A stretch of DNA of 63,342 bases, the filler included, from Basidiobolus ranarum (lineage: Eukaryota), in NCBI GenBank assembly GCA_040143965.1. It is 48 parts of 48 records of this genome, joined end to end, with 100 filler letters (N's around TTAATTAATTAA, not from the genome) between each part and the next. Parts side by side here need not be neighbours in the genome. Positions count along the whole stretch, not along the records: positions 43,687 to 44,905 come from JASJQH010012826.1; 47 more parts are not named here. The stretch is one strand, 5' to 3'. Made by a program: the position numbers and the translations under genes. The notes below the pieces were generated by a model that searched no databases, was not told where the DNA came from, and was given only the letters and a program-made list of their open reading frames with translations. Positions 1-63,342 of the stretch are shown piece by piece (position 1 is the first letter of the stretch; each line of letters starts with the position of its first letter).

Positions 1-920
1 TAGATATACTAAAGATGCTTAAAAGGCAAGAAATGTAATCCAGTATATACCCCAATGGAGACATATCTTAACTTTACCAAAAATGGTTCAAAGCAGACAT
101 TTTTGGATTCAAATGAAAGCCAGAAAATTTGTTATCAATCTATGGCTGGTAGTTTGATGCATATTATGATTGGAACATGGTCACATATAGCATATTTTGT
201 GGGAGCTATGTGCCAATATCTTCAAAATTATTGATCTGATCAAATCATATCAGTTAAGTGGATTTTCAGATATTAGAAAGGTACTGTGGACTATGCATAA
301 AATACACATATTCTGGATCAAACTTTGGTCTGATGGGATATTCAGATACAAATTGGGGAAGAGATATTGAAGACAGGTGATCTACAACAGGATATTTATT
401 TCCTTGCTGTAATGGAGCTATTTCTTGGAATTCAAAGAAACAACCTACCGTAGCACTTTCAACAACAGAAGCTGAACATATGGCTGCCTGTGAAGCAACA
501 AAAGAAGCATTATGGTTAAGAAAACTGTTAACAGATTTGAATTATTCTCAAAATTCATCAACAACAATATTTCAAGGTAATCTAAGTTGTAACAAATTAG
601 CTAAAAATCCCACATTTCATAATAGAAGTAAATATATAGATATTAAGCATGACTTCATTAAAGAGACTATAGAGAATAAGTTTTTTGACTTAACTTATTG
701 TTCTACAGAAGATATGATTGCTGATATATTAGCCAAACTATTAACTAGACATAAATTAGAGAAATTCAGACCTTTATTAGGATTAGTTATATAAGTATTT
801 AGTTGTGGGAGAGTATTGAAATTAGCTTTGCCTAAACACCTATATAGTTATATATATCTTAATACTGAGTTATGTTATAATTCACTAAGATATTATCTAC
901 TATTCTAAATTGGATTTTAG
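1..920 (+). mobile_element. Ty1/Copia family A: degenerate RT end and RNase H, PPT, start of 3' LTR (LTR-A)
   Basis: [19 protein letters not shown] and SKYIDIKHDF...DMIADIL motifs ending at 794; purine tract GTGGGAGAG then TATTGAAATTAGC at 814, matching LTR-A at 14774. Confidence 0.93.
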
Positions 921-1229
921 ACTTGTTTCATTTTATTGAGCCCAGATCAGGCCAGCTAAAAAGTGTGCCAGCACAAATTGGCATGATTGGGCACTATCTG
1001 GCACAATGTTATTTACTGTTTTGGAAACAGTTTATTTTACTTATGTGGAATGTTCAAGAAAAGTACTTTTAGACATTATTGCACATTCAAAAGATGATGA
1101 AAGCTTCTCATATCTTACAAATGGTGCATGCCTCGCAACCCAAAGCCTTTTGTCATGGTGTCTCCCTGGATGTGGCCCACTAAACCAAATGATGTTTCCT
1201 TCTAAATCTGTCAAAGCCTGGAACTTTAC
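921..1229 (-). mobile_element. PIF/Harbinger-like (DDE_Tnp_4-type) transposon fragment
   Basis: Minus strand from 1229 reads VKFQALTDLEGNIIWFSGPHPGRHHDKRLW (Q..D..G.I....PG..HD motif); 921-1107 recurs inverted at about 33195-33385. Confidence 0.7.
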
Positions 1230-1329
1230 NNNNNNNNNNNNNNNNNNNNNNNNNNNNNNNNNNNNNNNNNNNNTTAATTAATTAANNNNNNNNNNNNNNN
1301 NNNNNNNNNNNNNNNNNNNNNNNNNNNNN
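1230..1329. other. Artificial contig linker N44-TTAATTAATTAA-N44 (first of 47, recurring about every 1.32 kb)
   Basis: Identical 100-bp spacer whose 12-mer gives stops in all six frames; flanking contig lengths decrease steadily. Confidence 0.99.
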
Positions 1330-1550
1330 TTTTTTGCCAGTATATCTGACTCTGGAATTGCAGATCTTTGTAATGGTGTGAATAATTTGGTAAGTGGGAC
1401 AGTAGAACCTAAACTCACTGGCTCCTTTGCTTTTCCCTTGTGTTTACTAACTTCCTGCTCCTTTGGTACTTCTTTAGCTGCTTTTCTTTCTTTTCCAAGT
1501 TGATCATTGCATACATTTTTGAGATGTTTCATGAATAGGCTGATACTAGC
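1330..1550 (-). mobile_element. CMC transposon ORF2 fragment, target of a nested copy
   Basis: KERKAAKEVPKEQEVSK...ESDILAK, matching 2390-2557 and 56040-56260; interrupted by a terminus at 1551. Confidence 0.85.
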
Positions 1551-2557
1551 CCCTAGTAGAAATTTGAGGATTGTTATTGTAGGAAAACTGTCACAATTTT
1601 GATCCATTTGGGAGTTACCATTTCCTTACTATCATAAAATCAACAACTTAGATTTGATTTTAATCAATTTTTTCAGTTTCAGGAGTGAAACTTCAAGATC
1701 TTGCAAAATAGTTGCACATGATTGGCTACAATCTTGGAGAACTATGGATCAATGCATGTAAAAAAATGTAACTCCAATTGTACACATTTACCTCTTGAAT
1801 GCAAATTTGTCACCTTCACAATTCCTAGTCTCTTTGATATATTCTGCTGAAGATTTTTATAGAGTTCTTCATACCCAAGGTTTAGCTCATATCCAACATG
1901 AGTTTGTATCAATATCTCCATCAAAGCCCACCATTGTATTAACATTGCTGAATCAACATACTTCCAGCTAACTAGCATATACCCTGTGATATTGTGCCAC
2001 TCTGTATTAAGCACTTCAGAGATATCCACATGGTCAACAACAGACTGAATGTCAAGTTGAATGTTCTTCTTCTGAAGTCACTTTATGCATACTTGCACTG
2101 TTTTTTTCCCTTCATACTTTTGAAAATACTCCTCAAGCACTTTTACTATTCTCATACATCCTTGTAGTGTGACATTACTGTGGGTGCTGTGCAGTGTTTG
2201 TGCCGCTTTTTGTTTACCTTTAACTTTGGGGCTAATTTCAATACTTTGGAAAGTACCAGTTGAGGTTGGAGGGCCATGAGTTTTATTTGCTGGTGTTGTG
2301 GCTTGCTGAGATGTGCCAGCTGTTGGATAAACTTCCAAATTTAGCACTCTTCCAGCTGGTTTACCTGGTTCCAAGGTAAAACTAAGCTTTTTTGCCAGTA
2401 TATCTGACTCTGGAAATGCAGATCTTGGTAATGGTGTGAAGAATTTGGTAAGTGGGACAGTAGAGGCTAAACTCACTGGCTTCTTTGCTTTTCCCTTGGG
2501 CTTACTAACTTCCTGCTCCTTCAGTACTTCTTTAGCTGCTTTTCTTTCTTTTCCAAG
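1551..2557 (-). mobile_element. CMC transposon ORF2-side end plus degenerate ORF2
   Basis: CCCTAGTAGAAATTTGAGG terminus at 1551; ORF pieces 1742-2029 and 2078-2476 match other copies. Confidence 0.88.
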
Positions 2558-2657
2558 NNNNNNNNNNNNNNNNNNNNNNNNNNNNNNNNNNNNNNNNNNN
2601 NTTAATTAATTAANNNNNNNNNNNNNNNNNNNNNNNNNNNNNNNNNNNNNNNNNNNN

Positions 2658-3036
2658 GGCTTTGATGGAGATATTGATACAAACCCATGTTGGGTATGAG
2701 CTAAACCTTGGGTATGAAGAACTCTATAAAAATATTCAGGAGAATATATCAAAGAGACTAGGGATTTTGAAGGTGACAAATTAGCGTTCAAGTGGTAATT
2801 GTGTAAAATTTGAGTTACGTTTTTTGCACATGTGTTGATCCATAGTTCTCTGAGATTTTAGCCAATCATTTGCAACTATTTTGCAAGATCTTGAAATTTC
2901 ACTCCTGAAACTGAAAAAATTGATTAAAATCAAATCTAACTTGACAATTTTATGACTGTAAGTAAACGGTCAACCCCAAATGGATTAAAATTGTGATGGT
3001 TTTCCTACAATAACAATCCTCAAATTTCTGTTAGGG
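2658..3036 (+). mobile_element. CMC transposon ORF2 3' part and terminus
   Basis: Ends CCTCAAATTTCTGTTAGGG at 3036. Confidence 0.9.
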
Positions 3037-3753
3037 TATATGACCAGAATGATGTAGGTAGTAATGCAACTTTGGTGCAACCAGTAAGTCCAGGCATCTT
3101 TGAGGACTTGCTGCTAGATGTTGACCTTGGTTATTTCAGTACTGATGGTAGTATATCAGAAGTTGAAGAAGAAGACAATGGTTTTGTTACAGACTCTTTG
3201 TTATTGGCAAACATTAGTCCACTCCTAACACTTACTGTAAAGGAAGCAGCTTTCATTATTCAGGAGTGGAAAGTTTAATCAAATCTCAGAAACCAGGTGT
3301 TTATTGGTTCTCTTACACTTTTTCAACAATTTATTGGCAACAGTTGCCTACCACAGACCTGGCACAAGTGGAAAACACTTGTCAATTGTATGACTTATAA
3401 TCCTTCAGTAATCAAATTGCCTTCATGTCCAAATGGTTGTTTGGCTTTCACCAATGATCCGAAAAACCAGAAGTCATGTACTGTTTGAACACAATTGGCA
3501 ATCACTGAATCAGGTAAATATTGTTTATATTTGGTTTATGTACCATTGATTCTCCATCTTGAAGTTTTGATGAAATCATCCAATACAGATCATTGATCCA
3601 ATACCAAAGTACTTGCAATAAAGGTGATGGTATTGTCAATATACTTGATTCATATCACTACCAGTATCTCAAAAGTCAAGGTTTCTTTGAGAACATGTAT
3701 GGTCATGCATTTGCATTGGCTCTGGATGGTTTCTCACTAAACAAATATACCAT
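3037..3753 (+). pseudogene. CMC/EnSpm tnp2-type transposase, N-terminal part, degenerate
   Basis: CPNGCLAF...KSCTV and ALALDGFS motifs with stops; interrupted at 3754 by a TGTAGTGG-starting insertion. Confidence 0.88.
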
Positions 3754-3985
3754 TGTAGTGGGGCAGCATAGCTACCCACTGGCAGGTTGACTTATTTCCA
3801 CTACAAGCTCATATCATTACTATTCCACAATTTCTATTTTATCATCCTTATTTGAATTACCCATATTTTCTGGCCAATCATATCANNNNNNNNNNNNNNN
3901 NNNNNNNNNNNNNNNNNNNNNNNNNNNNNTTAATTAATTAANNNNNNNNNNNNNNNNNNNNNNNNNNNNNNNNNNNNNNNNNNNN

Positions 3986-4587
3986 TCACACCACACGGAT
4001 GTATTGACTAGTCAAACGAGCATTTTCAAAAGTATAAAGAGAAAAATGCAGTGCAACTATGCAGAAAGTGGCTTCAGAAGAAGAACATTCAACTTGACAT
4101 TCAGTCTGTTGTTGACCATGCAGATATCCAGGAAGAACTTGATACAGAGTGGCACAATATTGAAGGGTATCTGCCAGATAGCCAGAAAAATGTTGTTAAT
4201 ACAATTGTGGGCTTTGATGAAGATATAGATAAAATTTGTGCTAGATATGAGCTAAACCTTGGGTATGAAGAGCTCCATAAGAATATTCAGGAGAAAATAC
4301 GAAAGAAACTAGGAATTTTGAAGCTGACAAATTAGCATTCAAGTGGTAAATGTGTAAAATTTGAGTTACACTTTTTGCACATGCATTGATCCATAGTTTG
4401 CTGAGATTGTAGCCAATCATGTGCAACTATTTTGCAAGATCTTGAAATTTCACTCCTGAAACAGCAAAAATTGATTAAAATCAAATCTAACTTGACTATT
4501 TTGCAATGGTAAGTAAATGGTCAATCCCAAATGGATTAAAATTGTGATGGTTTTTCTACAATAACAATCCTCAAATTTGTGTTGGGG
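3986..4587 (+). mobile_element. CMC transposon ORF2 3' part and terminus
   Basis: ORF 4051-4335 (CRKWLQKKNIQLDIQ); ends CCTCAAATTTGTGTTGGGG at 4587. Confidence 0.88.
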
Positions 4588-4945
4588 AATATCATTTTAT
4601 GTATTGGTGCAACTCCTGCCATCAGTAAACTTGAAGGTTTTCATGGCCACAATGCACTATCTTGCTGTGGATTTTGTCAAATCAATGGAGTCTACTCAAT
4701 CAGGCACATGTAAGAATACTAGCAATTTACAAAACTAGAGTCCATGATTTTACCATCAATAGCCTGGTTGGATTTCAACATCAACACTCTTATCAATTCA
4801 CCAAACAGTCAGTCTAATAACAAACTTGGTATTAGCAGTAAGCCTTAAATTATATTCCTAAGGCAATCAGCTGGAGCCAGAGCTTCTCAGTAGGCACTAT
4901 GTAGCTACTATTCAACAACATTGCAATACTACTTATTCAGCTATA
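4588..4945 (+). pseudogene. CMC transposase middle fragment between two element termini
   Basis: TPAISKLEGFHGHNALSCC.FC motif; matches 13273-13610. Confidence 0.85.
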
Positions 4946-5213
4946 CCCTAACAAAAATAAAATTGATTTGATCCGGATTGGATCCACCCTCTGAAATAGC
5001 AAAACCGTCAGAGAACCGTCACAATATTGTTGGCTTGCATTCTGCCAGGGATTTTGATGGTGTGACAGTGGTTTCTTGACGGTATCTTGGCGGTATTCAT
5101 ATATGTTAAAATATTGATCCTCAAATTTGGCATGCGTTATTCAATATCCAGCAATTTTTGCAAAAATATAATATTCGAATGGCAAATTACTGGGTTTACT
5201 GCTGTAGGAATTC
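4946..5213. mobile_element. CMC transposon transposase-side end
   Basis: CCCTAACAAAAATAAAATTGATTTGATCCGG terminus with ACCGTCA subterminal motifs. Confidence 0.9.
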
Positions 5214-5313
5214 NNNNNNNNNNNNNNNNNNNNNNNNNNNNNNNNNNNNNNNNNNNNTTAATTAATTAANNNNNNNNNNNNNNNNNNNNNNNNNNNNNNN
5301 NNNNNNNNNNNNN

Positions 5314-6540
5314 CCAGTTTTTTTGATTAGAGAAATATTGAGAGGCTCCAGAATCAATATACCACAACCTACAGTCTTGCTCAGAGGTCACTGATAGGGC
5401 AGAAATGAATAAAACTTCCTCTTTGGATGAAACCTAATTTGCTTGTTCTGACTTCTCATTTTTGTTGCAATTTCTTGATTTGCAATCTTTTAACTGGTGT
5501 CCGGGTTTGTTACAACCATAGCATAAACCTGGTTTCCTTCTTCTGTAACCTTTGTACTTGTCAAAGCTACAATTTCCAGCTCCAAAAAAAGCCACTTCCT
5601 CAGATTTGTATTCCAAATTCTTACTTTTGAGGTGTTGCTCTATTAGTCTTGCCATCACAAACTCCACAGATAACTTATCCAATGTTGCTTCCAAAGCTGT
5701 GACAAAGGTTGCATACTGTTCTGGCAGACTACTTAGAAGAGTCATAATGACATCATCTTCCTGTAAAGTTGCACCAATATTTTCCAGTTGTTTTGTCAAA
5801 GATCTCACATTTGCAACATGAGTAACCGTGCTTTCAGACTTTTCCATATTTATATTCAAAAATCATTGTCTGAGAAAAAGTCTATTAGCATGACTCTTTG
5901 CTTCATAACACTCTTCCAATATAGTCCAAGCTTGATGGGCAGTCTTTGCATATTGAATGTTCACAAGTTGTGAATCATTCAAACTTTGACAAATGACATT
6001 AAAGACCTTATTGTCTCTTTTCTTGTAAGCTTCCATTAAAGAAAGGTCAGAAGGTTCCTTTTCAGCTACAGAGACTACATTCAACATCTCTCTCTCTTCC
6101 AACATGTTGGCTTCTTGAACTTCCAGAAATTGTAATATTCTCCATCAAGATTTTCAACATTTGAATTGACAAAAGTGGTAGTAGTGGCTTCTATCATGCT
6201 GTAAAGGATAGAAGATTGAGCTCATAATCTATTGGGAAAATATGGGCTGTTTGGAGGAACTTTAGAAAAGTGGATTTGTGAACAGCTTTTGTGAGATAAT
6301 TATTTATTATCCAGAAATGAGGCATTCATACATTTTGGTAGAAATACAGAAAACAAACATGGGGGTTGTGTTCAGAACATCTGTGGGAGTAAAATGTGCT
6401 ATTTTTTGGGCAATTTGGATGAGTTTGAAATTTTCAATATGGAATTGCCAATTCTCACATTATTCATATATATATGTATATAATACATGTACCAACTTGC
6501 AGTTAAGTGATATTTGCCAAAGTAATTCTAACTAACTTCT
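5314..6540 (-). mobile_element. Ty1/Copia family C 5' end: LTR-C (6230-6540), PBS (6217-6229), gag and protease start
   Basis: Gag motif LLSSLPEQY, zinc knuckle CYGCNKPGHQLKDC, protease WYIDSGAS; PBS GATTATGAGCTCA directly after the LTR. Confidence 0.92.
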
Positions 6541-7967
6541 NNNNNNNNNNNNNNNNNNNNNNNNNNNNNNNNNNNNNNNNNNNNTTAATTAATTAANNNN
6601 NNNNNNNNNNNNNNNNNNNNNNNNNNNNNNNNNNNNNNNNGCACTTTATTATAGATGAGTGTCTGAGATGGGAGTTTAAGAACATACCAAAAGGAATAGA
6701 AGAATACAGCTTTACTAGTTATGATCTGACCACAATGGAATGATGTAAAAACTAGACTTATCCTCTAGCAATTTTATGAATTGTGCTCACTAAATGTTTA
6801 CCAGTATGCTAGTGGTCATAACTAACTCACATTTTTGAGTGAAGCAAGCTCACCATGTTTTTGCACCAAAATTATACAATATTTGTATATTACTAAATGT
6901 TATGTTATACAAGATCAAACCTTTTTTCATTATAGGCTTGGCCTTTGTCATTCTATTTGATAGATGTTATACTTGCAAGTACTAAACAAGTCTCAGAATA
7001 AATTAATAATCAATACTATCCCAAATCATCAAATGTTTGATATATCCAACTATTCCACAAGTAAATATTTGCTTAAGAAGTTTTGTAACATATTAAATAC
7101 TAATGCACAGAATGTTATTAGCAAAAGTATGCTCACAGTCTTACTCTGGTTCTGATAAAAAAGAAAAATGTTACCTCAAAATAGGCTCTATTCAGTTTTC
7201 CAACAAATTTGATTACTACTTGAAAGCCAAGTTGATATGGCCAAAGATTCAATGTAGAGGATTTGGATATTGTATACATGGTAATGATATATTTAACAAA
7301 TAACTTGGAACCCCTGTGCAATAACATGCTTGAAAAGTAGCAAATCTGTACTTGTAGTTACTTTTGATAGAATGGAATATGGGAAGTATTTCTCTGCTAA
7401 AGCCCATTGACTCATTTATCTTAGAATTTATCATATATCTGAAAAATATGATATATCTGTGAACCTCCATGTTGGTAAAAAAGCATGAAATAACTGAATA
7501 CTAAGCTATATATGACTATATAGAAGTTTAGGTAATGGTAATTTCACATATTTATATTGGCTTATATTGTCAGTCAATATCAAGTAAGAATGCATTTATT
7601 TCCTTATTAAAAATTCAGAATCAAGTATATATTTACAACTTATTCCTTTACCATTTTTTATGAGTTTGGAAAATTTCTATTACTAGTAAAAACTATCATC
7701 TACTTAAATCAAGTAATTCCTGTATTTAGTTTCAACTGCACACAATTTAGCTTCTGGCAATATTCTTAGAAATATAGGAATTTTCTACAACATTCAAAAG
7801 CTCATTATTTATGATACCTATGTAAATGTTTTCTTTCTGTCATCTAAGACAAATAGCCATTTACAGTNNNNNNNNNNNNNNNNNNNNNNNNNNNNNNNNN
7901 NNNNNNNNNNNTTAATTAATTAANNNNNNNNNNNNNNNNNNNNNNNNNNNNNNNNNNNNNNNNNNNN

Positions 7968-9060
7968 ATAAACATCTTAAATTTGAATATTGCTTATGCT
8001 TGGTAAATAGCTGACACTTGTTACTGTTCAAACAAGAATAAGTTCTTGAATTTTGGCAAATATCAGTGAAGAATTCAGCAAAAGATATCCCTGACTTGCA
8101 GTCAACAAATGTCCAGCCAGAACTAGATGTGTCATTTCTGAACAGATTATTCCATGGCTAAAACAACAATACTTCATATAATGACCTCTCTCACCAAGAA
8201 ATATGTCCAGCAGCTTTGCTAGAAATACCATCAGAATATCACATAAACAAATACGGCGGAATTATGGAAGTACCTACTCTGTGTCCATTAAGTGGGTTTA
8301 TGGTTAGCGTTAGGCTTGCTGGATTCAAGTGGAATTTTGAAAAGATTTCTGCCTGATAAGTATTTGCAGCATTGGGAGTTGTTTGTGGATGTTGTTAATA
8401 TAATCTTATGGCATCAACTCACATTGGCAGATCTCAGGCAGATACAGCAACTTTGCAAAGATCTTCTACTTGGATATGAAAAACTTTATTGTGGGTTTGA
8501 AGAAGATGAACTGAATCCATGCAGGTATTCAATACATTTGCTGCTGCATCTTTCACAATGCTGAGGGAATTTAGGCCATTGCTATACACTCTGGGAGTTC
8601 CCAATAGAGCACACCTGGGGTGAAATGATGCTCCATGTGAAGTTGTCAGTATAACCATACACTAATCTGATTAACAATATATCAGCAAAATGAGTGCTGG
8701 ATGTTGTACAGTGGGTTATGGAGACTGCAGAGTATATTATTCTTCCAACAAAGGGCTCTTTTCAATGTACTCATGGGTTTTCACATTGTTTGAGCACAAT
8801 AACAGCAACAAAACTTCATCCATGGGCACAGAGTAAGTATGGCCAAGATTTGGACTATTGTGTTTGGGTGATAATATGATGGTATTTCTAGCAAAGCTTC
8901 AAGACAGATTTCTTGGTGAGATAGAGCAAGATATGCAGTATTATTGTTTTAGCCATGGGATAATCTGTTCAAACAATGACTTATCTACTTGTGGCAGGAC
9001 ATTTGTTGACTGCAAGTAGGTGTTATTTTGGCTGAATTATTAATGTAAATTTGCCAAAAT
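7968..9060. mobile_element. Two CMC transposase C-terminal fragments in opposite orientation (about 7968-8290 minus, 8316-9060 plus)
   Basis: KRFLPDKYLQHWELFVDVV...SIHLLLHL; the left part is the reverse complement of the same C-terminal region. Confidence 0.8.
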
Positions 9061-9294
9061 GCATGTTCAGCAGATGCATCAACCTAGAATATCTCACATA
9101 AGGCCCATCACAATAAGGAACTGGACAAGGACTGGAAACAACAACAAGAGGCTAGAAGGCAGGAGAGTACTTGGGTGTAGACTGTTGAAGTTTANNNNNN
9201 NNNNNNNNNNNNNNNNNNNNNNNNNNNNNNNNNNNNNNTTAATTAATTAANNNNNNNNNNNNNNNNNNNNNNNNNNNNNNNNNNNNNNNNNNNN

Positions 9295-10521
9295 TTTCTA
9301 AGAAGACAATTCTTTAACTTAAAGATGAAGCCAGGAGAAGACATTAAATCACACATAATAGAGTCACTATTTTAGTGGACAAAGTGGAATGCATTGGAGT
9401 ACCTACCACTGATCAAGATATCATAGTTACAGTCCTGAATAGCCTGCCACACAAGTTTCAGAGCCAAGTAATGGCTCTAGAATTAAGAACTGAAATTTTG
9501 ACCTTAAATTATGTGTTTGGCAGACTTCTGGATGAAGATTTACGCAAATCAGAACTCAACCATAAGAATGAAGAAAATGCTATAATAGGCTATGGGAAAC
9601 CTTCCTATAAAGGTCAAAAGCACATTAAGAAGAAAAGTGACACATTCTGTGATTACCGTAAAAGAACTGGCCATTTAAGCCACGAATGCTTCAAAAGAAT
9701 TGCACAAGAAAAACATACTGAATCTGGAAATGTGGTTACAACAGAAGATCACTTGTTCATATCTGCTCTATCTATGACTACCAACAAGGATTCTCAGACG
9801 TGGTATATTGATTCTGGAGCTTCCCAACATTTCACAAATGAAAAACATTGGTTGGTGGAATATGAAGAAATTCCAATTAGAAAGGTTTTCATGGGAGATG
9901 ACTGCACATTGGATGCTATTGGAATGGGAACAATTCAAGTCAATTTAACTGGAGCTTCTGAAGAGAAAGTGTATACTTTTACGGATGTACTACATGTTCC
10001 AGATATTGCCAAGAACATAATATCTGTATGCAAGGCCACCTCAGAAGGGCTAAAATTCAATTTTTGATAAGTTAGGATGCATCATCACTGAACAAAATGG
10101 GAATTATTTAGCTTTGGGAGAAAAGAATCAGAACTTATACAGACCTACATATAATCCAAGAGATTTATGTGTAAATATAAGTTATTCCAATCAAGAAACT
10201 ATTCAATTATGGCACAAGAGATTTGGCTGTATTGGATTTGATTAGTTGAGCAAAATGATCAAAAATTGCCTAATTTCTGGAATTCAAATTAACCCCCCAA
10301 CCAAAATGGAAATTTGTGAGGGTTGTATATTTGGAAAACAAGCCAGGCAACCGTTCAAGAGCTCTGGTTTAATCAAATCTGTCAAAAAATTAGATCTAAT
10401 TCATTCAGATTTGTGTGGACCTATGCAAAATTTATCCTTAGGTGGGAAAAGATATTTAATCACATTTATTTATGATTATACAAGATACACTTGGGTCTAC
10501 TTTATGGAAAGAAAAGAAGAA
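9295..10521 (+). mobile_element. Ty1/Copia gag-protease-integrase fragment (family A)
   Basis: VLNSLP, degenerate CCHC, WYIDSGASQH, CEGCIFGKQAR, IHSDLCGP. Confidence 0.95.
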
Positions 10522-10731
10522 NNNNNNNNNNNNNNNNNNNNNNNNNNNNNNNNNNNNNNNNNNNNTTAATTAATTAANNNNNNNNNNNNNNNNNNNNNNN
10601 NNNNNNNNNNNNNNNNNNNNNAATAATCCTTCAATTGCACCTTAAAATCAGATAGATATCTGAGTGAAGCACTCTGTTGAAAAACTATTTGCTGTAAACC
10701 CAATCTCATTGGTAATTTGACCCAAAAGTTG

Positions 10732-11544
10732 TCATGTGCTAAGATGTTGCACTTTATCAGGAGGATAAACCCATGTTTGATTGTCAATATTGTAAATAAA
10801 ACTAGTATTGGCATTGTTGGTATATTGAATTAAATGGTCAAACTCATTCACCAAACCTATAAATGTTGTGCCTAAGGCACAAATTTTGGAGTGGATATAG
10901 AGTTTCTCCCAAGTGTGTAATGTCAAGTTCAAACAATAAAATTCCGTAGGCATACTGTCTTCTGTAGGGTTCTGCTGAGACTGATATCCTCCAAGAAGAA
11001 ATTCTTGGTCATAAGCATGAGTGAGTGTTGCCCAACTACCTGCAGATGGCATATTTTGTGGATTTCCCAAAAATTCACTTGTCTAGATGGTAGCAACAGT
11101 GCATTGGCTGTGGTCATCTCAAAATTCCATCACCTGAATAACACTAGGATCTACATTTTCAAGAGTAGTGAGATAAAATCCACCAAATAGAAATAGCCAT
11201 GCATCATTGGCAGTACAACTGTTTCCACCAATTGGCAGTTGGATCACATTTATGGCAAAGATGGGGATTGCTTGTATTTGACAACCAATGTTACTATAGG
11301 TAGCAGATTACTGTATTTAGCAATTTGGTCTTCCTATACTCCAGTCAATTGTTAAATTCCTCTGCTGTAAATGCTCATGTGAGAAGCCACCAAACATGAT
11401 GATGCACTTCATTGAGGGTGGAACTGCCATGTATGAATAACCTCGTCCAGATATCTTGGCTAATGTTATCATAAGTGGTCCAATCTTTGTGTGTAACTCA
11501 TAATCATATACAGCTGACATCGAATAGCTAAGGGAAACTTTCAA
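10732..11544 (-). pseudogene. Possible degenerate kelch-repeat protein fragments
   Basis: LLGGY, FYCLNLTLHTWEK, IYNIDNQTW and IIMFGG pieces in broken frames; CpG-poor. Confidence 0.5.
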
Positions 11545-11947
11545 ACATGTAATCTCTTGTTAGTAGCACTCTATTTATTTAACCATCTATGATGGTACAG
11601 CAAAACCAAAACAAGCCTTATAAGATGAATATTGCACAATAAGCTTCATAATTTTTAAACTTGACTTTTACATGACCTCTTAAGCACAGTTGTTGTTGCA
11701 TCATCATCATTATCATCAACTTTTTCTTCTTCTTCAATTAAACTAGGTTCATTGGAATAATTATGTGTAATGGCTGGCTCATCTGAGTGTGGATCACTAC
11801 ATCCTGATATTGACATATCTACTTGGCCAATCTTTTGTCTGGCAGACNNNNNNNNNNNNNNNNNNNNNNNNNNNNNNNNNNNNNNNNNNNNTTAATTAAT
11901 TAANNNNNNNNNNNNNNNNNNNNNNNNNNNNNNNNNNNNNNNNNNNN

Positions 11948-12689
11948 CAATGGTTGATGAGTGCCATGCTTTGATTGATACTCAAATTTGGATTTTAACC
12001 AACTTACCTGATGATAGAAAATCAATTGGCTGCCAATGGGTGTTCAAAGTTAAATACAACTCTGATGGCAATATAGAAAGGTACAGTACTAGACTAGTAG
12101 CCAAAGGCTATTCCCAAACAGCAGGAATTGATTATACAGAAACTTTTGCTCCTGTCACAGAGTTTAACTCAATTAGATTGATTTTAGCAATTTCAGCTAA
12201 ATATCAGTTTGTCATACATCAAATGGATGTTAAAGCTGTTTTTTTGAATGGTTAGCCTGCTAAGAAGATCTATATGAAGCAGTCAGAGAGATTTGTGAAA
12301 CAGAAAACCCTAAAAAAGCTTGCAGACTCTAGAAAACACTCTATGACTTAGAACAATCTCCAAGAGCATGGAATAACAATATATATGCTTTTTGGAAACA
12401 CTCAAATTCCAAACGAGTTATGCTGACTGTGGTATCCAATTCATGCCAGACAGGACAAACCCAGTTTTAATAGCCTTATATGTAAATGACCTTCTGAAAG
12501 CAACCAATGACTAGAAGACTTTGGAGAAAACCAAATTCAGCTTATCTGCCAAATTTAAAATGACCGATCTTGTGAACTGTTGTAGTATCTTGGAATCCAA
12601 ATTAAGATAGATAGAACTACCAGAACAATAGCTTTAATCCAGTCTAAGTATATCCTAGATATACTAAAGAAGTTTAAAATGGAAGAATG
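11948..12689 (+). mobile_element. Ty1/Copia reverse transcriptase, degenerate
   Basis: [34 protein letters not shown]. Confidence 0.95.
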
Positions 12690-13172
12690 TATTGGGAAAA
12701 TATGGGCTGTTTAGAGGAACTTTAGAAAAGTGGAGTTGTGAATAGCTTTCTGAGATACTTATTTGTTGTCCAGATATAAAGCATTTATACATTTTGGTAA
12801 AAATACAGAAAACTAACACTGGGGTTGTGTTCAGAACATCTGTGGGAGTAAAATGAGCTATCTTTGGGGCATTTTGGATGAGTTTGAAGTTTCCAATATG
12901 GATTTACTAATTCTCACATTCTTCACATATATATAATGAATGTTCCAATTTTCAGTTCAGTGATATTTGACTAAGTAATGTTAACTAACTTATATGTGAT
13001 ATATGAAATAGTTGGGTGTATAAAGATAGAGATAACAAGTATGATACAGACAATAAACTTTAAATCTCCTATTCAACTAAATATTCATGTATCTTAATCC
13101 TAACTTAAATCTTAATTCTTCAAATTTTGGTTTGGGTAATGGTTTGGTAAGGATGTCAGCAATCATGTCCTC
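12690..13172 (-). mobile_element. Copia family C 3' end (RNase H tail and LTR-C) inserted into Copia-A RT
   Basis: DMIADILTKPLPKPKFEELR followed by LTR-C, matching 6230-6540. Confidence 0.85.
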
Positions 13173-13272
13173 NNNNNNNNNNNNNNNNNNNNNNNNNNNN
13201 NNNNNNNNNNNNNNNNTTAATTAATTAANNNNNNNNNNNNNNNNNNNNNNNNNNNNNNNNNNNNNNNNNNNN

Positions 13273-14497
13273 ACTCCTGCCATCAGTAAACTTGGAGGTT
13301 TTTGTGGGCACAATGCACTATCTTGCTGTAGATTTTGTCAAATCAATGGAGTTTACTCTAACAGGCATATGCATTACTACTATTCAAATACAACACTACA
13401 CTTCATCATTTTACCATCAAGAGCCCGGTCAGATCTCTACATGATCACTGATATCAATTCACCAAGTAGTCAGTCTAACATCAAACTTGGTATTTGCTGT
13501 AAGCCTAAGATTACATTGCTAAAGGGGATCACTTGGAGCCAGAGCTTCCCATTAGGCACTATGCACTTACCATTCAACAACATTTCAATACCAATCACTC
13601 AGCTATATAGTGGAAAATTCAATATGAATGAGCCATTGAAGATAGGATCAAAGTTTGAATCAATTGTGAAAATGGTTGAAAACATCAAGATATCATCATA
13701 TTTTACCAGGACTCCCATCAATATCCACTCATCTAAGTGTTTATTCAAATGCAAAGACTGGAAGTATTCGATTTGTATATAATCAAGTGGAATTTTGAAA
13801 CAATTTCTGCCTGATAAATATTGGCAACATTGGGAGTTGTTTGTGGATATTGTTAATATATTCTTGTGCCATCAACTCACATTAGCAGATCTCAGGCAGA
13901 TACAGCAACTATGCAAAGATTCTGTAATTAGATATGAAAAACTAAATTACAGATTTAAAGAAGATAGATTGAATCTATGTTGGTATCCTATACATTCCCT
14001 GCTGCATCTTTCACCATGCTTAGAGATTATAGGCCCTGGCTATACATTCCAGGTGTTCCCAATGGAGTGCACCTGCAGTGAAGTGATGCTCAGTGTGAAA
14101 TCATCACTACTACTCTACGCTAATCTGATTAATAATGTATCAGTAAAAACAGTGATGGATGTAATGCAATGGGTTAAAGAGACTCCAGAGCATATGAACC
14201 TTCCAACAAATGGCTCTTTTCAATTTACTCATGGGTTTTAACATTGTTTGATCACAATTTTGACAACAAAGCCCAATCCATAGACACAGAGTAAGTACCT
14301 CAATAATTCAGCCCAATTTGTTTGTGTAATAATCTGACAGTATTTCTAGGAAAGCTGCAAGACAGACTTCTTGGTGAGATAGATGAAGATATGCAGTATT
14401 ATTGTTTTAGCCATGGGGTAATCTATTCAAGCAATGACACATCTACTTGTGGCAGGACATTTGTTGACTGCAAGTCGGGGATATATTGGCTGAATTC
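13273..14497 (+). pseudogene. CMC transposase core to C-terminal region
   Basis: PAISKLGGFCGHNALSCCRFC, FKCKDWK, IHSLLHL, VFPMEC. Confidence 0.9.
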
Positions 14498-14597
14498 NNN
14501 NNNNNNNNNNNNNNNNNNNNNNNNNNNNNNNNNNNNNNNNNTTAATTAATTAANNNNNNNNNNNNNNNNNNNNNNNNNNNNNNNNNNNNNNNNNNNN

Positions 14598-14767
14598 CTT
14601 ATCTATTATATCATATTACACAAACTGCTGAATATCTCAAACAATTGATTTACTTCTCTACTATATAAGTCACCATTTTCTCTTAAGAATACAGTAAACA
14701 AAAAACACTATCAAAAGTTGCCTCTGATATACAAAGTCTATCCCCATTTTGTCAAGATCATCCAACA
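14598..14767 (-). repeat. LTR-B fragment (further copies at about 15400-15570, 15645-15822 and 18396-18471)
   Basis: Reverse complement of 15645-15822 and of part of 32261-32578. Confidence 0.75.
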
Positions 14768-14773
14768 TATATA

Positions 14774-15119
14774 TGTTGAAATTAGCATTGCCTAAACACC
14801 TATATAGTCATATATAGCTTAGTACTTAGTTATCTTATATTTCACTAAGATATTACCCATTATTCTCATGAGGAATTTACTTAGAATATTATACCAATGT
14901 AGTAGTTCTCAGATATATAGCTTTTTCAAACCTATGCTGGAAACCCCAAACTTTGCACACATGCTTCTGGGACCTATATAACACATTCAACAAGTTAGTT
15001 TGCTTATGTATTGACAAAATTATAAATGTCAACTTTCTACTCAATAAATCAATAAGTGAAAACCACCAATTCCTCTAAATCTCCAAACCACTTCCAACAG
15101 GCTCCCAAATACCTTAACA
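14774..15119 (+). mobile_element. Solo LTR-A (346 bp) with 5-bp TSD ATATA
   Basis: TGTTGA...TTAACA flanked by ATATA at 14769-14773 and 15120-15124. Confidence 0.88.
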
Positions 15120-15922
15120 ATATACACATACACTCAACTAAAAGTTGAGGGAAGCAATAGTTGGAAGACCTAGAAAGCTTTAATCTGACAATATGATACC
15201 AAGTCTAGAAGATAAGAGTTCAACATCTAAACATTCATCAAGTTTGGCATATTGACTGCATCTTTACTGAACAATGCTGATGCAACATGTGAAATGTGTT
15301 GAGAAAGGTACCAGGAATATGCATGCAAAGTTTGGGGTTTCTAGCACAAGTTTGGAACATCTATATATAAGAGCTATCAAGTTGGCATTAATATTTCAAA
15401 TGTAATAAGATATAATAGATATATGGGGGTAATAAGAAATACTGTTTATACTGATATGAAAGTATTCCTGGTTAGAATATAGGAGCTATAGATAGATTGC
15501 TTTGTTGTTTCTGATATATGTCTCATAGCTGAAGTTAACCAATATATTGAATAAAGATAAATTATCAAGCAATATAAAACATAGTGCCATGTGGAATTAT
15601 TAATGTTAGAAATATTTTAGTGCCAGCAAAGCATGAAGAGAAACTATTGGAGGATCTTGACATAATGGGGGTAGACTTTGAGTATTTAGAAGCAACTTAT
15701 GATAGTGTGTATTAGTTAGTTTATTCTTAAGAGTATATGGTGACTTATATAGTAGAAAAGTAAATCAATTGTTTGAGATATTCAGGAGTTTGTGTAATAA
15801 GATATAATAGATAAGTGGGGGTNNNNNNNNNNNNNNNNNNNNNNNNNNNNNNNNNNNNNNNNNNNNTTAATTAATTAANNNNNNNNNNNNNNNNNNNNNN
15901 NNNNNNNNNNNNNNNNNNNNNN

Positions 15923-16589
15923 CTACCAGATTGCATTCTTCCATTTTAAACTTCTTTAGTATATCTAGGATATACTTAGGCCAGCTTAAAGTTATTTTTT
16001 TGGTAGTTTCATCTATCTTAATATGGATTCCAAGATAGTATGTCCGCTCTTCAAGATCAGTCATTTTGAATTTTGCAGATAAGCTGTATTTGGTTTTCTC
16101 CAAAGTCTTCAAGTCATTGGTTGCTATAATAAGGTCATCTACATATAAGATTAATAAAGCTGAGATTGTCATATCTGGCCTGAAGTAGATACTATAGTCA
16201 TTATTACTCTCTTGGAATTTGAGTGTTTCCAAAAAAGCAGCTATCTTGCTATTCCAAGCTCTACAAGATTGTTTTAAGCTATCAAGTGTTTTCCACAGTC
16301 TGCAAACCTTTTTAGGGTTTTCTGCATCCTCAAATCCATCTGGTTGGTCCATATAGATCTCCTCAGCAAGCTCACCATCAAAAAAGCAGCTTTAACATCC
16401 ATTTGATGTATAATAAACTGATATTTAGCTAAAATTGCTAAAATCAATGTGATTGAATTAAGTTTTGCTACAGGAGCAAAAGTTTCTGCATAATCTATTC
16501 CTGGTGCTTGGGAAGAGCCTTTGGCTACTAGTCTAGCCTTGTACCTTTCTATATTGCCATCAGAGTTGTATTTTACTTTAAACGCTCAT
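15923..16589 (-). mobile_element. Ty1/Copia reverse transcriptase
   Basis: [18 protein letters not shown]; cut by a CMC terminus at 16590. Confidence 0.95.
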
Positions 16590-17147
16590 CCCTAACAAAA
16601 ATAAAATCAATTTGATCCGGATTGGATCCACCCTCCAAAATAGCAAAACTGTGAGAGAACCATCACAATATTGCTGGCTTGCATTCTGCCAGGGATTTTG
16701 ATGGTGTGACGGTGGTTTCTTGATGGTATCTTAACAGTATTCATACATGTTAAAATATTGATCCTCAAATTTGGCATGCATTATTCAATCACCAGCAATT
16801 TTTGCAAAAATATAATTTTTGAATAGCAAATTACTGGGTTTACTGCTGTAGGAATTTGAATAAATATGCATGCCTTTATTTAGATATTTTAGGCTTTGTA
16901 TTCCAGCCATAATGAGAATCAAAAAATACAAGAATCTCGTTGTGTTTAGTCTCTACATATGCACATATTTGACTGATTAGACATAACTCAACAACATCAA
17001 TATGCTTTACCAGCAAACTAACAGTGGAAAAATTGCTAAACATCTGAAATTTTGAATAGCACTGACACTTGGCAAATAGCTGACTCTTGTTACCGTTCAC
17101 AATGAGAATAAGCTCTTGGATTTTGGCAAATTTCCGTAAAGAATTCA
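16590..17147 (-). mobile_element. CMC transposase-side end with transposase C-terminus (stop near 16876)
   Basis: CCCTAACAAAAATAAAAT at 16590; ORF 16876-17100 continues the transposase C-terminal reading seen in other copies. Confidence 0.88.
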
Positions 17148-17247
17148 NNNNNNNNNNNNNNNNNNNNNNNNNNNNNNNNNNNNNNNNNNNNTTAATTAAT
17201 TAANNNNNNNNNNNNNNNNNNNNNNNNNNNNNNNNNNNNNNNNNNNN

Positions 17248-17759
17248 GAGCTTATTCTTATTGTGAATGGTAACAAGAGTCAGCTCTTTGCCAATTGTCA
17301 GTGCTATTTCAAATTTCAGATGTTGAGCAATTTTTCCACCGTCAGTTTGCTGGTAAAGAATATTGATGTTGTTAAGTTATGTCTAATCAGTCAAGTATGT
17401 GCATATGTAGAGATTAAACACAACAAGATTCTTCTATTTTTGATTCTCATTATGGCTGGAATACAAGGCCTGAAATATCTAAATAAAGGCATGCATATTA
17501 ATTTGAATTGCTACAGCAGTGAACCCAGTAATTTGCCATTTAAAATTATTTTTTTGCAAAAATTGCCAGATATTGAATAATGCTTGCCAATTTTGAGGAT
17601 CAATATTTTAACATGTATGAATACCATCAAGTAACCACCATTAAACTATCAAAATCACTGACAGAATGCAAGCCACCAATATTGTGATGGTTCTCAGACA
17701 GTTTTGCTATTTTGGAGCATGCATCTGTTATGGATCAAATTGATTTTATTTCTATTTGG
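17248..17759 (+). mobile_element. CMC transposase C-terminus and degenerate terminus
   Basis: Reverse complement of 16590-17110; the terminal bases are eroded. Confidence 0.82.
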
Positions 17760-18395
17760 CAAGGGCCCAATTCATCTGGGATTAAGACACAAATATTCTT
17801 ATGCAAATAAGGATCTAATTAGGCTTAGTGATGCAGATTGGACATATGATTTTTAGGTCAGAAGATCTATCACTGGATATAACTTTCTCTATAGTGAATC
17901 AGCCATATCTTGGAATTGCAAGAAACAACCCACTGTAGCACTTTCAACTACTGAAGCGGAGTACATGGCAGCATCACATACAACAAAGAAGGCTATTTGG
18001 TGAAGGAAACTGTTCAAAGATTTATGCATTTTTCAAAGTTCATCCACCCTAACTTTCAAGGATAATTAAAGTTGTATTTCTTTAGCTAAAAATCCCAAAT
18101 TCTATGCTAGAAGTAAGCACATTGATATTCAACATCACTTTGTTAGGGAAGCTAATGAGAATAAGCACATCCAACTAGAGTACTGTCCAATTGAGGACAT
18201 TATTGCAAAAATACTTACCAAGCCATTACCCAAACCAAAATATGAGGAATTAAGATTTAATTTAGGATCAAGATATGCAAATATTTAGTAGAGTGGGAGT
18301 GTTGAAGTTTATTTTCTTTGTCATATTTGTTATCTCTATATTTATACACCTAACTATCTCATATAGCACATATAAGTTAGTTAACATTACTTAGT
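17760..18395 (+). mobile_element. Copia family C RNase H, PPT and start of 3' LTR
   Basis: [40 protein letters not shown] then TGTTGAAG at 18300. Confidence 0.9.
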
Positions 18396-18571
18396 ATTGG
18401 ATAATTCATCTTTATTTAGCATCATAGTTAACTAGAGTTAACATACATATATCAGAAACAGAAAGCAATGTNNNNNNNNNNNNNNNNNNNNNNNNNNNNN
18501 NNNNNNNNNNNNNNNTTAATTAATTAANNNNNNNNNNNNNNNNNNNNNNNNNNNNNNNNNNNNNNNNNNNN

Positions 18572-19795
18572 GGTTGTTTCTTTGAATTCCAAGAAATAGC
18601 TCCATTACAGCAAAGAAATAAGTATCCTGTTGTAGATCTCCTGTCTTCAATATCTCTTCCCCAATTTGCATCTGAATATCCCATCAGATCAAAGTTTGAT
18701 CCAGAATATGTGTATTTTAAGCATAGATCCACAGTACCTTTCAAATATCTGAAAATCTGCTTAACTGCTATGATTTGATCAGATCCATAATTTTGAAGAT
18801 ATTGGCACATAACTCCCACAGAATATGCAATATCTGGCCATGTTCCAACCATGATATACATCAAACTACCAACCATAGATTGATAAGGAAATTTCTGGCT
18901 TTCATTTGAATCCAAGAACATCTGATTTGAGCCATTTTTGGTCAAGTTAAGATTTGTCTCCATTGGGGTAGATACTGGATTACATTCTTCCATTTTACAC
19001 TTCTTTAGTATATTTAAGATATACTTAGACTGGTTTAAAGTTATTGCTTTGGTAGTTTTATCTATCTTAATATGGATCCCAAGATAGTACATCAGTTCAC
19101 CTATATCAGTCATTTTGAATTCAGCAGATAAGCTGGATTTGGTTTTCTCCAAAGTCTTCAAGTCATTGCTTGCTATAATAAGGTCATCTACATATAAGGC
19201 TAATAAAACTGGGTTAGTCTTATCTGGCCTGAAGTAGATACTATAGTCAGCATTGCTCTTTTTGAATTTGGGTGTTTCTAAAAAAGCATCAATCTTGCTA
19301 TTTCAAGCTCTCAGAGATTGTTTTAAGCCATGGAGTGTTTTCCAGAGTCTGCAAACTTTTTTAGGGTTTTCTGGGTCCACAAATCCATCTGCTGGTCCAT
19401 ATAGATCTCCGCAGCAAGCTCACCATTCAAACAAGCTGCTGTAACATCCATTTGATGTATAATAAACTGATATTTAGCTGAAACTGCTAAAATCAATCTA
19501 ATTGAATTAAACTTTGCTACAGGAGCAAAAGTTGCTGTGTAATCTATTCCTGGTGTTTGGGAATAGCCTTTGGCTACTAGTCTAGCTTTGTACCTTTCTA
19601 TATTGCCCTCAGAGCTGTATTTGACTTTAAACACCTATTGGCAGCCAATTGATTCTCGATCATCAGGTAAGTTGGTTAAAATCTAAGTTTGATTATCAAT
19701 CAAAGCCTGGTACTCATCAGCCATTGCAGATCTCCAAAATTTTGTGTGAGGGCCATTCAGGGCCTCTTTTACAGTCTGGGGTTCATGTATTTGAG
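18572..19795 (-). mobile_element. Ty1/Copia RT-RNase H (family A)
   Basis: [30 protein letters not shown]...RRSTTGY. Confidence 0.95.
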
Positions 19796-19896
19796 NNNNN
19801 NNNNNNNNNNNNNNNNNNNNNNNNNNNNNNNNNNNNNNNTTAATTAATTAANNNNNNNNNNNNNNNNNNNNNNNNNNNNNNNNNNNNNNNNNNNNT

Positions 19897-20175
19897 GACT
19901 ACACTCGTCGTTGGGGTACTGTTGCTTGCATCGCTCTTCCAGCTGGTGCTAAGGGAACTTTCCCTGTCTTCGATCTTGTTCTCCAGCGTTTGACCATCCG
20001 TGGTTCCATTGTTGGTAACCGTCAAGACCTTGCTGAGGCTCTCGACTTTGCTGCTCGCGGTAAGGTCAAGTGTCACTACAAGGTTCAAGACATGGAAACC
20101 ATTCCTCAAGTATATGAAGACATGCATGCTGGTAAGATTGCAGGACGTATTGTTCTTGACATGCATAACCATTAA
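19897..20175 (+). CDS. ADH1: Zinc-dependent alcohol dehydrogenase (Adh1/AdhP-like), 3' fragment
   Basis: DYTRRWGTVACIALPAG...LTIRGSIVGNRQDLAEALDFAARGKV...GKIAGRIVLD; strongly biased codons; 5' end cut by the contig edge. Confidence 0.93.
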   Translation, partial: DYTRRWGTVACIALPAGAKGTFPVFDLVLQRLTIRGSIVGNRQDLAEALDFAARGKVKCHYKVQDMETIPQVYEDMHAGKIAGRIVLDMHNH

Positions 20176-21010
20176 GTTGATATAAAACTTGAGCACTATG
20201 TACATTTTGTTTTAATAAATTTTTAAATTATAAATCTCTATCATTGATATTTGATGAATAGATGGGTTTCGAGATAAATTTAATGTGTTATTACGCGTAT
20301 TAAGACTGAAACAAAGAGAACACAATGAACTATATGGTATCAATTATACTTAATGCTTATTTGTATTCTAATAGTTAGTACATCGAATTACCAGTTTTTT
20401 GCTCTTTTTTAGGTTTTCCTACTTGCGATTATTTAACTCAGTAGATGCTAGCATCTGTTGATATCCGCTTAGCGGCAGTTAGTCCCAGTTTTGTACAAGT
20501 GTATTTAGCTTTAGTTATACAGCATATCTACTCTTGAAATTCGTTTGATTCAAGCAGAGCAATGAATGTGCAAATGCTGAGATATACATTATCGTACAAT
20601 TCTGTTTACTTTTCTCGTACATTGATTTCAAAATTGTCAAAGTTAATTAACCTCATTTGCCAAGGTATGATATATCCTAAGCTCTTAAAGGAGCCGGAGT
20701 GTAACTGATATGGTCCACCTCTATACTAACTTATTCAACTCTAATTTTGGCTAGATCTATGCAAGTTTTTGCTTAAGATCCATTTATGTAATGGTTAAAT
20801 AATAGAAACTATACTGTGAGAACTTTTAAAAGTGGTTACCTATTTCATGCATTATGAAAGGAATTCTATTAAATTTTAGTTTGTAGCATACCTTATCGGA
20901 TTGACACTAATACGCTCTTATTTCAGAGGTATTGTTAATATATTTTATCTATTTATTGGTAGAGATATTTATATGTTACATTTTCGAAGTTCTACAGTGA
21001 AATTAGAATA

Positions 21011-21118
21011 TTAAGAGCGATTAAGAGCAGCAGAAGCCTCAGCTTGCTTGACCAAGTTCTCAGGAGCATCCAACCAGTCCATCATCAATTCAACAAGATT
21101 GATCTTGTCACTGTGAGA
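21011..21118 (-). CDS. PDC1: Pyruvate decarboxylase-family (TPP 2-oxo-acid decarboxylase) C-terminus
   Basis: Hand translation SHSDKINLVELMMDWLDAPENLVKQAEASAALNRS* resembles the yeast Pdc1 tail (KIRMIEIMLPVFDAPQNLVEQA); only 35 aa visible and absent from the ORF track. Confidence 0.82.
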   Translation of the reverse strand, partial: SHSDKINLVELMMDWLDAPENLVKQAEASAALNRS

Positions 21119-21219
21119 TNNNNNNNNNNNNNNNNNNNNNNNNNNNNNNNNNNNNNNNNNNNNTTAATTAATTAANNNNNNNNNNNNNNNNNNNNNNNNN
21201 NNNNNNNNNNNNNNNNNNN

Positions 21220-21688
21220 GAAGAACTTAATACAGAGTGGCACAACATCATAGGGTATCCACCAGATAGCTGGAAGAATGCTGATTCAGCAAGGTTAATA
21301 CAATGGTGGGCTTTGATGGAGTTATTGACACAAACTCATGTTGGGTATGAGCTAAATCTTGGGTATGAAGAACTCTATAAAAGTATTCAGGAGAATATAT
21401 CAAAGAGACTAAGGATTTTGAAGGGGACAAATTTGCATTCAAGCAGTAATTGTGTAAAATTTGAGTTACATTTTTGGCACATGTGTTGATCCATAGTTCT
21501 CTGAAATTTTAGCCAATTTTTTGCAACTATTTTGCAAGATCTTGAAATTTCACTCCTGAAACTGAAAAAAATTGATTAAAATCAAATCTAACTTGCCAAT
21601 TTTATGATGGTAAGTAAATGGTCAAACCCAAATGGATTAAAATTGTGATGGTTTTTCTACAATAACAATCCTCAAATTTCTGTTGGGG
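21220..21688 (+). mobile_element. CMC ORF2 3' part and terminus
   Basis: Ends CCTCAAATTTCTGTTGGGG at 21688. Confidence 0.88.
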
Positions 21689-22443
21689 CAAGAAGTCTGT
21701 CTTGCAGCTTTCCTGAAAGTACCATCAGATTATCACACAAGCAAGTTAGTCCAATTATAGAGGTACTTACTCTGTGTCCATGGATTGGGCTTTGTTGTGA
21801 GCATTGTGCTCAAACAATGCAATAACTGGTGAGCACATTGAAAAGAGCCCTTTGTTGGCAGGTTAATATACTCTGGAGTCTCCTTAACCCATTGCTTTAC
21901 ATCCATCACTGCTTTAGCTGATACATTGTTAATCAGATTAGCATTTGGTAACACTGACAATTTCACATGGAGCATCATTTCACCCCAGGTGTGTTCCATT
22001 AGGAACTCCCAGAATGTTTAGCAAGGGCCTAAAAATCTCTGAGCATTGTGAAAGATGTAGCAGGGAATGTTTTGAATACCAGCATAGATTCAGTTTATCT
22101 TGTTTAAACCTGTAATAAAGTCTTTCATATCCAAATGGAAAACCTTTGCACAGTTGCTGTATCTGCCTGAGATCTGTCAATATGAATTGATGCCATAAGA
22201 ATATATTAACAATATCCACAAACAACTCCCAATGTGGCCAATACTCATCAGGAAGAAATCTTTTCAAAATTCTACTTGAATATATACAAATCCAATACTT
22301 CCAGTCTTTGCATTTGAATAAATGTTTAGATAAGTGGATATTGATGGGAGTCCTGGTAAAATATGATGTTATCTTGATTTTTTCAAGCATTTTCCCAATT
22401 GATTCAAACTTTGATCCTATCTTGAATGGCCCATTCATATTGA
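21689..22443 (-). pseudogene. CMC transposase fragment
   Basis: LFKCKDWKYWICIYSSRILKRFLPDEYWPHWELFV. Confidence 0.88.
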
Positions 22444-22543
22444 NNNNNNNNNNNNNNNNNNNNNNNNNNNNNNNNNNNNNNNNNNNNTTAATTAATTAAN
22501 NNNNNNNNNNNNNNNNNNNNNNNNNNNNNNNNNNNNNNNNNNN

Positions 22544-23031
22544 GAATACTGTTCTGGTAGACTACTTAGAAGAGTCATAATGACATCTTCTTCCTGTAAA
22601 GTTGCACCAATATTTTCCAGTTATTTTGCCAAAGATCTCACATTTGCAATATGAATGACCATGTTTTCAGACTTTTCCATATTTATATTGAAGAATTTTT
22701 GTCTGAGAAAGAGTCTATTAGCAAGACTCTTTGCTTCATAACACTCTTCCTATATAGTCCAAGCTTGATGGAAAGTCTTTGCATATTGAAAATTCACAAG
22801 TTATGAATCCTTCAAACTTTGACAAATGACATTTAAGGTCTTCTTGTCTCTTTTCTTGTAAGCTTCCAGTAAAGTAGGGTCAGAAGATTCCTTTTCATCT
22901 CCAGAGACTACATCCCAAAGCTTCCTATCTTCCAGCATGATTTGCATCTTGAATCTAAAGAAATTGTAATTTTCTCCATCAAGCTTTTCAACACTTGAAC
23001 TAAGAAAAGTGGTAGTAGTGGTTTCTGTCAT
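22544..23031 (-). mobile_element. Copia family C gag N-terminus
   Basis: VEKLDGENYNFFRFKMQIMLEDRKLWDVVSG; paralog of 5710-6197. Confidence 0.9.
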
Positions 23032-23035
23032 GCTG

Positions 23036-23651
23036 TGTTGTGCACCAACATACAAAGTTGTTTAAACTTATGCCTTATCTATACAACTTGAATGAATATC
23101 TATTTAGTTTATCATTATTGCTAACTAGTCACTTGACCTTATCCAGTGACTTTATCATGTGACCTATCACCTGACAAACTATCTATTTGCTTATCCCTTC
23201 TATCAGATCATATGACCAATCACAAGATCATTATCCAATCAGTATTAACCTCTGAGTCATCTACCAAGACATAAGTCAATATGAGTCACAAGATTCATAA
23301 CCAATGATCTTTCACTGCCAAGAATTCAGCTGATGCATGACTCACTTATCAATCTATCTATCTATTCAATCACATTTTCTTTTATCAGAATTAGTCATCT
23401 AATATCTTGGCACTGACTAATTCACTTTGCTATCAAAAAGTAAAAATAAAGCTAACTGAACCCTTTGGTTTAGTGTGTGTCTCAACAAATTTAGGATCTC
23501 AACACTTCTCAGTGCTTCTCTACAAATTCATTATTCCCTCCCATTTCTCTCCAAGCCTAGTATCCACTAGGACCTACAGAACACCAAGCCTAGCAGCCTA
23601 GCAAACCTACTCTCTACCGTACCATAGCAACCCACTGCTATTCCCAAGACA
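23036..23651. mobile_element. Probable LTR (about 616 bp) of another retrotransposon, inserted in the Copia leader
   Basis: Copia homology stops at TGTTGTGC; non-coding stretch ending AAGACA; no second copy to confirm the right boundary. Confidence 0.45.
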
Positions 23652-25189
23652 TATTTTAGTTCAATCTGCTCCGCTGAAATATCCAACTTAAACAGTTCTA
23701 AGATTCTGCACTTAACTGTTTCTTTGGTTCAGTAAAGTTCAAGACTTTTGTCCTCTTTTCTCTTGGNNNNNNNNNNNNNNNNNNNNNNNNNNNNNNNNNN
23801 NNNNNNNNNNTTAATTAATTAANNNNNNNNNNNNNNNNNNNNNNNNNNNNNNNNNNNNNNNNNNNNTGATTAAAAAGTATCATGAAGGAGGTGATAGTGA
23901 CAGTCAAGTAAGAAATTAAGTGCTGGCATCTAACTACAAAATTGAAAACAGGCTTCTCTGGTAAACATGTAATGACATGTAATGAGTAATAATTTATGTG
24001 GGATTACCTGAAATGCAAGCAAGAAATAGGAACTAATGTAGAAGGTGAATCTGATACAGCTACAGTACCATCTTTTCACCAATTTGTTTGGCCTTCTTCA
24101 CCTTTAAATTTCAAGCGTTTTAGTATTATTTGCACTTTTAGAATAATGTTAAAGTGTATACCATGACCCTAATCATCTTTTTGTGCTGCCCAATAACCCT
24201 AACCCTCCCTGATAGCCTTTGCTAATTAAAGAAAAGTATTATACAACCTGTGATGTTTTCATTCTTGCCCAGTAGCGGTTTGCACTTTTTTGTTTTTGGT
24301 ATTCTTTGTGAGACTGTATTTCTTGGAGAGTTTGCTACTATGTCCAACTCTTTTTGGGGATCAGTCGTTAGTTCCATCTCCATTTTAACTTGCCATATCA
24401 GCTCTTCAATTGGTGTTAGACTGCAAGCATGATGTGATTATGGGAATGTATGTCTCACTTACTATTTCATTAGCTTTTCCAAAAAATGGTGCTATCAAAG
24501 GAGAGTGTTTGCTTCAATGCCAAATCACTTGAGAATTTTACAGGATGCTTGCGCTAAAGACACCTTCAGCCTGAGCATTTGGGCTCTTGTGGCATTTCTG
24601 GCAAAAATTGCTGATGTTGTGGCATTTAATACACTCATTTTGTACACTCCCACTGTAACATTAATATCACCACCTGCCTTAGAATCCAAAACTTCTCCCT
24701 AATCAGATTTTACACCACTACCTTCAACTTCAAGGTTAGGTCCTGACTGATACTTGAGGTCAGACTTCCTTGACTATTGATATTTGCATTGTTTGAGTCA
24801 TCCTGCTTCATGGTTATGGTAGTAAATACGTGCTTGAGTAATGGAACTGGCTCTGGCTGATTTTCAACATTTGCTGGTTGCTCAACGGGGGAAATTTTAT
24901 CGGATGATTGTTCTGAAAACATTGATTTTCTATAACAATTAGATTATCTGGCAGAGGGAACTGCCACGGCAAGTAATCCTGAGGTGAGGAGTAGGTCTAA
25001 TGCGATATGCATATTTGTATATATTTGCCAATACACTTTGGTATTCATGTTGATTAGTTTTTATATTGCGATAGGCGGTATATCAAACTNNNNNNNNNNN
25101 NNNNNNNNNNNNNNNNNNNNNNNNNNNNNNNNNTTAATTAATTAANNNNNNNNNNNNNNNNNNNNNNNNNNNNNNNNNNNNNNNNNNNN

Positions 25190-25344
25190 CCTGAACTCTT
25201 CTGTTCAGCAGCTAGCTTTTGTTGCTCAGCTTCTACTTGCTTCTGTTCGCCCTTGGCGACCATACTTTCACTGTTGAACATCTTACCAACTCCTTCTTGG
25301 ATATTACCAGCGGCGTTCTTGGCGGCAGCAGAGATTTTAGACAT
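25190..25344 (-). CDS. Small CsbD-like hydrophilic stress protein, 5' part
   Basis: MSKISAAAKNAAGNIQEGVGKMFNSESMVAKGEQKQVE; TATATAAA at 25411-25418 on the minus strand. Confidence 0.65.
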
Positions 25345-26096
25345 GTTGATATTAGATTGATATGATTTGGAGGCAGTTGATTTTAATGATAATGGTGATC
25401 ACTGACTTACTTTATATACTCGTCCAATTCGGAATGAATTTATATCATCAATGAATATTTCGCAGATCAAGTCACACGGACTACGTTTTGATTTCGTCAC
25501 TATGTATTATCTCATCACAACGAAATTCAACTCTAAAAATAAAAGTTCGGATATGGCATAATCATAAGTTGATTACTACCAAATAAATTCATTCCTACTT
25601 GATCGGGTGCTGTTGTGTATGCAAAAAGCAATCGCTGAATGAATTACACGCCTTAACTAATTTGACTACTCGCAAAATCATCAATATATGTTGATCAGTG
25701 AAGAACGTAATGTGCTTAAACCAATTAAGACCTTGTACTCGTGTTTGCTAGCATTGTACTTGATAGTCTAATTACAGAAGTGGATCATTACCTTTTGATT
25801 GCAAAATAAATTGAACCTGAAATTTGTTTAATTGCCCTCATGACCTATTACAGCTTGCTAGTTAGTCCAAATTTTGTAGATGTACAGACAGCAGTAATCT
25901 TTATGATTTGTCAGAGCAACCGCCCTGTAACATAATAAATTTAGAATTCCAAATACGCTTGCAACACACACATTGAGAACATTATCAAGCGAGTTAATTT
26001 CAAGCAATATTTATTTTACTATTTAACAAAAAATGAAATTCACATATATTGGAGGAGTTGAGCCAACGGTATATTATTCGAATAAGAAAATATATA

Positions 26097-26412
26097 TTAC
26101 AATACTCTGTTGTTATAAGCTGCATTCTGTTGTGCATCACCATGTACTCGTTGTGAAGCTCCATTGAGTTCCATGGATGGATTGCCAGTGGCATAGCCTA
26201 CATTTTCTTTCACCGCACCAGTTGCAGCGTTGGTAGTTCCCGCGACAGCTCCTGGTTGATTTTTAGCCACATGTTCTTGGAGGTGACCACCTTGACGTTG
26301 TCCTGCACCTTGAACTTCAAGAGATGGCTTGTTGAAGGCACTTCCAACATTCTGTTTCATTGCTCCTACGGCTTGATCCTTCTTGGCAGACATGGTCGAA
26401 GGCTTTTCACCA
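26097..26412 (-). CDS. Two-repeat CsbD-like (Hmp1-like) protein, probably 5'-truncated
   Basis: Two units, GAMKQNVGSAFNKPSLEVQG and GAVKENVGYATGNPSMELNG; frame open to the contig edge (GEKPSTM). Confidence 0.75.
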
Positions 26413-26512
26413 NNNNNNNNNNNNNNNNNNNNNNNNNNNNNNNNNNNNNNNNNNNNTTAATTAATTAANNNNNNNNNNNNNNNNNNNNNNNNNNNNNNNN
26501 NNNNNNNNNNNN

Positions 26513-26935
26513 TTTTTCAGAAGAAGGAAAAGTTCCATAAATTTGAGAAGTAGACATTACAGAGAGTGCAAGCTTGGGACTCATAACCTGTTAAAGTATT
26601 TGGGAGCCTGTTGGAAGTGGTTTAGAGAATTAGAGGTATTGGTAGTTTCACTTATTGATTTATTGAATAGAAAGTTCACATTTGTAGTTTTGTCAAGATG
26701 TAGACAAACTAACATGTAGAGTGTGCTGAGGAAGGTCCCAGGAACATGGGTGCAAAGTTTAGGGCTTCTAGCACAAGTTCGAAAAGTTTATATATCTGAG
26801 AACTTCTAGGTTGGTAAACATATTCTGAGTAAATTCCAATTGAGAATAATTGATAATATCCTAGTGATTTAACAGATAACTAAGTACTATGTTATATATG
26901 ACTACATAAGTATTTAGGGAATGCTAATTTCAACA
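26513..26935 (-). mobile_element. Copia-A 5' LTR (26589-26935) with PBS and gag start, nested in LTR-C (26936-27176)
   Basis: On the minus strand TTTAACA is followed by GGTTATGAGTCCCAAG; matches 54364-54790. Confidence 0.88.
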
Positions 26936-27176
26936 GTGTTCAGAATATATGTGGGAATACAATGAGCTATCTTTGGGGCAATTTGGACAAGTTTGATGTT
27001 TCCAATATGGAATTGCTAATTCTCACATTATTTACATATATATACAATAAATGTTCCAATTTTCAGTTAGGTGATGTCTGACTAAATGATGTTAACTAAC
27101 TTATATGTGATACATGAAATAGTTAGGTGTATAAAGATAGAGGTAACAAATATGATCAAGACAATAAACTTCAACA

Positions 27177-27735
27177 ATACCTCCATTGGTACTGGAATAA
27201 CCAAGGTCAACATCTAGCAGTAAGTTCTCAAAGTTGTCTGGATTTGCTGGTTTGACCAAAGTTGTATTTCTGTCAACATTGTTCTGGTCATGTAATGGTG
27301 GTAGCTCCATGGTATATTAACTTTTGGCAGTGTCACCAAAACTTTGAGGCAAAGTACAGTCAGTGGACTCAGTGGGCAAAACTAAAGTCAATTTGGTGCA
27401 CTTATTACTGCTGATATTTGCCAGGCTTTATGCAACTGGTGGCTTTGTACAGTGACTGTGCTTGTAATCATCACTTCTTTGAAGCCTTTGACTTTTATTG
27501 AATAAGAATTTGCAACAATGATAGCCGGGCTTCTTGAAATGTTTTTGTTGTGGCATGAGAAGGATATTGTTGAAAAAAGAACACCTCCTACATAAGGGTG
27601 GTATTTTAGATATAGCCCATCAATATCATCAGCTGATTCTGAGACAGTGTCACTGATGAGTCATCAGGGGATTTACAAGATATTTCCGGTATTGAATGGC
27701 AATTTTGAGTTAATATAAGCTGTTTCTAATCATTT
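27177..27735 (-). pseudogene. CMC transposase N-terminal and upstream region
   Basis: MELPPLHDQNN...LLLDVDLGYSST; matches 42900-43430 and 58570-59050. Confidence 0.82.
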
Positions 27736-27835
27736 NNNNNNNNNNNNNNNNNNNNNNNNNNNNNNNNNNNNNNNNNNNNTTAATTAATTAANNNNNNNNN
27801 NNNNNNNNNNNNNNNNNNNNNNNNNNNNNNNNNNN

Positions 27836-28375
27836 CATCTTTACAACAATCTAGAACTCCAACTGGCTGCTAGAGGGGTGCATCCGGTATCCAAGATACA
27901 TAACACCACTGAATATAACCATAATGTATCACTGGGTAATTTTCTGGGTGTTCATGCACGAAGAGGGGATTTCATCCGTTACAATTGGCTAGGGGATCTT
28001 GCTACTGTGGAAGCATGGCAACAGGCGATGGTGAAGCTGATAGACTTGGCGAAATCCAAGAAGGGGTTGCAGGTATTTTACCTTGCTTCCGATGAATCTT
28101 CACTCGATGCTTATGATGATCTCTACAAGCATGGTATGATTCGAATCTTTGACTTAATGGATCCGGAGTTTATATCCGAGTATGCCCAATTAGCAACGTT
28201 TGGGGATTGGTTAGCACTATTAGATCAACAAATCTTAGCGCAGAGTGAATTTTTTGTTGCTACTTATTTAAGTTCCGTAAGTGGAGGTATTTTAAATATG
28301 AGAAAAGGCTTAGGAGTGAATGATGGTCCCGTCACAAGAGAATGGATGCATACGTTGTTAAAGGAAATCGATTAG
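27836..28375 (+). CDS. GDP-fucose O-fucosyltransferase-like glycosyltransferase, 3' fragment
   Basis: FLGVHARRGDF, FYLASDE and LLDQQILAQSEFFVATYLSSVS match the three fucosyltransferase-type motifs. Confidence 0.75.
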   Translation, partial: HLYNNLELQLAARGVHPVSKIHNTTEYNHNVSLGNFLGVHARRGDFIRYNWLGDLATVEAWQQAMVKLIDLAKSKKGLQVFYLASDESSLDAYDDLYKHGMIRIFDLMDPEFISEYAQLATFGDWLALLDQQILAQSEFFVATYLSSVSGGILNMRKGLGVNDGPVTREWMHTLLKEID

Positions 28376-29804
28376 GAATATGTGATTCACTGATTTGTAA
28401 AATAAACTTCCTATCTTTACGTAATCTATCATCGTTTGTGCCAACCATTGGTAACCTCCAACACCATGCCATGCTATGCCACCATTCCCCTCGCTTTCTC
28501 CTGGCTTAGAATATCAAGTTCCCTCGAATTTTCATTGGCTGAAGATTACCAGATATATCGTACAAAATCACCTGAGATAATCGCCAAATTTCAGTAACCA
28601 CGAAAAGATACCACCTGCGGCTGATATCCCCGCCGCCACCATGTTACATAGTACTGTACTCTGTACAACATCACTAGACCAAATGAATATTTACAAAACG
28701 ACTGATGATAAGAGTATCACATATTACTAGAATAGATGGTGAATATTTGGCTTGAAGTTTGGTAGTTATACCACTTTAATAAATTTCATTCAAAGGAATC
28801 CATTGCTATTTCTTGATATCCATATTAGTCTAATGAAGATAGGTCCGTTACCTGTTTCTTTACTTATAAGACTGAGACATATACCACTACTTTAGGAAGA
28901 CAGACTACTGCACGAACTTCCAAGAGACCTGGCGCACTAACCAAAGCATTGATGGAGTTTTTAAGGACGTTGCAGTTGGAGGAGACCTCGCGAGTAGCTT
29001 GTTCAATTTCTGGGGGAACGGGCTGGGATTTAGCCAAGCATACAAAGGCATCCACGTNNNNNNNNNNNNNNNNNNNNNNNNNNNNNNNNNNNNNNNNNNN
29101 NTTAATTAATTAANNNNNNNNNNNNNNNNNNNNNNNNNNNNNNNNNNNNNNNNNNNNTTCTTAGCTATGCTAAGTTAGCCATTAACTTCCCGTACCCTTG
29201 GAGGTAAGCAGCGCCTTGAATAGACAAGTTCCCCGAGTAAATGTTTTTTGCTGTCTTTCCCAAAAAAACAACTGTTGTCTTTCTTCCAGCAGGGATAGGG
29301 CATAAAAGAAAATATTGACCCCAATTTCGTGACTCAAACGGCTAATATATAGATTACAGGAGTCCATATAAAGCTATGCTCAATCCAGCTAGTGCCCCGC
29401 AGTCCCAATCATACAGTTAAATTATGGTTTTAGCTTCTAACATCTGCCATTCATATTGGCATTTTAAGAAATTTTAAGCATCAACCATCAAGTACAACAC
29501 TTCACTGTTACAGTAATGGTGCCATTGTGTTCGTCACACCAAGTGGATTATTCAGTAGAGAGAATAAGGTTATCCCCATCAGCCAATCTAAAACAAAATA
29601 AGCGAGCCACTCGGATGAAGGGATTTGGCCACGAGGGTACAAGAAAATCGAATTCCCTAATCCGATAGAGGGAAATGGGTTAGAGCCAATGATTGAAATG
29701 ATTCATACCACGCATCTACAGATGGCCAAGCTATAAAAGCTTCTGAGTGCAATGTAATTCACCAAGAGCTTATTCAGTATTAAAACTAACATACAACCAT
29801 CAGA

Positions 29805-30379
29805 ATGGAAATTCATGATTACACTTGGCTCTTTGTAGTCGGCTTATTATTCTCTATGCTCGATGCTTATGGTATCGGTGCTAATGATGTAGCCAACTCG
29901 TTCTCTACTTCCGTTGCCTCTAAATCCTTGACACTAGCTCAGGCTTGCTGTATCGCCATATTTACTGAGTTCTTCGGTGCTCTCTTACTTGGTTCTGAAA
30001 CCTCTGAGACTATCCGTGGAAAGATCATCTCTTTGGAGAATTTTGCTGGACAACCAGAACTTCTCATGGTATGTGAATATCTGATTATTAATATTGCGTC
30101 TTCTTTTTCCACTGATGTCTATAATCCTTCCTTCAATCTGTGCACTTACATGATTTATTCATAAACTTTTACAGCTTGCTATGGTCTGTGCTGTTGTTGG
30201 ATCATCTCTGTGGGTAATCTTTGCAACACGCAACGGTTGGCCTGTCTCTACTACACATTCAATTGTCGGTGCCATTATCGGTGTGGGTATATCTGCTTTC
30301 GGAGTTGACAGCGTTGATTGGAGTTACAATGGAGTCGCTAAGATCGTGACTTCCTGGTTTATCTCTCCTGTAGCTGCCG
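29805..30379 (+). CDS. PHO89: PiT-family (Pho89-like) phosphate transporter, 5' part; exons 29805-30068 and 30175-edge
   Basis: GIGANDVANSFSTSV and GWPVSTTHSIVGAIIGVG signatures; phase-0 intron GTATGT...CAG at 30069-30174; TATAAAA at 29732. Confidence 0.93.
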
Positions 30380-30479
30380 NNNNNNNNNNNNNNNNNNNNN
30401 NNNNNNNNNNNNNNNNNNNNNNNTTAATTAATTAANNNNNNNNNNNNNNNNNNNNNNNNNNNNNNNNNNNNNNNNNNNN

Positions 30480-30754
30480 TTTTTAAGGGAGTTGTTACCG
30501 CTGCGACCACGGTTGTATTGATCAAGCTTTGTCTTTAAAAATTGGTCGACTAAAAGAAAAGTATTCCTCTATTAATACTGCATTCTACACTCTCATTTGC
30601 ACGATAATATAATCTTACCTTTATTAGAATCAGCTCCCTCTTTGATCTTAACGATATAGCGGTTAGTAACATCCACAATTTGAGCCTCAGTAGTTGATAC
30701 GGCCAAAATAATAGCAACTATGGATCCCAGAGTAAAGTAACGGATATTCACCAT
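30480..30754 (-). CDS. Secreted subtilisin-like precursor 5' part (signal peptide and I9 propeptide); intron 30550-30618
   Basis: Hand translation MVNIRYFTLGSIVAIILAVSTTEAQIVDVTNRYIVKIKEGADSNK/VDQFLKTKL; GTAAGA...TTTTAG intron keeps the frame; YIVK propeptide motif. Confidence 0.75.
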
Positions 30755-31521
30755 GATGTATTAAATGATGTTTTTGCAAAATGGAACTGATAATTTGCAA
30801 ACCGAGTAACTCTGCTTTAATTTATATGCTGCAAACCGTATCACTCGGAAAATGCCTCCATAATCTAATAGAAACGTTTCTTTGCCAACCTTCACACGAA
30901 TTCTTGTTTAATGTTCTATATACAAATGGAACATTTCAGTTCCAATAGATTATGCCAATTTTAGTGCATATTGAGACTGGAAGCAAGGTCGATCAATTGC
31001 CATTTACGCACTCTACTAGAATGATGTGAAACAATGAGAATATTTTGTGCTGGAGATTAACAGTGTATAGAACTGGTGTAACTGTTAAACTGCCTCATAA
31101 AACCTGCTATTAGTTACAGGGCACTGATTTACTCAAAGAGTTTGTATCAGACTAGTGACTATGGATACTGAAAGGTACTACGCAGGAGTTAAAATCGTAA
31201 CATACCGATTTCTGGGTCACAAGGTAATTATAGATTAACTTCAAATAAAATCATTTAGTGATTCAAATCCACCAATCTTAAAATGAAATTTCTTAATCAT
31301 GGTAAATTCTTGGTTATGAATGATTATACGTTTAATTATACTAATAGTCTATTTGCAACATAACATCTCATTCGAGTGAGATGGAAATCCGCGGTAGAGT
31401 GATATTTCTTCATGAGATTCATTGTAGGAGTGCAATACAGCTCAGATATAGAAAACTACTACTTTAATTTATAATATGGCTTCTTTTATTAAACACAGTT
31501 ATAAGTGCAGTATAGCACAGC

Positions 31522-31701
31522 TTATTGGTTAGAGTTGAAGACCAAAAGATTGGGAGTGGTACCCTTCAATCCGGTAATCACATTCTTGGTGGCCTTGGAT
31601 ACAAGTGCTGCGTATACTTGGGCAGGGGTGCTCAAACCACCTTGGGATAGGTACAATGCGGCAACACCAGCAACATGAGGACTAGCCATACTGGTACCGG
31701 A
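31522..31701 (-). CDS. Subtilisin/proteinase K-like S8A serine protease, 3' fragment
   Basis: SGTSMASPHVAGVAALYL (catalytic Ser motif)...TPNLLVFN*. Confidence 0.95.
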   Translation of the reverse strand, partial: SGTSMASPHVAGVAALYLSQGGLSTPAQVYAALVSKATKNVITGLKGTTPNLLVFNSNQ

Positions 31702-31982
31702 NNNNNNNNNNNNNNNNNNNNNNNNNNNNNNNNNNNNNNNNNNNNTTAATTAATTAANNNNNNNNNNNNNNNNNNNNNNNNNNNNNNNNNNNNNNNNNNN
31801 NACATCATTCTGGTCATATAACTGTAGTAACTCCATAGTATCTTTACTTTTGGCAGTGTTACCAAAAACTTTGAGGCAAAGTACACCCGGTGGACTCAGT
31901 GGGCCAAACTAAACTTGATTTTACACACTCATTACTGTTTATACTCACCAGGCTTTGTGCAGCTGGTGGCTTTGTACAGTGA

Positions 31983-33023
31983 CCCTAACAAAAATAAAAT
32001 CAATTTGATCCAGATCAGATCCACCCTCCAAAATAGCAAAACCATCAGAGAACCATCATAATATTGATGGCTTGCATTCTGCCAGGGATTTTGATGGTAT
32101 GATGGTGGCTTCTTGATGATATTTTGATGGTATTCATACATGTTAAAATATTGATCCTCAAATTTGGCAGGTGTTATTGAATATCTGGCAATTTTTGCAA
32201 AAATATAATTTTTGAATGGCAAATTTCTGGGTTTACTGCAGTAGCAATTTGAATTAATATTGCGGGAGGATCTTGACACATTGGGGATAGACTTTGAGTA
32301 TTAGAAGCAACTTATGATAGTGTGTTTTTACTTACTTGATTCTTAAGAGTATATTGTTACTTATATAGTAGAAAAGTAAATCAATTGTTTGAGATATTCA
32401 GGAGTTTGTGTAATAAGATATAATATATAAGTGGGGATAATAGGAAATACATGTTATTTAGATATAGAGATATTTCTATTTAGAAAATAGGGGCTATGGA
32501 TATGTTGCTTTCTGTTTCTGATATATGTATCATAACCAAAGTTAACTATGATGTTCAATAAAGATTAATTGTCCAACCAATATGCATGCCTTTATTAAGA
32601 TATTATAGGCTTTGTATTCCAGCCAAAAGGAAAATCAAAAAATACAAGAATCTTGTTGTGTTTTGTCTCTACATATGCACATACTTGACTGATTAGATAT
32701 AACTCAACAACATCAATATGTTATACCAGCAAACTAATGGTGGAAAAATTGCTATATATCTGAAATTTTGAGTAGCACTGACACTTTGCAAATAGATAAC
32801 TCTTGTTACCATTCACAATGAGAATAAGCTCTTGGATTTTGCAAGTCTCCTTAAAGAATTCAGGCTATATATCCCCAATTTGGAGTCAACAATTGTCCTG
32901 CCACAAGTAGAGGTGTCATTGCTTGAATAGATTACCCCATGGCTAAAACAATAATACTGTGTATCTCCATCTATCTCACCAAGAAGTCTGTCTTGCAGCT
33001 TTCCTAAAAATACCATCAGATTA
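31983..33023 (-). mobile_element. CMC transposase-side end inserted in another copy's N-terminal region (31802-31982)
   Basis: CCCTAACAAAAAT at 31983 interrupts GGCTTTGTACAGTGA|CTGTG, which is intact at about 27440. Confidence 0.88.
32261..32578 (+). mobile_element. Solo LTR-B (318 bp) with 5-bp TSD AATAT
   Basis: AATAT at 32256-32260 and 32579-32583; the empty site is visible in other CMC copies (about 16860 and 57960). Confidence 0.85.
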
Positions 33024-33123
33024 NNNNNNNNNNNNNNNNNNNNNNNNNNNNNNNNNNNNNNNNNNNNTTAATTAATTAANNNNNNNNNNNNNNNNNNNNN
33101 NNNNNNNNNNNNNNNNNNNNNNN

Positions 33124-34054
33124 TCTTGATAAATTCTCAATACATCCATACTCAAAGATATCCATTGAGAGCTCTAGACTTAAGACACTATGAATGAAGC
33201 TTTCATTATTTTTTGAATGTGCAATAATGTCTAAAAGTACTTTTCTTAAACATACCACATAAGTAAAATAAACTGTTTCCAAAATGGGAAATAGCACCAT
33301 GCTGGATAGTGCCCAATCATGCCAATTTGTGCTGGCACACTTTTTAGCTGGCCTGATCTGGCTCAATAAAATGGAACAAGTCTTATGAATTCAAATACAC
33401 TTGCATGCCATTATTAATGTATTTTGGGCCAAGTATGCCAGCCTCACTGTGAATCAAAATCAGATTACATCATAGTGCAATTGGTCACTCCACAAGCACA
33501 TGCTTTGCTTGTTGAATGTATAAATACAATGGACTTAGTCAGCTCATATACTATCTGGTGCAAGCTGTTGGTTGTCATGACCCGGTCCTATATATTACAG
33601 TTGGATACTATAAGAAACAATATGAGGCCATTCCACCATCATTGGACACAATAATCTTTTTGGAAATATAGTTCCAGCTTGTACCAAGTTACCCAATTTA
33701 GCATTTCCAAATTAAAATTTTAGGCAACTGACAATGCCAGTTCATTCTCTAGTTTGAAACTGACCAATTATTGAATGTTAAACAATAAATAATTTCTACT
33801 GTAACTTACCCAATCAATTATATAACCAAGACATTTGCAAGTTCAAGGGCATTCATATTGATGAATGTAGGCAACTAGCAACTCATTATTGAGTAATTAA
33901 TTTGTTCATATTGTTATTATTTAGCACTCAAATCTGCCTTTAACAAATGTGTGTTTATTGCTCTAATTGATTGAAATATCAGTTAGATCACTTTTATCAA
34001 TTCTCACTATTTTCTCAAAACTTCCTCAAATCAACTCCTATTTTCACCCAGGCT
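33124..34054. mobile_element. PIF/Harbinger-like element end (...TTTTCACCCAGGCT|TAA)
   Basis: Shares sequence with 921-1107 and with 47176-47353; both visible termini abut TAA/TTA. Confidence 0.6.
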
Positions 34055-34057
34055 TAA

Positions 34058-34344
34058 AAATCATGTTTTTTATAAACTAAACATGTCCAATAGTTCTAAT
34101 TTGTGGTAAACTTTAAATAGGACATATGCAAGTCAATAAAAACTAAGTATGTAATTCATAAATCCAAAACTTGTCTGACACTCTTCCAAACCCCTTAAAT
34201 ACTTTTATCAGGTTATGGGCCACGTGCCAGCTGTTAAAAGAGTGTATACCAGAACTAGTACCAACGTTTTTGCATCCACAGAGAGGTTTGATGGTGAAGA
34301 CTTTCATCTTTGGAAGTTCAAGAAGCAAATGGTGCTAGAAGACA
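34058..34344 (+). mobile_element. Copia LTR 3' part, PBS (from 34211) and gag start
   Basis: TTTATCA followed by GGTTATGGGCCAC; ERFDGEDFHLWKFKKQMVLED. Confidence 0.82.
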
Positions 34345-34444
34345 NNNNNNNNNNNNNNNNNNNNNNNNNNNNNNNNNNNNNNNNNNNNTTAATTAATTAA
34401 NNNNNNNNNNNNNNNNNNNNNNNNNNNNNNNNNNNNNNNNNNNN

Positions 34445-35665
34445 ATGCAGCAATAATTGCTAATAGCTCCTTGTCATAGATGTCATAGTTGATTTCCGCA
34501 GTAGAGAACTTTCTTGGGTAAAAGGCAACAGGTGTAGTAAGTTGTCATCATCAAACTGTGATAGTACTGTTCCTAGAGCAAAGTTGGATGCATCAGTTTC
34601 ACAAATAGATGGCTTGTCTAGCTTTGGATGTGTCAGGATTGGTGCTGAGGTAAAAGTACTCTTTAAAGTTAGAAATGCTTGTTGGCAAGATGGGTTCCAG
34701 TCAAATGTGAGTTCTTTCTTTGTAAGGTTTGTCAAGGGAGCAGATATTTAGGATCAGTTCTTGACAAACTGTTGGTAAAAGTTTGCAAATCCAAGGAAAG
34801 ATTGGATATTCTTCACATCTGTGGGAATATCCCAAGACAGAACAGATTCAACCTTCTGAGGGTCCATGGAGATGCCAAATGTGCTGATGTTATATCCAAG
34901 GTATTCAACTTGAGCTTGATCAAATTCACATTTCTCAAGTTTAGCATAGGGCCCAGAGGTTTTCAACTTTTCTAGGACTTGGGAAACATGAATATTATGT
35001 TCTTCTTGCCAGCTTGAGAAGATCAAGATATTGTCAAGGTAGATTACCACAATTTGGTCAAGATACTCTCTGAAGATATCATTGATTAGGTGTTGAAAGA
35101 CTGCAGGGGCATTGAAAAGTCCAAATGGCAGGACATTGTATTCAAAGTGTCCATAGCAAGTTTAAAAGGCACTTTTCCATTGGGCTTCTGGTTTGATTCT
35201 TATAAGATTGTAAGCACCTCTTAGATCAATCTTTGTAAGCATCTTGGCTGAAGCAAGCTGATCCTTGAGTGAGTTGATTAATTGCAAGGGGTACCAATTT
35301 TTGACTCTAATGTAATTAGGCCTCGATAACCAACACAGAGATGGCAGGAGACATCCTTTCTCTTACTAAAGAATAATAGGAGAGCCTGCTTGGGACTTTG
35401 AATGTTGGATAAATCTTTTCTCCAGATTTTTTGCAATGTACTCTTTCAAAATGTTGAGCTCTGGCTGGGTAAGCCCATATACAGGCCCAAATGGTGGTTG
35501 TTTTCCTTCATTTAGATTTATAGGGCAATTGTATTGGCAGTGAGCTGGGAGTATATCATATTACTTCTTGTGAATGACATCAGCAAAGGCTTGGTATTTG
35601 GGTGGGAGGTTATGAACCATAGGTTTTGTTAGCTTCAGCACCTCAGCAATACTGTAAACTGATAT
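34445..35665 (-). mobile_element. Ty3/Gypsy (Tf/sushi-like) RT-RNase H, degenerate
   Basis: KIDLRGAYNL, VIYLDNILIFS, FLGFANFY, ETDASNFALG. Confidence 0.95.
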
Positions 35666-35765
35666 NNNNNNNNNNNNNNNNNNNNNNNNNNNNNNNNNNN
35701 NNNNNNNNNTTAATTAATTAANNNNNNNNNNNNNNNNNNNNNNNNNNNNNNNNNNNNNNNNNNNN

Positions 35766-36986
35766 AATCTGATGGTATTTTTAGGAAAGCTGCAAGACAA
35801 CCTTCTTGGTGAGATAGATGGAGATACACAGTTTTATTGTCTTAGCCATGGGGTAATCTATTTAAGCAATGACACATTTATTTGTGGCAGTACATTTGTT
35901 GACTGCAAGTTGGAATATATTGGCTGCATTCTTTATGGAAATTTGCCAAAATTGAAGAGCTTATTCTCATTGTAAATGGTAACAAGAGTCAGCTATTTGC
36001 CAAGTGTCAGTGCTATTCAATATTTCAGAAGTTTAGCAATTTTTCCACCGTTAGTTTGCTGGTAAACCATATTGATGTTGTTGAGTTATGTCTAATCAGT
36101 CAAATATGTATATATGTAGAGACTAAACACAAGAAGATTCTTGTATTTTTTGATTCTCATTATTGCTGGAATGCAAGGCCCAAAGTATCTGAATGAAGGC
36201 ATGTATATTACTTTGAATTCCTACAGCAGTAAACCCAGTAATTTGCCATTTGAAAATTATATTTTTGCAAAAATTGCTGGATATTGAATAATGCATGCCA
36301 AATTTGAGGATTAATATTTTAACATGTATGAATACCTTAAGATACCATCAAGAAACCACCATCACACCATCAAAATCATGGCAGAATGCAAGCCAGCAAT
36401 AATGTGACGGTTCTCTGATGGTTTTGCTATTTTGGAGGGTGGATCCAATTTGGATCAAATCAATTTTATTTTTGTTAGGGTAATATGCTTTATCAGGACA
36501 CTAATAGTGGAAAAATTGCTGAACATCAGTAATTTTGAATAGCACTGACACTTGGCAAATAGCTGACTCTTGTTACTGCTCACAATGAGAATAAGCTCTT
36601 CAATTTTGGCAAATTTCCGTCAACAATTCAGCCAATATATTCCAACTTACAGTCAACAAATGTCCTACCTTGCTGTTATTGTGCTCAAACAATGCAAAAA
36701 CCCATGAGCACAATGAAAAGAGCCCTTTGTTGGCAGGTTAATATACTCTGGAGTATCCTTAACCCATCACATTACATCCATCACTGATTTTGCTGATACA
36801 TTGTTAATCAGATTAGCATATGGTAAGACTGATGATTTCACACAGAGCATCATTTCACCGCAGGTGTACTCCATGGGGAACTCCCAGAATGTATAGCAAG
36901 GGCCTATAATCTCTAAGCATTGTAAAAGATGCCCCAGGGAATGTATTGAATACCAGCATAGATTCAGTCCATCTTCTTTAAACCTG
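35766..36986. mobile_element. CMC end (terminus TTTGTTAGGG at 36480) nested in an oppositely oriented copy (36481-36986)
   Basis: Both sides match the transposase C-terminal region. Confidence 0.88.
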
Positions 36987-37086
36987 NNNNNNNNNNNNNN
37001 NNNNNNNNNNNNNNNNNNNNNNNNNNNNNNTTAATTAATTAANNNNNNNNNNNNNNNNNNNNNNNNNNNNNNNNNNNNNNNNNNNN

Positions 37087-37297
37087 GGAGACAAGCTGGA
37101 AGGCCACTGTCGTTGTACTGGCTCATATCGCAGTTTCTGATCACTGATTCTGGTGCATTGGGAGCAGCACTGTTGAAACCAGCAGCGAATGCAGCTAGAG
37201 CAGCGGTAGCACCACAAAGCCAGATGTAAGGAGTGAACTTAACATTCTTGGAGTCACAAGTATTGATGTCGGAGTTATGAGTCTTTTTGTCTGTCAT
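37087..37297 (-). CDS. MFS sugar porter (GLUT-like), 5' fragment
   Basis: TM1 IWLCGATAALAAFAAGFNSAAPNAP followed by a Cys-containing loop. Confidence 0.75.
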
Positions 37298-38200
37298 ATG
37301 GGATTTGTAAGATTATTAGATTTGTTTGAATATGGTACTGCTAGAGTGCTTACGGGTCTATTTATAATAGTTAGCATTGATTCTTTATAGAATGCGTGGG
37401 TACCTAAGCTGTTTTCTTCATTTATCCTGGAAACAAGCCTTTACTTGAGATTAAAACCACAACAACAAATGCAGTAATATTTTTTTTGGAAACACGAAAA
37501 AAATATTCAATTCATGCCATATTGATGAAATTAAATGGCGAATGTCAATATTAATCCTATAAACACCCCTAATTTGAATAATTATGGAAATTATGAAAAC
37601 TAATTTCAAAAATCACGGATGGCGAGATAATTAGAATTTTGGTTAGGCAAAATTACTTTTATTGGTTAAATACATTATAGACATTTTATGACAATGTATA
37701 AGATGAAATATTTCGATATACCGTGCTAAAAAAGGTAAATTACACAGCTCTGAGACTGGGTGATCAGAACGAGCTACCGGTTCCAGTAGCATATGATAAT
37801 GGGCATATTGCGACACTGAACTGGTTTTGCTCGTGGCTATGGAGTAACGGCAGTATAGTTACAATCAGTGCAAACATTCACAACAGACCAATTGAAAAAG
37901 TGATGAATGAGTTGAGAATGTTAACAATATTCAATGCAGAGCATAGCTATCGTATAACAACTGTCATCTTAGCTCTTAGTTCAGTAGATTAAATAAAGGT
38001 TGTAAGAGACAGGTGAAATAGCCATAGCACATACTTCTGTTAACATACGCTACCACTAATGGCAACTGAGATTTTGTAATAGTATTTAGCTTAAATGAAT
38101 AAATATTTTATTATCTTAATTTACATGTATTAAAATTACTCAACGTTGGTGCTTAACGCCTAAGATACTTGAATATGGGACTACTAACTAAACATCACAT

Positions 38201-38305
38201 TTACTGCTTGACCATTTCATTAGGATTACGACCTTTGGTCTCTGGGACAAGGAAGAAAGTGAATGCGACACCAACAGCACAGATGATAGCGAATGGAAGG
38301 AAGGA
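38201..38305 (-). CDS. MFS sugar porter, 3' fragment
   Basis: Hand translation SFLPFAIICAVGVAFTFFLVPETKGRNPNEMVKQ* (PETKG motif). Confidence 0.9.
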   Translation of the reverse strand, partial: SFLPFAIICAVGVAFTFFLVPETKGRNPNEMVKQ

Positions 38306-38407
38306 GTNNNNNNNNNNNNNNNNNNNNNNNNNNNNNNNNNNNNNNNNNNNNTTAATTAATTAANNNNNNNNNNNNNNNNNNNNNNNNNNNNNNNNNNNNN
38401 NNNNNNN

Positions 38408-39627
38408 ATTTGCATTGAACAAAACATCCCTGGACTTGATTAACTTGGAAATTTTGGTATCAAAGAGTCTGTAGGCCTTAGTTTGAGTACGATAATCCAG
38501 AAGTATGCATTTCTTACTTTTTGGATGAAATTTAGACCAATTTTTGGTCACAATTTTGACATAAACAATACTTCCAAAGATCCTCAAATGTTTTACCTCA
38601 GGTTTACTCCAAAACAAGTTTGATATGGTGTCAAGTTAGACAGACTTCTAGTAAAAATCCTATTCTTCAGATATAGAGCTGTAGTAACAAATTACACCCA
38701 AAATTTGTGAGATAAGTTTTGAGCATTTATCATAGATCTTACCATTTATACTAGAGTCCTGATAGCTCTTTTGGCAAGTTTACTTTGTTGATGTGAATAG
38801 GGGGCAGTGGTTTCTTGATTAATTTGATGAATTTTGCAAAAGTGCTTAAATAGTGTTCAAGTATATTATCCACTATTATCAGTATGTATTTTCTTGATAT
38901 AAGTTCCAGTTTCAGTCTCGACCAGTGTTTTAAAACCTCTAAAGATAGAGCAAGCTTCTTGGTTTCTTTCCATAAAGTAGACCCAGGTGTATCTTGTATA
39001 ATCATCCATAAATGTGATTAAATATTTATAGTTTCTTACTTGGTATAACTACTATTTACACATAAATCTCTTGGATTGTATGTTAGTTTGTAAAAGTTCT
39101 GATCCATTTTTCCCAAAGCTAAATAATTCCCATTTAGATCAGTGATGGTGCATCCTGACTTGTCAAAATTGAATTTTAGCCCTTCTTAGATGGCCTTGCA
39201 TACAAATATTAAATTCTTGGCAATATCTTGAACATGTAGTATATCCTTAAAATTATATACTTTTTCTTCAGAAGCTCCAGGTAAATTGACTTGAATTGTT
39301 CCCATTCCAATAGCATACAATGTGTGGTCATCTCCCATGAAAACCTTTCTAAATGGGTTTTCTTCAAAATCCATAAACCAATGTTTCTCAATTGTGAAAT
39401 GTTAAGAAGCTCCAGAATTAATATACCACATCTGACAATACTTGTTGGTAGTCATAGATAGAGCAGAAATGAACAGGTGATCTTCTGCAGTAATCAAATT
39501 TCCAGATTCAGTATGTTTTTCTTCTTTTACAATTCTTTTAAAGCAATCTTTGCTTGAATGGCCAGTTCTTCAACAATAATCACAGAATGTGTTACTTTCC
39601 TTCTTAAAGTGTTTTTGACCTTTATAG
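38408..39627 (-). mobile_element. Copia-A protease-integrase, degenerate with internal deletion
   Basis: Paralog of 9600-10521; KPEVKHLRIFGS...KAYRL. Confidence 0.9.
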
Positions 39628-39727
39628 NNNNNNNNNNNNNNNNNNNNNNNNNNNNNNNNNNNNNNNNNNNNTTAATTAATTAANNNNNNNNNNNNNNNNN
39701 NNNNNNNNNNNNNNNNNNNNNNNNNNN

Positions 39728-40656
39728 TGATTGGCAACTGTTGCCTGCCACAGACCTGGTACAAGTGGAAAACACTTTTCAATCAAATGACCTATGATCC
39801 TTCAGTAGTTAAACTACCTTCATGTCCAAATGGTTGTTTGGCATTCACTGGTGATCTGAAAAACCTGAAGTCATGTACTGTTTGCACATAATTGGCAACA
39901 CTGAATTAGGTAAATATCATTCATATTTGGCTTTCATACCAATGATTTGCCATGTTAAAGTTTTGATGAAATCACCAAAATATAGATCATTGATCCAATA
40001 CCAAAGTACTCACCATAAAGTTGATGGTATTACCAATATACTTGATGGATATCACTACCAGAATGTGAAAAGTCAAGGTTTCTTTGAGAACATGTATGAT
40101 CATGCATTTGCATTGGCTCTGGATGGTTTCTCACCAAACAAATATTTCATTGGAAAGGCTTGCTGGCCAATAATATTGATCAACTTTAATGATCCTCCTT
40201 CTGAATGGTGTAAGAGTCATAATATTTTGATACTATCCATCATATCTATACCTAAATCACCAGTGCTTATAGATAGCTTCATGGTGCCTTTGATTGTGGA
40301 ATTTGAATGGTTATCTAATGGTGTTCAGATGGGTGAGTATTTTATAAATTCTAATTTCATTGTATGTATTGGTGACACTCCTGCCATCAGTAAACATAGA
40401 GATTTTTGCAGGCACAATGCACTATCATGCTGAGATTTTGTCAAATCAATGGAGTTTACTCTATCTGGCATATGTATTACTACTATCCAAATACAACAAT
40501 AAGCTCCATGATTTTACCATCAAGAGCCCAGTCAGATTTCAACATAATCACTGATATCAAATCACCAAATAGTCAGTCTAACATCAAACTTGGTACTAGC
40601 TATTAACCTAAGATTATATTACTAAAGGGGATCAGCTGGAGCCAGAGCCTCCCATC
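39728..40656 (+). pseudogene. CMC transposase core, followed by an LTR-C insertion (about 40657-40947)
   Basis: ALALDGFS...CWPIILINFNDPP...DSFMVPLIVEFEWL...IGDTPAISK. Confidence 0.9.
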
Positions 40657-41047
40657 CATTGGGCAAATAAGGGCTGTTTGGAGGAACTTTAGAAAAGTGG
40701 AGTTTTAAATACCTTAGTGAGATAATTGTTTATTGTTTGGAAATAAAGTATCTATACATTTTGGTGGAAATACAGAAAAATAACACTGGGGTTTTGTTCA
40801 GAACATATGTGGGATTAAAATGAGCTATCTTTGGGGCAATTTGGACAAGTTTGAAATTTCCAATATGGAATTGCTAATTCTTATATTATTCACATACTTA
40901 TATAGTATATGTTCCAATTTGCAGTTTATTGCTATTTGACTAAGAATNNNNNNNNNNNNNNNNNNNNNNNNNNNNNNNNNNNNNNNNNNNNTTAATTAAT
41001 TAANNNNNNNNNNNNNNNNNNNNNNNNNNNNNNNNNNNNNNNNNNNN

Positions 41048-41214
41048 TAGGTTTCATGGAATGTTCCAAAGAACATGACTTCCATATAAGGTAATCTGGA
41101 TGAACTGCCACCAGATTGCCAAGAAGGGATGGCACAGTAGATATGATGTCATAATCTACTAATAGAAGAGTTCTATTTGCAGTGGATCAGTATGCCATGA
41201 TCAGAATCATGACA
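41048..41214 (-). repeat. LTR-E fragment (second copy at 60523-60712)
   Basis: Reverse complement of the TGTCATGATTCTGATC... sequence at 60523. Confidence 0.75.
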
Positions 41215-41499
41215 TCAGATGTGTAGATGTTACAAACTTGCACTGGAAGCCCCATATTTGCACATATGTTCCTGGGACCATCCTTAATATAATATACTTG
41301 CTAGTTTATATTTATATTGATAAACTACAAATCTCAGCTTTCTACTCAACACATCAATAAGTGAAAACCACAAATTCCTCTAATTCTCCAAATCACTTCC
41401 AACAGGCTGCCAAATATTGTACCAAAAAGCTTCATATATTTAAGAAGTAGACATTTAAAAGAGTGCCAGTTTGAGGCTAATGACCTGTTAAGTGATAAA

Positions 41500-42267
41500 T
41501 TTGTAAAATTTAAGTTACATTTTTTGTACCTCTGTTGACTCATAATTATCTAACATTGTAGCCAATCATGTGCACCTCTTTTGCAAGATCTTGTAGCTTC
41601 ACTCCTGCACCTGAAAAACCAAGTAGAATCAAATGTAACTTGACAATTTCATGATGGTAAGTTAATAGTCAGTCTAAAATGGATTAAAATTTTAATGATT
41701 TTCTTACAATAACAAACCTCAAATTTTTGTTAGGGATTTTCAAGGGCATTGAAGCCTATAAGTTCTGTTGTCAGGTAACAGGATATTATATAACAGAAAG
41801 CAGGCAACTGCATTGTGGTCTATCCTGAAAGTATTACAGTTATAGTTGCTGCCTACCCTAACAGCAATTTGAGGATTGTTATTGCAGGAAACCTGCACAA
41901 TTTTAATCCATTTGGGATTAACTGTTTACTTACTGTCATAAATTCATCAAGTTAGATTTAATTTCAATCCATTTTTTCAGTTTTAGGAGTGAAATTTGAA
42001 GATCTTGCAAAATAGCTGTGTATGATTGGCTACAATCTCAGGGAACTATGGTCAACCCATGTGCAAAAAACGTAACTCAAATTTTTGCACAATCACCACT
42101 TGAATGCTCATTTATCACCTTTGAAATCTCTCGTCTCTTTGATATATTCCTTGTCAGACCCAAGGTTTAGCTCACACCAAACATGAGTTTGTTTCAATAT
42201 CTCCACCAAAGCTCACAATTATATTAACATTGCTGCATCAACATTATTCAAGCTATCTGGCAGATAC
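41500..42267. mobile_element. Two CMC ORF2-side ends facing each other (termini at 41735 and 41856)
   Basis: TTTGTTAGGG at 41735 and CCCTAACAGCAATTTGAGG at 41856, 120 bp apart. Confidence 0.85.
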
Positions 42268-42367
42268 NNNNNNNNNNNNNNNNNNNNNNNNNNNNNNNNN
42301 NNNNNNNNNNNTTAATTAATTAANNNNNNNNNNNNNNNNNNNNNNNNNNNNNNNNNNNNNNNNNNNN

Positions 42368-43586
42368 ACTATTTTGCAAAATCTTGAAATTTCACTCCTG
42401 AAACTGAAAAAATTGACTCAAATCTAATCTAACTTGATGATTTTATGATGGTAAGTACATGGTCAATCCCAAATGGATTAAAATTGTGATTGCTTTCCTA
42501 TAATAACAATCCTCAAATTTCTGTTAGGGCTCAGTGATTACCAATTGTGTGCAAAAAGTGCATGACTTCAGGTCTTTCACATCACAGGTGAAAGCCAAAC
42601 AACTATTAGGACATGATGATAGCTTAATTACTGAAGGATTATAAGGCATACAATTGACAAGTGTTTTTCACTTGTACCAGGTCTGTGGCAAGCAACAGTT
42701 GCCATTCAACTGTGGTAAAAGTATAAGAAAACTAATAACCACCTGGTTGCTAAGATTGGATTGCACTCTCCACTCCTCAATAATCAAAGCTGCTTCCTTT
42801 AAAGTAAGTGCTATCAGTGGACTAATGCTTGGCAATAACAAAGAGTCTGTAACAAAACCCATGTCTTCTTCTTCAACTTCTGATATACTACCATTAATAC
42901 TTGATATACCAAGGTTAAAATATAACTTCAAGTCCTCAAAGCTGTCTGAACTTACTGGTTTGACCAAAGTTACATTTATACATACATCATACTGGTCATA
43001 TAGCTGCAGTAACTCCATGGTATCTTGACATTTGGCAGTGTTATCAAAACTTTGAGGCAAAGCACAGCCAGTAGACTCAGTGATCAAAACTAAGATTGAT
43101 TCTGTGCCCTTATTGCTGTTGATATTCACCAGGCTATGTGCAGCTGGTGGCTTTATACAGTGACTGTGCTTGTGATTATTTTTCTATGAAGCCTCTGGCT
43201 TTTGTAGCACAGTAATTTTGACAATAATAGCAGGGCTTCTTTAAATGTTTGTGTTGCAGCATGAGAAGGATATAATAGGAAAAAGAACACCCCCTATGTA
43301 AGTATTTATTTTAGATAAACCATTGATATCATCTGCTAATTCTGAGATAGTGTCACAGATGAGCCATCAGGGGATTTACAAGATTTTCCCAGTAATGGAT
43401 GGCAAATTTGAGTTATTATAAGCTGTTTCTAAGCAATTTCATTACACCAAGTTTGGCATCTGAATATTCCAATGCCATTCAAAAGCATTGAAAGTCAAAA
43501 TCAAAATTGGCTTAAAAGCAAAAGCCTGATGGAACAAAAGAAAAAACCAGCAAGAACAGAGGATTTAATTGATGAGCAGTCAAGCA
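42368..43586. mobile_element. CMC ORF2-side end (terminus 42529) inserted into a minus-strand transposase N-terminus
   Basis: CTGTTAGGG at 42529; ORF 42668-43129 matches 58791-59267. Confidence 0.88.
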
Positions 43587-43728
43587 NNNNNNNNNNNNNN
43601 NNNNNNNNNNNNNNNNNNNNNNNNNNNNNNTTAATTAATTAANNNNNNNNNNNNNNNNNNNNNNNNNNNNNNNNNNNNNNNNNNNNCTAAGTATTGTTAA
43701 CTAACTTTTATATGATATATGAAATAGT

Positions 43729-44010
43729 TATTGAAATTATTTAGGGAGAAATATTGGTCTGGCCTGGATTTGCACCTGAGACGTCCTTCACTCTAGCAAG
43801 GTGCTCTAACCACTGAGCTACTAGTCCTTGTATGCTATGCCTATATTGCTAGGGAACTTTGACCTAGTCGCTTAATTTATGGTATTTTGGCATTTCAGCT
43901 ATACAAGCAACTGATTGGCATCAGACTTTGTGTTCAGATGCAGTCACCATACTTCATATTTTCCTCTTTGGGAATTACTGCTTGTATCACAAGTCACCAG
44001 ACTTTCAACA
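43729..44010 (-). mobile_element. 282-bp solo LTR-like element with 5-bp TSD ATAGT, inserted in LTR-C and containing a tRNA-like sequence
   Basis: TATTGAAA...TTTCAACA flanked by ATAGT at 43724-43728 and 44011-44015; empty site GAAATAGTTAGGTGT at about 27116; second copy starts at 47424. Confidence 0.87.
43755..43827 (-). tRNA. Degenerate tRNA-like cloverleaf (pseudo-tRNA, isotype unresolved)
   Basis: GGACTAG-TA-GCTC AGTGGTTA GAGC-A-CCTTG CTAGAGT GAAGG-ACGTC-TCAGG TGCAAAT CCAGG-CCAGACC-A; canonical spacing, perfect D stem, several stem mismatches. Confidence 0.75.
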
Positions 44011-44118
44011 ATAGTTAGGTGTAGAAAGATAGAGATAACAAATATGATAAAGATAATAAACTTCAACACTCCTACTCAACTAAATGTTCTTGTATATTGA
44101 TCCTAACTTAAATCTTGA

Positions 44119-44905
44119 TTATTCAAATTTTGGCTTAAGTAATGGTTTGGTAAGGATGTCAGCAAGCATGTCCTCTGTTGGAGAGTACTGCAGTTGGACA
44201 TGCTTATTCTCAATAGCTTCCCTAACAAAGTGATGTTGAATGTCAATGTGCTTACTTCTAGCATGAAATTTGGGATTTTTTGCTAAAGAAATACAACTTT
44301 TATTATCCTTGAAAATTATGGTGGGTGAACTTTGAGAAATGTCCAAGTCTTTAAACAGTTCCATTAACCATATAGCCTTCTTTGTTGTATGTGTTGCTGC
44401 CATGTACTCTGCTTCAGTTGTTGAAAGTGTTCTGGTAGGTTGTTTCTTTCTATTCCAAGATATGTCTGCTTAACTATAGAGAAAGGCACATCCAGTGATA
44501 GATCTTCTGTCCTCAATATTACATCCCCAATCTGCATCACTAAACCCAATTGGATCCTTAGTCTCATAAGAATATGTGTATTTTAATCCCAGATCAATTG
44601 TCCCCTTCAAATATCTGAAAATCAACTTAACTGCTACATAATGCTCAGATCCTGGGTTTTTCACATGTTGGCTTACTACTCCTACTACAAAAGAGATATT
44701 GGACTGGGTTCCAGTCATAGCATAGATCAAGCTACCTGCCATAGATTGATAAGGGAACTCATGGCTTTCAAATGACATATTTTGAGCCATATTTAGGTGT
44801 TTTTCATCATTTCTGATGGGATTTTTGACTAGTTTCACACCTGGATCCATGGGAGTTGCTACTGGCTTATGATTCTGCATTCTGTAAATCTGAGAGTATC
44901 TGAGA
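44119..44905 (-). mobile_element. Copia family C RT-RNase H
   Basis: YQSMAGSLIY, GFSDADW...RRSITG, SKHIDIQHHFVRE. Confidence 0.95.
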
Positions 44906-45005
44906 NNNNNNNNNNNNNNNNNNNNNNNNNNNNNNNNNNNNNNNNNNNNTTAATTAATTAANNNNNNNNNNNNNNNNNNNNNNNNNNNNNNNNNNNNNNN
45001 NNNNN

Positions 45006-45072
45006 TAGCATGGCCCCTGCACAAGGATGACACGTAAATCTTGAGTGGACACCTCTTCGGAGGAAATTTTTT
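45006..45072 (+). ncRNA. U6: U6 snRNA, 3' half (5' part cut by the contig edge)
   Basis: TAGCATGGCCCCTGCACAAGGATGACAC is the conserved AGC triad and internal stem-loop; ends in a T6 Pol III terminator at 45067-45072. Confidence 0.92.
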
Positions 45073-45914
45073 CTTTAATTCCATCATGGTCTTGGACTGT
45101 GAGCCGCATGTCTCTGACAACATAATTTTACTTTCTCTTCGAAGAATTGTTATATATGTAGACTTCTATAATGAAAAAATGGATTTTTACCCTGCTCCAT
45201 GGCAGGTGATGAGTATGGGCAATACCTTCAAGCAGAGCTTACGGACTTACAAACAAAGCACAATGTGATCGGTGTTTCATAGCAATTACTGGATCATACA
45301 CATTCTCTTTATACCATTTGCGGAGTAAGTAGTACTCAGTAGAATTGACACAAATAGTAATTTGTAGATCAATGAGAGTTGCCAAAAATCCACAATGATC
45401 TACACGTCTAAAACTTGTGAACATGCTGAATGAGATAAATTGAAATAATAATTTAAAATTTGTTCCATCCATGGACTTGTTCTCTGTGATAGTGCCAGAT
45501 TGTGCTGTATATATCATATTGGATAAAGTATTCTAAAATTTATGCGGCACAATTTGGCACTATCCATCACCCTCTACCATGATCAATTTCAATCACATTT
45601 ACTCTAATATATTGATCCAAGGTCCGATAAATCCTGGCACAATGGAACAAGTCCCATGTTCTAGCGATATTGTAAATTAAACTTTAGCCCTTAGTAAGGA
45701 GAGAGGGGTTTAAGGGGGAGGGGAATTATTTCACTTCCTACATATGAATATGTAGCCACATTGAACTGATGTATGTTACGTGGCTCAATAACTACTTCAA
45801 CACACATGATGTGAAATATTGACAAAAACTATATAAACTCATGTTTCTGCTTTTACATTCTTACAGTACAGTACAGTTCTACTTCTAGATATTTTAAACA
45901 TTTTATATTCAATC

Positions 45915-46224
45915 ATGAAGTTCTCCGCTCCATCTCTTTTGTTCTTCGTTTCTGCTGCTTGTACCGTAAGTGCTAGTAGTTCAGGATACAGTGGTGCTGG
46001 TGGTAACGGAGTCGGAGCTTATGATACCAGTGACCGCGCTGGAAACGGAGGAGGAAGCGGTGGTAATGGCGGAGGAACATATGGCCCTGGTAGTGGAGCT
46101 GGAGGAAATGGTGGTGGCTCAGGTGGCAACGGAGGAGGAAGTGGTGGTAATGGCGGAGGTGCTGGAGCATATGGCACTGGGAGTGGCTCAGGTGGAAATG
46201 GAGGAGGAAGTGGAGGTAATGGTG
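45915..46224 (+). CDS. Secreted Gly/Asn/Ser-rich repeat protein, 5' part
   Basis: Signal-like MKFSAPSLLFFVSAACTVSA, GGNGGGSGGNGG repeats; TATATAAA at 45830. Confidence 0.85.
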
Positions 46225-46324
46225 NNNNNNNNNNNNNNNNNNNNNNNNNNNNNNNNNNNNNNNNNNNNTTAATTAATTAANNNNNNNNNNNNNNNNNNNN
46301 NNNNNNNNNNNNNNNNNNNNNNNN

Positions 46325-47175
46325 CTTATAACAGAATTCTGCCTAAGCATATACATCATCATTGGAAGTGTTCCACCAGTTCTGTGGCTTATTTCTCCTT
46401 CTGGATGATCTTCTGAGTCCTGATTCTACCTTTAATGTATTTGGGACTTCATTTTGGTTGAACAGGGCTCAGATACAACTGGAACCTCATCAGACACTTC
46501 CTGAATAGTGTTGATTCTGTTTTCTGGATCCAGCGCTGTGATTTGAGATGGAAAATATGCTTTTTTGTCAAAAATAACATTTGTGCACTTGATTAATTTT
46601 TGTTGTTTGTTATCAAAAAGTCTGTAAGTCTTATATCCATCAGGGTAACCAAGAAATATGCATTGTCTGCTTTGGAGTTCCAATTGAGAGCCTTTCTTGA
46701 GCTGGATTTAAGCAACATGCTGTGCAATCAAAGATCCTGATATGATCTACACTTGTTTATGGGCCATATATGGCTTCAAATGGAGTAGAATTTTGTAGCA
46801 ATTTTGTTAGGCATCTGTTGTTGATATGGACCAAAGTGGAGACAGATTTAGCCCAATATTGGTAATCTAACCTTGGATTATGTCACATTGATCTTGCCAT
46901 CTCTAATATGGCCCTGTCAGCACATTCTGCAACTCAATTTTGCTGTGGACTAAAAGGCACAGTAGTTTGTTGCTTGATTCCAGATTTAGAACAAAAACTA
47001 GTAAAGTCTTTAGAGTAATTTTCTGCTCCATTAGCAAACCATAGTACCCTTAGTTTTTGTGCTGATTCTTCCTGTACCATTGATTTGTAGTGCTTAAGTG
47101 TAGCTAAGGCGTAAGGTTTTTATTTGAGACAGAATACCCAAGTATATCTTGTTTTGTCATCAATAAAGGTCATAA
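46325..47175 (-). mobile_element. Ty1/Copia integrase core and SH3-like region
   Basis: FMTFIDDKTRYTWV, PFSPQQN, CIFLGYPDGYKTYRL. Confidence 0.9.
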
Positions 47176-47353
47176 AGCCTGGGTGAAAATTTGAGGTGAT
47201 TTGGAGAAGTTTTGAGAAAATAGTGAAAATTGGTAAAGTGATCTGATTGATACTTCTATCAATTAGCGCAATAAACACAAATTTTTGAATGGCAGAGATT
47301 AGTGCTAAATAATCAGAATAGAAACAATCTAACTACTAAATAATGAGTTGCTA
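47176..47353. mobile_element. PIF/Harbinger-like element end (TAA|AGCCTGGGTGAAAA)
   Basis: Reverse complement of 33877-34054; interrupts Copia integrase. Confidence 0.62.
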
Positions 47354-47423
47354 TTAATCTAATTCCAACAACTTGCACATGATTGATTTCCTATCAGGGG
47401 CACTATTTTTGCTACCAGTTAAA

Positions 47424-47543
47424 TGTTGATAGACCCGTGACTTGTGGTACAAACAGTAATTCCCAAAGAGGAAAATATGGAGTATGGTGACTGTATCTGA
47501 ACACAAAGTCTAAGGCCAATCAGTTGCGTGTATAGCTGAACTG
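47424..47543 (+). mobile_element. Second, truncated copy of the tRNA-bearing LTR
   Basis: TGTTGATAGACCCGTGACTTGTGGTAC... matches the reverse complement of about 43895-44010; cut before the tRNA part. Confidence 0.85.
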
Positions 47544-48039
47544 NNNNNNNNNNNNNNNNNNNNNNNNNNNNNNNNNNNNNNNNNNNNTTAATTAATTAAN
47601 NNNNNNNNNNNNNNNNNNNNNNNNNNNNNNNNNNNNNNNNNNNATTATATGATATTATGGAATCAAGCAGTTATACAAGTGGTGAAACATTAGGCAGCTC
47701 TGGAAATGCACCAATTTATACCAGAAAACCTGATAATTACTCTGAGGATACTGAAAATATGGAACCAGCTTCTGGAATTCAGCACATTATCTCTGGCTAT
47801 GAATAATGGTAATCAGAAAAAGGATGTATTTCCAGCCAATCAGGAATCACAAAATTGGGCTCAGAAACAATGCAAAAATTTTCTGACCAATCACATACCT
47901 AAGAAATATCCTACTCTCAACTTGGCTAATATTGGATGCAATCAAATATTGGAAGTATTCAATCAAGCACAACAAATATTCATTAATCACAAAATTTAGG
48001 CAATCAGGTATCAGAAATCCTACCAAGTGGAGTAATCCT

Positions 48040-48679
48040 AGCCATTGAACAAATGGATGTCAAGACAGCATTTCTTAATGGAGATATTAATGAAGAAATA
48101 TATATGGATCAACCAGAGTGATATATTGCAAAAGGAAAAGAACATCAACTATGCAAACTACAGAGAAGTCTATGTGGGCTGAAACAGGCTCCTTGAGCAT
48201 GGAGTACCAAAATCAATCAGATCTTCTTGAAACATTTTTTCCATTGTAGCAAAGCTGATCACTTCATATATTTCAAGACTATCAAAGCCACCAAAGTGAA
48301 CATTGCTCTCTGTGTTGATGGTAACATAAAAGTTAGTAATTGCTCAAATCTGATGAAACAAACTAAGACCTGGCTATCTACCAAGTTTGAAATGCAAGAT
48401 CTTGGATCACTAGAACTTTGTCTTGGAATGTAGATACATCAAAATTCCCCTATTGATACACTCTTTATTATGCAAGAAAAATAAATTGGAGATGATTTAA
48501 ACAGATTGAATAAGTTAGAATGTGAGACAGCTTCAAAAACACTATGTATGCTAAAACTCACTAAGGATATGGAACCAACAATCTCTGAGGATGTTGAGAA
48601 CACAAAACATGTTCCTTATAGTAGTGCAGTTGGAAATCTCATATATGCAACAACTTGTACTAGGACTAATATCGCTACA
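48040..48679 (+). mobile_element. Ty1/Copia RT, degenerate (further family)
   Basis: QMDVKTAFLNG...IYMDQP, KFEMQDLG. Confidence 0.88.
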
Positions 48680-48861
48680 CCCTAACAAAAATAAAATCGA
48701 TTTGATCCGGATCGGATCCACCCTCCGAAATAGCAAAACCGTCAGAGAACCGTCACATTATCATTGGCTTGCATTCTGCCAGGGATTTTGATGATGTGAC
48801 GGCGGTTTCTTGACGGTACCTTGGCGGTATTCATACATGTCAAAAACTTGATCCTCAAATT
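48680..48861. mobile_element. CMC transposase-side end, least decayed copy
   Basis: CCCTAACAAAAATAAAATCGATTTGATCCGGATCGGATCC with CpGs intact. Confidence 0.92.
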
Positions 48862-49179
48862 NNNNNNNNNNNNNNNNNNNNNNNNNNNNNNNNNNNNNNN
48901 NNNNNTTAATTAATTAANNNNNNNNNNNNNNNNNNNNNNNNNNNNNNNNNNNNNNNNNNNNTTAGGGTACGGTCAAAGGTTACAGTTATCCAATCCAGTC
49001 GAGGTATTCAACACTCCTGTATGGTATTTCGCATCATCTTAGATTGCACTTCAGTTGCCTCAAATATTTAACGCTTTGTCAAATCTTCATCTAATATTAA
49101 GTACTATCGGCCTGATCCATGCTGCATACTGTATTGGATCTCAATTCTCACTCGGGAGTAACCAAATCTTTTGATTGGA

Positions 49180-50021
49180 GTTTACTTAAAATATTTTTAC
49201 CAACTGAGAAGGTCTCAGATATATAGATTTTTTGAAGTCCCAGATTTTGCACACGTGCTCCTGGGACCTTCCTTGACATATTCTACATTCTTATTTATTT
49301 ACACCTTGATAAAACTATAAATGTCAACTTTTAACTCAACAAATCAATAAGTGAAAACCACCAATTCTTCTAGTTTGTCAAACCACCTACAACAAACTCC
49401 CAAAATACTAACAATAGACAACAAGAATTTTGAGGTTATTAGCTAATCTTGCATGAAAGACAGCCTCTGAAGTAGCCTCTTCAACTCAAACCCTAATCCT
49501 CTATAAGATGTCATCAAGCAATATTAAGATCAAACAATATCAGGAGACTTGCATAGAGCAGTCACTTGGTACAAAATGAAAATCAGAATCAATAAGATAC
49601 AAAACCAATTCCAAGTCCAAGTTAATTTCTCCCAAAATCAAGTGGAAGATATAAAATATATATGAAATAACTTTTGAGGTATTTTTGGTGCCTATTGGAA
49701 GTGGTTGGGAGAACTAGAGAAATTGTTGGTCTTCACTTATCGATTTATTGAGTATTCAGTTGACTTTTATAGTTTTGTCAGGATGTAAACAAACTAATGT
49801 GTAGAATATGTTAAGGAAGGTCTCAGGAGCACGTGTTCAGAGTTTGGAGCTTCTAGCACAAGTTATCAAAATCTATATATCTGAGAACTTCTAAGTTGGT
49901 AAAAAATATTCCAAGTAAATTCCGATTACAAACAATGGGTGATATCTTAGTGAAATGTAAAGTGACTAAATACTAAGCTATATATGACTATATAGATGTT
50001 TAGGCAACGCTAATTTTAACA
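49180..50021. repeat. Two LTR-A-related copies in opposite orientation (about 49180-49415 plus, 49665-50021 minus)
   Basis: Both match 14774-15119. Confidence 0.75.
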
Positions 50022-50440
50022 GTAATAGGTGTATATTTGAATAGAAAGTGCATCAGTTATGAGGGTTAACGGATACTAGCACCTAGACACCTAAATATCT
50101 ATATCCTTTGTGAGTGTTCTAAAATTCCGTGATATTCCAAACAATACAGTACAACATTGTATAAAATAATGTATACGTANNNNNNNNNNNNNNNNNNNNN
50201 NNNNNNNNNNNNNNNNNNNNNNNTTAATTAATTAANNNNNNNNNNNNNNNNNNNNNNNNNNNNNNNNNNNNNNNNNNNNTCAATAGCATCATTAGATTTA
50301 GCAGCAGTCCGAAAAAGAATCGATTGTATTGCTGTTATTGTATCTGTATATATATACATTCTGCTTCCAACTCATATAAAAGTAAACCCCAGATAATTAC
50401 ACGACTGTATTACATATCACTTCCTGTTCTCACTATCAAC

Positions 50441-51496
50441 ATGGCCTTCAACCCACCACCAACGATGACCACTACTAACGGTGACCCCGTTGAAGACAAC
50501 CAGAACAGTATGACTGCAGGCCGCAAGGGACCGATAGTACTTCAAGATTTCCATTATGTTGAGAAGCTTGCTCACTTCAATCGCGAGCGTATCCCAGAAC
50601 GTGTTGTTCATGCCAAAGGAGCTGGAGCCCACGGTTACTTTGAAGTAACTAAGGATATCTCGCATCTCACCAAGGCCAAATTCCTCTCTGAAGTAGGTAA
50701 GCGCACACCAATTTTCACCCGTTTCTCCACTGTTGGAGGAGAGAGTGGATCAGCTGATTTGGCTCGTGATCCTCGCGGTTTCGCAGTTAAATTCTATACC
50801 GAAGAAGGAAATTGGGATATGGTTGGCAACAACACACCAATCTTTTTCATTCGTGATCCCATCAAATTCCCTGACTTCATTCATACTCAGAAGCGTAACC
50901 CCAAGACCCATCTCAAAGATCCTGATGCTTTCTGGGATTTCTTGAGTCTGTCACCTGAGACAATTCACCAAGTGCTAGTCTTATTTTCCGACCGTGGTAC
51001 TCCTAAAGGTTTCCGCCACATGAATGGTTACTACGGCCATACACTGAAGTTGGTTGATAAAGATGGCAACTTCAAATATGTCAAATGGCACTTTAAGACA
51101 GATCAAGGTATCCAGAACTTCACACGCGAAGAGGCTACCAAGATGGCTGGTGAGAACCCAGACTATGGTACCGAGGATTTGTATAATGCCATTGAGAAGG
51201 GTGATTATCCATCATGGACAGTACATATTCAAGTCATGGAGCCTGAGCAAGCTGCTAGCTATCGTTTCGATCCTTTCGATATTACCAAGGTGTGGTCTCA
51301 TAAGGACTTCCCTCTTCAAGAGGTTGGTAAGATGGTATTGAACAGAAATCCCGAAGATTACTTTGCCGAGACTGAGCAAGTAGCATTCTCACCCTCCAGT
51401 ATGGTTCCCGGTATTGAACCTTCTGTTGACAAGATGTTGCAAGGAAGAATTTTCGCCTATCCTGACGCCCATCGCTACCGTTTAGGTCCCAATTTC
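50441..51496 (+). CDS. Monofunctional heme catalase (small-subunit type), 3'-truncated
   Basis: [56 protein letters not shown] at 50441; no intron in the visible part. Confidence 0.97.
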
Positions 51497-51596
51497 NNNN
51501 NNNNNNNNNNNNNNNNNNNNNNNNNNNNNNNNNNNNNNNNTTAATTAATTAANNNNNNNNNNNNNNNNNNNNNNNNNNNNNNNNNNNNNNNNNNNN

Positions 51597-52813
51597 CTGA
51601 AAAACCTGAAGTCATATACTGTTTGCACATAAGTGGCAATGACTGAATCAGGTAAATATCGTGCATATTTGGCTTACATACTGTTAATTCCCCATCTTAA
51701 AGTTTTGATGAAATCACCCAAATATAGATCATTGATCCAATACCAAAGTACTCACTGTAAAGCTGATGTTATTACCAATATACTTGATGGATATCACTAC
51801 CAGAATCTGAAAAGTGAAGGTTTCTTTGAGAACATGTATGATCATGCATTGGCATTGGCTCTGGATGGTCTCTCACTAATCAAATATACCATTGGAAAGG
51901 CTTGCTGGCCAATAATTTTAATCAACTTAAATCTTCCTCCTTCTGAACAGTATAAGAGTCTTAGTATTTTGATACTATCCATCATATCTGGACCTAAATC
52001 ACCAGTGCTTATAGATAGCTTCTGGGAGCCTTTAATTGCAGAATTTGAACTGCTATCTAATGGGGTTCAGATGGGTGAATATTTAATTAAAGCTAATAGC
52101 ATTGTATGTTTTGGTGACATTCCTGCCATCAGTAAACTTGGAGGTTTTAGCGGGCACAATGCACTATTTTGTTACAATATCTCCATTAAAGCTCACCATT
52201 GTACTAATGTTGGTGATTCATCATTCTTCCAGCTATCTGGCAGATACCTAGCAATATTGTGCCACTCTGTATCAAGTTCTTCCCAAATATTTGGACATAC
52301 AACATTAGACTGAATTTGAAGTGAAATGTTTGTCATCGGAAGTCATTTTCTGCATACTTGTCCCGTGTTTTTTCCTTTTTATTCTAGAAAATGATTCTGA
52401 GGCACTTTTACTACTTACATAACTCCTTGCAGTTTGACACAACTAAGGTTGTTTTCTGGTATTTGTGTGGCTTTTTGTTTGCCTTTAAGTCTGTGGCTAA
52501 TTTCAACAATTTGAAAAGTACCAGTGGAGGTTGGAGAGCCATGTGTTTTATTAGTTGGAGTGTTAGCTTGTTGGGAGCTGCCAGGTGTTATATAAACTTC
52601 TACCTCTTACAAAAATAAAATTGATTTGATCCGGATCGGATCCACCCTCCAAAATAGCAAAACCGTCAGAGAACCGTCACAATATCTTTGGCTTGCATTC
52701 TGCCAGGGATTTTGATGATGTGATGGCGGTTTCTTGATGGTAACTTGGCGGTATTCATACATGTTAAAATATTGATCCTCAAACTTGGCATGCGTTATTC
52801 AATATCCAGCAAT
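51597..52813. mobile_element. CMC transposase core (plus, to about 52170) fused to ORF2 (minus, to about 52603), then a nested terminus at about 52604
   Basis: LALDGL...CWPIILINLNLPPSE...SGPKSP...GDIPAISKLGGFSGHNA; ORF2 homology; CTCTTACAAAAATAAAATTG terminus. Confidence 0.87.
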
Positions 52814-52913
52814 NNNNNNNNNNNNNNNNNNNNNNNNNNNNNNNNNNNNNNNNNNNNTTAATTAATTAANNNNNNNNNNNNNNNNNNNNNNNNNNNNNNN
52901 NNNNNNNNNNNNN

Positions 52914-54130
52914 AAAACATATACAAACATCTACTATCACAAAGAGGTAGTGATATCCATCATCAATGGTTGTGAAAGGTCCAGCTAGATCAATAGCAAT
53001 ATGATCCATAAGGAGTTCAGCATTTATTGCAGTCAAAGGGTGAAATCCATGGTGTGTGATATTGTTAAGTTGACATTCTCTGCAAGACTTTACACAATCA
53101 AGGCAGTCAGACTTGATGTTGGGCTAGTGTATCCATTAGAGTGCAACTTCTCCACAAGTGTATTGGCTCCAAAGTGTCCTGGTAGGTGGCATTGCTGAAT
53201 GAGATTGTTCCTTTTGTTTTGCCATGGGCAAATTCTGGAATCTTGGTCTTGCTGAGATATTGAGTTGGTAGTAGCTGTAAGTTTGCTGATTACATCATTA
53301 ATCACATGTACCTTCCAGGGGGAAGTTGGAAAAATTCTGGAAAGGTGATCAGGTAGAACATCAAGAATTCCAGGGTGGTGAATTATTGTATAATCATAAC
53401 CCAGTAGAGTATCCAGCCAGTTGGTCAGCATTGATGCTGGAGTTTTCTGTGTATGAACGTAGACAATTGCCTGGTGGTCAGTGTAAAGAGTAAAATGACT
53501 TCCTCAGAGATATTGATGAAAATTCTTGAGGGCAAACATAATGGCTGGTAATTCCTTCTTGGTAGCAGAATAACTACATTTAGCAGGCTGCAAAGATCTA
53601 GCTTGGAAAGAAATCCAATGAGGTGGATTTTGGTCTTCATCCTGGTAAAGAACTGTCCCTAACCCAACATTAGATGCATCAGTAGCAACAAAGAAAGGCT
53701 TGGAAAAGTCAGGATAAGATAGAGTAGGAGCTTGGGGAAGCATTGTGCACAGTGAATCAAAGGCTTGATCATGTACTTTGGTCCAAACTGAGGGTAGATT
53801 TGGGTTATGCCGTAAGGAATTGAGTGATGCACTTAGCGATGAGAAAAGTGGCATATGTTCCCTGAAATAGTTGAAGACTCCAAGGTAGTGTTGAAGTTGT
53901 TTAGTGGCAGTGGGCTTAGGCCAATCCTTAATGTTGACCAACTTGACAGGATCCAATTGGTGGCCGGTAGGAGTAACAATAAAACCAAGTAGGTTGATTT
54001 TAAGGCAAGCAAAGCTACATTTTCAGCATTCAGGATAAGTCCAGCAGAAGTAAGATGGTTGATAATATCAGTAACATGGGTTGCATGATCAGCTCTATTA
54101 GTTGAGAAAATGATAACATCATCAACAAAC
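52914..54130 (-). mobile_element. Ty3/Gypsy RT-RNase H-integrase start (second family)
   Basis: FVDDVIIFS, YLGVFNYFR, ATDASNVGLG, YSATKKEL, CHLPGHFG. Confidence 0.95.
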
Positions 54131-54363
54131 NNNNNNNNNNNNNNNNNNNNNNNNNNNNNNNNNNNNNNNNNNNNTTAATTAATTAANNNNNNNNNNNNNN
54201 NNNNNNNNNNNNNNNNNNNNNNNNNNNNNNCAATAAAAGGGAAAGAAGGCAGGAGAAACTAAATGGATAATGGACTAAAAGCCAGGTGTGTAGGAAGATA
54301 AGAAATTTAAAAACAATAGTCATATCAAAGATATAGCTGGTAGTCTATCTGACATTGTGATAG

Positions 54364-55447
54364 TGTGGAAATTAGCATTACTTAAGAACCTATATAGTCA
54401 TATATAGCTTAGTACTTAGCTATCTTTTAATTTTCGAAGACATTACCCACTATGCTCTAACAGGTATTACTTGAAATATTTATACCAACTTAGAAGTTCT
54501 CAGATATGAAGATTTTTCAAACTTGTGCTAGAAGCCCCCGACTTTGCACACTTGTTCCTGAGACCTTCCTTAACACATTGTACACTTTAGTTTGCTTATA
54601 TCTTGACAAACTATAAATATCAACTTTTTACTCAATAAATTAATAAGTGAAAGCCACCAATATCTCTGATTCTCCAAACCACTTCCAACAGGCTCCTAAA
54701 TACTTTAACAGGTTATGAGTCCCAAGCTTGCACTCTATGCAATGTCTAATTCTCAAATTTATGGAACTTTTCCCTCTTCTGATGAATTTATCAAGTTTGC
54801 AAAATATATAAAAGCAAAGTTTTACTCTGGGTTAAAAAAGAACAATGTGCCTTCAACACAATTTGTCTGAATGTTAAAGACAAATTACTAATTCAATGTT
54901 CAAGGGCTAAAACTGCTAAGAAGGCATGGAAAGCCTTAGAAGACAGCCACTAAACATGTTCTGCAATCAAGAAGATGTTTCTAGCAACACAATTCTTTAA
55001 CTTAAAGATGTAGCAAGGACAATACTTTAAATCACTAATTAATAGCAATGCTACTTTGGTGGATGAAGCAGTATACATTGTGTTGAAGTTTATTGTCTTT
55101 ATCATGTTTGTTATCTCTATCTTTATACACCTAGCTATTTCATATATCACATATAAGTTAGTTAACATTACTTAGTTGAATATCACTTGGCAGAAAATTG
55201 GAACATACATTATATATATATATGAATAATGTGAGAATTAGCAATTGCATATTGGAAATTTCAAACTTGTCCAAATTGCCCCAAAGATAGCTCATTTTAC
55301 TCCCACAGATGTTCTGAACACAACCCCAGTGTTAGATTTCTGTATTTCCACCAAAAAGTATAAATGCTTTATTTCTGGACAATAAACAATTATCTCACAA
55401 AGCTATTCACAACTCCACTTTTCTAAAGTTCCTCCAAACAGCCCATA
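54364..55447 (+). mobile_element. Copia-A 5' LTR (54364-54710), PBS (from 54711) and gag, then an inserted LTR-C (55081-55447)
   Basis: TTTAACA-GGTTATGAGTCCCAAG; gag matches 9295 onward; TGTTGAAGTTTATTG at 55081. Confidence 0.9.
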
Positions 55448-55547
55448 NNNNNNNNNNNNNNNNNNNNNNNNNNNNNNNNNNNNNNNNNNNNTTAATTAAT
55501 TAANNNNNNNNNNNNNNNNNNNNNNNNNNNNNNNNNNNNNNNNNNNN

Positions 55548-56764
55548 AACATGAGTTTGTGTGAATATTTCCACCAAAGGCCACCATTGTATCAATGTTG
55601 CTGAATCAACATTCTTCCATCTATCTGGCAGATACCCTGCAATATTGTGCCACTCTGTATTAAGTTCTTCCCAGATATCTGCACTGTCAACACCAGACTG
55701 AATGTCAAGTTGAATGTTTTTCTTCTCAAGCCACTTTCTGCATACTTGCACTGTGTTTTTCCCTTCATACTTTGGAAAATACACCTGATGCACTTTGACT
55801 ATTTTTGTACATCTTTGTAGTGTGACACTACTGAGGGTGCTTTGCAATGTTTGTGTGGCTTTTTGCTTGCCTTTAACTTTGGGGCTAATTTCAACACTTT
55901 TTAAAGTATCAGTTGAGGTTGGAGAGCCATGAGTTTTATTTGCTGGTGTTTGGCTTGTTGAGGGGTGCCAAGTGTTGGACAAACTTCTGAATTTAGCACT
56001 CTTCTAGCTGGTGTACCCAGTTCCATGGTGAAATTAAGCTTTTTTGCCAGTATATCTGACTCTGGAATTGCAGATCTTCATAATGGTGTGAAGAATTTGA
56101 TAAGTGGGACAGTAGAGCCTAAACTCACTGGCCCCTTTGCTTTTCCCTTGGGTTTACTAACTTTCTGCTTCTTCAGTACTTCTTTAGCTGCTTTTCTTTT
56201 TTTTCCAAGTCAATAATTGCGTATATTTTTGAGACGTTGCATGAATAGGCCTATACTAGCCCAATTGCCATTTGCTTGCAAAAACCCAGGATAAGCCACA
56301 TAAAATAAGTCAAGAGCCTTCAGAGTCACACCTTTTTTATGATTGGCTCAAATCCAGGTGATTTTGAGCACAATTCTGCACAGTTTCCAAAATGTTAAAC
56401 CACTCATCATCAGAGCAAGTGAAAGCAGCTATGACATTCAGAGTCTTTTGGTTTGCTGGTTTTCCTATGAGATTTCTACTTTCATGTGCCCAAGCAATTT
56501 TGGGTTGTTGTGTAGGCTGAACGGTCCAACACATATTCTGCTCTGCTAGATTGTCACAGTAATGTTCATATGTATGGTGTGAGGTTCATTGAAATCCGAT
56601 ATGAGAATGGAAGGAGGGAGTAGCATGTTGCTGTAGCTCAAGAACAGCATTCTGAAGGTCTTGTATCATTGTGGAGTGACACACTAACTGTTGACTAGTT
56701 GCTTCTGAAAGCTAAATTGATTGCCATGTTGTGGTATTATTGCTTGTCATGGCCTGTATAGCAA
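55548..56764 (-). pseudogene. CMC ORF2, longest visible stretch
   Basis: DDEWFNILETVQNCAQNHLDLSQS...YPGFLQANGNWASIGLFMQRLKN, a basic linker, then the CRKWLEKKNIQLDIQ domain. Confidence 0.82.
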
Positions 56765-56864
56765 NNNNNNNNNNNNNNNNNNNNNNNNNNNNNNNNNNNN
56801 NNNNNNNNTTAATTAATTAANNNNNNNNNNNNNNNNNNNNNNNNNNNNNNNNNNNNNNNNNNNN

Positions 56865-57688
56865 GCATGTTGAAGTTTGCTTTTTGGCAGATGAAGATAG
56901 GTACAGTGTGCTCAAATCCTTGTATGTTGATGGGAAATGCATGAATGACTCCTAAAAGTGAAGAGACTCCAGTGTTGGCATCATGCATGTTCTAGTGTAT
57001 GTCAGTATCCATTGGGAGCAAGTGTTTGCATGGTAATGACTTATAGAAGTCCATTGGCATCACACAAATCTCTGACCCACTATCAAAATGGCAATATATA
57101 AGGTCTCCATGAGTAGTCCCACTAACTATGGCTATGGCCACTGAGTAGTATGTGAATGTAGGTGTTTCCTTGTTCATCTTAGGAAGTGGTTCATCATGAG
57201 TTGTCTGTATAATCTTGCAGTAGGTTGATCTATAGGTTGTCTCCTACCACATATGTTGTCATCTAGATTCTTTCTGACTGTTGGTGAAACACTCACAAGT
57301 TCCCCAATTATTACAGAGAGGCAAGAGTCTAAGTTCCTCTCAGTCAGAGTCTCAGGATCCACCTTCTTACTAATCTTGGATTGCATCTGATAGTCAGGCT
57401 GTCAAGGTCCACCTTCAGTGGCTCTTGGTGTTGGTTTTGGAAAGTTCTCAATAACAACCTCTAACTCAGAAAATCTTGCCTTTTGTATACCAGTAGGTCT
57501 TAGATCCTCAGATGGAGAAGCTCTCTTTGTTGCAGAAGCTTAAGCTAAGTGAGAAAAATCATCTTCATTGTCAGATTCCAATGTTTGGTTCTGGTGTTTG
57601 TCAACCGCAAAGTGCTGTGTATTTGGGTCAGGGTCTTCAACAGTTGCTCTTCTGGTGTTGTTAACTGATGGGCAGTAAGTTGCTTTCA
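56865..57688 (-). mobile_element. Ty3/Gypsy gag-protease fragment
   Basis: FDSGSEICVM aspartic protease motif; upstream IGELVSVSPTVRK. Confidence 0.75.
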
Positions 57689-58080
57689 CTCTAACAAAAA
57701 TAAAATCGATTTGATCCAGATTGGATCCACCCTCCAAAATAGCAAAACTGTCAGAGAACCGTCACAATATTGCTGGCTTGCATTCTGCCAGGGATTTTGA
57801 TGGTGTAACGGCAGGTTCTTGACAGTATCTTAATGGTATTCATACATGTTAAAATATTGATCCTTAAATTTGGCATGCGTTATTCAATATGCAGCAATTT
57901 TTGCAAAAATATAATTTTTGAATGGCAAATTACTGGGTTTACTGCTGTATGAATTCAAATTAATATGCCTGCCTTTATTTAGATATTTTAGGCTTTGTAT
58001 TCCAGCCATAATGAGAATCAAAAAATACAAGAATCTTGTTGTGTTTAGTCTCTACATATGCACATACATGACTGATTAGA
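57689..58080. mobile_element. CMC transposase-side end
   Basis: CTCTAACAAAAATAAAATCGATTTGATCC. Confidence 0.9.
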
Positions 58081-58569
58081 NNNNNNNNNNNNNNNNNNNN
58101 NNNNNNNNNNNNNNNNNNNNNNNNTTAATTAATTAANNNNNNNNNNNNNNNNNNNNNNNNNNNNNNNNNNNNNNNNNNNNCCTTTATGCTTTATGTTAAT
58201 CCTAGTCTCATTCCACTAATTTTCATTGTTGACAAACCATTTTTACCTTTGTTACTCCCTCCCACTCCATTTAACAGTGTCTTAGATTCAACGGACTTAA
58301 CTTTTCTGCTTTGCAACATTCATACAAATACTCCACATCTCCATACATTAGTTAAGAAACTACAAAAGTAGTTATGGCTTCTTTGTTTTGTTTGAAATAA
58401 AGATTTCACCTTTTGGTGACTGTCTCCCCCCTATCCCTTGATTACATTGGTCATCAGGATAAGTATGGATATGATCCAGCATTGTCACAATATCTTAAAA
58501 GATTGATGTCTTGATTGTCACTTTGTTTAGATTAGTGTTTGAGATAAATAAAGTCCAAACCATCTGGGG

Positions 58570-59396
58570 CTTTTCATCCCTCTCTCAGAATCTGCTGATG
58601 ATATTGATGGGCTATACCTAAAATACCAACCTTATGTAGGAGGTGCTCTTTTTTCTATAATATCCTTCCCATCCTGCAACACAAACATTTAAAGAAGCCT
58701 TGCTATTATTGTCACAAATTTGTATGCTGTGAAAGCCAGAGGCTTCATAGAAAAAATAAACACAACCATGGTCACTGTACAAAGCCTCCAGTGGCACAAA
58801 GCCTGGTGTATAACAACCATAATAAGTGCACTAAATTGACTTTAGTTTTGATCATTGAGTCCACTAACTGTACTTTGCCTCAAAGTTTTGATAACACTGC
58901 CAAAAGTTCAGATACTGTGGAGTTACCACAGTTATATGATCAGGATGATATAGGTAGCAATGCAACTTTGATCAAACCAATAAGTCCAGACAACTTTCAG
59001 GACTTGGTGCTAGATGTTGACCCTGGTTATTCCAGTACTGATGGTAGTATATCAGAAGTTGAAGAAGAAGATGATGGTTTAGTTATAGACTATTTGTTAT
59101 TGGAAAATAGTAGTCCACTCATCACACTTACTGTAAAGGAAGCAGCTTTGAATATTGAGGAGTGGAGAGTTCAATCCAATCTTGGCAACCAGGAGTTTAT
59201 TGGTTTTCTTGCACTTTTGTCACAGTTGATTGGCAACTGTTGTTTGCCACAGACCTGGTACAAGTAGAAAAGACTTGTCAATTGTATGACTTATAATCCT
59301 TCAGTAATTAAACTACCTTGATGTCCAAATGGTTTTTTGACTTTCACTGGTGCTCTAAAACCTGAAGTCATGTACTGTTTGCACACAATTTGCAAT
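58570..59396 (+). pseudogene. CMC transposase N-terminal region
   Basis: ORF 58791-59267 ending CCLPQTWYK, followed by CPNG. Confidence 0.87.
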
Positions 59397-59496
59397 NNNN
59401 NNNNNNNNNNNNNNNNNNNNNNNNNNNNNNNNNNNNNNNNTTAATTAATTAANNNNNNNNNNNNNNNNNNNNNNNNNNNNNNNNNNNNNNNNNNNN

Positions 59497-60522
59497 CCAC
59501 CTTCTTACCTGTGATCTCAATTGGGGACAATCTGCCCTGATTGACCAATTCCAATATGGACTCCAAGTAAATATTATGGATCCTTTACTCACTATGGCTG
59601 ACCCAGTGAGCTTGCTTGATGCTATTCACCAGGCAGTTAAATTTGACAACTGGTTTTTGGAAAAACAACAACAAAGATATATGGCTCCTTTTTTCTCTCC
59701 TTCCTCATCTACTTTTGGACCTCCCTTCCATCAAACACAAAATACAGCTCAAGCAGATGATGCAATGCAAATTGATGGAATTTGCTACAGAGAGCTTAGC
59801 CCTGAGGAGAAATATTGATGCCAACAAGAGAATCTCTGCCTGTATTGTGGAGCTCCTGGACATGTAGCAAGAACCTGTCCAAAAATGAATCCTGGATTTA
59901 AGATCAACACTCTGCAAGTAGAAGAGAACTCTTCCCAACCCTCAGAAAACTTCAATACCCAGCTGCAATAATGAGCATGCAGTTGGGCAAGCCATCTTCA
60001 AAGATGTATCTTTACCATACATTGCAATCTCTGTGGTCATATCAATCATTAAAGCTGCCCATTACTCTCCTGCGACCATATTCCCAGTCAATGATAACAA
60101 CTGCACCTCTTGATTTAGGTGCTTCCTTCTGTTTTATTGACTCTGCCTTTGTATAATCGTACTCTATTGCACCAATCAAGAAATCTAGTCCAGTTCTTGT
60201 TGAAGTACTTGATGGAAGGCTGCTATCATCAGGTGCTGTTACACAAGAGATGACCTTTATCACACTCATGTCCACTATTCATCAAAAAGAAATAGCCTTT
60301 AATATCATTGCTATACTTCACCACCAAGTCATTCTTTATTTCTCATGGCTCTTGCAGCACAACCCAGTAATCAACTGGAAGAAGAAGATATAACATTCAA
60401 GCAAACTCCAACTGCTAGTCCATATTTGCCAACATGTAAAGTATTCAACTCATCATCAGCCCAACTCCTAAAAACAACTATGAAGCCAATATCTGTTGAC
60501 AGTATTGCTGAAGAGCTGAAAC
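59497..60522 (+). mobile_element. Ty3/Gypsy (sushi-like) gag-protease, degenerate
   Basis: DDAMQID, CLYCGAPGHVARTC, LDLGASFCFID, WLLQHNPVINW; its 3' end matches the reverse complement of 35640-35665. Confidence 0.9.
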
Positions 60523-60835
60523 TGTCATGATTCTGATCTCAGCATACTGATCCACTACAAACAGAACTTCTCTATTATTAGATTATGACATCATTTCTGC
60601 TGTGTCATCCTGTCTTGGCAATCTGGTGTCAGTTCATCCAGATAACCTGATATGGAAGTCATGTTCATTGGAACATTCCATGAAACCTAACCAATCGTGT
60701 CATCTCACACAGNNNNNNNNNNNNNNNNNNNNNNNNNNNNNNNNNNNNNNNNNNNNTTAATTAATTAANNNNNNNNNNNNNNNNNNNNNNNNNNNNNNNN
60801 NNNNNNNNNNNNCTGGCTAATTTCCTAAATTTCAT

Positions 60836-60905
60836 CCTGGATGGGATTGGAACCCATCACCATCAGTGTGATCAGTTTCACCACAGCCACTAGGCCATCA
60901 CCAGC
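60836..60905 (-). promoter_or_regulatory. tRNA-derived Pol III-type A/B-box element
   Basis: A box TGGCCTAGTGG; T-arm GATGGG-TTCCAAT-CCCATC; no clean acceptor stem. Confidence 0.55.
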
Positions 60906-61539
60906 TTATATGAGTATTGAGGCTGGTTCCTGAGGTGAGTGCAATTTTGGGACCTGATTCACTGATAAATTGACTAATTAATTTTATATCCATGGTGCTA
61001 TTTTTATAGGGTTGATCAGGGGAAACTCAAGTGGCATTCCTACCAGATTTGGGAGTGTGCTAATTTTGAAACATGTTTGTAACACTGATGGCCTGTTTCC
61101 GATATCTTGTAACTTTTGTCTCCATAGTTGGTTTGTTTCAAAATTTATACCTAAAGTAGAATGATAGTTGGGTATAATTTCCCTCAAGTTTTGTAAGGAT
61201 TCATCTGGTAGTTATGGAGATATTTGCATATCTTTGCTTGTTTTGGTCATTTCATGATGTGTGGGAAAGGTGTAGACATAAAACTGGGGGATGGGCAAGG
61301 TTAGCTTATGCATTTTATGTGTACAAAATATTGTGTTGTTTGAGACATTATCTTGTCTCTAAAATTGCCATTGCTTTTGTCTTATAATCCAATTTTGTAA
61401 AATATCCCCACACTTAGATATAATTCTTCTCCTGAAGAAAAATTGTTTTTATTCCACAAGTATGTGGATTTGTCCTGTTCTGCCAGTGGTAACTTAGCTT
61501 TGATGAGGTGCTCTCTATATACTAAAGTTGGTTTGATTG

Positions 61540-62027
61540 TTCATTTCCTATCCCTGAGTTGATAGATATTGAATGGATGTTTTTGAACTACTTCAAATGG
61601 ACCACCTGGGGTCAAACTTTAGTTTAGGTTCATTTTTGTTGAGTACGTATTCTCCTTCTTGGAACTCTGAGTGCTTTATGGCTCTATCAAAACAAATTTT
61701 CATATTTTCTGATGCTTCTTTTGAGCAAGATATGGCTGCTGCTCTGTGTTGATTAAGTTCTTTCATACCCCTAGCTCAATATTCTACTAAATCTTCAGGA
61801 TTCCTAAGATCCCAAAGGTTGGGTCTGATGGTGTCTCCAGGGAGTATGGGATGTCATCCATACACCAAAAAGAAAGGTGATAGACCTGTTGTAAAGTGGA
61901 TTCTAATTCTACAGGCAAAGAGGGCTTGTTGCACAAATTGTTACCACTTGTGTCCTGCTCCTTTACATTACTTTGTGAGCATCCTTCCAAATAAACCATT
62001 GAATCTTTCAAAAGCCCCGTTAGTTCT
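61540..62027 (-). mobile_element. Gypsy/Ginger-type integrase C-terminal part, degenerate
   Basis: Hand translation RTNGAFERFNG...ALFACRIRIHFTTGLSPFFLVYG; GPFEVV at about 61600. Confidence 0.88.
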
Positions 62028-62127
62028 NNNNNNNNNNNNNNNNNNNNNNNNNNNNNNNNNNNNNNNNNNNNTTAATTAATTAANNNNNNNNNNNNNNNNN
62101 NNNNNNNNNNNNNNNNNNNNNNNNNNN

Positions 62128-62710
62128 ATCCACTTGGTAGTCTGGAAACTGCTTGAACAACACATTGTGTGGTAGCTAATCTGGTAACGTTGTGTCCGAG
62201 TGCTTCCAAAGATTTAATGCAATGTTCAACGTATTGTGACTCTACAGTCACTTCATCTGGCATTAGCTGATGATGAGCACGAGGTGCAGCAATTGCTTTA
62301 TCGACACTTCCAGCCAAATCATATATATTGAGAATGGCTTGGATGGTTGCCGTTGTTATGTAACTACCACCACTAACACCCACTGCTAAAGATGGATACC
62401 CGTCGGTCTCTACTATGGTTGGTGACATGGAAGAGAGTGGACGTTTACCGGGTTGGATAAAATTGTCTGGCAATGGAAGGAACCCGAATGCATTCACCAA
62501 TCCAGGTGAAGAGGAATCATCCATGTCATTATTAAAAACAATACCAGTTTCATGATCCATAACTTTAGATCCAAATTCAAGATTGATAGTGGTGGTCAAA
62601 GCCACTGCTCCACCTTCTTTATCCATGGTCAATAAATGTGCGGTACCTGGGGTAGTAACTTGGTTGGTAATATTCAACTGGAAAAGTTCTTGTGTCTGAA
62701 ATGTTACGAA
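62128..62710 (-). pseudogene. Gamma-glutamyltransferase small-subunit region with a frameshift
   Basis: GTAHL, TTTINLEFGS, NNDMDD, PGKRPLSSMSP, PRAHHQLMPD; the upstream conserved ISDTRTFPVEYYQP lies in another frame. Confidence 0.75.
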
Positions 62711-63342
62711 ATGACTTTACACATCACAATATCCAATCAAGTAGGTGGCATAATATCCAATAAGTGAGGTCAACCTTTCAATCTATGATAAACAATCTAT
62801 AATGTAATTGGTTTGAATTAGTATCGAAGAAGAAGTGGGTGGTGGAAAGAAGCACTGTAATCAGAAATATTGTGAGAAAAGTAAGCAAAGTAGGTACCTT
62901 CAAAGTAGTCTATTAAGAATGTACCTTCTATCTTGCGATTTATAGGCTCAATATCACCACTTGATATCTCGGTCATCTGACTCTGAATAAATAACCACTA
63001 ATTCATTACTAATAAGCAATGGTTGAACACATGGTTGTAGCTTTTAGCTGAAAGTATTCTGATTTGTGATAGAGAGGGCGGTTAATAAGATAGAGAAGGC
63101 GGTTACTGAGTTTCTCGAGTCTATTCCAATTGCAATAGTTCCCTAGTTCCGTATATTATCGAAGGTTTGTATCTGGGGGCTTATATTAAGTAATGATATC
63201 ACTTGAGCCAAGGAGTTTCTCAAGAATAAAATTGCTGCGTAATCCTCAACGTATTCAGCGAAAGAGAAAACGTATCGATGGATTATTCGAACTTTAAAAG
63301 GTTTTAACTTATGTAGCCAAGGTATGTACGTTGTCGGGGTAT

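Follow-up and report, generated by a model that had tools for sequence, protein, structure and literature searches.

A decayed piece of a tRNA appears to be embedded in a solo LTR that itself interrupts the LTR of another retrotransposon, in DNA whose host is probably the early-diverging fungus Basidiobolus ranarum. We give a probability of about one half to the reading that this 282-bp unit is the fossil of a solo LTR, contains a tRNA-derived module and represents a new host lineage of an element of known kind; its membership in the Helenus group of TRIMs is not established. The window, that is, the whole stretch of 63,342 nucleotides analysed here, consists of 48 unlinked contigs of ~1.2 kb, which are sorted by length and joined by linkers of the form N44-TTAATTAATTAA-N44. 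Its earlier labelling as fungal was right.

The surroundings of the unit belong to a Copia element on the minus strand. They form the start of its 3′ LTR (LTR-C, 43687..44068), which begins TGTTGAAG at 44068, directly after GAGTAGGAG (44069..44077, minus strand), a polypurine-like tract that belongs to the host Copia. The same tract precedes TGTTGAAG in the copy at 18300, and in two copies the resident LTR-C starts in this way directly after a polypurine tract. The C-terminal pol region of the host, comprising its RT/RNase H part and containing one stop codon, occupies 44125..44904 on the minus strand and shares 52% identity (E 3e-50) with the ORF at 18574-19302, which carries the Pfam domain RVT_2 (E 7.8e-26). 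The unit splits LTR-C 53 nt from its start, and the host LTR runs on to the contig end.

The unit (43729..44010, on the plus strand if its sense is taken from the second copy described below) extends from TATTGAAA to TTTCAACA, and the length of 282 bp and the ends TATTGA...TCAACA given in a preliminary description are reproduced. Exact copies of the 5-bp target site duplication (TSD) ATAGT flank it at 43724..43728 and 44011..44015. Removing the unit in silico generates an empty site that is colinear with all four other host-repeat copies in the window (12971-13172, 27082-27176 and, on the minus strand, 18394-18054 and 55175-55080). These sister copies are located on unlinked contigs and are uninterrupted, with (A/G)ATAG(T/C) aligned at this position only once in each; the empty site formerly placed at about 27116 in a sister LTR-C corresponds to ATAGT at 27119-27123. 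Because the 5-bp TSD is exact and the paralogous site is uninterrupted in four of four cases, the unit was inserted as one piece.

The two ends of the unit are inverted repeats of each other over 9 nt, of which eight are complementary. They read TA...CA, one transition away from TG, and the second copy has TG at the corresponding end. Throughout the window the motif TGTTGAAR is found 30 times against 11.2 expected, a count reached by none of 100 shuffles. A search for internal direct repeats longer than 13 nt within 43729-44010 returned none, and a complete miniature element (SMART-like, ~290 bp) was rejected for want of an internal terminal repeat. The description as a solo LTR is the best reading of this structure: it accounts for the 5-bp TSD, the inverted ends of TG/CA type, a TGTTGAAR terminus as in the resident Copia LTR, the lack of an internal LTR pair, and the PBS-like motif that adjoins the second copy.

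Inside the unit lies a 73-nt segment (43755..43827) that matches the tRNA model RF00005 of Rfam over its full length (1-71), scoring 34.6 bits where the gathering cut-off is 29, with an E-value of 0.0017 for the whole window. A cloverleaf had been proposed at the same coordinates; the covariance model recovers it above the cut-off in copy 1, as we call the unit from here on, and places it on the minus strand. There is no other tRNA match in the 63-kb window at E up to 10, and it is this combination of score, full-length coverage and uniqueness from which the tRNA origin of the segment is deduced.

The segment is nevertheless a fossil in copy 1, with a damaged box B and no capacity to act as a decoding tRNA. 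Its anticodon loop holds AGA (43792-43794), while the Rfam alignment displays four non-standard stem pairs and a short variable region that lacks the long arm of the Ser type. The T-loop reads UGCAAAU, with G in place of the near-invariant U55. Compared in the same alignment with the promoter motifs given in the available text of Kojima (2024, Biology 13:119, PMC10886601), the box A-like element TAGCTCAGTGG (43810..43820, minus strand) fits TRGCY...YGG and is intact as TAGCT...TGG, whereas the box B-like element GGTGCAAATCC (43766..43776, minus strand) has GGTGC, in this one decayed copy a single change from the conserved GGTTC. ARAGORN reports nothing at 43755-43827 at default settings and Ser(aga) when its threshold is lowered (-ps). 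Minimum-energy folding does not give a cloverleaf, and 189 of 200 shuffled sequences fold as well or better; a stable tRNA fold was rejected on the resulting z-score of +1.43. The earlier judgement that this is probably not a decoding tRNA is thus borne out by the non-standard pairs, the short variable region, the default silence of ARAGORN and the fold: a functional tRNA gene should have a cloverleaf, a proper T-loop and an anticodon that matches its body, and the segment fails on each. On its own strand no run of four or more T follows the tRNA-like part within the LTR or the next 40 nt, and the longest ORF spanning it encodes 35 aa. The tRNA-like part, together with 15 further nt, is enclosed by a 6-nt direct repeat, CAATAT (43843-43848 and 43751-43756), which could be the mark of a secondary insertion.

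A blastn search (word size 7, E up to 10) finds a single further copy of the unit in the window. Copy 2 (47424..47543, minus strand) corresponds to positions 163-282 of copy 1 with 90% identity over 120 bp, and it shares the TGTTGA boundary that had been noted at 47424, in the opposite orientation. It stops at the contig end at 47543, 64 nt short of the tRNA part, and the tRNA position is readable in one of the two LTR copies, copy 1 alone. The 10% difference between the copies amounts to about 5% per copy, which would predict ~4 changes in 73 nt, close to those seen in the tRNA-like segment.

What follows copy 2 on the minus strand is a 6-nt spacer after its TCAACA end, the PBS-like motif TGGTAGCA (47410..47417), a leader block (47175..47353) that is 84% identical to 33876-34055, and the co-oriented core of a decayed Copia-type integrase with downstream pol and many stop codons (46325..47174). 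In the other contig the leader block at 33876-34055 precedes the start of an ORF (34179-34343) that we take, from a motif, to be gag-like; Pfam found nothing on its 55 residues. Next to copy 2 the integrase core joins the leader directly, with gag, protease and the integrase N-terminus missing, and its match to Pfam rve (E 2.2e-5, 25.1 bits) falls below the cut-off of 32.6. The internal sequence after copy 2 is at least 1099 bp long, integrase remnant included. Neither a second LTR of this element nor any paired-LTR copy of the 282-bp family is seen in the window, and no polypurine tract precedes the TGTTGA of copy 2. The contig is a mosaic, and since homology to the other leader ends abruptly 70 nt from the LTR, the LTR of copy 2 could be a later insertion into it. 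As to the primer motif, TGGTAGCA occurs three times in the window, counting both strands. Its 8 bases are the same as those that open the PBS complementary to the human initiator tRNA-Met, as far as the accessible part of the source shows (PMC1797187), a comparison made with the human tRNA rather than that of this fungus and exact over only 8 nt. Given ~50 possible primer tRNAs, we estimate the chance of such a motif at ~0.01, which is not negligible.

How might this arrangement have come about? A retrotransposon integrase would have placed an LTR retroelement into the U3 part of the Copia 3′ LTR and thereby duplicated ATAGT, and recombination of the newcomer's two LTRs with each other would later have deleted its internal part, leaving the solo LTR. 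The 73-nt segment would have travelled inside the 282-bp unit; it probably stems from a tRNA gene or a tRNA-derived SINE that entered an ancestral LTR, as Kojima proposed for Helenus. We consider it probable that the family is of Copia type, with initiator tRNA-Met serving as primer through its 3′ end, and that the tRNA-like part is oriented antisense at a distance of 26 nt from the U3 edge, as a passenger rather than a promoter. The antisense placement is suggested by the PBS-like motif, the leader and the integrase remnant, which share one orientation beside copy 2 on one mosaic contig, and the role of a non-driving passenger is in turn suggested by an antisense position at the U3 edge. Points that sit uneasily with this reading are the TA at one end, the integrase match under the Pfam cut-off and the CAATAT bracket.

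Several ideas about the use of the module lose ground here. Transcription of the element by Pol III, as put forward in the preliminary description, becomes doubtful with a tRNA-like part that is apparently antisense and has no run of four or more T after it. The suggestion of a self-supplied primer finds no support either: TGGTAGCA beside copy 2 is unlike TGGTCTGG, the complement of the tRNA-like 3′ end, and self-priming by the LTR's own tRNA was rejected on this difference. Read-through copying of a primer tRNA was also set aside, in view of the absent CCA end, the location on the wrong side of the LTR and the other PBS type.

The notion of a new tRNA analogue of Cassandra has been overtaken by Helenus, or TRIMp3, a group of LTR retrotransposons that are non-autonomous and have tRNA-derived sequence in their LTRs (Kojima 2024, PMC10886601). 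As far as the available portion of that paper describes them, fungal Helenus elements have 5-bp TSDs, frequent solo LTRs with TSDs, and PBS and leader sequences related to those of Copia, and their tRNAs are predicted as Thr-AGT and Ser-AGA, with isotype disagreement and many of them unlikely to be functional. Among fungi, its Table 1 has them in Basidiomycota only, in Pucciniales and a few Agaricomycetes, and the terms 'Zoopagomycota' and 'Mucoromycota' receive no mention in the portion available. Compared with this published description, rather than with Helenus consensus sequences, the Basidiobolus unit shares the tRNA-derived segment inside a TSD-bounded LTR of a fungal host (5-bp TSD ATAGT), the non-functional state of the tRNA-like part and its lack of complementarity to the PBS, as well as internal sequence related to a Copia leader combined with LTRs unrelated to Copia LTRs. 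Unlike the basidiomycete elements, it resides in a Basidiobolus-like genome and has GGTGC in place of the GGTTC of box B. Helenus is moreover defined, in the text at hand, by a length below 1000 bp with two LTRs, a PBS and a PPT, whereas copy 1 is solo and copy 2 has at least 1099 bp of internal sequence; members of the family elsewhere in the genome may still have that architecture. That the tRNA-like part is read as a promoter in all described Helenus families, a role for which it would have to lie in sense, would argue for sense orientation here; the context of copy 2 on its mosaic contig points to antisense.

One alternative assigns the unit, as a solo LTR, to a genuine TRIM of the Helenus type whose sense strand is the minus strand (TGTTGAAAG...TTTCAATA), transcribed by Pol III and mobilised in trans by Copia, with the tRNA-like part at LTR positions 184-256 supplying internal A and B boxes. 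We regard this as unlikely, even though much in the structure fits it: a tRNA-derived segment in an LTR, an intact box A, the 5-bp TSD and a minus-strand LTR that starts with the canonical TG, as TGTTGAA like the resident Copia LTR. Common solo LTRs, Ser-AGA or Thr-AGT pseudo-tRNAs and Copia-type partners are also what the accessible text reports for fungal Helenus (PMC10886601). Against it stand GGTGC where GGTTC is conserved and the absence of a run of four or more T downstream, within the LTR or the next 40 nt. Copy 2 has no polypurine tract before TGTTGA, and its PBS-like motif, leader and integrase remnant are found on the other strand; its internal sequence exceeds 1.09 kb, whereas Helenus elements by definition stay below 1000 bp (PMC10886601, available text), and the window holds no paired-LTR copy. 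It is likewise doubtful that we are looking at a one-off composite, in which a tRNA pseudogene or fragment landed in a single copy, or its immediate progenitor, of an ordinary tRNA-less LTR of ~190 bp. The CAATAT bracket would agree with such an event, as would a tRNA position readable in one copy of two and the lack of any further tRNA match in the window. Yet what the repeats enclose lacks a SINE body, a tail (A-rich or of simple repeats) and a CCA end, unlike a retroposed tRNA or SINE, and a 6-mer repeat at loosely defined positions is estimated to arise by chance in ~1 of 10 cases. The tRNA-like part is as decayed as the age of the LTR family would lead one to expect, which fits co-inheritance, and LTR families that bear tRNAs throughout are common in fungi according to the available text of Kojima (2024, PMC10886601).

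Readings without an LTR are largely refuted, and we consider them very improbable. A MITE-like element could explain the inverted ends as 8-bp terminal inverted repeats, and fragments of a tnp2-type transposase do occur in the window, but the 5-bp TSD, ends of the TG...CA type shared with the resident Copia LTR and the PBS-like motif adjoining copy 2 all speak for an LTR. CACTA/tnp2 elements make 3-bp TSDs, which counts against the MITE too. A tRNA-derived SINE should carry its tRNA part at the 5′ end, whereas here, in sense orientation, it begins at position 184 of 282 and the unit has no tail. For a working tRNA gene there is the match above the Rfam cut-off; opposed to it are the four broken stem pairs, the G at the near-invariant U55 position, an AGA anticodon without a long variable arm, the default silence of ARAGORN and a lowest-energy fold that is no cloverleaf. 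A more specific variant of our reading appears improbable as well: Basidiobolus, which belongs outside the Dikarya, would possess its own lineage of tRNA-module LTRs, independent of the basidiomycete Helenus, in which the module, antisense at the U3 edge in an LTR of Copia type, would be kept as a TFIIIC/Pol III binding site rather than as the element's promoter, to form a chromatin boundary or to provide tRNA-targeting integrases with a landing pad.

The fossil solo LTR with its tRNA-derived module also invites comparison with other known elements. Like Cassandra and Ajax, to the extent that the accessible literature describes them, it combines a module that stems from the gene of a small RNA with an LTR spread by integrase. 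Their module is a 5S, however, and here it is a tRNA; even at E up to 10, Rfam matches nothing in the window to 5S rRNA. Cassandra further keeps a Pol III terminator inside its LTR (PMC10886601, available text), whereas none is seen in the 282-bp unit. Ty1/Copia solo LTRs such as LTR-C likewise have a TGTTGAAR terminus and a 5-bp TSD and insert into other elements in nested fashion, but the LTR-C family lacks a small-RNA-like segment and shows no similarity to the unit past the terminus. Genomic dispersal of a tRNA-related segment that is decayed but has kept box A intact also characterizes tRNA-derived SINE2 elements such as the fungal AfuSINE2, judging from the part of the source available (PMC5063351). 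SINEs, in contrast, have the tRNA head first, then body and tail, are mobilised by LINEs and make TSDs of variable length, while the unit has an internal tRNA (184-256 of 282, then 26 nt without a tail, which departs from SINE2 architecture), LTR-type ends and a 5-bp TSD. Exact-pattern scans for a 22-mer from the LTR in JGI metagenome contigs and in a collection of genome contigs, and for a 27-mer from the tRNA-like part in the former, gave 0 matches each.

Fungal LTRs that bear tRNAs have been in print since 2024, and new here is the host lineage. The present case is one decayed tRNA-bearing copy with no sign of activity. If confirmed by full-genome data, it would extend the reach of LTRs that bear tRNAs beyond Basidiomycota, to a lineage of early-diverging fungi, and such an extension would back the view expressed in the available text of Kojima that they originated repeatedly, by tRNA-derived sequence entering an LTR. 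There is a consequence for annotation, too. LTR copies of this kind inflate tRNA gene counts, as exemplified by rust fungi, for which the same text shows that they lead to false tRNA predictions by the hundreds (Kojima 2024, PMC10886601), and a repeat-rich, highly fragmented Basidiobolus assembly would be prone to such inflation. The antisense placement, if true, would provide a counter-example, in which an LTR contains a small-RNA module that does not have to be the promoter of its element.

The window consists of 48 pieces, arranged in decreasing size from 1229 down to 1215 bp and joined by 47 linkers of the form N44-TTAATTAATTAA-N44 (1230-1329, 2558-2657 and so on to 62028-62127). The joined pieces are not genomic neighbours but short unlinked contigs, so any finding across a linker is an artefact. 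Basidiobolus ranarum is an early-diverging fungus, and the intron-free catalase fragment at 50429-51496 (plus strand; piece 50280-51496), recognised by protein identity to Basidiobolus catalase A, is 98% identical to the B. ranarum protein of that name and 87% identical to catalase A of B. meristosporus. Remnants of Copia (Pfam RVT_2, Retrotran_gag_2), of Gypsy (RT_RNaseH_2) and of tnp2 transposases are abundant in the pieces. Fragments of tnp2-type (Transposase_21) DNA transposases recur at 39855-40433 and 51633-52313 (plus strand; Pfam E-values 1.3e-10 and 1.5e-14), and a third repeated fragment at 13273-13782 is grouped with these two, to which the E-values belong. Also present are a Gypsy-type RT RNase H fragment (53504-54022, minus strand, E 1.1e-28), a gamma-glutamyltranspeptidase fragment (62128-62716, minus strand, E 6.6e-58), a weak O-fucosyltransferase-like fragment under the cut-off (27836-28375, plus strand) and, at the very start of its contig, a partial U6 snRNA-like match (45004-45071, plus strand; RF00026, 31.9 bits, short of the gathering score of 44).

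The 282-bp unit that we regard as a candidate solo LTR lies at 43729-44010, has the ends TATTGA...TCAACA and is flanked on either side by ATAGT. It interrupts a copy of LTR-C, the resident Copia LTR family. On the minus strand, the C-terminal part of the host Copia pol ends near 44125 (52% identical, E 3e-50, to a window ORF with RVT_2) and is followed by a polypurine-like tract, GAGTAGGAG (44077-44069), directly after which the host LTR starts at 44068 with TGTTGAAG; the identical junction of tract and TGTTGAAG is found in the copy at 18300. LTR-C is about 370 bp long, and the unit is placed 53 nt inside it. A query without the insert, both flanks joined, has a colinear match in all four other copies of the surrounding repeat, and alignment with them leaves a clean 287-column gap and a single ATAGT site in each. 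The preliminary description was thus correct about the insertion, its ends, the ATAGT duplication and the empty site in sister LTR-C copies.

Another LTR-C copy is interrupted by a different unit, which starts with TGTTGAAATTA at 26928-26935 (minus strand). After the LTR-C copy near 6226 or 40658 (both minus strand), different putative primer sites follow, TTATGAGC and TGGGAGGCTCTGGCTCC, the former of which we take to be the complement of the anticodon loop of initiator tRNA-Met. This primer type is dominant in fungal Helenus, a class of short LTR elements, and is also found in Copia families (Kojima 2024, PMC10886601). A single LTR family, LTR-C, may be linked to two primer types.

What kind of element is the 282-bp unit? 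Its ends are of the TG...CA type and form a short inverted repeat in which eight of nine bases are complementary, and a 5-bp target duplication is the typical product of fungal Copia and Gypsy integrases. Such duplications are described for fungal Helenus and its Copia partners (Kojima 2024, PMC10886601). One end begins with the same seven bases, TGTTGAA, as the resident Copia LTR. The motif TGTTGAAR occurs 30 times in the window (for example at 18300, 26928, 44003, 44061 and 55081) against 11.2 expected, a count that none of 100 shuffles reaches. Being nearly threefold over-represented, the motif looks, from these counts, like a terminus common to several LTR families. The primer-binding-site-like motif adjoining the partial second copy also counts toward LTR identity. 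Within the unit no direct repeat exceeds 13 nt, which rules out a complete mini-element bounded by a pair of tiny LTRs. An LTR fits the unit better than a SINE, a functional tRNA gene or a cut-and-paste element does, and we hold non-LTR readings to be very improbable.

The tRNA-like part of the unit, 73 nt on the minus strand, is covered by a full-length Rfam tRNA match (RF00005) at exactly 43755-43827, the coordinates first assigned to it by eye; the covariance-model check proposed at that time, run on this single copy, gives 34.6 bits against a gathering score of 29 (window-wide E 0.0017). There are no further tRNA matches in the window at an E-value limit of up to 10. The Rfam alignment shows an intact box A (TAGCTCAGTGG). 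With a T-loop of UGCAAAU, box B becomes GGTGC where the conserved motif has GGTTC, and four non-standard pairs are spread over the acceptor stem (two), the anticodon stem and the T stem (one each). The anticodon loop is AGA (serine), yet the variable region is short, as had been noted. ARAGORN makes no call at default settings and reports Ser(aga) at a lowered threshold. Folded alone, the 73 nt form no cloverleaf (-15 kcal/mol, z = +1.43; 189 of 200 shuffles fold at least as well), and on its own strand no run of at least four T follows, whether in the remaining 26 nt of the unit or over the 40 nt beyond it. From the broken pairs, the silence of ARAGORN at default, the poor fold and the lack of a T run we conclude that this is a tRNA-derived sequence and not a decoding tRNA, which firms up the earlier suspicion. 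The two copies of the unit diverge by 10%; about 5% drift per copy would predict some four changes in 73 nt, near the damage seen, which fits neutral decay since insertion.

The second copy, at 47424-47543 (minus strand) on a different contig, lies in the opposite orientation and bears out the claim that the non-tRNA end recurs from the same TGTTGA boundary: 120 bp of the non-tRNA part are 90% identical. It stops at the contig end, 47543, 64 nt before the expected start of the tRNA-like part. The orientation of the LTR is read from this single contig. On its minus strand, the LTR end ...TCAACA is followed by a 6-nt spacer and TGGTAGCA, an 8-mer with only three occurrences on both strands of the window, which equals the first eight bases of a PBS complementary to human initiator tRNA-Met as printed in PMC1797187; the match is short, the spacer long and the primer motif that of a human tRNA. 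A 179-bp leader block (47353-47175, minus strand), 84% identical to 33876-34055, begins some 70 nt beyond the LTR; the contig is a mosaic, and this homology breaks off abruptly 70 nt from the LTR. On the other contig, some 125 nt separate the leader block at 33876-34055 from a downstream ORF with the end FDGEDFHLWKFK, presumably the region in which Copia gag usually starts; 55 residues of this gag-like ORF gave no Pfam match. On the contig of the second copy, the block runs straight into the decayed core of an integrase (rve E 2.2e-5, under the Pfam cut-off). All four parts, LTR, PBS-like motif, leader and pol remnant, share one orientation here, as in an internally deleted Copia, and no polypurine tract precedes TGTTGA on the other strand of this contig. 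Together these observations make it likely, on sequence grounds, that the LTR sense strand is the window plus strand at the complete copy and that the tRNA-like part is antisense, starting 26 nt from the U3 edge.

Helenus comprises TRIMs of less than 1000 bp with tRNA-derived sequence in their LTRs and, as TRIMp3, is grouped with Cassandra and Ajax (Kojima 2024, Biology 13:119, PMC10886601). Many fungal families are known only as solo LTRs with TSDs, and the likeness of fungal Helenus to Copia extends to PBS and leader but not to the LTRs. As a rule the tRNA-like part is no functional tRNA; Thr-AGT and Ser-AGA are frequent predictions for it, and it has no complementarity to the PBS. The proposed origin is a tRNA-derived SINE inserted into an LTR, and 'not a few' Repbase LTRs beyond TRIMs contain tRNA-like pieces (PMC10886601). 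Given this description, the interpretation in the preliminary description, a fungal tRNA analogue of Cassandra, was partly right, and the kind of element it proposes is already in print.

[quoted passage not shown] On this reading the tRNA-derived segment would already have been part of the inserted LTR, inherited from an older capture of tRNA or SINE sequence, and would be a passenger in the U3 of this LTR family, probably antisense and inert in the complete copy. A true Pol III-driven Helenus TRIM would call for the other orientation and appears unlikely to us. We are similarly doubtful of a one-off secondary insertion of the tRNA segment into this copy, to which CAATAT, present as a 6-nt direct repeat at 43843-43848 and 43751-43756 (minus strand), lends a little weight: its two copies enclose the tRNA-like part together with 15 nt upstream of it and could be the target duplication of an insertion into the LTR, with an estimated chance probability of about 0.1.

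The fungi with Helenus in Table 1 of Kojima 2024 are Basidiomycota only, and the words 'Zoopagomycota' and 'Mucoromycota' are absent from its text (PMC10886601). The literature searched on Basidiobolus and retrotransposons held nothing on tRNA-bearing LTRs, and the further literature found to name Helenus consisted only of two papers citing Kojima 2024. As far as these searches go, a tRNA-bearing LTR in Basidiobolus or any early-diverging fungus is not in print. Set against the published description, with the tRNA module read in one copy, the unit is not filed as a Helenus member because no TRIM architecture was found around either copy in the window, the sole copy that has internal sequence attached runs past the 1-kb limit, box B deviates from its conserved form and the tRNA-like part is probably antisense. 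It nevertheless shares with Helenus LTRs a tRNA module within the LTR, a 5-bp TSD, the solo state, the Copia link and a Ser-AGA pseudo-tRNA; in likeness it works like a Helenus LTR or is the fossil of something like one.
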